Below, piece after piece: positions 1 through 64,000 of a stretch of DNA of 64,000 nucleotides. Positions within the stretch are counted from its first letter, which is position 1, and each line of letters begins with the position of its first letter. The position numbers and the translations under genes were made by a program. Origin of the DNA: Atractiella rhizophila (taxonomy: Eukaryota); the NCBI GenBank assembly GCA_021432655.1, contig MU271245.1, positions 8,229-72,228 of the forward strand, given 5' to 3'. The notes under the pieces are model-generated. The model was not told the DNA's origin. It ran no database searches and saw only the letters and a program-made list of their open reading frames with translations.

Positions 1-649
1 CGTAGTGGAAGCTTAGGATTAGGTTAGAGACTATATTGCTTTCTTCGCTTTCTGCTCCGTGGACGGCAAAGCTGATTCTTACGCCTCCTCGGTTTCCGAT
101 TTCTCCCTCCGCCTCCACCAAACAAGCCTCGTCATAGCTGCCACCCGGTTCCTCATCCGTCGCCGTAGAGGCGGTAGCCATTTCCCCGACCTCTCCCTCA
201 AAGGAAGTAACCGTCCCCTCGTCCTAGGCCTCAGAGGCGAGATCCCTTCCCACGACCTCTCCCCTCACTGGCGAGAACCCTTCCCTCGAAGTCGACAACC
301 TCGCCGGTGCCCGCTGCGACAGTTTAGACCGCCAGTTAACGAACGTCTACGGTGAAGCCGCCCGGAGTTCTAGCGACCAGTTCAAAGCTCTAGCCCTAAC
401 CTACGTCCGCGGTTGCAACGACCACCACAACAACCCTAACCTTTGTGTCGTCAGCCTCCTCACCAGTTAGACCGCCGCCTCTCGTCACCGTTCTAGAAAC
501 TCGGTCACCCACAGCCTAACTTCCGCGAGCTTCCTGATCCTCCTGACCGTCGGCTGAATCCTCTCCCTCACCCTCCAGACCATGCGGAACAAAGAAAAAA
601 ACCACAAAGGTAAAACGTTCGAAGACACATCTACGACTCCCGCCTGTGC
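1..649. other. Mirror-image segment (reversed, not complemented)
   Basis: The plain complement is codon-like and has a GTACGC donor at 581 followed by a pyrimidine tract. Reversing 1-649 gives a seamless in-frame join at 650. Confidence 0.92.
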
Positions 650-1129
650 AGGAGAGGTTGCACCTTCTTTCCTGCCGCCACCAAATACGCCAGATACTCC
701 TTTGCCCAGGTAGCCCACTCCATCTCCGACTCCACTCCCTATACCCCTCACTCCGCTCTCAAGATTCGATCCAATGCCTCCCAGCAATCCGCCAGCAGCT
801 TTCTTGGGAGGTTCTTCCTTCCCCTTCTCTTGAGGTGAGAAATGGGGAGATGGAGCACGTGGAGGTTTGGGATTTTCGTCCGTGAGGGAGGACGGAGTAG
901 GATTCTTTGGACCTAGATCAGGAGCGCTAAGTTCCCCTTTGAACTTTCCGACGTCGTCCCTGGGAGGGATTGAACGCGGTCCTGCGTGGTCGTCCAGCAA
1001 GGCAGAAGGCGGCGCGCTCCGCTTCTGACTGTTGTCTGCCAGCGGAAGGGGTTCGCGAGATTTGATTGGGAGAGGCTCTTTGGGCTTTTTGGTGGTGAGG
1101 TCGGTGAGCGGTTTCGTGAGGAATGACAT
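1..1129 (-). CDS. Hypothetical protein: Pro/Lys-rich disordered N-terminus followed by Gly-rich 11-mer repeats; 3' part lies in the mirrored segment and runs off the window
   Basis: ORF from ATG 1129 reads normally to 650 (..GGRKEGATSP). The complement of 1-580 read left to right continues it in frame (ASPSNPNPISDITKEAKDEA..GVGSGISAIGKGAGEGVSFIGRGAG..), with one extra base at about 261-264. Confidence 0.8.
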
Positions 1130-2110
1130 GTTCGTTCGATGTTGATCGTTATCGTTATTAGGTCGTGCTGTTGTGCGTGATATTAGGGGTGCGACTAGGC
1201 GATAAGAGCTTTATAGCAGGAAAGAGCTGAAGATGAGTGGGAGGAAGAGTGACAACGGTGTGATGTAGGATCCATGATGACGACATCACGTCACCACCTT
1301 CAGAATTCAGAATGGTCAGAATGGGAATTCAGATGGCGCATTTCAGTTCTCTATTACCGTGACGCGACAATATTGCCGTTCGTTCTGAACCTGGCTGGAC
1401 AGACGTTGCAGGTCAGGTTGCAGGTATCAAGTCTTTCCTACCCTTGAGAAGGAGTAAATTAGAACACGAACACCGAACATTGCCTATTTCGGACGACTGA
1501 AATTGAACTTGAACTGTTCTCGACCGAAGGGAAGTCAGGGCTAACTTGAAAGCCATTCCACTTCGTGGGACTGTGATACGTTTGAGGTGGAGTTGTGCAG
1601 CGCCAGGGTCAATAGTCGAGGTAACGCCTTTCATTTATTGAGAATTGGCTGTCGAACTTGGAACGTGACACGTACTGAACTTGAACGTTGTACCGCTTGA
1701 AGCTTTGAACACTGAAGCTGAAGGGACACCCCTTCGTGCCCTCTATATTCATTTTACCCTCTCGATTCATTCTGGAGCGAATAGTTTTCTCGTTCGCTCA
1801 TACACGCGGAGTTGTTGTAGGACAATGCCTGTGATAGGATTTCATGATCTCAATGTGCTCATCCATGGAATCCTTCTTTAGGCTGCAAAACGGTGATCAT
1901 AATACAGATATCATGTCAGCTTCTTTCTATATATTAGCCTTCCACACCATTTTACCTACGGTGCCAGATATATGACATCATATGAACACTCCTGACTTGT
2001 TTTGCAGGTAGAGAGCCATTCCAATATCCAGCTCTCAAATTTCCGTCAGCTTTCTTCATCCAACTCACCAGCGATTTTTGATTACATTCACCAATTCCGG
2101 GGGTTGCGAA

Positions 2111-3373
2111 ATGGCTCAAAATCTGCCCCCAGAGGTTGTTGCTCACATCCTTTCGGAGCATGAGCGACAAATCGATGTTTCCTGGTCCCTCATGTCTGAC
2201 CTCTCGTTGATCATCTTGCCTGGTATCTGAGGATGATATAGTGCACGAAATTGGACTCACGAAGTTCGACGGGCTTTCTTTCGCGATGTGACTCTGCACA
2301 CACAAAGCACAAGCACCGCGGATGAGCCTTCCGTCAAGGCGTTCAAGCGTGCCCTCAAATCACAGGCGTTTTTGTGGTTAAAGGGGATGGTACAATCCCT
2401 CATACTCATCTGTTGCAGCTCTTTCCCGAATGAGGAAAAGGGATCAATGTGGGAGCAGATGAGGACAAGTATTTCCAAGTTTTGGACTGAAACGACGGAC
2501 AGAGACTTGATCTCGCTCGAGGACTATGCGAGGAAACTGCCAACACTCAGAAACGTTTCAGTTTTCCGCTACTCAGCCGCACCATGTTTTACGACAGAGC
2601 ACGTTCTCCTGCCATTTTGCGGACTGTCGCTCGATTCTTTTTCGATCGATGACAACACTTTCTTGCCTTTTTTCCCGGGATGTATCCCTCTTTTCAACAG
2701 CCTTACTCTGAAAAACTTTAGCATTAAAATGCGAGGACCGTTTGATTTCCAGACTTGGAACGTGAAGGAAAGGCTTCAGCTTTCTCCTCTTCAAACTCTC
2801 AGTTTCAATTACAATTACAAGAGGTGTCGTCAACACTTCTCCCATGATTTCAAGAACCTTTTGACCTGCACACCTTCTATCCAAAAATTGTGCGTCGGCT
2901 ATTTTTCGTTCAAGACACTTCCAACACTCGACGACGTACCTGTCATTCTAGGCCTCAAAGAACTTTCCCTTTGGAGCTTCAGCTGTCCAGAAGCGGTTCT
3001 CAACGAGCTCATCTCCTCTTTCAAAGTTTTGGAATATCTCACTTTAAGCAGAGTGCAGTGGACCGCAAGCCTGTTTTCTCACTTGCCACATTCTTTACGC
3101 TCTCTCAGCTTATCGATTCCAAGTACTTCATATGTGACACCAATAGAGATTCAAGATGCAATGCTTGAAAGGGCAGCAGGCACATGGGCACACGTACCTC
3201 TCCTTGCACACTTCACGTGTGAGGCGTACCCCCGAGTTATGCCGCTGGACCTATGGCAGGATTTGGTGTCCTTCGGAGGCCTTTTATGGGACGACGGAAG
3301 CTGTGCAAATTTGGAAACGAAGTTGAAAGATAGCAGAAAGGAGTGTAGTTTCAAGTTTCGTTGCGAAACCTAG
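2111..3373 (+). CDS. F-box protein with a probable LRR/RNI-like C-terminal region
   Basis: ATG 2111 gives MAQNLPPEVVAHIL (F-box signature). A 57-nt intron 2185-2241 gives ..VSCARNWTHEVRRAFFRDVTL and joins ORF 2288-3373, which has LxxLxL repeats (LQTLSF, IQKLCV, LKELSL, LEYLTL, LRSLSL). Confidence 0.75.
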
Positions 3374-5610
3374 CGCTAGACTTTTTCAACATCCGGACGT
3401 CATTCCCCTCCCTACTCCTGCGTCAATACCTGTCCACAACGTGGGATTGTTAATTCGAGTTCCACTCAAATATTCTATAGAATGTTCTCCAAATGCATTT
3501 CAGAAAAGAAAGCATATAGTCCGTATTGTCCAACATTTGTGCTGCTCAAGCGTCTCTTTTAAGTCCTTTTACAAAGGACAGCAGCAATCAACCCGATGCG
3601 TGACCCGTCCATTTCTTTGCAGTGGATTGGAGAGTATGCAATATCATCAGATTTTGGTGCTCATTAGATGGATGCTGATAGTCCCGCTTGCTGGGATAGA
3701 ATCGTACGGTCCTGCTGTGCGCAGTTGCATGAACGATTTTCTTAAATTGAAGGAGATGAGCAAGAAAAAGCAAAACCCCTCCTTATTTAGTATTACGGGG
3801 CGGACAGGGTTGGGTCATTTGCTACGACACATTAGATGGGCTAGCTTCGATAAATGTTGAGGCAGTCGCTGAGAGCACTGTAGAAGTGGAAGCGAATCTG
3901 CTGCAGCATGATTGATGTCATCCTCTATTACACAAGAATGTTCAAAAGACTCTAAATCCACCTAATCCAAAGCGAAGCAGCTAGGTGTAATTCTTTTGCC
4001 CGTTTTCCTCCGTCGACCAGCATGCTGGATTCGTCCTGCGCAAAGATTCGCAAAGATGATTGCAGTCTCCTCCCCATCGACATTGACATTGACAAGCAAC
4101 TCCGCCGTGATACTTAGCGCTCAGAGTCACGTCCAACAGCACTCAACCAGACTAACGATAAAATGGGATCTCCACTGTGGCTCCGAACGATGCGAAAGTC
4201 GACGCACCGGAGGTTAGGACGCTCCGTCCCTGTCAAAGATTGCATTCAACTGGTGGTGACAGGGATTGAATGTGCGGAGGCGATAGTGGATCTCTCAAGC
4301 TGGTACGCTAGTCCATGACGACTTGCATCGTTTATGCTTGGTTGTATCATGGGATATGCTAATCGTTGTGGCTCGGCAAATTGGAGTGAGTGAGTCGAGG
4401 CGGGCGCAATCAATTGCGCTGGCTCTAGCTCTTTTGCTCCTCTCTCTCTCTCCAATCACCCTCTGTCTCAAGGCGGCCTAAAATTGAACCTCCTCTGCAG
4501 AGTCTGTACTTTTACAGTATTCTTCTTGCATGATAATAACAAGCATTTCAACGTGAAAGCGGGGAGCAGCAATGCTCCCATTTGTCGTCTAAAGCCAACA
4601 ATCTATGTATATACATGTGAGCTATCTCTGTCCTCAGGTGCATTCAGGCGTACGCCAAAAGCCGCGACAAGCAGGACAACACTCTTATTCCCGAATGAAC
4701 TCATGAACTCGATCTTCATCGCTTCATAGCCAAGCATATTAATCATAGCTTTAATTTCTTGTTCCCAAGCTCACTTCGGTCCAAATCCCTGCTGCAGCAA
4801 CTCCACAGAGAAAGAGAAAGCAACTCCGACAGAAAGCAAGGAGAAGAAGATGCCAGATCAGAGGCTCTCCGAAGTTATCCACACATACAAGGTGGATTAA
4901 TAAGAGTTATCCCACAATTCCCTCGGTGGTTATCATAGGCGGACGCTGATACACATGCACATGGCACGTTCGGACTCCGGGTGCGCTGCCAACCTTAAGA
5001 GGCTAGGTCGTGATCTGGTGTGCTATGTGCGTGGCATGCCAAAGTCTCCCGTTCCGATACATACACGACCATCTCCTCTCCTCTCTTCTCTCTGCTCGAC
5101 CTGATAGGTGTGAGTAGCAGATTTGTGAGTGTTGGTTCGAAGTTTACTGGGTCGACAGTTGGAAGTGGAAGAGATCGGCAACTCCGTCGGCCCTTAGGTG
5201 GTCAATTCACGTACACAGAGTATGTCCTTCTTCCTTCTCCCACTTCTTCTTCTTCCCTTGGCTGGCATATTATCCATCCACTGCCATAACGACATAGCAT
5301 TCCATTCCTCTAATCACAACAAGCATCTAACTACGCATCGTCGATGAAGAGCCCAGAGCACAGCAAACCAACCTCCCGACGGTCTCGCGACTTTGCGCTC
5401 TTCAAAACCGAGCCACCACCACCACCACAGATCAACACCGACGAATTCCCTCCCTTTCCCTCCTCCTCTCCCTACTACGGCCCCACCGCGCTCCGCCTCG
5501 CCCTCCCGCGAGCCCATCAACCTCCCCCCACTCCTCCTCCTCCCGCTCCCCCGCCCCATCAAGGCCTAGAAGGACCTCGAGCACCAAGTCATCCCCCCAA
5601 CACAAAGAGG

Positions 5611-8600
5611 ATGGCCGCCCCGACGCCGAGTCAGAAACTGACCATCCGTCCTCCGCCTCATGTAGACTTCGTACAGGGCTTCCCGGGTGTCCCGCCTCTT
5701 CCCTATCACCTTGCAGATCAACTCGCCAAAGGGTCAGGGCCAGAGGTTGCCCGCTCATTTGGCGGGTACGGTAGAGATTAGACCTGGACCGAAGGGTGTC
5801 AAGGTGTCCTGGTTGCGCATAGAGTTGAAGAAGGTCGAAATCGTCCCGGCGGGGACGGAGGGTGGAGGGAGGGAGAGACATGCTGAGTTGATTGGGAGTG
5901 GGCCGCAGGTGTTGTGGAGGAAGGGGAAGGCCGGTGCAAAGGCTGACGAGGAGTGGGAAACCATGATGAATGTGCGTATCTTTCTTTGTTGATCTTTTTT
6001 TATCTTTATCTTTTATGATGGGGTTGTGTGGTTTATTTTGGTGTGGAGTTCTATCGTCTGAAGGGTGTGCGTGTAACTTTTATGGCGAAGGAGGAGAAGA
6101 AGTGTTTTGTTGTCTCTCAGATGTGAGGGAGTTATTTTAATGCTTTCTTTTTCTGGTGACGGGGTAGCTGGAATTCCTTGCTCGCTTCTGTCTCGCTGAG
6201 GGTGACCCTTGTGTGGGTGAAAGCTTCCACGTTGGATATCCAGCGAGGTGACAATCCGTGGAGATTGTGAGGGTGAAGATCCTGTCAAAGTTTCCCTCAT
6301 CACATTCTTCTCATGTGTTCCACTTCCGTCACGGAACACCAAGCAGTTCCAATTCATTGTTATTTTCTCTTCCCAACCATCACACCATTCAAGATGGATC
6401 GTAGGATCATTTCCTCTTGATCCGTTTGGGAGAAGTGGAAGCTGTACGAACCTGTTTGTGCAGGGCAACGGGCCGGTTAACCTCCGCACGTTCTCCTCCT
6501 GCATCTCGCATCTCCTTCTCATTCTCCACAAAACCCAAAAGCACGTGTATGTATGCTAATGAAAAAAAAACAGCGCGACTTTCCCTTCTCGATCGCCATC
6601 CCCGAAGGTCTGCCGCCCACCGTCGTCCTCGACGCCAAAGGCTGTGGAGTCTTCTACGAACTCGTAGCGTCCCTAGCGACAAAGCCGAAAAAGTCTTTCC
6701 TGTCCTCGTCGAAACAACCGCTGCTCATTCAAACTGTGCCGATAACGTTGGAGAAACATGATCTGCATTGCGCTTGGCCGATTTATCGTCCTATCCCGCC
6801 GGAGACTAGGAATGTGATTTTGCAGGAGGAGACAGGAGGCGTGGCGATGAGCTTTGAGAGGAAACTCACTTGTTATGGACCTGGAGATAGCGTTTGGGTC
6901 AGACTGGTTTTTAAGAGTGAGAGAGTTCGACCGGTACGGGTCAGGGGAATCGAGGTTGTGATTTCCGAAACGGTGCGTACCGACCTTACTTTCTAAAAGC
7001 AAGATGTGATTGATGTGATGTTGGTGGATTGGAATAGATAACTTTCCGTCCAATGGTGACGAACTCGAAAGGATCGAAAACGCTCTCCACGAATGCAGAA
7101 CAACGAACGTCGCTGATCGTGGACTCCAAAGTCGTTCCCAACCAGATGCTCTATCGTGGAGAGCCCTTCACCATAGACATCAAAGGCACCGTCCCACCGA
7201 ACCATCCTCGAGTGACGGTCCGGACGGCGAAGCACATCCAGGTGGCTTACCAACTTGCGGTCCGTGCGCTCCTCGACGGATTCGAGAATGGAAAGGATAG
7301 GGAACTGATCGTCGATCATCTTCCCACTACTATTTCTGGGTTCCCGTTTAAACAGGGAGCGTTGTTGTTGGAGAAGATTGGATGGGATGAGCGTTTGTGT
7401 GCTGGAAGGGGGATGCCGGAGAGTGGGAATTCGAGCGGTCAGGGCATTAGTCCGGGACCTTCTACGTCTATCCCTCAGGAGGATAAACCGCTGCCTACTC
7501 CGGCGAATTTGAGCACTGGTATAGCGACGGGATCTGGAGACAATCGGTTCACGAATGGCTCTGGTTCTTCGAGGCTCTCGATGGCGCCTAACCAGCTTCC
7601 AACTCATCAGCAATCTCCTCCGGGTTCGAGATTGACGACTCCGACCACAGTTCCTCAGCCGAACTTTGGAGGGTTTTCTGAGACGTTGGCGACCGGAGTG
7701 GCAACAGGATTTGCTGGAGGTCCTTCCGGAATTGGAGGCGCTTCACCAATGGGAAGGACGTTAAATCCGAAGTCGAGCAACGGCCAACTGTCGGTCAACA
7801 ATGTGCCACAGTCTGCTCATCCTGGATTCGCCTCAGCTGCATCCTCACCCCTTCATCCAGCCTCTGCCTTCCCTACTTCCCCAGCTGTCGCACCCGGCGC
7901 TTCTTATTCCCCGGCAGCTCCTCCCTTGTCCAGCATCGGCGCGAGTTCTGGTTATGTGCCACCCCCGCCGCCGTTATTGGATGAGAAATCACAGTTGATG
8001 GCTGCAGACGGCATTAGTGCAAGCCTGGCGTCTGCAAATCAAACAGGTTCGTGCCATTCTCTCCTTCTCTTCTAGGTCGAAGACTGATAAGCTGTCGGCC
8101 TTGATAAAGGGAGAGGAGCCGGGTTTCGGATCACAAACCCTTCGTCAGAGGAGAGACGACCGGCGTGGCAAACGGCAGAGGAAGAAAAGAGGCGATTGGG
8201 AGAGAAACTTGCACTGGAGAGGCAGCAGGAAAGTGGCTTGCAGCGTCAGGGTACATCCTCTGCACTGCCCATGTCTCAACCTTCCCCGTCCCCTCAACCT
8301 CAACCCCAACTCCAACAGCAACAACCAACTCAGGCTTACCCCTCAGCTGCAGACGAGAAGGCGAGATTGTTCCGGGAAGCGAAAGAGATGGCTAATAGGA
8401 GCCAATCCGAAGCTCAGGCACAGGAAGCGATGCCCATGTCGATGAATAATAACGCTAACCCGACCACGAATGGCAGCGTGCAGGCGATCAATGGGGCTGG
8501 ATACACGCAACAGCCTCAGCAACTGGCGTTTAACCAGTACCCGATGTCGAACACGACGAACGGTCAAAGTGGGATGCACAACGCTAATCCTACCCTTCAA

Positions 8601-10187
8601 CATGCTCCATATCCTACTAGCAACAATATCCTGACGCATGCTCCTTACCCCACTTCGACGTATCCAATGCCAGGGTTTGGATACACATCTTATGGTCATA
8701 CAAGTATGTCGCTTAAAAATGTTACATGCTTCTGTACTGATTCAGTCGACTAGGTACAGGATCAACGTCTTCACCTATGCCCGCTCCTTCTCCGACGCCA
8801 TCTGCAACGTCCGGTCCACCGCCAACAGACGAGAAGGCTCAAGTCGCGGCTTACTACAAAGCGAAAGAAGAAACGGAGAGGTTCCGATCAGGATTGGCAC
8901 CAAGTAGTGGATCATCCTCGACATCCCTCACGCCGAACCAGGGAGGAGCCAATTTGCACTCCTCACCTTCGGTTAGGAACAAGAACAACTTTTATCCCAC
9001 CAACGCTATCCCCGCCAACCCGACATCTGGTAACACCCTTTACTCGCAGTCAGTAGTCGGATCTGCGAACGGCAATGCTAACTCCAACATCATCCCTGGC
9101 GCTTTACTGCCTCAAGCCACCGGCACGTCGAGCACAGGCAATGCAGCTACCACCCTGACTGACGGTTCGCTTCTTGTTTTTGTTACTCTTGAGGTGAGGC
9201 TCACGTTCCTGAGTAGAACGAATGCGGTACTACGAGGCTATTCGTGCGAGAGACGCGGTTTCGAACCCTGGTGCTGCTCCGTCGGCTGCGCCTTACAAGT
9301 CGGCGGAGGAAGAGAAAGCTGGTATGTCGTTTCCGCAATGAACCGCGTTGTGATATTCTGATGTGGGACGCAACACAGAATTGAAGCGCCAGCTGGAAAA
9401 ATCAGAGATCACGCCACAACCTCAACAGCCTCAGCCACAAATGCCTCAACCGCAAACAGACGCGCTGCCCAACTACGGCGTACCTCCTCCACAGCAGCGA
9501 TCCGAGAAGGCGGAAATGGCAGCTTATTACGCTGCGCGCGAGGCTACCGAACGCTTCACAGCGGCTGAAGAAGGTGGCCCCGATCCGGCTCCTACCACCC
9601 AAGTGAACGCTGCTCCAGTGCCTGCTGCTCATTCCTATGCGTTCCAAGGTCCCCCAGCCAGCTCCTCTTTCTCTTCGACTCCCCAGCGACGAGCGAGCCA
9701 GATGTCGCAGGATTCTGATGGGTCGATTGAGAGGCGGGATCCGGAGATTTCGAAAGGCAAGCGACCTATGCGATCTGGTGCTCATTCGCCGGAATTGCAT
9801 CAAACGCACCAACAGCCAGCGTATAACAGTCCTCAGATGATACCAGAGGAACCGTCCCAGCCTCAGAATAACTTTTATCAATACAATCAGCCAATGCAGC
9901 AGCAGCAAATGCCTCCTCAATCTCAGCCAATGGGTCAGATGGGAATGCAGTCACCGCTTGCTCATGCTCCTTATCCTACCATGCCGACCGGTCAATATCC
10001 GTACAACTTCCTACCAAGCATGCCTGTCAACGCAACAGCGTATTGGCAACAACAACAACAGCAGCAGCAGCAGCCTGGCATGGGAACGTATCAGGGCTTC
10101 AATGCGTATTCGATGTATGGATATCCAAACGCGAATGCACAAGGAAATGGAGCTGTCCCGCCGAGACCTGCAAAGGTTCCTTACTAA
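5611..10187 (+). CDS. Arrestin-fold protein (possibly Art1/Rgl1-like) with a long Pro/Gln-rich tail; frameshift near 5745
   Basis: LTIRPPPHVDFVQGFPGVPP..AHLAGTVEIRPG..VKVSWLRIELKKVE..RDFPFSIAIPEGLPPT..VFYELVASL..TAKHIQVAYQLAVRA. Introns at 5972-6573 and about 6973-7037, plus several later ones. Ends VPPRPAKVPY. Confidence 0.75.
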
Positions 10188-10766
10188 CTCATCAGCTCTT
10201 CTCCCTGACACCCTCCCTCACCTCCTTCGCCCTCTGATTGTTTGGTTCAAAGATGGAATGGATTCATTGGACTAGATCCCTCATTTAGTACTTCTATCTT
10301 ATTCTCATCCTTTCCTCCCTTCCCCTTGTTCTTTGGGACCTTCGTGTGATTTCATATTTCCTGCGCTACATTTTGCCTGAAACAACATTCTCTTCTCTTT
10401 CCACCTCTTTCTGCTTCGCTTTGCTTTTGGTATACAACGCTTTCGGGTGACTCCTGTTCTTTTCTTTTCTTTTTACTTTGTTCATCGAAAACGGCTCAAG
10501 GTAGAGCCTTCTTTGTTCAGATTTTCACTTCATGATTGATCGATCGATGGACGGATAGAAGGACGAATCGATGGGATGTGCTAGCTTGGTCTTGTCTTTA
10601 CAGCTCTAATAGGTGAAAATCAAAGTAGGTAATCATCATGATCAGCGTCACATTGACAGTTCGCTCCGCTGTTCCTCCCAATCACAAATCCGTCCAAACG
10701 ATCAAACGATCAACGCATGGAATTCCCTTTTGAATATCCCTCAAACCACAACAAGAAAACGAAACA

Positions 10767-12446
10767 TCACACTAATCCCCTCTTCCTGTCCTCCCTCCAC
10801 CTCTCCCGCAGAGGATTCTTGATCAAATCCCGCGCCTTCTTGGTGAAGGAAGACTCGCCGCTCTCCAATCCCCAGACGTGTATTCGGTCGGGATCGAGCA
10901 CCTCGAGGTGGGGAGAGTAGGATGTGGATTCCCATAAATGGTACCTGTACCCATCCACACTTGTTGGTTAGCGACTAAAGCGTCTGTGGTAGAGGAGGGG
11001 GACGAACGCGAATTGTTTGGAACGTTTGAAGTCGTATGAGAGGGATTTGTGGACGAGGTCGAGGTGCTCGTCGTGCCTTTGCATCGTTCAGTCGTTAGTC
11101 TTTAGTGTTTAGAGTGGAAGAGAAGAGAGGACAGACCAAAGAGGCCAGAAGAACGCTCGCTTGTCTAAGACTGCGACCTCGTACGGATTTTTTAGCGCCA
11201 GTTCCTGTCCACAAGCACAAGCATAGTTGGTGACGGATGACAGTTAAGAATGAGGGAGACGAACGTATGGTTTTGATACGCTGTGTGCGGCCTGTATGCA
11301 AACCAGATATTCAGAATTGAGAGGTGTCAAGTTTAGAGTGATGGAGAAACGAATTTTGAAGATGAGGAAGAAGGAGAGACGCACCCATAGGCCTTTATCA
11401 AAGGTTCGATAGCTTTGATACCACCTGCTGATGAATGGAGCCCACGGTTGGGCGAGAATGATGGCGTTGCATAGCCCAGAGGGTTCGACGAGGGATGGGT
11501 CTGGTTGGGCTTCGATTCCCATCACTACCGGAAGGTGGTAGAGGGGCGAGAACGGGCGGAGGACGAATACGTCTAGGTCTCTTCATGATATGTTTCAGCA
11601 TTCAGTCGACAAGGGAAGGATTGGCGTGGCGCACAGGTAAACTGGGAGGTGAAACGTTAGAGGAATATATATGAGGAAAGGATCGAGAGACTTACTGCCT
11701 CCATAATGCAATAAGGCCTCCAACCTTACAATATCCGCCTTATGAGCCCAATGTTCCACCGGTCTTCCCCAAATGGATGTGACGTCGACCACCCTCCTGA
11801 CCTCTACCTTAGCCTCCTTCCCGCTCTCTCCGATCCACCTCTCCTCCAACACGCGGTCCCACCACCAATTCTCTCCCTTCTTCGGAGGGTTCATGGTCCA
11901 AAAGAACACTCTGTCAGGTTTGATGTGCGTGATGCCGGAGAGGAAACAGAGGTAGTGGACGAAGCCGAACGACTTCTCACGTGGCGGGGAGGTTGGCGAG
12001 GTGGAAGAGAGGAAGAATGAATAGTGGATGTATGGCGGGATGAGTCTGTTCGCCTGTATCGACCAGTTCGCATGCAGCGGCGCACTCGCTGCATTCTCCA
12101 GCTCTGGCGTCAAAGATAATGAGGAAGGAGAGAAGTCCTCGACGGGCAGAGGGATGACCGCGTCCACATCGCTGCCGTACCAGTTGTATCCCTCGGCGGG
12201 CCGTACGAGGTGGTTGGGCGGCACGAGGAAGGGGACGTTGGAGGGGCTGCTGCTCGAGAGCGACGGCGGGGAGGAGCGTCGGCCCCAGAGGTAGCCGATG
12301 AGGAAGGGGGGGAGCAGCCACGCGAGCAGCCGGAGCAGCGACGCACGCCGGGAGAAGGGACGCGAGGGGCCGTATACGGGCGAGGTGGACGTGGATAGGG
12401 GGCGAATGGAGAAGCGTGGTAGTGTGCGCATCTTCGCACTTTTCAT
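10767..12446 (-). CDS. Glycosyltransferase family 32 (DXD sugar-binding), type II membrane protein
   Basis: N-terminal TM (LLAWLLPPFLIGYLWG), IPPYIHY, AHKADIVRLEALLHYGGIYLDLDVF (after splicing), GLCNAIILA, WAAHSV, YHLW. Confidence 0.9.
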
Positions 12447-12534
12447 CGCGACGAGACAAGACGTGGAGGGCAGAGGGTATTACATAATCCACAATGCAGA
12501 AACCGTATAGTCACGTGATATGCATGAAAGAATG

Positions 12535-13970
12535 TCAGTCGTCTTCCTCATCCGTCATTTCATCCTCAAACGCCATCCCTCCCTCTCTCTTCCTCCACCG
12601 CCATCCATCGCTCTTTGGTCCCACTCTTCTGGGGATAAGTATTGAGCTCCATCCCCTCTCTCTAGCAACCAAACATCTAATCAGCGTCCACTTCCATGAT
12701 GAAATATGAAATAATCACAGATGGAAGGAGACGCACGGAGTGAGATTGAAGAACTCCCGCAGGTTCTCCAGTCCTCCGAAATCGTACGGGTTCCGATACA
12801 CCTCCCCTCGTGCCCTCATCACTTTCGTGTAGTACTCATTGTCGTAGCTCTCAACGGTAGTTTGTCCTCCCCACACCAGAGCAAACTATCTCTCCATCAG
12901 CTTCTTCTTTCCACCAAAGCACATAGGGGAGATGGAGAAAGAGAAAGACAGGAGGACGAACCTGCCACACCCCCATCACGCCCGCACACAGCACCATCGC
13001 GGCGGCGAGGACCCAGCTGAGGAGGACGGCGAAACGAGGGGTGAGGTGGTCCCACGATTTGGTGTAGCTGATCGCGTCCATGAGAGCGCTCCAACCGGAG
13101 ACGCAGTAGACGAGGCAGGCGGTGGGGAAGTAGAGGAGGAAGAGGAGGAAGTAGCGTTCGTTGTGTAGACCGACGCAGGATGAGAGCCACGGACAGTGGT
13201 GGTCGTACCTGTCCACACAACCCACACATTAAGTGTGTTCTGAGATTGCATGTTAGAGAGCGAAAACACACTTGAGGATGCAGGTACCGCATATTCTGGA
13301 CATTTCGCATTAGATATTGGAAGGATTAGAGTGTATGGAGTGGGAGACGGACCGACAGTGATGTGCTCGAGCTGGTTTGAGGTTGGCAGTTTCTGGGCAT
13401 TTTCGACAACGGCGAGGGGCATCGTTAAGTGAGATAGGGGAAGAAGGAGGAGAGGTAGATGGTGTGCCTGGCGGTGTAGTTACCGCCTGGTAGTATGTCC
13501 ATAGGAACCTTTATGAACCAGCGTCAGTTTGCCATCAGCATACATGAAAAGGAGCGCACATGTAGGTGAGATATAAGGAGAAAAGGAGGAATAGAAAATG
13601 GGAGAGGGGAGAAGAAGGGAAGACGGAGGGAAGGATGACTTCATCTGTTCGGATTCATCCTCTCACTCGTTCATTCTCAAGTTGGGCGGAAGATAGTGAC
13701 GCACAGTAGGAGATGATGGCTGTAAGAAACAGCAGCAGAGCAAGAGAAACGAATACGGGCCTGTCATGTCAGTTAATTCATAACAAATTGCACTTCCTGA
13801 CGATACAGAGGGAACGCACCCGACTGCCTTTGTGAATCGGTAGCTGAATCGCTCAAATGACCTGTGCTCCCGTCAGTCCACCCTAAGGCTATGGTATATA
13901 TCGAGGAAAAGTACCGGAAACAAGAGAACACGCATCCACTTGCCCTCTTCAGAAGCGTTGAGAAAACCAT
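12535..13970 (-). CDS. DHHC palmitoyltransferase (ZDHHC16-like)
   Basis: Spliced motif [45 protein letters not shown], flanking TM helices, acidic C-terminus EMTDEEDD*. Confidence 0.92.
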
Positions 13971-14061
13971 TGTCGAAACCTTTCGACTTTGGTTAGTTGC
14001 GCGTGCGTGTTAAGTCGGCCGTCATCATGTGATTAGAATTTGGAAGATTTTGGTGTACGAG

Positions 14062-15820
14062 ATGGACTTTTACCAGCATTGCGCTGAGGTCCTGTGTCAG
14101 TTGAGAAAGGAGGAGAATACATCTTCGTTGCGCTCGTTGTGCTACTCTTCCGTCTCTTCCATTCCGCAACATCAGCAGAAAAGGGTTTACAAAGTCGTCT
14201 CTGAGACGCTCAAATGTACTGCTTCCCCTACCTTCTTTGATTGTTATTGAGGTTCTCATTGAGCGCAGACACGGATGCAATCGATGCTATAGTCAAGAAA
14301 TCTCAGATCCTCAAGACCGAAAAATTCCCACCACTTCCAAAAGGCTCAACCAGCTTTGAAGGCAAAGACATCCTTCATGTGCTCGTCTATCAGCTCCTCT
14401 TCTCTCAGCAGGAGAAAGTGGAGATCTCCAATCTCAAGGGATTGAAAGAGGGGAATAAGTGGCTGACGCTGCTCTCCAGAAATTTGACACGGTACTTTAT
14501 GTCACCTGTCCCTATTCAGTTCGTTGCTGATCAAGAGAGTGGCTGTAGGCTCAAGTCAGAATTGTCGCGGGAGAAGATACGACGAGGGGTCACCTCTTCA
14601 GCATCCTTGCGCTCGGATGATACCACGTGCAATGGAGCAGTAGATGGTAAAGACGGCATACGCTTCGTGCGAATCAACCTCCTGCTCTCCTCCACATCTG
14701 ATGCCTCGACCTCCTCACTCCCCCTCACTCCGTCTCCTCATGTGCCATCAGTTTACACCGTTCCCACTTCTTTCGCCCTAACATCCCATCAGGCGTATAA
14801 GTCTGGTCAGGTCATCATTCAAGACCTTGGCTCCTGTATGCCGGCTCATGCCCTCTTTCCTTCACCTCCAGTAGAAGAGATGGAGGTGTTGGATTGCTGT
14901 GCCGCTCCCGGGAACAAGACATCTCACCTTGCTGCTATTCTAGGAAATAAGGGGAAAGTGCATGCTTTCGAGAGGGATGAAAAAAGGTTTCAAGTGCTGA
15001 AATCGATGTGTGGGAAAGCCGGCGCAAAAAGTAGGTGATCACTTCTCATTCTTCGCTCGCTCATGCTTCGTTCAAAAGACATTCAGTTTTACAACCGTGA
15101 TTTCCTATCTGTCGATCCGACAGAGTTCAAAAACGTAACACACATCCTATGCGATCCGTCTTGCTGTTTGTCTTCCTCCTCCACTATTTTCCGTCCCACA
15201 TTAACGCTGTTCCTCCAAATAATACAGCAGGCTCGGGGATGGTGACACAACACGCGGGAACCTCCATCTCTTCCCTCCCACGCGACCCCAAGCGTCTCTC
15301 CTCACTCTCAAATTTCCAACTACAGATCCTCTCGCACGCGCTACGCTTCCCCTCAGCGATGCGCGTCACCTATTCCACGTGCTCGGTCTGGGGAGAAGAG
15401 AACGAAGAGGTCGTTTGGCGGGCGCTTCAGAAGGAGGATATTAGACGCAGAGGATGGACTCTCGCAAAGAGAGAAACGGTCATACCCACCTGGGAGAGGA
15501 GAGGAGATCCAGAAGTGTTGTCGAAGATCGGAGCGGGAGTAGAGGAGGAGGAGGCTAAGGAATTCTGTAAGGGTATGGTACGGTGTGATCCGTTTGTGGA
15601 TGAGTGTAATGCAGGCTTCTTCCTTGCTTGTTTCGAGAGAAAAGTGGTGGAGGATGAGGCTGTTGATGCTGGAGTGAGGGAGAAGAAGAGGAAGCGTCTT
15701 GAGGAAGATGATGGCGGAGGGGATGAAGTCGATGAGGAGAAGTTGGATGGGACAGGGGAAAGAAAAAAGAAGAAGAAGAAGAAGGGCAAGACGAAATCAA
15801 ATGGCATTTCACATCCTTAA
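14062..15820 (+). CDS. RCM1: 25S rRNA cytosine-C5 methyltransferase (NSUN5 family)
   Basis: MDFY start, RFVRIN, IIQDLGSCMPA, VLDCCAAPGNKTSHLA, ILCDPSCSGSG, YSTCSVWGEENEEVV, GFFLACF, Lys-rich tail. Confidence 0.92.
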
Positions 15821-16029
15821 AGTCTAACTCATTCGTTGGATCCTCAGAAAATATGAACAAGCTAACGCGTTTCCTCCCTCCTTTAAGCCTTAAACGGAAG
15901 CACCGAAGTATGTGCTACCTTCTCCGAAGTTACTTGCAGTAATGTTGAATTCCAAGGACACTGAAAATCCTGGTCACCTCGTTCATGATATTGTGACAAC
16001 CCATCTTTCCACCGGCACAAGTGTTACAT

Positions 16030-17515
16030 TCAATCCACGATCCCCCAAATCCGCTCCAGCAGCATTCTCACGATCTCCTTCGAACCAGGTGTCTTACACA
16101 GGACATTGACTCCTCTGCCAGTATGAGCTGTAAGCTCCTCTCCAGTCGCCTGCTTCGACTCATCATTGTATGATCGATTTTTCAGTAGTTCCCCTTCATT
16201 CTTAGCGGATGCTCGTCGGTCAATTACGCACATTCCTCTGGTTAACTCTCCAGTCCTGTGATTTGGATTTATTGAGGACGCACGAGAATGAAAGTCAAGG
16301 AAGCACTGACCGTTCAATATCCAAGTATCGCGTCTCTACAGCCCATTGCGAGGAAGAGTCCATCAATGCTGCTGTCCATACTACGCAAGGATCATGAAGC
16401 TTTGAGGATGCTCTCATTAGCCTCTTGTTTCTCTCTGGAAGAATGAACGAAGGGAGTAAGGACAAACCTCCATTCCCTCTCCTCCTTGTAGTGTCATCAC
16501 CTCCTTCAGTCTTTCAAGAACCGCTACCCAAAATCTACTTAATCTTGTTCTCTGAGTCGCCACCTTCTGTTCAAACAGCTGGAATGGTAGAGCATGACTG
16601 GCTGTCGTATCTAGAGAGACAAGTAGTAGGTCCACTGTTTTCTCACCCGCATCCGCCGCCGGGAGAGATTTAGACCAGTCAAATACTTCTTTTGCAGCGA
16701 ATGGATCCGCGAATACGTTGAATTCAGCAACTGGAGAAGTGTTTCCGGGGACGTCGAGAGCGCCACCCATAATCAAGATCTTGGACGCTTTCCTCAACGA
16801 GGAAGAGGAGTCGGCGCGGATAGTACGTGCGAGGTTCGTGAGAGGCCCAAGATATATAAAGGTGAGAGTATTAGGTGGATGGGTAGAGAGGAGGTGTATC
16901 TTGAGCTCTGGGACAGAGAGTGGGGTCGAACGAAAATAGCGCGAGTGGAGGCTTGCAATTTCAGAGGAAGACGAGAAGCTTGGAGGCGTCAAATCTGGAA
17001 AACGGGTCGTGATGTCTGATAATCCATCCCTGCGCGCAAATTTAGTACTTATGCACACAAAAACGAAGGAGGTACTCTACCGCCCGTGAAAGTATTCAGC
17101 TTTGTGTTTAGGACCCTCGACGGGTTGCTCTGCTCCTTTCACTAAGAAAGGCCGTATTCCACGCCCCGCTTCCTCATCATCGACTGTTATGAAGTTGCAG
17201 AAACGCTCTCTATCTGAGGGATTCTCTTGCAAGTGAATTTCAATGTTGTAATATAATTTAAGGACGTTGAGATACTCTGACGAGACATCGGAGTTGCCAA
17301 AGCAAAGCGTGAGTGCTAAAATCTCAAATTCGGGAGAGCAAAGCGCGAGACAGATTGCCAGTACATCGTCTACTCCTGTCATTTCCACATCAGTTTTGAA
17401 CAAACGCTTGGAGAATACCAACCTGGATCGCAGTCAACTGCAAAGTGGGATCATGAGCTGATTTCTATGCCAGATAAAAGGAGACTCAGCTGATTATCTT
17501 CTTGCGATGCTGCAT
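16030..17515 (-). CDS. Inosine/uridine-preferring nucleoside hydrolase (URH1-like)
   Basis: KKIIIDCDPGVDDVLAI, FGN, FHGRDGL, LGPLTNLA, IMGGALDVPGNTSPVAEFNVFADP. The first donor is atypical (GCTGAGT). Confidence 0.9.
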
Positions 17516-17707
17516 GCCTTATCATCACCTGTTCTGCCTTATCGCCAATCCAAAACCAAACCTGTCGACCTGGCAAATTGAAATGTTGGACGGTGGAACT
17601 ACAGGAAGACTAAGATCGAAGTGTTGAGTCGTGTTTCCAAAAAACATCACGCAACTTCTTTGGGGCATTGGTCGAGAAAGAGCAGCTAGGACAGGGAAAA
17701 GAGCATA

Positions 17708-19112
17708 ATGGCACCACAGTTCACAGGTAACAAGCATAGCGAGTCTGCTGCAGCTCGAGTATTGGGCAGTGGGACGTCAGGTGAGTATTACTTGCGCTGA
17801 AAATGGGTCTCCCCTCAATTTGCTTTCTTTCATGATGAAGGTGTGGCCGAGCTCATGCTCTTTCATCCCGTTGATACAATTGCGAAACGGTTGATGAGCA
17901 ATCGTGGCAAGGTAAATTGTGCAACCGTTTGAGTTCGGAATGTCTGGAGCTGAAGCTACGTGTTGCAAAGGTGTCAAGTGTTGGACTCGGCACTGTTATC
18001 TTCCGTGATAAAGCGTCAGCATCTGCGGGAACAAAGTTCCTCTCGCTCTTTCCTGGGCTCGGTTATGCGGCAGGTTATAAGGTACTCCAGCGGATATACA
18101 AGTGCATCTTTTCCTCTTCTTTGGAGAAAAGTTGACGAGTGCGCAAAGATTTGGTGGTCAGCCATACTTTAACGACTTCCTTTCGTCCAACTACAAATCA
18201 ACGTTCGTTAACCTATTTGGAGAGAAGAATGGCAAGGCTATGTGCCATGCTGCAGCCGGAAGGTGCGTTCCTCATTCCCTGCCCTCTCGTCGGGATATTG
18301 ATGCGGTTCGGTAGTTTGACCGGGATCGGAGAGATCATTCTTCTCCCTCTTGATGTGCTAAAGATTAAGCGACAGTATGTCTTTCTTGTCTGCTCAGCCC
18401 AACTGTGGAGGAAAACGGAAAAATAGAACAAATCCGGAAGCGTTCAAAGGACGTGGTGTCATCACTCTTGTTAGGGAAGAGAACTTTAAGCTTTATCGAG
18501 GGTGGGGATGGACGGCGGCTCGTAATGCACCGGGTAGCTTTGCCGTTAGTATCTCCAGTTATTACCACACCGATATGAAGTGTTCTCATGTCGCTTGGAT
18601 AGCTTTTCGGAGCGTCAGCTTTCACAAAGGAATACGCCTTTGGATTGACGGATTATCGAAAGGCGACATGGACCCAAAATTTTATTTCTTCAATCGCTGG
18701 ATCCGTAAGCTTTTGCTCCCCTTCCGAGTTCCGAGTTCAATGCTGAGAAGCTTTTGGGTGCCGTTTGCAGGTCGCTTCCATCGTCATCTCGCAACCTCTA
18801 GATGTCATTAAGGTACCATGCTTATTTTTCCCTTAATCACTGTGCTGATTCGGATATTAGACACGGATACAAAACCAAAACTTCGAGTCTAAAGTTGGTG
18901 GATTGACCATTTGCAAAGATCTTATCAGGGAAGAAGGCTTTCGTGGCTTTTTCAAAGGTTGCACGCCTAAGGTCCGTTTTGAATTTGCTCTATCCCTGTT
19001 CTCCCACGGCTCATCATTCTGTGAATTATAGGTCCTCGTTGTTGGCCCCAAGCTGATCTTCTCCTTTACACTCGCGCAGAGTCTCATTCCCTTGTTCGCG
19101 AACTATGTCTAG
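17708..19112 (+). CDS. GGC1: Mitochondrial GTP/GDP carrier
   Basis: ARVLGSGTSGVAELMLFHPVDTIAKRLMSN, SLFPGLGYAAGYKVLQRIYKFGGQP, GIGEIILLPLDVLKIKRQ, LYRGWGWTAARNAPGSFA. Confidence 0.95.
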
Positions 19113-19518
19113 ATTGGACTCTAGATTTACAAAAACCAGCCATAGATCCCTGATCCCTCCCTTCTGGTAGAAAAGTACATTTGTCTCAGTACGTTTTAAA
19201 ATTTCGATAGGAACGCCGTCGTCCTATGTCGTTAGGCTTGAGCTGTTTTGGACTATGCAGTACTTATATACCTTACACTTAAAGCTCCACTCTGGCAATG
19301 TATTTATGCTATTCACGCATCACAAGGTGTACACTGTGAACTTGAAAAGTCTGAAGGCTGATACAATTGAAGTAATAAAGCCGAAGGATCGAGTAAGAAG
19401 CTGGTCGGTGTAACTTATATCTGAACTGAGGTAAGGTTTTCCAACAGCTCAGTAGAGATGGGGCATCCCACCGTTCAGTCCACAGCTGCAGGTGATGCGC
19501 GACTTGATCAGACATTGT

Positions 19519-20541
19519 TCATTCTTCAAACCGATTCATCAATGGATTCCTTCCGCCTAAGTTAGTAGGATCATCTTAAAAATGACCAGTGAGCAGACGT
19601 ACTCTAATACCCTAGTCCCAAAGTAAGCCGTAACATGACTCCAAGGCTTCAACTGTTTCTCCATAGCGAGAGCATCGTATAACTTCCTGCTCCACCCTTC
19701 CCTCGGCCAAGCTCTCACGATCTCTTCGACAGTCTGGATGTGCAACAGATTGCCGTATTCCGCTAGACCCACGTTGTCTGTCACCGTTCCCAGCTGGATG
19801 AGCTGCCCATAGACTACAATCTGCACGAAGCGCTCAACTTAGTACTATTGAGAGTGGGTGGAAGGAACCATACACTCCCAGGTCCAAATTCCGTATGTCG
19901 ACAGATTGTTTCCGCGACCAAATCAGCCACATCAAGAGTTGCTCCATGTTCAAGCAACCAGTCCCGAGCGAGAAAAGCGCTAAAGTATTCGAAGCTCATT
20001 CTAGTCCTGTCCCTCCGCATCATTATCCAGCTACAAAGAGCTAGGGAAGAAGGACGGACGCTTTGACGTTTGACCGTGTACAACCGAGGTCGTGGAAGAG
20101 GCAGGAGAGGTAAAAGGTCTCTGGATCCCACCTCCATTCGGGGAATTGGATCTCTGCAATCGCTGCAGCTGCGCTCACGATACAAATTANNNNNNNNNNN
20201 NNNNNNNNNNNNNNNNNNNNNNCTGCGATCGCTGCAGCTGCGCACGCAATACGGGTCAGCGGTTAACAAAGAGGCTAGTAGGGCACGAACCAAGATAAAA
20301 TGACCTTTAGGAGTGATTGTAAACTTCGACAGGCAGCTGAGCCTTCAAGTATTCTTCTGCGCGTTTGACCAGCGATGAGGGAGCGAAGGCGGAGGCGTAT
20401 TTTGAAGCCAGATGGTTGTATGTGAGAGGTGCCGGATAGGGTGTTGCTGGAGACAGGGAAGAGAGGGGAAGAGGGACGGTTTGACACATTCTTATTGCTC
20501 CTTATTTTTTCGGGTTGATATCCAAATCGCTCTACAGTCAT
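19519..20541 (-). CDS. Cyanamide hydratase-like HD-domain protein (DDI2/3 family); 5' part disrupted, spans an N gap
   Basis: VYNHS*RSFYL, QFPEWRWDPETFYLSCLFHDLG, TRMSFEY, VAETICRH, GQLIQLGTVTDNVG, WPREGW, KPWSHVT. In-frame TAA at 20307-20309. Confidence 0.8.
20190..20222. other. Assembly gap (33 N)
   Basis: Run of N. Confidence 1.
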
Positions 20542-21906
20542 AAACTGGAGCATTACTACGAAAGCTTTATATCCCTTCCATCAATTCTCATGGTTGTTCG
20601 TAAAATTCAGCCTAAGAAAGCAGATAGCCAAACAATCTGACTCGCTGACGAAGCATGGATATTGTTACAAATTCATTGCAAAACAACAATGTGTCACATC
20701 TCGCCCTTTTCGCTGAATAAAGCTCGGAACGAAACGGTCTGTCCCCGACTGTGCTTCATGAATGAAATGATGACTGACGAGAAGGCAGCACATCTTACAG
20801 TTTGATGGGTCATTCAACGCCATTACTCTCGCATTTAACTAGTGCTTTGTAACTCTTGATTTGCAAAATGGAGTGGATGATACGAACATGCCGAAGTGTA
20901 AACAGTGCACGCTTTCGTTTGGACTATAGTGGGAGCGGAAAGAGACTGTGTCATTAACGGTGAGTTGAGCTCTTATCAGCCTCTTGACATCTGGACCAAT
21001 CCGAATTTGCTCCCGTGACCACTTAAGGCAACAATATACGGATGACGCTGTCTAGCTACTATATGTATTTCTTTCAATTAACGTTACCTGCCTCATGAAA
21101 TTAAGAAATGCCGAGGATAGTAGTATTCAGCTTCAAATGACAACTGGGGTACTTGTCGAGCTTCATCCCATACAATCCAATGGCGCTGCGAAGCATCTTG
21201 TCGATGTTGAAGTTGACAAGATTCAAACAAGCACACATAACCTCACTCTAATCGACCCATGTCTGCTGTGGCGAGAATCAGGAAGCTCACTTTGAACAGA
21301 GTCTGGACATTTCCCCCGTTCCCCCGCGTAAACTGCCCATCATCAAATCTCCAAAGAATCCACAGCTCCAGCTCTTCGCAAGTTCGCATGAAAGCCAGTC
21401 GTTCGATCGAGCTTCCGCTTGTGATCTTACCATGACTCATATCCGCGGGCACGTTTTATGGTTCCTCCTTCACCTTCCACCAACCAACAATCCTTCCCTC
21501 CTTCCCTGATTCCCAAGGTACCAAGAAGGGAATATACCTGAGTTGAGTGGTGCAGCCGAATTAGACGTGCACATAGTTCACGGACTCAATTTGGATACCA
21601 AGACTTGTCCATTGGCTGAGACGAGGCGGTGTCGATAACCAGTGCTGAGAGCGGTGGAGGTTATAAGAACTCTTCCCCTTCCTCCAACAACCCCTTTTGT
21701 CAGCCCTATTGTCGGAGTGTCATCTTTCGCGGGATTGTATTCTTGTTCAGGTCTGCCTTGCTGTTACTCTGAAGTTGATGAATTCACAGACTGACGTTGC
21801 ACGCATTGGGAACAGCTTTTGACGACCGCCCCTCCCCCATCCTCCTCCCTCCTACCTCTCCATCTACCACCATCAATCCCACGTACCATCACCGACCATA
21901 AACAAA

Positions 21907-23893
21907 ATGTCATACCAATCGCAATCCCCCTCCACGCCTTTCGCCGACCCCTTCCGCTCTCCCTACGACCCCCCTCCGACGTACGCAACAGGTCCCAAGC
22001 CCAAGAAACAGAAGTACCAGAAGCCAGGTACACCGACTCTAGCCTCTCCGAACCAATCCGATTCGCCCAGGTCCAACAAACACGCTGCGCTCCCCAGACT
22101 GAACCCCTTCGGCTTAGGAGTCGGTGGAGGTCTAGGCAGCGCTGCGCCGCTCAGCACCACCAATCTACTCACCCCCGTCCCTCCTTACGAACCGTCGGGA
22201 GCTGGAGTGCCCGAGCAGAGCTGGAGAGGTCCGAGGATCCATGAAAAGGGAGACCCGACCGATAGCTCGAGTGGAGAGACGGAGAGTGAGGCGGAACCTC
22301 TCATTGAGGAGGGAAGGGGAGGGAATGCAGCAGCGGGGTATCATGGTTCTCAACTTATTCGAGGCTTCAACCAGCCGGTTGGAGGTAGACCTTCCTTCGA
22401 ATCTGCTGGCAGCATCACCCCTCGTCCCTCTACGGATTCCCAAAGGACAGAGACTGGCATTCGGATCGTGTACACCCCTACGACCAAGATTTATCCGAGT
22501 AGTCTGACGAAGAAGCAGCTCGAGGTTTATAATGGGTTTTGCAATAAGGATATCGATAAGGAGGGGAGACCGAAGAATGAGTGGACGCTCATTGGAGACT
22601 TCTTTTGGAGAGGTGGATGGAGGAGGATCCCGTGGAAAGATTTTGGAAGGACGCTTCGAAAATGGTTTACCACTTGGAAATACCTTAGTACGCCAACCCC
22701 TTTCCATGGCCGAAGACAGGGAAAGCTGACCAACTGGATGTACAGAATGGATCATTGCCATCATCGTCTTCCTAGTCGCCATCGGACTCCTCATCATCTA
22801 CCAAGAAAACATCGTCGACGGCCTCACTCCATTCGGGAACAGGCTCAAAGAGTTCGTTCTCCTTCCTGCTTTCGAAGAAGGTCGAGGTAGCTGATCGTTC
22901 CTTCCTCTTCCAGTCTTCGAGGTGGCTTCCTCATCCCCGTCGCACTCATCATTGTCCTTTCTTTCCCTCCTCTCACTGGTGCAGAAATCGTCTTCATCCT
23001 TGCTGGTGTAATTTGGGGTTTGGGAATCGGATTCGCTATTTCAGCGGCTGGAACCTTGGTCGGTGAAATCGCCAACTTCTAGTATGTCTCTTCCGTTCAC
23101 TTCCCTCTACTGAAGCACCATGCTAATGGGCGATATAGTGTGTTCAGGTGGCTATTGAGGAACAGAGCGGAGCGGTATGAACGGAAAAGCTTCGAATGGG
23201 CGGCTATTTCGTATATCGTGAGAAAAGGAGGGTTCAAGGTATGCGATCTTCCAGTGTATGCGTGGGAATACTAAATTGCTACTTTAGATCGTCCTCGCCG
23301 TCCGATACTCTGTCATTCCTAACAACATCTCAACGACCATCTTTTCCACCACCGGCGTCGGCTTCTGGTCCTTCACGAACGCAGCCATTCTTTCCCTTCC
23401 TCAAATCCTCACTCTCGTCTACACTGGTGGTACGTTCTTTCTACCTCTAGCAAAGGGACTGAAGAAAGCTGATCGAACCTGGACAGTGTACTACAAGAAC
23501 ACGGGAATGGGCATGGAAGCCTCGACCGTGGACAAAATCCTGTTCCCTCTCACGACAGCCCTCAACCTGATCATCACCGCCATCGTCGCCTTCTACATCC
23601 AACGCGTCCTCAGAGACGCCACCATCCCCGTCCGCCAGATCCTCCGCATCCGACGTGCACAAGCATTGAACGATGCCGAGAACCCGTATGCCACCCCTGG
23701 AAAGGGATCGAGCATGTTCAAGGATATGGAGAAACTCGAAGCGATGTTACCCGAAGGTATCGGCCGCATGCCTTCGTCTTCGACAGAGAGAGCGACCAGG
23801 CTGTTCGGTTGGCTGACGGGGAGTGGACAGAAGAGATCGAAGGGTCAAAGGTATGAGAAGGTACAGTTGGATGAGGAGAGGAATATTGCGTAG
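21907..23893 (+). CDS. TVP38/TMEM64 (VTT, SNARE-associated) membrane protein
   Basis: GGFLIPVALIIVLSFPPLTGAEIVFILAGVIWGLGIGFAISAAGTLVGEIANF, then AVRYSVIP..STTIFSTTGVGFW, after a disordered N-terminus. Confidence 0.85.
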
Positions 23894-24412
23894 GTGTGCG
23901 AGGAGATGAGGTGGGTGAGGTCTGGGGTCCATGAATAGATGGATTCGGTGCAGTAATGAGTTTGTGTTAAAATGGATATATTGATAATGATACATCATGT
24001 TCATGTCTTCATCGTTTCCTTGTCGTTTTAGTCGTCAATCCTCCCAGAAATGCCCTCCTCAAAGAACTGAAGCTGTTGGGAACTTCAGGAGATGTGGAAG
24101 GCGATGACAGGACAGACAGATGGGGGTGATGGAGTGTTGTGGCGAATCTTTGTCAAATAGTGATACTGATGTTGACATCTTCATCGTTCGCAATTTGGTT
24201 GTCGTCACGGTCTATTAGTGCTCCTCAAAAAAATGGAACCAAAGCCAAAGAAGACGATACCAAGGCCACTTGACAAGCCGCCTGATAGGAAAGCATCCAT
24301 GTCACGAAGATGATAGGGTATTAGCTCATGTTTTAGAGAGCAGAAAAAGCTGAGTATTATGCACAGTGATATGCGTCATCCCAAGGACCCAATATACAGA
24401 GTTAAAATCGAT

Positions 24413-25304
24413 CTATCCACCCCTCTCGTCTCCAAGCAACCTGGCCATTCCATCGTCTTCATCTCTAATCCTAACTTTTCCATCCTCCACTCTAACCATT
24501 TCCAGTCTCTCTTCCCTCCCGTTCCCTGCTCCAGCTCCAGCTCCAGCTCCTCCATTCTCCTCCATGCCCTCCCCAAACCTCGAACGACTCCACCACTCCC
24601 TCACCATACCGCCCTCCCGAAATCCATCCCTCATTTCCCGTTCCACACACAGCTTCTCCGCCCAGACGATTTGGATGATGGCAGAGGATGCGATGATGGT
24701 CCAGAACCAAGGAGAGGTGGGGAAGGACGAAGAGTAGTAGGTGGTGATGAGGAGGTGGATGAAGAGGAGGGTGAGGGAGTGGTCGAGGATGTGGGTTGGG
24801 CGACGGACGAGGTATAAGAGGGGAATTATACTGCAGCAACCATTCAGCCCAACTTTCGGATTGCAGAGTGAATAAGAAGGAAACGAACTCTATGAGAGAA
24901 GCCACGGCCCAGGCGAGACCTATGACGGCCGCCTTCCGTCCATCCCTTCCAGTCTCCTCTAAACCTCCGATGCCTCCAACGAATTCTACCCCAGTCTTCC
25001 GCCCCAAAGAGCTCGGCAAACTGGTATAGTAGCCTCTCTCCGCCCTAACTGTGTCCTTCCCCGCCATCTCCCTCCAGTCGACTATCATGGCGACATTCAA
25101 TGGACCGCCCTCGTACACGAGTTGGTCGGTAGAGGCGAAGGTGGCGAGGAAGGGAGGGACGAGGAGGGAGAGGACGAGGTAGTGGTATGCCTGCAGGAGG
25201 ATTATTTGGGAGAGCAGAAGGATGGGGTCCCACACGCGGAATCCAGCGGAGGAAAGCGGTGGAAGGGCGAGTGTGATGGGCGGCAGAGATATTCGAGGCA
25301 GCAT
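24413..25304 (-). CDS. SYS1: Golgi membrane protein Sys1
   Basis: FRVWDPILLLSQIILLQAYHYL, IVDWREM, LVRRPTHILDHSLTL, WAEKLCVEREM. One intron at about 24833-24888. Confidence 0.9.
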
Positions 25305-26173
25305 CGTCGTTTGGGAAATGACGAAACAACTCCGTCACGTGGACATTTCCTTGTTTGTCCGCAGCAAGAAATCTGAAATGTAGACTTTTGTTCAGTCAGT
25401 CCAATGCTTCGTCCTTCTCACGCCTGTCATCAGAGGGTATTGTTTGGGGTGGCTTAGATTATCAGTTGCTCAGGACAAGATGCGAAATATGTCGTGGTCC
25501 TATCATTCAACAGTGTTATAGAAAGCGGTGTCTATTTTTCCCTTTTTACAGCACCTCTAGTAAATGTTTGTTACGGACTCCGAACCCCTAACGACTTTGA
25601 CGGGGCGTAATAACACTTCTTACTAACTTGTAGTTGTATTGTTCCTATATTAGCCCAACTTTGTCAACCATAATTGTTGTCATTTCTTTGTAGCTTGGGA
25701 TTAAACTCCACAGGCAGGCATCTCTGCTTCTAGGGTAGACAGCACGGAAAGAGTGTACATCAAAGTAACAGACGTGGCGATTTAGTGCGAATGTTAACTT
25801 GGTGCATCTTGTTATCAACTCAGATTCTTGAGAGCTGTGCGAGTGGGATGTTAGTTGTGGAACATCCTGTATTGCTGACCGTACAGCAATGTCCATCATC
25901 CTCTCACCACTGGTCAGATGGGTAGAGTCGTCTGTTATCAGAGCCGCCCAAAGAAAGAGTAATAGAGCAGGCTCCACAATATGACAGGGTGGAGGAGCTG
26001 TCATAAGTAGTGTAGCGTCAGTGCTTCAAGCCTTGTGCCTGGCGGATGCTACCACCCGCATGTGCAGGTGGTCGTCGGTCATACAATATGAGGAAGCTTT
26101 TGCCAACTAGCATTGCATACGATTACCTTGACATCCAGACAACCGCTGATCATTTCTCCAGCGGTAGAGTATC

Positions 26174-26613
26174 CCGCTTACCGGTGAAGATCGTCCCAAC
26201 TCGGTGAACCCCCACCTCCACGGTCTGACCATGGAGGTAGCAAGACGTAGTGTATAAATATGGGACTGTTAGTGTCGATACTGCAAGAACTCACTCCTCT
26301 CAAGATGTTGTCTCCAGCGGCGCTCCTATTGGCACTTTCCTCCCTTCATGCTGTTTTAGGGATCCCCTTCTCGACTCCGTCGAATGCGAAAAAAAAACCG
26401 CTTACCGGTGAAGATCGTCCCAACTCGGTGAACCCCCACCTCCACGGTCTGACCATGGAGGTAGCAAGACGTAGTGTATAAATATGGGACTGCTAGTGTC
26501 GATACTGCAAGAACTCACTCCTCTCAAGATGTTGTCTTCAGCAGCGCTCCTAATAGCACTTTCCTCCCTTCATGCTGTTTTAGGGATCCCCTTCTCAACT
26601 CCGTCGAATGCGA
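26174..26613 (+). repeat. Direct tandem duplication (period 224 nt) of the GH79 promoter and signal-peptide region, joined by an A9 run
   Basis: Copies at 26174-26389 and 26398-26613, with about 6 substitutions. Confidence 0.95.
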
Positions 26614-28322
26614 CCTCTGGGCTCTACTCCGCCTTCGTCTCCATCTCGATAGAGTTGGTAGGCTTCCCAGCTTACGCTGGTTCTCGTTCTTCGCCCAACC
26701 AATACTCTGTCAACATGGTCAAAACTCTGGGAACCTTCCAAAACGCCATGCCGGTCATTCGAGTGGGAGGGAACTCACAGTTCGTCGCTCTCTCACTTTT
26801 CTCAATGATTGAGACGGTGGAGTACAGAGACCGTGCCATTTACGACGCGAGCTACACGGGGACCGCTGCCGCCACTTCGTGCCCTTCGGATAGCTCAGCG
26901 AAGACTTGCATAGGACCGAAATTCTTCGATTCGTACAATTCCTTCCCTGACACCAAATACACATTCGGTTTCAACCAAGCGAGGAATGACGCTTCCGGTG
27001 CGAACACACTCCAGAAAGTTGTCGGGCTAGCCTGCAAAGCGATAGGAGTCGACAACTTGGAGGTTTTCGAGTTTGGTCAGTCGATATTCCCTTTTATACC
27101 GTCAAGAGATTGACGGCTGTACAGGCAACGAGCCGGATCTGTTCAGCAATAATGGATACCGCTCCTCGTCTTATAATGAAGCGAATTACGTTGCGGAATG
27201 GAAGAATAACACGGGTATCATTCGTGGACTTCTGCAATCTGCCTGTCCCGAATTCATCAGCCAGGATGTGTACGGTTACATGGGTCCAAGCCTTTCAAGC
27301 CCTGGTAGCAAGTCAGTCGACCACCTTCATCTTTTGCTGTCTCTCACACTGCGATGTAGATTGAAGCCCTCTACGATCTTTAACTCGAACGGATACAACT
27401 CAGCCGGAACGGTGAAGCAAGTCTCTATCCACAATTACATGGGCAACAGCGCAGATAGCAGCGTGACGGTTGAGAATACGCTCATGAACCATGCGAAGGT
27501 GAAGAGCAGCATTGGAAATCATGTCAACGCGAGGAACTCAATCAACGAGGATCTCGATTATGTGATTGGCGAGCACGTAAGCTGTCACCTCTACAGTACA
27601 TCAATCTCGACGGTACTGAGGGGATGGCGTTTAGAATTCGCTTTATGGCGGAGGAGCCGCTGGAAAGTCTGACACATTTGGAGCGGCTCTTTGGTACGCC
27701 TCATGTTAAACTGTCAAAGACAATCACTAATCAGGTCGTGATTGCAGGGCGATGGATTTCTCCCTTTACGCTGCCACGCAGGGAATCAAACGTGTGCACT
27801 TCCACTTCGCAAATGGCAGCCCATACAGTTTCTGGGTACGTCCCTACAATCCTCCCTTACCGTCCTCTGACTAGCTACGAATAGCAACCAAGCGGGCCTA
27901 ACACCCTTCCAAGCTACTATGGAGCATTAGCGGCCGCCCGTCTCTTAGGCGATTCCTCCAAAGTATCTGTGGTCGAGATCCCGCAGAGCGTCTCGACGGA
28001 CGTGATGTACGCAGCGTATGAAAACGGCAAACTCGCTCGTTTGGCGATCATCAACAACAAGTATTACACGTCGGGCACGAGGGGAAGCAAGACCTATACC
28101 GTCCCCGTCGACGGAGCTGGGACGCTCAACCTCAAGTCGGAGATCTTGATGGGAGAGGCCGCTGATACGAAGAATGCGGTCTCGTTTGGTGGGGTGCAGT
28201 ATAGGTTTGCGGATCAGGGTCTCCCGTCCAGTGGGGGACCGGCGGTGCAAACTTGGACGGCTAGTGGACAGATTCAGGTGTCGGTTCAGGATAGTACGGC
28301 GGTGGTTATCACTGTCGCGTAG
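26529..28322 (+). CDS. Secreted glycoside hydrolase family 79 (beta-glucuronidase-like)
   Basis: Signal peptide MLSSAALLIALSSLHAVLG, FVSISIE, IRVGGNSQD, GNEPD (acid/base), HNY, YVIGEHNS (nucleophile), PSYYG, YAAYENGKLARLAIIN. Confidence 0.92.
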
Positions 28323-29460
28323 TCTGATATTCGTAACCAATCGACGTTGCCCAACGACTTGAGTGGCTTTGTTGGTTCTCTTGAAATGTTTGCTTCAAAA
28401 TTGTTTTCATAACACACCAACAGCGACTCTAATGTGTAATGCACTGAATGGGACGATAATGCGTATGTGGATGCAGACCGCTGCATTATCGCTCGACGCG
28501 ACACATGAACATGACCAGTCGACCAGCAGTCACTGGGAACTTTCACTTTGCTCCTGGCTGCTTCAATACACGTCCGAGCTTGTAAAAAGCAAAATTTGGG
28601 CAAGTCAGATCGTCAGAGCTTGGCGACCGAAGTACATTGTTGACTTTGATCACGTCAACATTTGGCAATTTCGATTCCGAGGAAAAGGAAAACGGGCAGC
28701 AAAGCTCTGGCCCTACTGTATGTTTAAGTTTGTTATGAGCAGGAATGGATCACATGTTTCCTGCTCTGCACTGTAAACAAAGCAGGATCGAGAGGGAGGC
28801 GAAATGAATCACGAATGGATGGCCCAGAAGGTTCCTCTGAGTGAATGAAGTAAGCTAATGAGAATAGAAGCTGCGTGCGAGATCTGAGTATAAAATGCAC
28901 ATTGTTCCCCCGTCACGCCAATGGAATGGAAATGATAGAATGGAAGCTGCACCTTATTGCAATTGCTCCACTCCATTCCTCCATCTCGCTCGATCGCACT
29001 TCCTCTCGCGTCTGATGCCGACTCCTTGAGTCTTCTCCTTCCACCACTTTTCCGCTATAGACACAGCCAAAACACCGAAAAGCGCAAAGAAGGAAAAGGG
29101 AAAAGGAGGATAGGACACGAGAGGGATCACGTGGGAAACAGCGAAACAGGGACAAACAACCCTCAAAATTCCACGATCTCTCACTTCTCGCTCGCTCACT
29201 TCTCAGCTCCATCTTCATCTTCACCAACGATTTCATACTTCTACAACGGCCACTCCCACGCTCACGCCGGGTCTATAGTTTGCAGCGGATAAGCAAGCGA
29301 AGAAGGTGTGGACTTTTGATACGTTACAGGGTCTTCCTCCTTCCTTTCCCACGCGTCGCTCGTCCCACCATCCACAACAATCCTTTTCCAACAGCGACAG
29401 CGTCAGAGTCATCCCACAAAACCGACAAGTCAGGCCTTCCCAAAACCAAGTCAACAAAAC

Positions 29461-32400
29461 ATGCCCTCCCGACCCTCCTCACCGATCATCCACTCCCCTT
29501 CTCCGCCCTCTTCCTCGCCCTCCGCCTCCTCCGCCTTCTCTTTCTCCAGCCGAGCACGTCCTCTTTCCCTTGATTCCTCTCTCTTGGAGCCCTCCGAAGG
29601 CTTCAGCGAAGGCGGATCTGGTTCGGGCAGGAGGAGGAAGGCTTCGGGACATAGGAGGAACATGTCCATTTCCCCGCCTACGGGCAGCCCTCTCTTCGTC
29701 GTACAGCCCCAGAATCAGGTCTTGCCTCATTCTCCGCCGCCGATCTTGCCTCCTCCAGCTGTCGCTCCGACCTCCGTCGTACTTCCGAAGCGAGAGGTGG
29801 ACGGATTGAACAAGGAGGTGGAGGTTCTCAAGGGCGAGCTGGGGACCCGGAATGGAGAGATGAGTATCCCTGTTTCAAGGGATGAGATAAACATTCTGGA
29901 TTCGAAGGAAGAGATAAGTCTTCCGAAGGGTGAAAGTGATCTTCCAAAGAAGAGAGAGATGGATACCTTGACGAGAGGGACAGATGGACCGAAGCCAGAT
30001 GTAAATATTCACATTCCTCCCTTGTCAGCTCTTGCATCTGCTGCAAGCGTGACAGTACCAGTGACAGGATCCCCAGGGATCGGAGCGATATGGGATCCCA
30101 TGCGCTCTCCATCTCCTCCACCCAACTTCTCCACTCCGCCCATGCCCACTTCTTCCTCTCCCATCCTCTCCCGTCATCCCTCCCTACCTGCGCTCTCGAT
30201 GGGAATAGGGATCTCCGGACACGCCAGACGCTTATCCTCCGAAGCTCACTCTGCGACCAGCGTCGGTTCGCATTCGCCTAGGTCGCCGAGAGGATTCGTG
30301 TTTGGAAGCAGTAAGAAGAAGAATAGGGCGAGGGAGCGGTCGAATTCGAGGGACGGGCCGAGAGAGGAGGATGTGGAGGAGGCGGAGGGTGAAGAGAAGG
30401 AGTTGAGGACTAGAGATAGTTTGGAGGAGCTCGGGGGAGGAGGAGGAAGTGGAGGCGGGAGCCCTCATACCCCAAGTCCGCATGGTAGACTGTTTCCTCC
30501 CCTTCCTTACGCTCATGATACCGCCACCTCTACATCGTCACCTTCCTCTTCGTCGCCTTCCCATCCCTCACTAACTTTCCTCAACAATGCACTCGTCGGA
30601 GTCGGAACTTCAGGAGGCTCTGCAGGCTCCGGTTCTGGTTCAGGAGGCTATTCCCCTCCTTTCGGCCTCACCTCCTTCTCTTTCCCCTCCGTCCCTCTCA
30701 CTTCTCACCATGGCCACACCACAGTAACGACCTCTGGAAGCCCCACCCGATCATTCCACTCTGCTCACTTACCCCCATCCTCCCTCTCCATCTCCACTTT
30801 CGCAACTACTGGTCCTCCATCCCCACCTGTTCCGATTGGTGCTACCGCCTCACCCGAAAGTCCTACGTTGTATTTTAACAAGGATGCGCTGAGGACACGG
30901 GATAGTCTGGAGATTTTTGATCCTATGCTGCTGCCCCCATCAGCGATGGAGGAGAGGGACAGGGACGGAGCGGCAGATGGAGAGAGGGACAGGGACAGGG
31001 ATGCAATGGACATTGTGCATGAGGAGATGGACGCCGGTTCCCTCCCTTACCTTCTCCGCGGTCCTTCTCCAGCTCTATCGATGGGAGAGGAGACCGTCAA
31101 AGACTTCCATCCGCCATCGACTCTCCATCCTCCTCAACCTCAACCTCCAAGCCCAATGGTCGCCGCATTCCCCCCACTCTCTGTTGACAGCCTCGGACTC
31201 TCCATGGACGAATCGTCCTTGACGGGATCTGGATTGGAAGCGGATGAAATGTTTGGGTGGAAGAAGGAGGACGAGATGGAACTCACGCTTTTGGAGAGGA
31301 TCATTGTGTGTGGAAAGTCGTCGATCATCGGCCATCGCATTCATGCAGCTGAGAATCTCCCGGTTTGGCTCTCTGTTGCAACTGCCGATGAGGAGGCGGA
31401 GGCAGAGGGAAAAGCGAAGTCGGGTCAGGCTGAGCCGGCTGCTGAGAAGATTGGGACAAAGGAGGCGAGGGAATATATTCTCCCGCTCATCGAATCGTTG
31501 GTCATGGACGATTTCCCGGTGAGGTTTGCGATGGCTACTGGCATGGCTGGAGTCATGGCTTTCTTCTTCAAGGTTCGTTCTTCCCTCTACCTATTTCTCC
31601 AATCCCAAACAAGAGCTGACATGCCTGCAGAATTGTCCGCTCAAGGAGGCCAGGGAAGGAGATGCGATGGGAGAGCAGGACAATGAGATCTCCATCCACG
31701 CTTTCACTCCCATCCTTCTCGCCCTCCTCTCCGACGATTCAGACGCCGGACGAGTCGCAGAATGCGCCCGCGATTCCATCGTATCTTTCTTCGACACTAT
31801 GCTCCCTTCCATCTCCCTTCCTCTTTCTACCCAAGACATGATTCGGGAAGAGTTGGTTCGCTCTTTGGTTGGTCCGCTGGTGGATGGGAAAGATGAAGAG
31901 GAGGAAGAGGAAGAGAGTGAGGATTCGGAGACGAAGGGTGAGGGGGAGGAAGAGGAGGGAAGCCTGAGAGAGATGGAGAGGAGAGAGAGGGAGAGAGAGG
32001 AGAGGGAGATGAGGGAGGAAGTAGAGGTTGGCAGTCAGGAGATGAAGGAGGGCAAGTGGGACGAAGGAGGAGCAGCTGTCGAGAGACCTAGTATGTCGTT
32101 TCATCGCTCAATTAGCGAAGCAAAGGCTGATAGATCTCTGTCAACAGTCGACCTCGCTCCCATGTTCGCCATTAACCCCTTACTCAGAGCAACATCGAGA
32201 CTGCAGCACCAGCCGTCTGGACTGTCCGCCTTCTCCTCTGACGGCCAATCACTCATGGAGGACGAGAGTGGAGCATTCTCACGCTTGTCCGGAATGCAAC
32301 TCATCAGCTCCTTCGCGCAATTAGCCTCTCCTCTGCCTCTCCATCTGCTACTCGAACTCCTAGCGCACGTCAGCCGCATGGAAACCGACCCAGTCTGGAT

Positions 32401-34474
32401 CGTCCGTCGCGAGGCGGTCGGTGCCCTGCAACAACTGACCATGGCATTGCCAAAAGAGACCATTCCCACTCACGTCCTACCTATCTTCGATTCTTTCTCT
32501 CAAGACGCGGTTTGGCATGTGCGACAAGGCACAGTATCCATCTTCCCAGATGTGTGTGAACGCCTAGACGAGAGAGATGTGAGGAGGGCAAAGGTCGTTC
32601 GGGGAGTCGAAAAATACGAGAAAGACCAAAGTACGACGGTCAGAAGCGAACTCCTGAGCGTGGCAGGGCGATTGATTTATCTCTTCTTCGAAGACCCGGA
32701 CGGCGTACCTCAATGTCTGGTCGATGTCTTCCTCAATAACGATCAACCAAACCCAATCTCATTTTATTCTTCCATACATTCTCCCTTCCCCATCACCATG
32801 CACAGCCCACTCGACCCTCGAAAATTGGCCGTTCAAGCTTACAACCTCCCTGCTGTAGTCCTCACGCTTGGACAATCGCGATGGCCGGAACTTCGGGGAT
32901 TATTCCAGACATTGACCAAGTCGACGGATGGAGACGTTCATCGGTCTCTCAAAGCTTCTTTGCACGAGATTGCGAAGATTATAGGCAAGGAGCAGACGGA
33001 GAAGGATTTGTTACCTTATTTCGATCGGAAGGTAGCAAGGGTGGAAGACGAGGAGGAAGGGGAAGTGGAGGTCATATTTGAAAATCTGGGCACCTTTCTC
33101 GCCCAATTAGACCCTTTGAGGTGCCGAGAAATGTTGGAGAGGATTGTCAAAATGTGGACGATGGGTCTGGGGAATAAATGGAGAGTGAGGGAAAAGATCG
33201 GGAATAGTCTTCCCTTATTGATTCAGAGTGGAATGTTTGAAGGGTCCAAATGGACCAAGGAAGATCCGCTGATGGACCTACTGGAGTTGTCTTTGCAAGA
33301 CAACGTCAATGCGGTGAGGGAAGCGGGAGTCCTCGCTGTCAGTCGTCACCCTTCTTCCTCCGTCGTCATCGTACTCATCCTATTCTAGGTTCATTCCTTC
33401 CACAAAGCGTCAGAGAAAGATGTGGACCTCAAAAACCGTCTGTTAATCATCCTCAAGGATTTAGCACAGAGTTCCAAATTTCGTCGACGTGTAACGTTCG
33501 TCCGTCCACTTGGGACTCGCGCTTGTTTTAATTGATGAGGATGGAACAGCTTCATTTCGTGTATCGCAAACATCCTTTCGCAAGGCATATCACTCGACAT
33601 TCTCTCATCCAATTTCCTCTCTATTTTCTTCGACCAAAAATTACCGCAAGATTCGGTTGTAAATGTGCGCATTGCCGCCGCTCGCCTCCTCAAACAAGTT
33701 GTCGCAGCCTTCTTCCCTGATGCCGACATCCAACTCTCTTCTTTCCCCTCAGATATCCGTCAATCTCTCATTTTCCTCGCTTCTGACTCCAATCGTGACG
33801 TTCGGGATTTCGCAAGACCCATACTTCCTCCTTCTCTCGTCATGCCTCTCCCGCCTCCTACCCCTTCATCCTCATTGCCTCCAACTTCCGTTCCCTCTAT
33901 TCCTGTTGCAACAATGCCCCGACGGTCATCATCGACCGACTTCCGGCCGCTTCCATCCACTTCTGCCTCCATCTCTTCAAATGTGACCATCCGCAAATCT
34001 TCGAGCCAGGAACCGGTGCTCAATGCCACGTTAGAAGGAGGAGCACTGTTTGCCCGACGGCGGCGGAAGAGGAGTAATGATATGCTAGTGGCTCTGGATG
34101 GGACTATTATGGGCGAAAGAGGAAGGGAAGTTGCGCTCCGTTGCGGAGAGGGCGTGATCAAAGAGGATAAAGAGGGAGAAGAGGGAGCGACCACAGACGC
34201 GGCATCTAATTCATCAGCCGCGACAATAAAAGATGAGGACAGCAAGATGGCAGACCTCGTCGAAAGTCCCGCAGCCTTCAAAAGCTCCGAGCTTGTCGAG
34301 GTGGGAGGAGGACCAGGGGAGATGGAAATCGAGGAGAAAGGCGCCGGAGGAATGGAGGTCGTTCAGGATCAAATTCGTTTGAAGGAAGGCGTTGTCAAAA
34401 TTGATGCTGATGGTGGTGATGCAAGAGAGGTCAAAGCAGAAGATGTTGTAATGAAAGAAGCTTCTTCGCTGTGA
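29461..34474 (+). CDS. HEAT-repeat protein, PP4 regulatory subunit 1 (PPP4R1)-like, with long Ser/Pro-rich disordered termini
   Basis: LTLLERI, DPVWIVRREAV, DAVWHVRQ, AYNLPAVVLTLGQSRWPELR, RSLKASLHEIAKIIG, WRVRE, LQDNVNAVRE, DSVVNVRIAAAR. Confidence 0.85.
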
Positions 34475-34985
34475 CAAATTCTTCCTTTCATGTCTTAATT
34501 CCTTACACACACGTGTTTTTCCATAGCTTCTTCACGTTCAATATTCTTTTCTTCCTTTGTCGAAGATATATGGACAACTTTGTGTCAACGCCATGTTGTT
34601 CATCAATATCCAATCATTCTTGCATATCAATCTTATCCTCTTTCCATAGTCGCTTGAAGCGTCACATTTATGAGCTTGACTACAGTCAATCAGTATTTTA
34701 TGATCTCGTTTCGTGTTTCGATGCATCTCTTTCTTCTTCTGATTTCTTACTTCGTTCAGCTCAGTGAGAGTGAAGTGATATAGACAGTCCTCCGATGTGT
34801 AGAGGGCATTCGTCGACTGTAATCTTATGTTACCTATTGTCAGCATATCCCAGTTCAAGCCCGACGAGCAGTCACGTTGTAGGGAGATAAAGTAATTGTG
34901 CACGGCAAGAAATGATACAACACTCTCAAAGAACATACGAGCAAGTATTAAAACCAGAAACTGTCGCCTTCCTAGAAGGGTACTT

Positions 34986-36310
34986 TTATTTATTCCTCAC
35001 TGTGTCATACCCTAGTTAGTCCTCACATCACGGCAAGGCAAGGAAGGGAGGACGCACAATAAGTTCCGACGACGATACAATGGTCTCTCTCATATGGTTC
35101 CAACGTAAGTTGCTCGTGAGGTTTGATCTTTAGCTCCTGCATCGTCTTCACTTCTTTGGCAAACACGACCTCTGCTGGTGCGGTTGAATCAATGCAGTTA
35201 GCCTTTATCGAAATGACAACATGTCCTACCAAGCAGGATCATCAGCGTTAGAGTAGCCCAGCAGAAGCAAGAAGAAGAGACGTGCCTCCATGTTTAAGGA
35301 AATGATCGCAGTTCAGGGCTACAAGACGTGCTTGGTCTGGTTGTGCGACGTCGGCAAAGACGACATCAACCATGGAGACGAGCATTCTGTACTTGTGAGG
35401 CATGCGAGCATCCTCGATTATCGCTGTTCCATTTCTCTGTCAGAAAGGTATGGAGGGAAAGGAAGGAAGGGGTACGCACGGATCACGTTCGTTCGCTTCT
35501 TTGCCATGTTTATCAGGTCTCGTCCGGAGCGGTGAGAAAATTCGACAGCATAAACGCATCCTTCCTAGATGCCAACAATGACATCAATTTACAACACGAC
35601 TGAGGAAGAGGAAAGACTCACAGGCCCAACAACATCTGCCACATGAGACACACTCGTTCCACTTGCCGCTCCCAAATACAGCACACGTTTTCCAGGCGCA
35701 ATGTGAATATCGTCCAACCCACCGAGAATACCAGCGGCCAACTTGCTTCTAAAAGGGTTCCACACTCTATATTCCACCTTGCTCGCTACACCCTCGCTCC
35801 CTGTAGATTCGACCATGATTCGCTTCTCCCCGTACACACTTTCTCCAGGTACAAGATTGCGAGTGACGAGTAGGGACTCTTTGCCTTTGGCTACGAAGAC
35901 TCCAGGGTGCCTATGAGGCTCAAGAATCACTTTCGAGCCTCCGCCTGCACCACCACGACCTCCGCCTCGTCCACCTCGTCCTCGTCCGCCACCGCGTCCT
36001 CCTCCTCCACGACCAGGAGGACCACCACGCTTGGAGACTCCTCCTCCTTTGCACAAGAAATGAACGCTCAAAGACGGTCCTTGCTTTGAACGAACTTGAA
36101 ACACATACCTCTTCCTCCTCCGCGTCCTCCTCCTCTACCACCACGATCGCCTCCTCCACCTCGTCCACCGCGACCGCCGAAAGAACCTCCTCGTCCACCT
36201 CCTCTTCCTCCACCACGACCGCCGCCTCGAGAATCACCTATTCAACGAGATACAAAGTAAATTTCTGTATTTGTGCAGGTAGAAAAGCAGAACGACGTAC
36301 CGTATCCCAT
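34986..36310 (-). CDS. NOP1: Fibrillarin
   Basis: RGG domain, [66 protein letters not shown]. Confidence 0.98.
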
Positions 36311-36531
36311 GATTTCTTATACCTCCTTGATGCTAAGAGTTTCGTACTCCTCCTGCTCTGTTGACGCCTCGAAAAAGTGAAATTCGCTTGAGCCAGAGAA
36401 ATTTTCTGCTTCAGCCAAATAGGGTTTGACGATCTGGCCTTCGCAGACACAGTGGACAATCTAGGTACATCGCCTACGTTGGACCACTCACAATAAGACG
36501 TGCCTGAAATCATCAAGGCAGCCAGACAAAG

Positions 36532-39500
36532 ATGCCAGGGCTCAAGTGTGTGTATTCCCCTATCAAGAGCTGTGCGTGTGGCAGAGGTTCATTGGGTTTG
36601 GGGCAAAGTGTCAGAGCTCTCGCCGGAGGAAAAGACAGCTTTCCAGTATCTCTTCAAGAAAGGTTCGTCCTCTCCTCTTTCGCTCTCGCTACATCTAGGG
36701 CAATGTGTGATAATGAACTGCAGCGGACACCGATGGTATTGGTGTCGTGACTGGGGATAAAGCCGTCCCTTTCTTCTCGCACTCAAACCTCCCACCGTAC
36801 TTGCTCGGTCCGTTCTTCTTCGCGTTCTGAGGGGAGAGAGTCGTGACATTGTGTGTTCATGATGTAGGCGAAATATGGCAGATGTCAGACGACGACAACA
36901 AGGGCTTTCTCACGGAAGATGGCTTCTTCCTCGCATGCCGGTTTGTGTCCCTCCTTCTCTCTTTCTGCTTCGAAGGAATGGCTGACCAATTACAACATAG
37001 GTTGATAGGACATGCACAATCGGGTTCGAAGCCCTCTGCAAGTATCGCTCGGCAACGTTTGCGTCTTCCCTTTCCTGCTAGCCTTTTCTAACTAGTGACG
37101 GATGGATGTTCATGTAGAGGGTCCTCCTCCCCGGTTTGACAACGTTACCATCCCCGGCATACGCGCACAGTCTCCTCTACCCTCCAGCTCCGCTTTTCAA
37201 ACAATGCACGCCCTCGTTCCTCAATCGACGGGCACCGCAAGCTCCAAGCCAATCCCCTCTCCAATCGCCGCTCAACACACTGGCACACGGCCGGCTTCAA
37301 CTTTGCAGGCTCAATACACGGGCAGTCGTGGAGTGAACGCTACCGTCAGTCCCGCCGAAAGGGCCCAGTATTCCAGGCTGTTCCAGTCTGCGGGACCTCT
37401 CATGGGGTTGTTGGACGGCGATAAGGCGAGAGATATATTTATCAAGTCGAAGTTGCCGGTAGACAAGCTGGGACAAATTTGGTTCGTGCTGCTCTCTTTT
37501 CTCTCTGGTTACCAGAAGTAATTTGTCCATTGGGCTACCTAGGACCCTAGCAGATACGAGAGCAAGAGGTAGTCTCGACCAAACAGATTTCATACTCGCC
37601 ATGTACTTCATCCAGGGCTTAATGGACGGTAAACTCTCTTCTGTCCCCGCTACCCTCCCTCCAGGGCTCTACGAATCCGCGTCGGGCGGGACCAGCCTGC
37701 CTCTATCTGCTCAACCTCAGAGCCCAACTAGAGCAGGCAGCGTAATGGTCCCTCCTTCACCCATCCGGCCCGTCTCGACTGGTGGAGGAGGTTTCGGTGC
37801 TGGAGCAGGTGCCTTTGGAGGCATGGGAGGAGCGGCGGAGTGGGGAGTGAGCCAGGTGGAAAGACAGACCTTTGGGAAGTATTTCGAGGGACTGGATACT
37901 GCAAGAAGAGGATATATAGAGGGCGATGTCGCTGTGCCTTTTTTTAGAGAGAGTGGATTGGACAATAATTTGTTAGCAAAGGTTTGGTACGTGTTCTTCT
38001 CGTTCTTTCATAGCCGCCCCTTTATCTGCAGTACCTCCTTACTTTTTGGCTGGAGAGCTGATTGTGTGAGGGTTTAGGGAGCTGAGTTCGATGTCAAAAG
38101 AAGGAGCGTTGACGGCAGACGAATTCGCGGTCGCAATGAAACTCATCACCGACAAATTAAATGGAAAGGAGATCCCGGACACTCTACCCTCCAATCTCAT
38201 ACCCCCCAGCAATCGCCAGGCGGCGCCAATGCTGTCTGGTTCGTCCTTCCCCTACCCCACCGCCCTGTATCTCCCCAAATTGATGAGCGATACTATAGGT
38301 CCGCAACAAGACCTCTTGAGCCTGATGGACGAGCCACCGGTCTCTCCGCCCGCCGCCCAGGTAACTCAGCCGCCATACTTGTCTCCCCAACACACCGCGG
38401 CCTCTGCAACATTCAACCGTGTCGCCTCTCCTCCCACCTCCCATATCAGCGCTCCCCCTCCTATTCCAGCTCCCCGTCAAACAGCTTCGCCCGTCCCTCC
38501 TCCGATACCTTCTCACACTCCGAGACAGGTTGAAGATTTGTTTGGAGATTCCTTTGAGAACAAGAGCTCCATCTCGAACGATGGTGCCATGCTTGGGAAT
38601 ATGAAGAATCAGCTGGAGAGTACTCAGAGGAGTTTGGAAAGGGTCCAGGCGGAGAGAAGTGTGGAGGATCCGAAGGTGATGAGCAATGAAGGCATGATTG
38701 CAGACCTTACGAATCGGTTGAAGAAGGCTAAGGAACAGTTTGAGATTGAGAATAAGAGATTGGAGGATACGCGCAAGCGGGTTTCAGAGCAAATGACGGA
38801 GATGGAAGGGCTCAGAAAGGAACTTATCACCGCTGAGAGTGGCTTGAGTGCAGTGAAGGAAGAGAGAAATGAGTTGGAGCAGGGACTGATGAGAGATAAG
38901 GAGGAGATTAGGCTGATGAAGGTTAGAATGAGCGAGGCGGTCGAGGAAACCAAGAGGCTCAGGACACAGATGGAAAGCGTAAGCAAGGAGGCAAGACTTC
39001 AAAAGGGTCTGGTTGCGATTACGAAAAAGCAATTGGATACGGCGGAGGGAGAGAAGGAGAAAGCTAGAGAGGGATTGGGGGACGCCGAGAGGGAATTGGA
39101 GGAGGCTAAGGCGGCAGTTAAGGAACACGAAGCCATGGCGACGCCGGAAAGGATCGATAGCATGTCACCAACCGCCGTCGCGCTTCCTAAATCCAACAGT
39201 GGATCCATCGTCGCTTCACCCTCCCCAGCGCCATCCACGAAGAGCACGAACCCCTTCGACAGACTCGCTTTCGGCAACAACGCTGGGAGTCGGACTGCCA
39301 GCCCCTTCCCCACTGAACATGTTGAAGCACCAGCGCCAAGCGTGACCTCCTTCGCAGACGCCTTTGCCATTCCCTCCGAACCGGAGCCAGCTCCTCCTGC
39401 CCCTCCTGCCGCCACAACTGAAGAATCGAAGGAAGATGACGACGAAGATCCGTTCGGTGTCGATGAACCAGCTGCTGATACTCATGCCAAGGCTGCTTCA

Positions 39501-40644
39501 TCATTCGACGATGCATTCGGTGTCTCCACGTCGCCTGCGGCCCAAGGAAAGGATGACTTCACGTCAGCTTTCGACGATGCCTTTGGCTCAGAACCCATGA
39601 AGCCGCTTCAACAAAAAGCGCCAGAGCCACCGAAAGACACAGAAGCGAACGATTTCGCCAGCGCGTTCCCAGACATCTCTTCCCCCGTCACCACTGGTCC
39701 AGCTGGCTTCGCAGATGCATTCGGAGCGAGTGCCTTCCCGGACATTTCGAAGGCAGCCGCTGTGGAAGATAAGGGCAAAGGGAAAGAGCAGGAAAACGAG
39801 GACAGTGACGGAGATCTCAGACCGATCAAAGATGTCGAGCCGGACGAATCTGATAGCTCGGACGACGAGGAACCAGAATCTGCGACGCATGCGAAATCCA
39901 ATGGTGCCTTCGCCACCCCTCCGCAGTCTACGACCGTCGATGCTCCTAGTACTTTACCTGGAATCAGCAAAGTTGAAACGTCTGCTCCCGCTTTCGCTGT
40001 CCCCCCAGCTTTTACCCCACCCCCTGCTCTTACCCCCACCCCTGCTCCAGCGGTTGCCCCTACGACCACAAATCCAGCTCCCGCTCCAGCTGCTGATAAT
40101 GGTTTCGATGATTTCGACGAGGCGTTCTCGGACTTCCCACAGGTCAAGGCTGAAGATAAGAATAAAGCGGATGAATTACAGAAGAAACAAGAAGACGAAG
40201 ACTGGGAGGCGTCTTTCAAGGACTTTGATGCTCTCCCTCGTTCATCCAACGCCCCATCCAACGATCCCTTCGGAGCGAGCTTTGACGACGCATTCGGCAC
40301 GTCGACGTCGAACAATGGCTTCGCCCCGACTCATGTAACGGGCGGTGGGAGCACTGGAAGCGCGTTCACGAGCAGCGGATTCGATGATGCATTCGGATCT
40401 GCGAATTATGTCCCGTCAGCCCCTCCACCGAAGGAACCTCCTCCGGGAACTTTCGATCCTAACGCTGCTCAAGCTGATGATGCCGAAGCAGTGAAGAGCA
40501 TCGTCAGCATGGGATTCACGCGGAATCAAGCTTTGGATGCATTGGAGAAACACAATTATGACACTCAGAGGGCCATCAACAGGTTCGTGTTCTTTTTTCC
40601 TCCATCCTTGGCCGGAGCTAACTACGAACAGCCTGCTCGGATAA
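36532..40644 (+). CDS. EDE1: Eps15-like endocytic adaptor (3 EH domains, coiled coil, NPF/DPF/FxDxF motifs, UBA)
   Basis: EH signatures (KSKLPVDKLGQIW, ESGLDNNLLAKVW), heptad region, STNPFD, repeated FDDAF, IVSMGFTRNQALDAL (UBA). Confidence 0.93.
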
Positions 40645-41629
40645 TGGACTCGAAATTCGGATATCTTGATGCATTTATTCAAAAGAATTGCCTATTCTTC
40701 AAATTCCCAGTCTTTCGCTTGTAAGACCTCTTATTCATGTATTTCTTCCAAGGAGGAGGTGGAGAACCCATTGCAATCAAACGCTCCCTGTCTTTTTCCC
40801 TACAGCCCTGCGTTCCGTTGGGTTTCTTTTCAAAAGTCCTTATTTTAGAGCATGTTCCTGGATCAACCTCCTGTCTCGAATCGAATACCAACGAATATTG
40901 TTGTGTTACAGGTCTAATAACTCAGTTGGTTGAACTCAAACTTGTTTCTCTCAAATTTGATATTCAAGACGCTGAACAAGTGCCTTCACCGCCACCTAGT
41001 TCAATTTCTTTGATTTCCAGTTCTTTGTGTACTTGCGAAGCTCTCTTCAGAAGCAAAGAGCGTTGAAGACTAAGAAAATTTTGGTTAAATATTTCGGAAG
41101 GGATTATTGACCTCGGACTATTCCACAAGTGGACTTAGGAATGGAGATAACAGTGATTCTGAGAAGTTTTCGATTTCCTTGTGAATAGCGGGTGCCTTCT
41201 TGCTGAGCATGAGGCTCATCAATCACGCCGTTGCCAGCCAGAGTCTACGCAGAAATTGTGCGAAACGTTGAGAAAGAAAATTCACCCGAGGCGGACTGAT
41301 ACCGTTCAATTCGGAAACAAGTTGCTGTTCTATGAGCGCTCAGATTATGTTCTCGAAGGGAACGAGCGTTCCATTCAGCAGAACGGGAACACAAATGTCT
41401 TTGTGCCGTCGATCCATCTAGCATAGATCGGATTCCAGCGCTTTGGCCCCTTCCGAATTATATCGACATGAGAAAGAACGTTATCCCTCGCGAGCTTGTA
41501 CGCCTCATAAAAGGCAGAGGCGTTCGTCCAGAGCCGGCAGTCTCGCTCTCTCTTCACATTCTTTAGGATAGACAAGGCTATCGCAGTCAATCATTTCCCT
41601 TACATTCTTTTACCCGACCCTCGTTCGAA

Positions 41630-42673
41630 ATGGTTGCCATCAAGTCCCTCGCCGTAGTCTTCGGATTGGCTTCTCGTGAGTTTCCATCCTATTCTCCTGT
41701 TTTTTCTCTTATCCAAGGTTTTCAGTCGTCGCTGCAAGCCACCTCCCGACGAAGGCGACTCCTGTCGAGCGCTCCATTCAGGATCTCAGCGATTCCCTCG
41801 CTAGCCGCTCCCTCGCTAGCCGCTCCCTCGCCTACAACCACCACGACGTCCTCGTAAAGCGTGGTGCCGGGCCAAGCTTCAATCCTTTCTACACGACTCA
41901 GTTCTCTCGCTACGTTGGAGGACTGAGCGACAATTTGAGGGACGTCAAGAGGTCTGTTCAGTCGACTTGCCGTGGTGTCAGGAATGGTCCCCCTTCTACC
42001 CAAGTCATCAAGTATGAATTTTTGCATTTTGTACTTTTTGGAGGACGGATTTGATTTGGTTGGTAGGACTTTGCACACCCATCTGCGCTCTTGCAAGCAA
42101 CATGTCAGCAAGTGTCATGGACAGATCCACCAGTGAGTTCAACTATTACGGTTGAAAATCTCTGCTCTGACCATTATGGTTTAGCATCCCTCACATGCAT
42201 CACCCATCTGGCACTCCTGGTCTTCCTCCCACCATCCCCTCCTGCTCAGGTAAGCTAATTTTTGAAGTCCTTTCAAATGGTGTGGCTCACGATCTATCAA
42301 ATTCCAGGGCAACTTGCTGAAGTCGTTCTTCTCTTGGAAGAGATCCTTAAGGAGATTCATGACCTCGCCAAGAGTGAGGCGTCTAACCTCGAACCATCAC
42401 TCAAAAACTGACTCGTCCTTGTAGACTCTCCTACCCTCGCTCTCCTTCTTAAGGCTTACATTAGCGACATCGATGACGAGCTGAACCAACTCCTCGGCAC
42501 GAGCAATAGTGTTGTGCCTCAGACCTTGGAGTACACCAGACGATAGTGAGTTTTCTCATAAACCTTGTTCACGCAGTCATCTCATCTGATGGGATTGTTT
42601 TAGCACCACTGGAGTGAGGAGCAACATCAGGAGCTTGAACATGCGTCACACATACGAAACCCTTACCAAGTAA
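41630..42673 (+). CDS. Secreted helical protein of unknown function (signal peptide, pro-region ending in KR)
   Basis: Spliced: MVAIKSLAVVFGLASLVAA..SLASRSLASRSLA..DVLVKR|GAGPSF..CSGQLAEVVLLLEEILKEI..ISDIDDELNQLL..YETLTK*. Six GT-AG introns keep the frame open. Confidence 0.75.
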
Positions 42674-43086
42674 CAATAAATGATAAATGGACACTTTGAC
42701 TCATTTTTTTCCAATCACCAATATCTACCTCGTCTTGAGGCCTTCCTTAAAACTTCTTTGGGCTAGCTTCATCGGAAGCATTGTATACATCTTTCTAAGC
42801 ACTCGAGCTGATAGAAATTCATCCCTTGTTCTCCCTTACACTATCATCGAGAATTCAATTTCTTGTTGCATACACAAGAACTCTGTGCACAATCCTTCCC
42901 TACAGTAATATGAAAACTTGAATAATCTATGATGGTGTACTGAGACGTCTTTTTACCGACCTCAGCAAGAGAAGAGTGGAGTGGTGCCTATAGAACCACA
43001 TCCCCAGTTGTAAATTGATATTGGCCTCTCCATGTCGCATTAGATAGAGTTATATTATGCATGTAATGTGAAGGTACTGTAGCATT

Positions 43087-44317
43087 CTACTTTTTCTCCC
43101 CAGAAGCCTCCGGCCTAACGACCCCCCTTCTAATCCCTTCAAACTTATCTTCCACCTTCTTCCAGTCCACAGCCCCCAAGTGTCTCTTCACATACTCCTC
43201 CTTCGCTTCCAACCCGACTCCATAATCCCACACCCAGTTTCTCTCCCACAGGCCGAGACAAAGGAGAGGGAATAGCTGACGATTTCCATTCGACGGCTAT
43301 TCCAAAACAATAAGCGTTAATGCCGGCATGAGGTGAGAGGAGATAGGAAGAAAGGAGGAGAGCCATTGACGTACAGAGGTTTGAAAGTTCATCTCTCTCT
43401 TCCCTCCTGGAACGACAACCGTCCCGCTCCCCGCCGTCCACTTGATCTCTAGCTTCTCTTGAGGAGCATAGTAGACCAACCAGAGGTGCCCAGCAACGTA
43501 AGTGTTCAGTGCAGTCTGTTGCCAGACGTCTTCAAAGTTTTTGAACGACCCGTAGGTCTTTTCGAGACCGGCGAGGAGAGCAGAGCTGGGAGAGAGGGTG
43601 GTGGGAGTGGGAGAGAGGGAGGACAAGAAGAGATGGTTGGAAAGGAGGAGGGAGGAGTAACTATATGTTAAGGAGGAGGAGGGCGAGAGAGAAGTAGAGA
43701 GTACGGTTTGGAGGAGAGATTTCGTAGAGTTCTCAGTCCCTGCATTGAAGAATATGTCTCAGTTGAAATCCAGAAGGAAAGAAAACCGCCATGAATGCGA
43801 CAGAGTTCAAAGCTCTAATTTTCCCTCCCTCGCTTAGCTTCCATGCTCATCTAATGGACTCTCCATTCAGCACAAACATAAAATCTGTTGACGTGTGGGG
43901 AGGAATAAACCGTGTCGCAATGTTTTAGAACGTGTGCAGAAGCGCATCAAGCAGGGTATGCCCAATAGCACTGTTGCTTCTGGGAGCTGGGGCGTAACAT
44001 ATTTGTAGTCAGATTATTGCCCCGCTCACAACTGTTCAGTAACGAAAGAGCTTTTTTACAGCAAGCGCTCTGAGACGCATTTCACGAAAATTACAACGAC
44101 GGCTTGATGCAAGTAAGAAGACAAGAAAAAAATTATAAAATCACATAAGCAGGGCAGGAGACGTACCTTGAACTTGGTCATTGAGCTTCCTCATCATGTC
44201 CTCCTGCCAGACTTCACCAATTTGTTTCAGCGCATGACTGGAGAGAAATGGAGGGAGTCCACCCGCGGTTGAATAGGGCAGAGGCACGCGGGTGTGAAGG
44301 AGACGCCGGATTATCAT
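43087..44317 (-). CDS. Fe/Mn-SOD-fold mitochondrial small-subunit ribosomal protein (Mrp1/Rsm26 family)
   Basis: RRLLHTRVPLPYS..GLPPFLS..WQEDMMRKLN, SNHLFLSSL, LEKTYGSFKNF, GHLWLV, AVDWKKV. SOD metal ligands are not evident. 427-nt first intron. Confidence 0.8.
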
Positions 44318-44923
44318 CGTCGTTGAGGTGGTAAGGAGCTCAGGTTAAGTTTGTCAACTCTCTGTGTCGTGTTGTCAAATGTCGGGATTTCCTTTCTTGG
44401 AAGTTATTTCTCACAGGGCGAATATCTGCAGTGGATTGGCTCAACTGTGATCAACTTGCTGATTATATGATATGTATGTCGGAGTCCATATATGAAGGAG
44501 TTGTTAGGCAGTCAGTTGATTGCAGCGTCATGGTGTGTCTTTTTTATGGGTTTCCTATGAGAATGGACAGTTGTGGAGGAGGAATTCGAATGATCATAGT
44601 AGAAGGCGACGTGCAAAGAATTCTGGCAATCAAGCGCTTGCCATAACGAGCCTTATGGTGTTAACACAGCGCACTAGCATAGTTGCTTGCATTCTGCACT
44701 CTGAGCTCTGAATGCGAGCCCTGTTCACAAGATAGACCAAGACATTCCTGAGGTGTACTCTCTGGCATGACCAGTGTTTGCTATCTTATCGCTGATGGGT
44801 AAACATAAGATAGAGGACGTCCAAGATGAAATTGCATAGATCACAAGCTTCAATGATCGAGGAGGTTCAAAAGAACGGTTCTCCATTAAAGAACTCATCG
44901 GGTCCAATTGAGATGTGGTGTGT

Positions 44924-45360
44924 TTAGCATTGCTATGGTTATGAATGAGTTCATTTCAACAAGAAATAGACGGCGTGAGCTCACCTTGATTGAAGAGCTA
45001 CCGATAGTGGCAGCATTCAAGTTGAAGCATTGTCCCGACTTAACTTGAACTGTCACAGCGCCGGATCCACAATTACCGTTAGGGTAGACCACCACACATT
45101 TCTGAACATTTTCAGTAAATGGTTGGCCTTGGTGAGCACCAGCTGGTACGGGGGAGCAACCGACTACATACGCTTGGTCAATCATTGTACTTGGTGCTGG
45201 AAAGCGACAACATACCAGCTTCCAAATTGACCGTTCCCAAATAAGTTCCAGTTCCAGTGCCAGCGGAGCAGAGGTTGGACCAGAACACCACTTCGAATTT
45301 TGCTTGAGAGAGAGCCGGGTAGAGGAGAAAGATGGCGGAGACGAGAGTGCTGAGCTGCAT
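44924..45360 (-). CDS. Small secreted cysteine-rich protein (about 110 aa, 6 Cys)
   Basis: MQLSTLVSAIFLLYPALSQA signal; spliced mature part KFEVVFWSNLC..VGCSPV..KCVVVYPNGNC..GQCF..IKQC*. TATAAA-like element upstream at about 45437-45443 on the minus strand. Confidence 0.8.
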
Positions 45361-46814
45361 TTTCGTTTATAGTTGCTGATTTCTTGTTGCTAATGTGAAT
45401 GGATCGCTGAGGAGAGAGTGGTGGAAGCCCACAGACTTTTATATCTTTCAGTATAGCATTGGGAGTCAGAAGTGAGATGGCAAGGAGAACTCGACACGAA
45501 AATCTTCGTCGGTCTCAGACAAGGTTGTACCCAGCTGATGGTCGCAACAACGAGTTATAGGTGAAAGAGACTGAATTCGTCCAACGTCCAACGTTTCCCA
45601 AACGAGCGCAGACTTGCACGGGAGTTCTGCTTGGGTGGAGTTGTTGCATGTAGAACGGCAGCGTACCTGACACATCCCGATGATCTTCAGCTCTTGCAGA
45701 CCTTGTCTGCTAGTGTGGCCCTGACAGGCTACACCGACACCCGACATCAAAGAGAGAATGAGGGGTTACTTTTGAGAAAGGTCATTTCTAAGTGAACGTC
45801 ATAAATATCCTCAGCACAGTGAATACATCGATGGAAACCCTCTTTAAGGCGATCACGGGAAAAGGGATTCGACGAACGACGCAAGACTGGGGTCTATCGA
45901 TATCCCTCCAGAATCACTAGTAACCTCAGCCAAAAGCACCCCTGGGACGAGACAGGGCGAAGTTGCTCTGCATAATCCACAAGTACTAATAGTCTAACAG
46001 ACCTGAGATAAATAAGTCGAGGTGTAGGTAAACTCTGTGAAGATTAGCACATAGACGTTGGCAGGTCCACATTGGCTGGTCTATGCCATGTCCCTGGGGA
46101 TACCTTTCGAATTCAAGGTACTATTTCCCAGTCCTTGGACCTCTTTGGGCTTCCAAGCTACAGTGCCTCAGTTTCTCTCTCAACGTCAGACTCTGTCTCT
46201 GGGGCCATTCTTGGCCCTCATGTTCGCAGGCCCACTGAAATCTGCCGTTATTGGAGGAGAGGAGATGGCATTACAGCTCAGGCTGAACCAACGCAATCGA
46301 CCAATCCGTCTGAAGGATCGTGTTGGCAACGGAATTACCCTAAACACCTCTTCTGTCCCTCCACTCCTCATCTTCCTCTCTTGGTGAGTCGCACCAATGC
46401 TTAAACGTCTCTCTCTAAGAATGACGCTGCCCGCAAGATCACCTGAATCTATTTCTTATATCTTATGTTGGTTTATTCCTGCCACATTTACACTGAACAT
46501 TCTGAGTCACCCTAGTACTGTAGGACCAAGTACTAACTCTACGACCTTTAAAGAATACGTGCAACGTCAAGGCCCAATGCTCAACCGGTTCAACAGCACA
46601 AAGTGAAAAGTGAGAAGTGTAGAAGTGTAACTGAGTGAAGGTCCACTATTCTGGGATTTCGGGCAACCCCGCCTTCCGGTTTTGCCTGCTACCGGGACCT
46701 CCGGTCCATGAAGTTGGGATATAACCTCGACAACACTTTTCAGCCTGCCTCAGAGTTCCAGAGAGCTTCAAAACCAGCTTCAGAAACAAAGGAGGGGAAG
46801 CCCCAGAGAATACC

Positions 46815-48468
46815 ATGCAAAACGCTGTCTCCGGAAATGCAATTGGGGAGGTTCGGTGAGTTCACCTACTTTTGAGTAACACGGGTCGCTTTCTTCCCTT
46901 TTGTTCAGTGGAGAGGAGCGTTATTGATTCGTATTGTGTTTTCTTCCTCTAGGCATCCTATCAATGCAGAAAGGCTGGAGAAATATCTCGCAGAAAGTGT
47001 GCCTTCCATCAAACTACCACTTGTAATCAAGCAGTTCGGTTTTGGTCAAAGGTGCGTTTCTCACCAAGCATCATTCAGGCGTTAACATGGCCGTTGGCCC
47101 TAGCAATCCAACCTACTTCCTTACAGCCGCTGAGTCCGTTGCTGTTGCGCCGTAGACAAGTCGCGTGATCGTGCTCATAGTGGACAGCGCTACGTTCTTC
47201 GCAAGAAGCCTCCTGGAAAGCTCGTTTCAAAAACCGCTCATGCGGTTGATCGGGAGTATCGAGTTTTGAAAGCCCTGTCAGAAAATAGTGACGCGCCCGT
47301 GCCAGCTGTGTATTGTCTGTAAGTGCTCAAGCTGTAGTCCAAAGCCGGTTATAATGTCATTCACAGCTGCACCGATGATTCTGTTCTTGGGACACCGTTC
47401 TATATCATGAAATTTATTGAGGGGCGAATCTTCACAGACATTCGCCTACCAGAAGTAAAGAGCTACGAGGAGCGGCGAGCATGGTTCGTCAGAAAACGCA
47501 TCTTGTTATTGAGGGATTGAGATTGATACAGTTGGCGGTCGGCGGTTCAAACTCTCGCTCTCCTCCACAAGCAGAGCGTCGAGAAGCTTGGACTTCAGAA
47601 CTTTGGATCATCAAAACCTTTCTACCCTCGGCAAATCAAGTCTCTGGGCAACGTTTCCAGAGCGCAGGCTGCAGTTGTGTACCAAAAGGGGAAGCATAAG
47701 GGTGAGAAGGTGGACGACATTCCTGACATGGAATGGCTGTTGAATTGGTACGAGCGGTGTATGCCTACGGATCCCAACACCGTCATTCACGGTGATTACA
47801 AAATTGATAATCTTGTAAGCAACAGTCGCAGTCTCGACTCCCAACGCTGACACGGGCCTTGGCCTAGATTTTTCATCCTACAGAGCCACGCGTCATTGGA
47901 ATCCTTGACTGGGAGCTCAGCACATTGGTTCAGCGATTCCCTTTCCTTCGAGATGTGGCACTGATCTTACCTGAAGGGGCATCCATTATCCGATTTGGCA
48001 AACCTTCTTATGCCGTACAACGTAGAATACGATCCTACGGACCAGGCCACGGGTCTCCAAATCGGTTTACTGCAAGACATAGTCCCCTATCGCTTTTTTT
48101 CTCCGTCTGAACTGTCTTGCAGTGATTGTCCACCGGAGAAATTGACTGTTCCGCCTTTCGACGAACTCATGGATCTCTACCAAAAAGAGGTTGGACGTGT
48201 CTACCCGAAAGAGTCTTGGGCTGCAGCCGTCTCTTTCTCCTTTTTCCGTGTAAGCTTCCCTCTCTCAACTGCTGATCCCGAACTGATGTGACGGGTTGTG
48301 AAGCTTGCTGTCATTGGACAGGGCATATCAGCAAGGGTGGCCATGGGACAAGCTTCCTCGGCCGCTGCTGAGAGCTACGATAAAGATTTCTTCTGTGGCA
48401 GTGGACGACAGGCTAAAGCCGCGATCGAGCGGTATGAAAAGTCAGTTGGCGCGAGAGCTAAGCTGTAG
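46815..48468 (+). CDS. ACAD10/11 N-terminal-like APH phosphotransferase, probably peroxisomal
   Basis: [73 protein letters not shown]-terminal -AKL (PTS1). Confidence 0.9.
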
Positions 48469-48625
48469 CTACTGTCCCTGTATTGTATCCGTTGGAAACC
48501 TCTGTTATCAGTTGAAGCTGCTGGAGGAAGGCACAGATTCGTGGAGCGGTTAACACTGGACACCATCCCTTCCTTTTTACAAGCTGAATTCAATTCTCAC
48601 TCATATTCATATCAATCGATCGATT

Positions 48626-50650
48626 CTACAAATCAGACTTTCGTTTCTCGTCCAGGTCGTCAATATTCTCATCTTCGGACCTCTTCTTTTCTTCCCCGTC
48701 CTCCAACCTGAACGGGTCTTCCTTTAAGACGTGATCCTTTCTCAGGCCAGTCCTGGGGTCGATATTCCTCCTCCTGTACTTGTCGACGCTCATGCCGACA
48801 CCATAGAAGAACGTGAGAACAAATCCGGTAAAGGCGACCCAATACGACTTTTGAGTGTAGGTCGCATCAGCAAGTACACCCTGCATGCACAATTCTCAGA
48901 TTTTGGTTCTTCCGCGTTAAAGATTCTCCAAACCTGTAATGGAGCAAAGAGTGCTCCTCCACCAACGCCAGCAACGACGAAAGACCCTCCCACTTTGGTA
49001 AGTCTCCCAAGACGCGAGATAGCGAGAGCATAAACTATGAATCTGATTAGAAACATAACAAGACATTCGGGGGACTCACTTGTCGTCCAACAGATCGATT
49101 CAAAGTAGAACAGCCTTGTGCAAAGATTTCTTGAGCTGGCGCCAGGAGAGATCACAAAAACTTACAAAAAGGTGCAAGCAACTATTCCATTACCAGTTGC
49201 CTGAGTTACTCCAATCGTGAAGCAACAGCAAGCCTATTGAAGCCTTAGCACTGCCTTATATCCAACCAACCTCAGGAGACTCACCAGAGCGTAGGCAGTT
49301 AGAGCATGGGCGGGATCGACGTAATACAGCAATCCCGTGCCCATAAACCTTCCAAGAGCGAAAACCATTTGACAGTAAGAGTAATAGAGGGAGGCCTTGT
49401 CTGGCGCATAGGCGATACTAGGGGTATCTGCGAACAAGTTGACGGCGAAGGAAGCGACCGCCACCTGAGAGCCGACGTAGCTGAACTGAGCGAGTGCGCC
49501 GAAGATCGTGTGCTTTTGTTTATGTATCGGTTTGACGTCCTCTTTTCGGAGAGTTAGAAGGAGAGGTCAGAAGAGTGAACGCGCAAAGCTTGCCTTGGTT
49601 GGCGAGAGTATCCAGCAGGTTACGTTCGTCAATTTCGGGAAGCTGATACATTTCCGTCAGATTGAAACGAAACGGATGTTTAAACGGGAAACACACAGTT
49701 GCGAAGTAAAAGAGCACAAGCAGCAGGATTCCAAAGCATCCCACACCTAAGTAGACCCATTGGACGTTACCCAGATCTGTGCTATTCTTTCCTTTATAGA
49801 TTTCTCGCGAAGCAATGAGAGGACCAGCTAGAATCTCAAGTCAACGAGAACTCAAGTGGGAGCTGAAAGAGGACCAAAGGCTCCAATACCNNNNNNNNNN
49901 NNNNNNNNNNNNNNNNNNNNNNNNNNNNNNNNNNNNNNNNNNNNNNNNNNNNNNNNNNNNNNNNNNNNNNNNNNNNNNNNNNNNNNNNNNNNNNNNNNNN
50001 NNNNNNNNNNNNNNNNNNNNNNNNNNNNNNNNNNNNNNNNNNNNNNNNNNNNNNNNNNNNNNNNNNNNNNNNNNNNNNNNNNNNNNNNNNNNNNNNNNNN
50101 NNNNNNNNNNNNNNNNNNNNNNNNNNNNNNNNNNNNNNNNNNNNNNNNNNNNNNNNNNNNNNNNNNNNNNNNNNNNNNNNNNNNNNNNNNNNNNNNNNNN
50201 NNNNNNNNNNNNNNNNNNNNNNNNNNNNNNNNNNNNNNNNNNNNNNNNNNNNNNATCACTCACCGGCCCATGGTGCCCAAAGGAAGTACGCCCCAAAATA
50301 TGCCACTTGCATAAAAGTGGATTGTGTTTTGGATATTCCAAAAACCGATTGGAAGTGCTGTTTCGAGATTTATGAGAAGGAGATCTAAAAAAAAATGGGA
50401 CAAGAGAATCGGTCATACCTTGTTCAGAGAGTCAAGCAAACCATATGCAAATCCCCAAGCAAAGAAGAGGGATGACATTAAGCCATATCTGAATTACTCC
50501 CTCCTTACACATCTATTGGAAAGATAGAAGACAGGCAACTCACGCATATATGAACTGAAACCTCGTCAGATCTTGTGGCCGTACCTCCTTCTTCTCCACC
50601 ACCTCAACACCCTTTGGGCTCACTTGCTGCTTCAGGTTATGAAACGGCAT
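48626..50650 (-). CDS. MFS sugar transporter, L-fucose/glucose permease (FucP-like); interrupted by an N gap
   Basis: SLFFAWGFAYGLLDSLNKHFQ..QVAYFGAYF, AQFSYVGSQVAVASF, FALGRFMG, FESICWTT, GVGGGALFAP. Confidence 0.9.
49891..50254. other. Assembly gap (364 N)
   Basis: Run of N. Confidence 1.
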
Positions 50651-52165
50651 ATCTCGTCGACAATATCTCTCTTCCAAGCAAGTTCACAGTAAGTCGTTAA
50701 CGTCGCAGTTTCTTGTCGTGCTTCGTCGAACTGGCGGAATCGGAATGGAGGCGTGGGGCTCGCGGGAAGGGAAAAGGGAGGGTAGGGAACGTGGCTTTTG
50801 TAGTCGCTGATCCGGCTCAGCTTTTTTCTTCTCCCCATGTCTCAAGCATCTTCCCCACACCTCGACAATATAGATGCAAAGCTGTCAATCCACCGAAATA
50901 CCACCGTGCTTCATCGTGTGAGGTGCGGCTAAACAACGCTAGGCGGATTGCGCGGGCCGTAGCACTAATTATGACAGATATCTGACCAGGGATATGTCAT
51001 GGAAGCGTGGGATTCTCCCATGGTCGATGGGGAGAAGGTTTGGTGATAAATTAGAATATTAAAGAGGAGTGGGTAGGAGAGCGAGCGAGTTTCGAGGAGA
51101 GAGAATCCGTGGACCAAAGTGGACGAATGCATTGTCGCCGACTTTCCCCTATGTGAAATCCGCGAGATGGAAAGAGAGCAAGCTGACTTGGCTGAGGATT
51201 TGCATTCAGCTGTCTCTATGCACGTCTCTTTCTGCCTTGACAGCTTGCGGGACGGCTTCCATCCCAAGTAGATAGAACAAGGAAAGGCGGAGTGTCCGAT
51301 TTCGTTCGCTTCGTTCCACACCGTCTGAGACGGGGACAGTGTTAAAGTTGAGCAAGGAGGGCACAGTAACAATTTGACAGCAACCCCATAACTCAGGTGT
51401 CCCACATCCGAAGAAGGGATTCGAAGGCAACAGGTGCATCTGTCATCCCGGCGGGCACTGACGAGAACAAATCAGGGAACAGCTTTCGGTCGAGGCATGA
51501 AATGAAAACATTCCAGACCACGGCACAATTGACAGCTGAAGCGCTCATCGCTAGAAGGCATAGTTTCAAGAGGTGTTCGTAACACCAGTAAAAGGTCAGG
51601 TTATACGAGGGGACGGGAAATCACACTCGTCATATTCTCACAAGCTTCTTCACATTGAGCGAGGGACGAGTCTGAGATGGAGTTTTCAATGAGCATAAGC
51701 TTGACCAATGCACTTAGTACGGACGCTCTGAAGAACGCTATGTTGGCTAGCATCTCTCGCTTGCTTGATGCTGCGATGATTGCCAACGAAGAATGTTATT
51801 CCTTCGCTCATTCGGTGACAGTCCCCTGGAGGCGGTCCTGCGTCCACCAGCACGTACTGAGGTAGTCATGGTCCACGGACATGTCAGGTCTACAATTCCC
51901 ATCACCACACTGCAAGCAATAACAATACTGTCCTAAGTCCATTCATCTGGATTGACTGTAAAGTAAAGGCTTTCATGCCTGAATGAGATGGAAATCCGGT
52001 CATAGAAAATACTGTACAAAGCTTTCATGCTCCGAAAGGTGTCCTGAAGGTACGATAAAGCAAAAGTCAACATCCAATTAAGACAAACTTGACGTAGGAA
52101 AGGTGGTCAGTTCCTCTCCACAGTCCATAAAAGCAATAGAGCCCACTATACCTATCCCACCTCAC

Positions 52166-52423
52166 TCACTCCTCCTTCCCACCTTTACTCTTCAACCAAC
52201 CCTCCTCCCCGCTCCTCCACACACCCCAGCTGGGTACAATAATGATCGCATCCACGAGCACTCCCCCGAAGAAAATCTGAAATACTAGGGGGACGGATTG
52301 GAAGGCGAATCCGATGATGAAGGCGAGAATGGTGGAGACGATGAGGATTTGTTGGTTTATACGTGTCAGACGGCGCTGCGAGACGTGCGTTGGTGGATCG
52401 TTGAGTGATAGGAGGGACTCCAT
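52166..52423 (-). CDS. SPC1: Signal peptidase complex subunit 1 (SPC12 family)
   Basis: 85-aa intronless ORF: SQR, two TM helices (ILIVSTILAFIIGFAFQS; FFGGVLVDAIIIVPSW), C-terminal WL motif. Confidence 0.75.
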   Translation of the reverse strand: MESLLSLNDPPTHVSQRRLTRINQQILIVSTILAFIIGFAFQSVPLVFQIFFGGVLVDAIIIVPSWGVWRSGEEGWLKSKGGKEE

Positions 52424-52558
52424 TGTTTATTTTCTCAGTTGTCCCGGTTGTGTAATGGATGCGTGTGTGGGTGGAGGTGTTTGGACGAAGCTTTGTTGGG
52501 ACGTGTTGGGAGTGCTGTTGCTTGACGTGTTTTGTGAGCAGTTAGACGAGCTTGATGG

Positions 52559-52674
52559 GCATAAAACTCACGAGATTTAATGAATAGTTAGACACAGCTA
52601 TAAATCTTGACCCGCACAAAACTCAAGAGATTTAATGAAATAGTTAGATGCAGCTATAAAGCTCCCGCATAAAA
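52559..52674. repeat. Imperfect tandem repeat, about 54-nt unit, 2 copies plus a partial third
   Basis: GCAyAAAACTCAmGAGATTTAATGAA(A)TAGTTAGAyrCAGCTATAAA at 52559 and 52614. Confidence 0.9.
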
Positions 52675-52832
52675 TGATGTGACCTGCCAAAGAATCCTCA
52701 AAGCCCAAAGCCAGTATGCCACTTCGTCGTTCATCTACTTCGCCCCGAATTCGGCCGCAGTGTTCCCGACGGCAGAACAGGTCGACTTCGTTGTCTCAAA
52801 CGAGCAAGATTTTGGGACGCAGAACAGCAGAA

Positions 52833-54992
52833 ATGGCATCCTCCAACCCAATCCTGCGCTCAGAATCTCTGCCCGCCTTTCCTCTCACGCCACGACCCTC
52901 ACGCTCTCCCTCGCCCGTTCCCTCACGCCTCCAGCAACAACACGAATCACCTGATCCTGAATCTCCCACTTCGCTCGAAACATCACCTTTGGTGGACGAG
53001 AAGGAGTTGGAACTCAAAAAGGAGGACGATGACGGAGTGGGACTGGAGGGGGCAGATGAGGAGGTGGAGATGGTGGTCGTGGGAAAGGGAACGCTTTGGG
53101 ATCATCTTATGGCGCAGGTTTGGGATGAGGAGCCACTAGAAGGCGGAAGTGGAAGGAGGGAAAGAGTGGATAACTTCTTGAAAGTGCCACTGATGGTTGA
53201 AAAGGTTCCTCCTTACTTTCCAATCGGAACTGTTGGCTGACTTGACCTGTCACAGATAATTGCAGTAGGCTTCCTCATCTGCCTCGATGCCTTCCTGTAC
53301 AACCTCACAATTCTGCCACTCCGCGTCCTTGGAGCGTTCTATACCCTCTTCACTAAAGGGCGTATGTCGTGCGTCACCTCTTCATCCGCTCTTCCCTCAC
53401 TTTCCTCATCGCCTGTTGGGGAGTTAGAGCGAGCCAACTGACGCATGTCTCACATCTCCTCTTGCTCATCATCCCCTCCGCCTTACTCGTGCACTTCTCC
53501 TTCTCTGACCCTTCACGGATGTACCATTCGGTGCGAGGGCAAGAAACGATCAAATTATACGTCATCTATAACTGCATGGAGGTATAGTTCAATATCCTCT
53601 GTATTTTCTCGTGATCATTGTGTTGAGGCAAAAAGTGGGTATAGATTGCAGACCGCCTCTTCTGTAGTTTCGGACTCGACCTCCTGGACTCCCTCGCCTC
53701 TTTCTTCCCTTCTTCTTCCTCCAAGGGAACGAAGGAAAGACAGCCCATCTTCCGTCCTACCTTTTTCTTCCTCCTCTCACAAATCTACGTCTGTTCGTAT
53801 TCCTCCGCTTCTGCTTCATCCGATCATCTAACGAGCGTTTATTCGTGTGGACAGTCACGCATACCCTCATCCTGCTCTACTTGTTGGTCTCACTCAATGT
53901 GTCGATCAACAGCTATTCGAACGCCTTGTTGACACTCTTGTTGTCGAATCAATTCGTAGAGATAAAAGGCGCGGTATTCAAGAAGTTCGAGACTGAGAAC
54001 CTCTTCCAGCTGTCCTGTGCTGGTTCGTCCCTCTCCCATCTACTAAGAAGCCACGAAATTTGACGATGCAATTTGTGGCTTGATGATGTGAAATAAAGAT
54101 ATAGTCGAACGCTTCCAACTATCCCTCATGTTGACCCTCATCTTCCTCCGAAACCTCGTCGAACTTCAAGGTTCCACCTTCTTCCTCCTCCCCACCTCCT
54201 TCCTCTCGTCATCCAAATCCAAATCCAGTCCGTCGAGCGAACACGGAACAAGCGTCATGTCCATCCTCAGCCCCGTGCTGATAGTGTTGGCCTCCGAACA
54301 GGTCGTGGATTGGTTAAAGCACGGTTTCATCACAAAGTTCAACCATTTGAGGCCTAGGGTATACGAGAGATTCCTCGACGTCGTTTGTGCGGATCTCGTA
54401 GGTCCGCCATCGAGACAACCTGTACGCATTCTTCTTCCCTCCTTGTCCCGTCCTTTCGCTGTTCTCTATCAAGTGAAGGGAGGTACTCATGTAAATGTGG
54501 ATACAGAACGTATCAAGACGTCTAGGATTCGCTTCTATCCCATTAGCATGTCTAGCAATCCGCGTGGCCGTGCAAACGCTCTCCATGACTACTTCTCCTT
54601 CCTCTCCTCCCACTACTGTATCGTACACCTCTCCCACCCTCTCGCCTTCCATCCAATTCCTCCACTCCCTCCGAACACCAACCTACCTCCTTCTCTCCTA
54701 CCTCTTCTGTCTCCTCCTCAAACTTCTCCTCTCCACCCACCTTCGCTCATACGCTCTCTCGCGCACATACCCTAGTGCGGAGGTGGAGGATAGGAGGGAG
54801 GAGGAGAGGAGGAATGGGAGAGGGAGGGAGAGCGTGGGAACGGAGGAGGAGAAGAGGGAGGAGAAGAGGATGAGCGAGCGATTGAGGTTTAGGGAGGAGG
54901 AATTGAAGGTTAAGGAGGGTAGGACGGTCAAGTTGGGTATGGGGTTGGAGGGGTTGGAGAGATTCGATATGGTTAAGAGTCGGTTGCATTAG
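52833..54992 (+). CDS. EMP65: ER membrane protein Emp65/TAPT1 (DUF747)
   Basis: ERVDNFLKVP, GFLICLDAFLYNLTILPLR, SRMYHSVRGQETIKLYVIYN, LLTLLLSNQFVEIKGAVFKKF, VDWLKHGFITKFN, SRRLGF. Confidence 0.92.
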
Positions 54993-55084
54993 TTTGAGCT
55001 GGGCTCTTTGTATTCTACTTGAGGAACTATAACATGGATATATTATACTCTCTATACTCGCCCGTTATAATTCAAGAAATCATG

Positions 55085-56476
55085 TTATCGTCTGATGAAC
55101 AGCAATGCGACAAGCAGAACAATAAGGCAGTTCCTCCATTGTATCCAGGCCACAGTCCTTCCCAAATTCTGCAACCTATCATCCATATCAGTCCCTCCAC
55201 ACTGTCCTAAAGATCAACGAGGACAGACCAGCTCAATGCCTTTCCACGCTCAACCAGCATAGCATAAATGCCATGTTCTCCCTCCTCAATCTCCCTATCA
55301 GCCCGAAAGGCCACCACGCCATTCGGATCCACCACCATCTCCCTTCCCCTCCTCTGCTCCTCCGGCGCACTCGTGCTCCAGACCAATGCTCCAACCACAT
55401 CCTCCAATTTCGCCTTCGGCATGTTAGCGACAAAGGTTCGAGCGGTGAGGTCGAGGATGGGGGTGTCGACGAAGAAGGGGGAGATGAGGGTGGAGGAGAT
55501 GGAGGAGTGGTGGAGTTGGGGGAGGAGGGAGAGGAAGAGGCCGCGCACGGCGTGTTTCGTGCTGCCGTATAACGCGCCGTAGGGCACTTGCATGTGCGAA
55601 CGATTAGCGATGGGAATTCAAAACATGAGGGAAATGCGATGGGGTGAAAAACGCACATCCGAAGTAGGACGCAACGCTCCCGAGGAGGATGAGCGATTTG
55701 GGACCGGGAGTGCGCGGGAGGTACGTGAGTGCGAGATGGGTCGCTTTCGTCCATTGTGCAGTAAGTTGATAAGCGGTAAAGTCAAGGGGGGAGGGGGAGG
55801 AGACGAACTGTATAGCACCCCTAGGTAGTTGATCCATAGTTGAGGGTATTTAGGCTCAGAAAGGGTACCGTCTTCCTTCCACATCGCCAGTCAGTACCTT
55901 TTTCTTCGCTCTTGGGGACAAGGGAAGTACCAGCAGAGGGAGAGAGAGCGTGGAAGTCCTTCCATGGCATGATGTCAGTACGCGTCTGTTTGAAAGTAGA
56001 GGGACATCATACCGTGACCTCGCCGACCCCTGCATTACTGTTTCTCAAATCCATCAGTCCATGAATTCTGGGCAGACGAATGGAGCAACACTTACGGAAT
56101 GACCACATCTATCCTCCCCCATTCTTTGGTCCCCCTCTCAAAGAGTTGCACCTGCTCATCCCACTTTGTCACATCGCACTTGACCGCAATCGCCTTCCTC
56201 CACACGCCAACACAACCCGTTCAACCTCCAACCTCTATCCAGCAGAGCACGAAGAGAAGAAGCATACCCTCCAGCGTTCTCAATGTCTTTCGCGACGCGA
56301 GAAACCCCCTCAAAATCTCGATCGGCAAGTACCATCCTCGCACCTTCCCTGGCTGCAAGGAGAGAGAACGCCTTGCCTATACCGGAAGCTGCACCGGTGA
56401 TGAGTATCACTTTGGAGGAGAGGGTAGAGGAATGTGCGTGGAGCGCGTCTGAAGAGAGGGATTGGGGAGGAGCCAT
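55085..56476 (-). CDS. Short-chain dehydrogenase/reductase with a probable C-terminal membrane anchor
   Basis: VILITGAASGIG, NAGV, INYLGV, LLGSVAS, YGSTKH (YxxxK), PFFVDTPI. Last exon ..CLIVLLVALLFIRR*. Confidence 0.88.
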
Positions 56477-56951
56477 GTTGCTTGTTCGATGAGAGGAAGG
56501 TAGGAGTATGGGTTATATTGGACACGGGGAGCGCGGGAAGAAGCAAGACTTCGAGAACAGAACTTGCATGTCACCTTCTGTGTTTCAGTAACAACCAGTG
56601 GCTCTCACTCAGCCTCCCAGCCTCCCAGTAATGCAACTCGCTGCATCATGTGAGGAAACATGGAAGCTTGACTTTGACTTGACTGGGACAGATACATAGT
56701 AGGTCGAAGAAGGATTGACCCAAAAGGACGGAGCGATGAGCAACCCGCGAGAACACAAAATACCCAGAACGACATCTCTGTCTCTCTAGCGTCAGTACTT
56801 CACTCAACAGCGAGAGCACCAGTCGAGCATTCATTAATAACAGTAATAACAGGGAAAGGCAGGCTGAAAACTATTTATTGCTTCGGTGCCAGCCTTATCA
56901 CTCCCTTTCAGTCGCTCCTTCCCATCGCTCCTTCTGTCAAGCGTTTACAAA

Positions 56952-57955
56952 ATGACGACCAATATCATCGTCAATGGAGGGTTCGAAGATTCTTCGACCT
57001 CAATCGCACCTTGGGTTGTGACTGGAAACGCCAATGCGTCTGGTTTGTCCCTTTCATCCTTGCTCAAGCTACGGGTTTGCGTTTGTAGTTGAAGAGCTCA
57101 TGGAATGCTTTGGGATGAAGGCATTGATATCAATATCTCGCCTTATGAAGGAACCCAACACTACCACTTTGCGTCCAGCACCTTATCCCAAACTGTCTCC
57201 TGCACCGTTGGCACATCCTAGTTCGTCCTCTTCTCTTCTTGCTCCGTCACTCCTTTAGAGGCAAACTGATAGATTGTGAATTGACCAGCGAGCTCACCTT
57301 CCACGCAGTAGCGATCGGAAACTCCCGTCCCTCCCTCCTCGCCACATTCGGCACCCTCTCCTCCACCTACACCATCCCAAACGGAGACGGCCTCACCTGG
57401 TCCACCTTCTCCGGTTCCGGCACCTGCCAATCCTCCCCCTCCGACCTTAAACTCGAGAACGCGGACCCGACCACGATTCGCATCGATGCCATCTCGCTCA
57501 CGACTCCCGCTTCCGCCACTTCAGGGTCCTCTTCCTCTGTCCCATCTTCGACTGCAACTTCAACTTCGACTTCTGGATCGTCTGCAGGAGGAGGAGGTGG
57601 TGGTGGGGGAGGGAGCTCGACCCCGGTCGGAGCGATCGTGGGTGGAGTCGTAGGAGGGCTCGCCATCCTCGTGCTCGCAGCTTTCGGGGCCTGGTACATC
57701 CGTCGTCGGTCACGTCGTCCCTCTCCTTCCTCCCGAACAGACGAAGGAGCAGGAGCAGAGGAGAAGATGCTGGCCTCCGGTGTTGGCGGTTTTCCATCGG
57801 AAGAACAGAGGGCGAGCGGGTTGTGGACCGGGACGGGTGCGAGCACGCAGAGCTCGACCCCGGTTAGTAGGACGGTCGTGCCCGAACTTCAGGGTGAAGA
57901 TGGGGGTGCGGAGGGTCCGGATACTTATGAACGGTTTGAGAGGAAGAAGTTTTAG
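56952..57955 (+). CDS. Single-pass membrane protein: CBM4/9-like domain, Ser/Thr/Gly stalk, Mid2-like TM
   Basis: NIIVNGGFED..PW, IRIDAISL, Ser/Thr run, GAIVGGVVGGLAILVLAAFGAWYIRRR. Confidence 0.7.
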
Positions 57956-58266
57956 AGGGTTGTGTGGATGGACACAGATTATCGCGGTTCGCTCTTCAGC
58001 TGGTTATGAATCTCGAAATTTTCACTTGAAAATTTCGATTCATTATTCTTGATTGAGGTTGTTGTTCAAGTAAGCTTGCAATCATTCTTTCCCATGGAAA
58101 GGTCAAGGCAGCATATACTGAGTGCGACGGTAAACAAAGGCTGGATGAACAGGATATCATATTTTGATGGTCCATGCATAGCAGAAGCAGACGGAGGTAT
58201 TTACACAGGGAGCGAGGGAGGTGATGGAATCGACGGGAAGCTGGCGAGTTGCTTTTTGAGCATGAT

Positions 58267-58875
58267 TTATCCTTGTCGCTGCACCCCACCGCACTTTAGC
58301 ACTTAATTGCATTAAAGAGCGTAGAGACGAACCTGCTTATGTTTTGGATCGGCAGGACAGATGACGTATAGCCTCCCTACACATACCGAGCCATTTCTCA
58401 GCTTCATTCCACGCAAGAAACCAACTTGAAATAATAAAAAAGACGCACCTTTCCTCTTCACGAACATACATTTGGGACAAAACAGCTTGACCGCACTCCT
58501 AACTTTCATCCCTCTCTCCTGTCCTCCTCCAACTGCGAGACCTCCCAAACCGTCTCCTCCTCCAATCGCTCCGCCAAGCGAGGAGATAGCGCTACCCGTC
58601 CTCGGTCTTGCAGGCTTTGGACGAGCGCAACATGAGCAGTTTGGAGGGTGATGGATGGTCGAAAACGAGCGATGCGCCACAGCGGACGGTGTGCCGAGAA
58701 GAGAGGTTTGGTATATTGGTTTAGGACGGGCCATTGGGGAGGAAATGGGGGGTAAAGAACGAGAGAGCGTTCGTGGACGAGTTGGGGTGCCTGCGCGGGA
58801 TGGGAAAGTGTTTCGAGAACAGTGTAGCAGCCGGAGGAGGGAAGAGCTTGAGCCCATTTTGGGAAGGTTGGACAT
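58267..58875 (-). CDS. RTC6: Mitochondrial ribosomal protein bL36m
   Basis: RGMKVRSAVKLFCPKC..RKGRLYVICPADPKHKQRQG* after two introns; Arg/Ser-rich presequence. Confidence 0.92.
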
Positions 58876-58991
58876 GGTCTTCGGTGGTGGTGAAATGGGT
58901 TGACGTCCTAGTTTGCAATTGGGAAAGGGGAAGAGGAAGAGTGGTTGCTCTTGTTTGGCCCTTGTTTGCCTTCTTGCGCTGATTCGGCAGG

Positions 58992-59004
58992 TGACTCACA
59001 TGAC
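58992..59004. promoter_or_regulatory. Overlapping AP-1/Gcn4 site (TGACTCA) and E-box-like site (TCACATGAC) in the bL36m/ATG8 divergent promoter
   Basis: Sequence GTGACTCACATGAC about 100 nt upstream of the ATG8 start; motif match only. Confidence 0.4.
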
Positions 59005-59099
59005 TTGCGATTCCGCAGCCCTTTCAGGTCTCCTTTCCCAACGACCACCATCGTCGCTTCTTGACCCAGTTCTTCAGCAGCAACAAGTACACCATTAAG

Positions 59100-60012
<913 letters not shown>

Positions 60013-61894
60013 AGTACCTTGCAGGAGGGATGATCGAATAGGATGAGGAATGCTGGTGTGTGGGATGGATCGATGCGACGTTTCTTTTGTTCTCGTTTCT
60101 TTGTGAGAGTGTGTTATGTTCTTTCAATTTCTCAACAGTCAAGACAGATAGTGCTGGATTGACAATGTATTTTTCTCCAATATTTCAGACTGTGCCTTCT
60201 GCTTTCAAAAGGTGCGACCTGTGAATGTGATTCCCGGCAAGTTAAGAACATCTTCCTCCATGCTATTGATGAAGTCAACCTACACCAATGACCACAGTCG
60301 CAAACTTGAAAGCTTGGACACTACGAACACATTTCAGAGCTTATACGCGCATGGTTGCAACAACTTCTTCTCCAGTCCATTGAACGTCGTTCAGGACCTC
60401 ATGGAACATCATCAGGGTGGATCAATGAGTGCAGGGGATTCAAGATGAGATGCAGCTGGGGCTGGTCTAAGGAGAAAACCTTAATTTCATGTTGTCGCGG
60501 ATCTTAATCAGTGGTGAGTCGAATTTGTCCAAATACTTTAGAATTCCGTAATAACTGCTAAGGTTTGATATCTTCTTTGACCAAGACTGTTGCTGAGTAG
60601 GATCTAGTATCGCACGTATTGTGATGCTGGCTGTGTGAGTCTGCATCAATGCGGATGTATAATGCAGAGAACACAACGAAGCGGAGCCAAAATCAGAAGC
60701 AAAGGCGCCACTCTGTACTAGTAAAATGTGTATAAACACTTTTTTCTTTTTAGACGTTATGTTAACATTGGGAATATCATAATTTTGCGGTTTGAAACGT
60801 GGAGTTGATGTACTTTGCGAGAGGTGTTATGCTGCGTACGGCTACATGATTAGTGGTACTCAGAAAACGATGAAAAACGATGCAATGCGAAAAGAGGAGA
60901 ATGGAAAGAGGCAGCCGAGGCGGTTGCTACGTGGTGCAGTGCAAAAAAAGAAACCGAGTGTGAATAACGTGCAATGTGGCCAGTGACTAGTGATTGTTCA
61001 TGAGAAGGTCAAAACATTCAAAGGTAGGAAAGAAGAAAGGAAGTCTGAATTAAAAGGCTTTGAATAAATGATTTGCGAAATGTTTCTTGTCGAATTCCAT
61101 TGGGGACTGCGTTATCTCGAAAATTTGTGTTAAATAGCCTACCCCGAGAATCAAGGTCGGTCGTGCCACGATAAGACGGAAAAGTGCACACTTCACGGCT
61201 GATCCAATCTGAGTGCACAGAGAGTGATAAAGTTACTTGATATGCCTGGGATGTGAGGATGCTAGATAAACCGACAGTTTAGCTTGCACGTCTACTATGT
61301 TAGCTGTGCACTTGCCTAATGATGGCCGACGATGGTTGCCCGTTGAAAGAAGCAAGAGATAGCGAACTTATTCTACAGTTGATGCAGGCGTTATGCCAAG
61401 ACAGCAAGTCTACATAACAGATGCAAAGCAGTGCGAATGATGCAGCTTGGAACAACCCACAGACTTTTATAGCTGGGTTTGAAGCACAGCGAACTTGGCA
61501 TCGGGATCAGTCTGCGACTATGAAGCTCTTGTTTTCTAACGACGACAAGTGCTCAGAGATCGATGGCCTTATCCTAGATCCATGGCTCTTGGGAGCTTCA
61601 GATGAACTCCCAGAATAAGTTTGTATTGCGTGCTAGTGGAGAGAACGTCTCGAGAAGCAGGAGAAAAGTCGGCAGAAGCAAATAGGGAATTGGTTCCCAC
61701 TCAGCCACTTCGGTTTTAAGGGCCATTCTTAGAGCATGCGAATCTTGGCGGGTCTGTGCTGCGTTACGCATTGGAGTTTTGCAAGAAACTGGTATTGCAA
61801 CAGATAAAAGCACATACTTATCTCCCTGCAGTGATGGCCAACCTTGATGAATTCATGATCCATCCTTTTGCCCAATTTTGAGTGGACCAATGTC

Positions 61895-63100
61895 TCAAAT
61901 GCCCCTGCCTCCTGTAACCTCCAAGGTGTGACCAGAAATATAGCTGGCCATAGGGCTCGCAAGGAACAGCATAGCTTTATATATGTCAGTCAAATATGAA
62001 AATTGATGGAGAAAACTCACCAGCAGCGGCCTCATCAGCACTTCCTGGGCGTCCAAGTGGGATGTCGGGAATGCGCTCGTTGGAGCTCTTCGCCTTTCCT
62101 CCAGCTATCGAAGTATCAAAGGATCAGGGATGACGGTGACACAGTCAGACCAAATAGAGGACGCACCAGAGGGAATTCCAAGTGCAATGGTTTGTCCGCC
62201 AACGACAATGGCTTCTCCAAGCTCTTTCGCTTGTGTGAGACGGGTCTCGATGTATCCGTACGCAACAGTGTTACACCTCACTAAAGGCGATAGAAATTAA
62301 ATGTCATAATATCTGAATGAGCACAAGCCTACCCCCAAATGGTCCCCATTCTGCAAGCTCAGTCAGCACGAGGCTTGCGACATACGAAACGAGCGCGTAC
62401 CCTTGCAAATAGTCTTAGTCATTCCAACAACTCCTGCCTTAGCGATGGCGTAATTGATCTGTCCGGTGTTGCCGTGAAGACCAGAGACGCTGGAGACATT
62501 AATAATTGAGCGATTCTCCTTGGGACCATCACCCTTCACTCGGAAGTAAGGAGCGGCTTCCCGAACGATTCTGAATGGTGCAGTGTTGTGAACTTTGAGG
62601 ATGAGGTCGAAAGTCTGATCATTCATGGTGTGAATCATCTTGTCCGCCGTGAAACCAGCCTGCTCTACTTGTTAGACGCAACGAGACATCTTGAAGGAAG
62701 TGAAGTGTACGCACATTGTTGACAATGTGGTTAATCTTTCCATAAGCCCTGTAGTTGCTTGAGAATGGGACAAGATGCAAAAGCTAGAGACCCCACTTGA
62801 TAGTGGCTCCAATGAGTTTCTTAGGAAAATCATCAGCAGTCACATCCCCGCCGACAGCGATGGCATCCCCTCCAGCTTTCTTGATCTCCTCAACAACAAG
62901 AGCGGCTTTTTCTGCATAAATGAAGTGAGTGCGACTCCCCTTTCCTTTACGGCTTAACGCACTCTCGTCCAAGTCCGATACGACTACTTTGGCTCCCTCT
63001 GTTCGGATATCAACAATGTTCTTGAAGAACAACAGAACAAACAAAACACCCGCGAACAACAGGACCGCTGAACAACCAACAACTCCAGCAGCACCACCGA
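61895..63100 (-). CDS. FabG-like SDR (3-oxoacyl-ACP reductase family); 5' exon garbled
   Basis: EGAKVVVSDLD, GGDVT, HIVNNAGFTADKMIH, IINVSSVSGLHGNTGQINYAIAKAG, AFSEVSTLLRT read on the minus strand as GVNTVAYGYIETR, ASYISGHTLEVTGG. Confidence 0.88.
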
Positions 63101-63329
63101 CAAAAAACATGAGGAAGAACAACACCAGAAGAAGAAGAAGAAGGCCGTACCACCAATGATAACGACCAACTCGTGACAACAAGCAGCGTGGCCAACAAGC
63201 AAATAAAAAAAAAACCACCCCACCAACAAGAACCCCCCCACAATACTGCGAAAAAAGGGAGGAGATGAGATGAGCTCCTCCAGCAGCAACCAGTGAAGAA
63301 AAAAGGGAAGAAGAGAGAAGAGGTCGTCA

Positions 63330-64000
63330 AGGAGGAGGGGGTTGTTTTGAAGCTTCTGTCTCGCCGGAAGTAGCCGGTGTCAAATCCGTTTAGGCAGCGT
63401 GCTTTCCGAATCCCGGTCAAAGAAGTATCAGGGAGAAAGTGAACGAGATGCTGAGTATGTATTACCCAGATTATATTAGTACCAAATGTCTGGAAGTAGT
63501 CGCGGAGGCGAGCAGGCAAGCAGGTGTTTATATCTATCAATCCCTCGGTGTTTTGCGTTTTGCAAGAGAAAACGCCGGAGCTGCTAGGACATTCTTGCTG
63601 AAGAGGATCTCGAATCTCGAATATTTCAACAAGAACCGAGCCTTGGGATCAGAATTTTAATTACAGCATGTGTAAGGCATTATCATGAGCGCCAACTTGC
63701 GAAAGCTTTCGTCGTCCCAAAGGTCGAGAAGCGCTTGATACTTTTCCTCCGAAGCAATCCGTATCCACATCAAGAGCGCGCCATCGTAAAGATCGAGAGC
63801 AGTGGCTATGTCAAGCATTGAGGATCTCTTGCGTACAGCGAGAGCTACCTTACGTTCAAGGTCCGTCGCAGTACGGGCCGCCATACGTTTTCGCACATCT
63901 ATCCATCCCTTCCGTAAATTCTCAAAGATCGCCTCCTGCCCTCCGGCATTGGACAGCATTTCCTCGAGCTTACAACAGAACTGAGCTTCTCGGCTTCTCC
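63330..64000 (-). pseudogene. Possible degenerate coding remnant, function unknown
   Basis: Open frame from the window end to TAA at 63657, protein-like continuation after it, then a second frame (63540 downward). No recognisable motif. Confidence 0.25.

Follow-up and report, generated by a model that had tools for sequence, protein, structure and literature searches.

The first 640 bases of the DNA analyzed here (the window, a stretch of 64,000 nucleotides from Atractiella rhizophila) are, we conclude with high confidence, true genomic sequence that was reversed without being complemented, through an error in the deposited assembly that almost certainly sits at the 5' end of a scaffold. The mirrored block is an artefact and not a real feature of the organism; Atractiella rhizophila does not carry mirror DNA. 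The real DNA would read backwards from base 640 to base 1 and resume at base 641. The window is eukaryotic, fungal-looking DNA, and the error falls within a minus-strand gene that starts at an ATG at 1129. The two parts that meet at the junction are as follows:

1 to 640, no strand assigned: block reversed without complementation (from the contig loose ends, the Markov score, and the absence of coverage of 1-616 in deposited order)
641 to 1129, minus strand: the gene's first 163 codons, genuine and correctly oriented, MSFLTKPL...GATSPAQA (from translation, and from the contigs of runs X1, X2, and X4 beginning at 640/641)

Direct evidence on the junction comes from read-derived contigs. We aligned the Logan contigs of four public runs (referred to here as X1, X2, X4, and X5) to window positions 1-1300, and found the gene to be present in three of the four, namely X1, X2, and X4. 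Four contigs (one from X1, one from X2, and two from X4) reach the junction; all of them align from 640/641 rightwards and continue to the left as loose ends:

X1, record 1, 142 nt: alignment ends at 640, with 109 loose letters leftwards
X2, record 9, 431 nt: alignment ends at 641, with 209 loose letters leftwards
X4, records 17 and 18: alignment ends at 641, with 55 loose letters leftwards

The loose ends of X1, X2, and X4 match nothing in the deposited stretch as written. When they are instead compared with the plain reverse of the start of the window, using 30 letters per end, the X1 end agrees with positions 31..2 at 30/30 letters, the X2 end with positions 30..1 at 28/30 letters, and the X4 end with positions 30..1 at 27/30 letters. 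Not one of the four junction-reaching contigs in the four runs spans 640/641 as deposited; all four enter the reversed version, and according to the contigs of X1, X2, and X4, reversing the block restores continuity with its flank. A first-pass annotation of this stretch, made from the letters of the sequence, had proposed the mirror image and had looked to reads across the deposited junction, and to the match of reads with the reversed sequence, for a verdict; on both counts the contigs side with it. The comparison of 30 letters per end provides a direct contig check of bases 1-31 and of the junction, and the mirroring of the block beyond base 31 rests on the coding, repeat, and composition evidence considered below.

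The same contigs fix the extent of the block. Because those of X1, X2, and X4 carry positions 641-649 in the deposited orientation, the block comprises bases 1-640, for which 2-639 is an equally valid description, since C stands at base 1 as well as at base 640. The interval of 1-649 given in the first-pass annotation is thus right in that the sequence is mirrored, as the loose ends attest, and wrong in its limits: the junction that it placed at 649/650 is 9 bases away from the one that the contigs place at 640/641, its equivalent block of 4-646 has to be corrected to 2-639, and its join of GATSP to ASPSN gives way to a join of ...GATSPAQA to ASPSNPN..., with three codons more. Both joins are in frame, by chance. 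An attempt to locate the boundary by composition was set aside as imprecise, with best values at 680-760 against the 640/641 of the contigs. At its left end, the contig sequence has base 1 itself adjoining 641, so the block starts exactly at window base 1. We infer from this that the window probably starts where the scaffold starts; were it otherwise, the odds of a block starting at window base 1 would be about 1 in 64,000 by our estimate.

Depth over bins 1-616 is zero in all four runs, which proves nothing when taken alone, because Logan contigs can be filtered; it is the loose ends that constitute positive evidence. Similarly, the share of sampled words of 1-1300 that could be found is at most 0.39, in the best of the 21 runs listed, a value that is compatible with half of the stretch being missing from all runs and that is by itself no evidence.

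The runs stand at different distances from the sequenced strain. X1 is at least 99% alike in 11/13 aligned contigs and has both alleles at position 673, and thus stems from the sequenced strain or one very close to it; X2 and X4 differ from the window and come from other strains or species, more distant than X1. One might use the divergence of X2 and X4 to argue that the sequenced strain is structurally different to the left of 641, due to an insertion or rearrangement, and that the loose ends reflect that strain difference. We consider this extremely unlikely, since a strain difference would not yield loose ends identical to the window's first 31 bases read backwards, and since X1, despite its near identity, has the same loose end.

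The contigs also provide some observations on the sequence to the right of the junction. At position 673, where the window has T, the major contigs have C (depth 1655/2122 in X1, 232/232 in X2, and 35/35 in X4); X1 also has T here, which makes this an allelic site near the junction. One X1 contig of low depth (256 nt, depth 27) aligns to 1079-1133 with 3 differences, beyond which, immediately upstream of the ATG at 1129, its other 201 letters diverge; it may come from a second allele or a paralogue, or reflect a spliced leader. In X5, a soil metatranscriptome, a 255-nt contig is identical to 1038-1292, which includes the 5' end of the gene and sequence upstream of it. This places the organism, or its RNA, in the soil library, which does not imply transcription, and as X5 covers 1038-1292 only, it gives no information on the junction.

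Over the block as a whole, the direction-sensitive statistics, the coding signal, and an internal repeat prefer the reversed reading. In the deposited order, the minus-strand gene reads MSFLTKPL...GGGRKEGATSPAQA down to base 641, and its frame below 641 then gives VVDVSSNVLPLWFFSLFRMVWRV... and a stop at 485; open stretches in the real frames of 1-640 do not exceed 110 codons. Read from left to right, the plain complement of the block has open stretches of 166 codons (frame 0) and 128 codons (frame 1), and its frame 0 starts ASPSNPNPISDITKEAKDEAPAVSTKNAEEPKAKEGGGGGLFGAVSTVGQGVGSGISAIGKGAGEG... and joins the gene in frame at 641. It had been noted at first pass that neither real strand continues the gene sensibly, which we can confirm for approximately the first 640 bases, and that the plain complement read left to right gives sense and an in-frame join, which holds as well. 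The features of the block in this reading, together with an open reading frame called from the deposited order, are as follows:

1 to 264, complement frame 0: 88 codons, ASPSNPNPISD...ALGKGAGEG, an in-frame continuation of the gene after 641
261 to 265, frame 0 passing into frame 1: one base apparently too many in a GGGG-A run (complement letters)
266 to 580, complement frame 1: 105 codons, VTALGKGASAVGAATGD...LGEGVGGL, part of the 128-codon open frame
581 to 631: candidate 51-nt intron, GTACGC...T-rich...GTGTAG (complement letters), or coding read-through, as read from the sequence
23 to 355, plus strand: spurious ORF of 110 codons from stop to stop, wholly within the mirrored block

Beyond the frame change, complement frame 1 carries on as ...VTALGKGASAVGAATGDAVKSGGQLLADATSAGLKIAG...LGEGVGGL and then arrives at GTACGC at 581. 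The change of frame at 261-265 is needed for a sense reading and was absent from the first-pass annotation; the repeat pattern in which ...ALGKGAGEG is followed by VTALGKGAS... continues only across this shift. One surplus homopolymer base would be the simplest reading of it, and the change hints that the source of the block was perhaps less accurate than that of the remaining scaffold. The approximately 190 sense codons previously counted hold up in amount (88+105) and do not hold up as a single frame, because of the change at 261-265, and of the phase-0 GTACGC donor previously described, the motif is indeed present at 581-586, with phase 0 applying in frame 1 only. In the real DNA, the minus-strand gene from 1129 would run approximately 193 codons past 641. 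Its 3' end, as far as it can be read from the letters, would take one of two forms: either a 51-nt intron at 581-631, followed by 9 exon bases (632-640) up to the scaffold end, or a read-through of VRLVSFFGVSILQASV, a hydrophobic tail, ending with a TAG stop at 629-631. The ORF at 23/59-355 on the plus strand is spurious because the block is mirrored, and the earlier dismissal of ORF 59-355, as well as of that part of ORF 485-1129 (minus strand) that lies below 641, is upheld.

An internal repeat links the two sides of the junction. Residues 3-89 of mirror frame 0 (nt 7-267) align with genuine residues 74-157 (91 columns, 37% identity, E 9e-12), whereas none of the 11 remaining frames, real or mirror, does better than an E of 0.002; because the low-complexity filter and the composition correction were both off in this search, the contrast in E between frames counts for more than the absolute E. 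For the codons at 266-580, the repeat matches are weak (genuine residues 99-154, E 7e-4 and 0.001). The translated protein is Pro/Lys-rich and then becomes a Gly/Ala-rich repeat with internal duplication, and would contain a tandem duplication that spans the junction, made up of a P-rich linker followed by G-x-G-x-G repeats. Taken at the level of its predicted translation, the real gene encodes a lineage-restricted Gly/Ala-rich repeat protein of at least approximately 356 codons, which the mirroring has hidden. The length of the open frames was rejected as a test of mirroring because it is weak, with mirror-frame ORFs of at least 166 codons occurring in 4/95 other 640-nt tiles.

For a direction-sensitive measure, we trained a Markov model on 641-64000, on both strands, with the scored tile held out. 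The forward-minus-reversed log-likelihood of 1-640 is -27.7, -30.4, and -28.5 for k = 3, 4, and 5, respectively. The 195 tiles that begin at 641 or later average +28.6, +30.7, and +33.2, which corresponds to z values of -4.4, -4.35, and -3.5 for the block. The tile 1-640 is the lowest of 197 tiles at every Markov order; the likelihood test picked the mirrored block out of all of them without external data. Among 320-nt tiles, 321-640 scores -29.6 (the others have a mean of 15.3, sd 9.7, and a minimum of -6.9), and 1-320 scores -0.8, with a z of about -1.7 that is ambiguous on Markov alone. A codon-usage log-odds score, trained on 59 long ORFs, takes values of 13.2, 2.6, 4.1, 8.9, and 8.2 for the mirror frames over 1-500, and of 2.0, 1.2, -2.2, -3.9, and -2.6 for the real frames; the score thus favors the mirror frames over 1-500, and it flips to the real frames from 601.

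By the forward-versus-reversed test, no other tile of the 64-kb window looks mirrored: slightly negative scores occur in 9/194 other 320-nt tiles, the minimum of -6.9 standing against the -29.6 of 321-640. Two N gaps, at 20190-20222 (33 N) and 49891-50254 (364 N), identify the window as scaffolded draft sequence; the flanks of these gaps score 9.6 to 22.2 and the right end of the window scores 23.2, with no sign of mirroring. The region at 25.9-26.6 kb has a low forward-versus-reversed score but no mirror coding signal. Within it, at 26174-26613, lies a tandem direct repeat with two 216-nt copies of 97% identity placed 224 nt apart. Each copy has a TATAAATA-like box together with the first part of a signal-peptide-like ORF (MLSPAALLLALSS...), and the arrangement resembles a promoter and first exon that were recently duplicated in tandem. 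Closer to the junction, the neighboring plus-strand gene at 2237-3373 codes for an F-box-associated protein of the LRR type (Pfam PF24758, E 3.5e-8), with an F-box-like MAQNLPPEVVAHILSE start upstream of it at about 2111.

The mirrored letters have also left their mark on a public protein record. KAH8926612.1 (P0002), listed by NCBI as a "hypothetical protein" of Atractiella rhizophila, has 253 aa and lies on a 125,754-base contig. It is 100% identical to the genuine sequence over residues 1-160, and its exons fall exactly on window positions 489-1129, 405-435, and 224-313, bordered by GT/AG. The portions of it that fall within the block are as follows:

224 to 640, minus strand: spurious part of P0002, residues 164-253, by exact mapping
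489 to 640, minus strand: tail of P0002 exon 1, from mirrored letters
405 to 435, minus strand: P0002 exon 2, from mirrored letters
224 to 313, minus strand: P0002 exon 3 and stop, from mirrored letters

Because residues 164-253 were spliced from the block as deposited, they are spurious, and 90/253 residues of the public record are thereby a casualty of the mirroring. The annotation pipeline was given the mirrored letters and spliced a meaningless C-terminus from them, which now stands in a public protein record. Moreover, since P0002 was spliced from mirrored letters, the mirror was in the deposited assembly before annotation, and since it was already in the annotated assembly, it was not introduced when the window was cut out.

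This last point bears on the idea that the mirror was made during preparation of the 64-kb window, as a decoy or by a slip, and is absent from the public record. That idea could appeal to the start of the block at base 1, to its length (640 is exactly 1% of 64,000), and to the fact that reversed, uncomplemented sequence is a common negative control, which the literature found uses deliberately as a decoy. We nevertheless judge it very unlikely, as the splicing of P0002 from mirrored 224-313, 405-435, and 489-640 needs a deposited scaffold that was itself mirrored.

Database searches place P0002 by itself. In an exhaustive search of 1.84 billion cluster representatives, and in searches among 5.8 billion clusters, the sole match to the genuine 160 residues was P0002; the same collections yielded no relative of the P0002 tail (VVDVSSNVLPLWFFSLFRMVWRV...), and no orthologue against which to check the mirror translation. 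A search for longer proteins with the genuine residues scored 0 of 2002 candidates, a search for close relatives matched 1/150 candidates, which was P0002 itself, and the 90% cluster of P0002 has 1 member. Pfam gave nothing in P0001 or P0002.

It could be maintained that nothing is mirrored at all: that 1-640 is ordinary 3' sequence, P0002 is correct, and the complement ORF arose by chance in G+C-rich DNA. Long mirror-frame ORFs do occur by chance, in the 4/95 tiles mentioned above, and a gene predictor did find exons with GT/AG borders in the block. Chance of this kind would still have to supply contig letters that match the reversed block at 30/30, a repeat at E 9e-12 in the mirror frame only, and a Markov score for 1-640 that is the lowest of 197 tiles, along with a P0002 tail that has no relative in the collections searched; we find this exceedingly improbable. 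The opposite view, in which the deposited letters are correct because the organism has a genuine mirror-order copy, is next to impossible. Its sole support is that the letters stand in the public record. No known process, as a matter of established knowledge, reverses sequence without complementing it, and we know of no event of DNA replication or recombination that does so; the contigs of three runs, the near-identical X1 among them, run on in un-mirrored order; 1-616 as deposited is uncovered in four runs; and the gene is sensible only after un-mirroring. Our reading remains that of an assembly error.

As to how the error arose, the early suggestion of a contig-extension or data-handling artefact is supported by the contigs and by the splicing of P0002, with the particular software step being conjecture. 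Software appears to be the most economical cause of the mirrored block, and the likeliest culprit would be a step of leftward scaffold end-extension or gap closing, in which new bases were perhaps appended in the order of their discovery and never turned back. Alternatively, a call to reverse() in place of reverse-complement may have left the piece the wrong way round. The homopolymer frame change within the block would fit an origin of this piece in lower-accuracy sequence. It is possible, although we lean against it, that the mirrored end is one case of a systematic fault that also hit other scaffold ends of this assembly and of sibling assemblies made with the same pipeline. In that event, public protein databases would have been seeded with hidden chimeric termini, and other terminal gene models would be hit; a forward-versus-reversed Markov test could find such termini at scale. 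A scaffold end that is wrong in this manner escapes BLAST, read mappers, and ORF finders, because an uncomplemented reverse is never tried. The value of the present case is as a data-quality finding and perhaps as a pointer to a systematic fault, and it has no biological meaning.

Among known phenomena, a biological inversion likewise leaves a block whose order disagrees with that of its flank, and gives the reverse complement. We rejected an inversion here on two grounds: the reverse-complement frame that would continue the gene reads VVDVSSNVLPLWFF... to a stop at 485, and the contigs show the plain reverse and not the reverse complement. To our knowledge, the only natural mirror symmetry in DNA is that of mirror repeats, the homopurine-homopyrimidine tracts of H-DNA, which are short and of low complexity and have both arms side by side. 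Window 1-640, in contrast, consists of 640 bases of complex coding sequence with a G+C of 0.56, and a blastn search of 641-64000 found no forward copy of the reversed block (3 matches of at most 17 nt, all with E 0.40). A natural H-DNA mirror repeat was thus rejected as well, the tract being complex and 641-64000 holding no forward arm.

Closer parallels come from genome informatics. Contig-end misassemblies in draft genomes have in common with the present case a terminal block that is contradicted by reads, and a terminal gene model that is corrupted by it. Ordinary orientation errors, however, are reverse complements, whereas window 1-640 is reversed only, and for this reason alignment tools and six-frame views cannot recognise the error. 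Among the papers listed by phrase searches of the literature, we found no assembly artefact consisting of reversal without complement; only deliberate decoys came up. Reversed, uncomplemented sequence is reported as a deliberate decoy or negative control, for example, in Dfam (PMC3531169) and in the RRE preprint (10.64898/2026.04.14.718546). Such decoys share with the block the same string operation, in which composition is kept and homology is destroyed. They are, however, made deliberately and kept apart from real data, whereas window 1-640 stands within a deposited scaffold and has been annotated as real.
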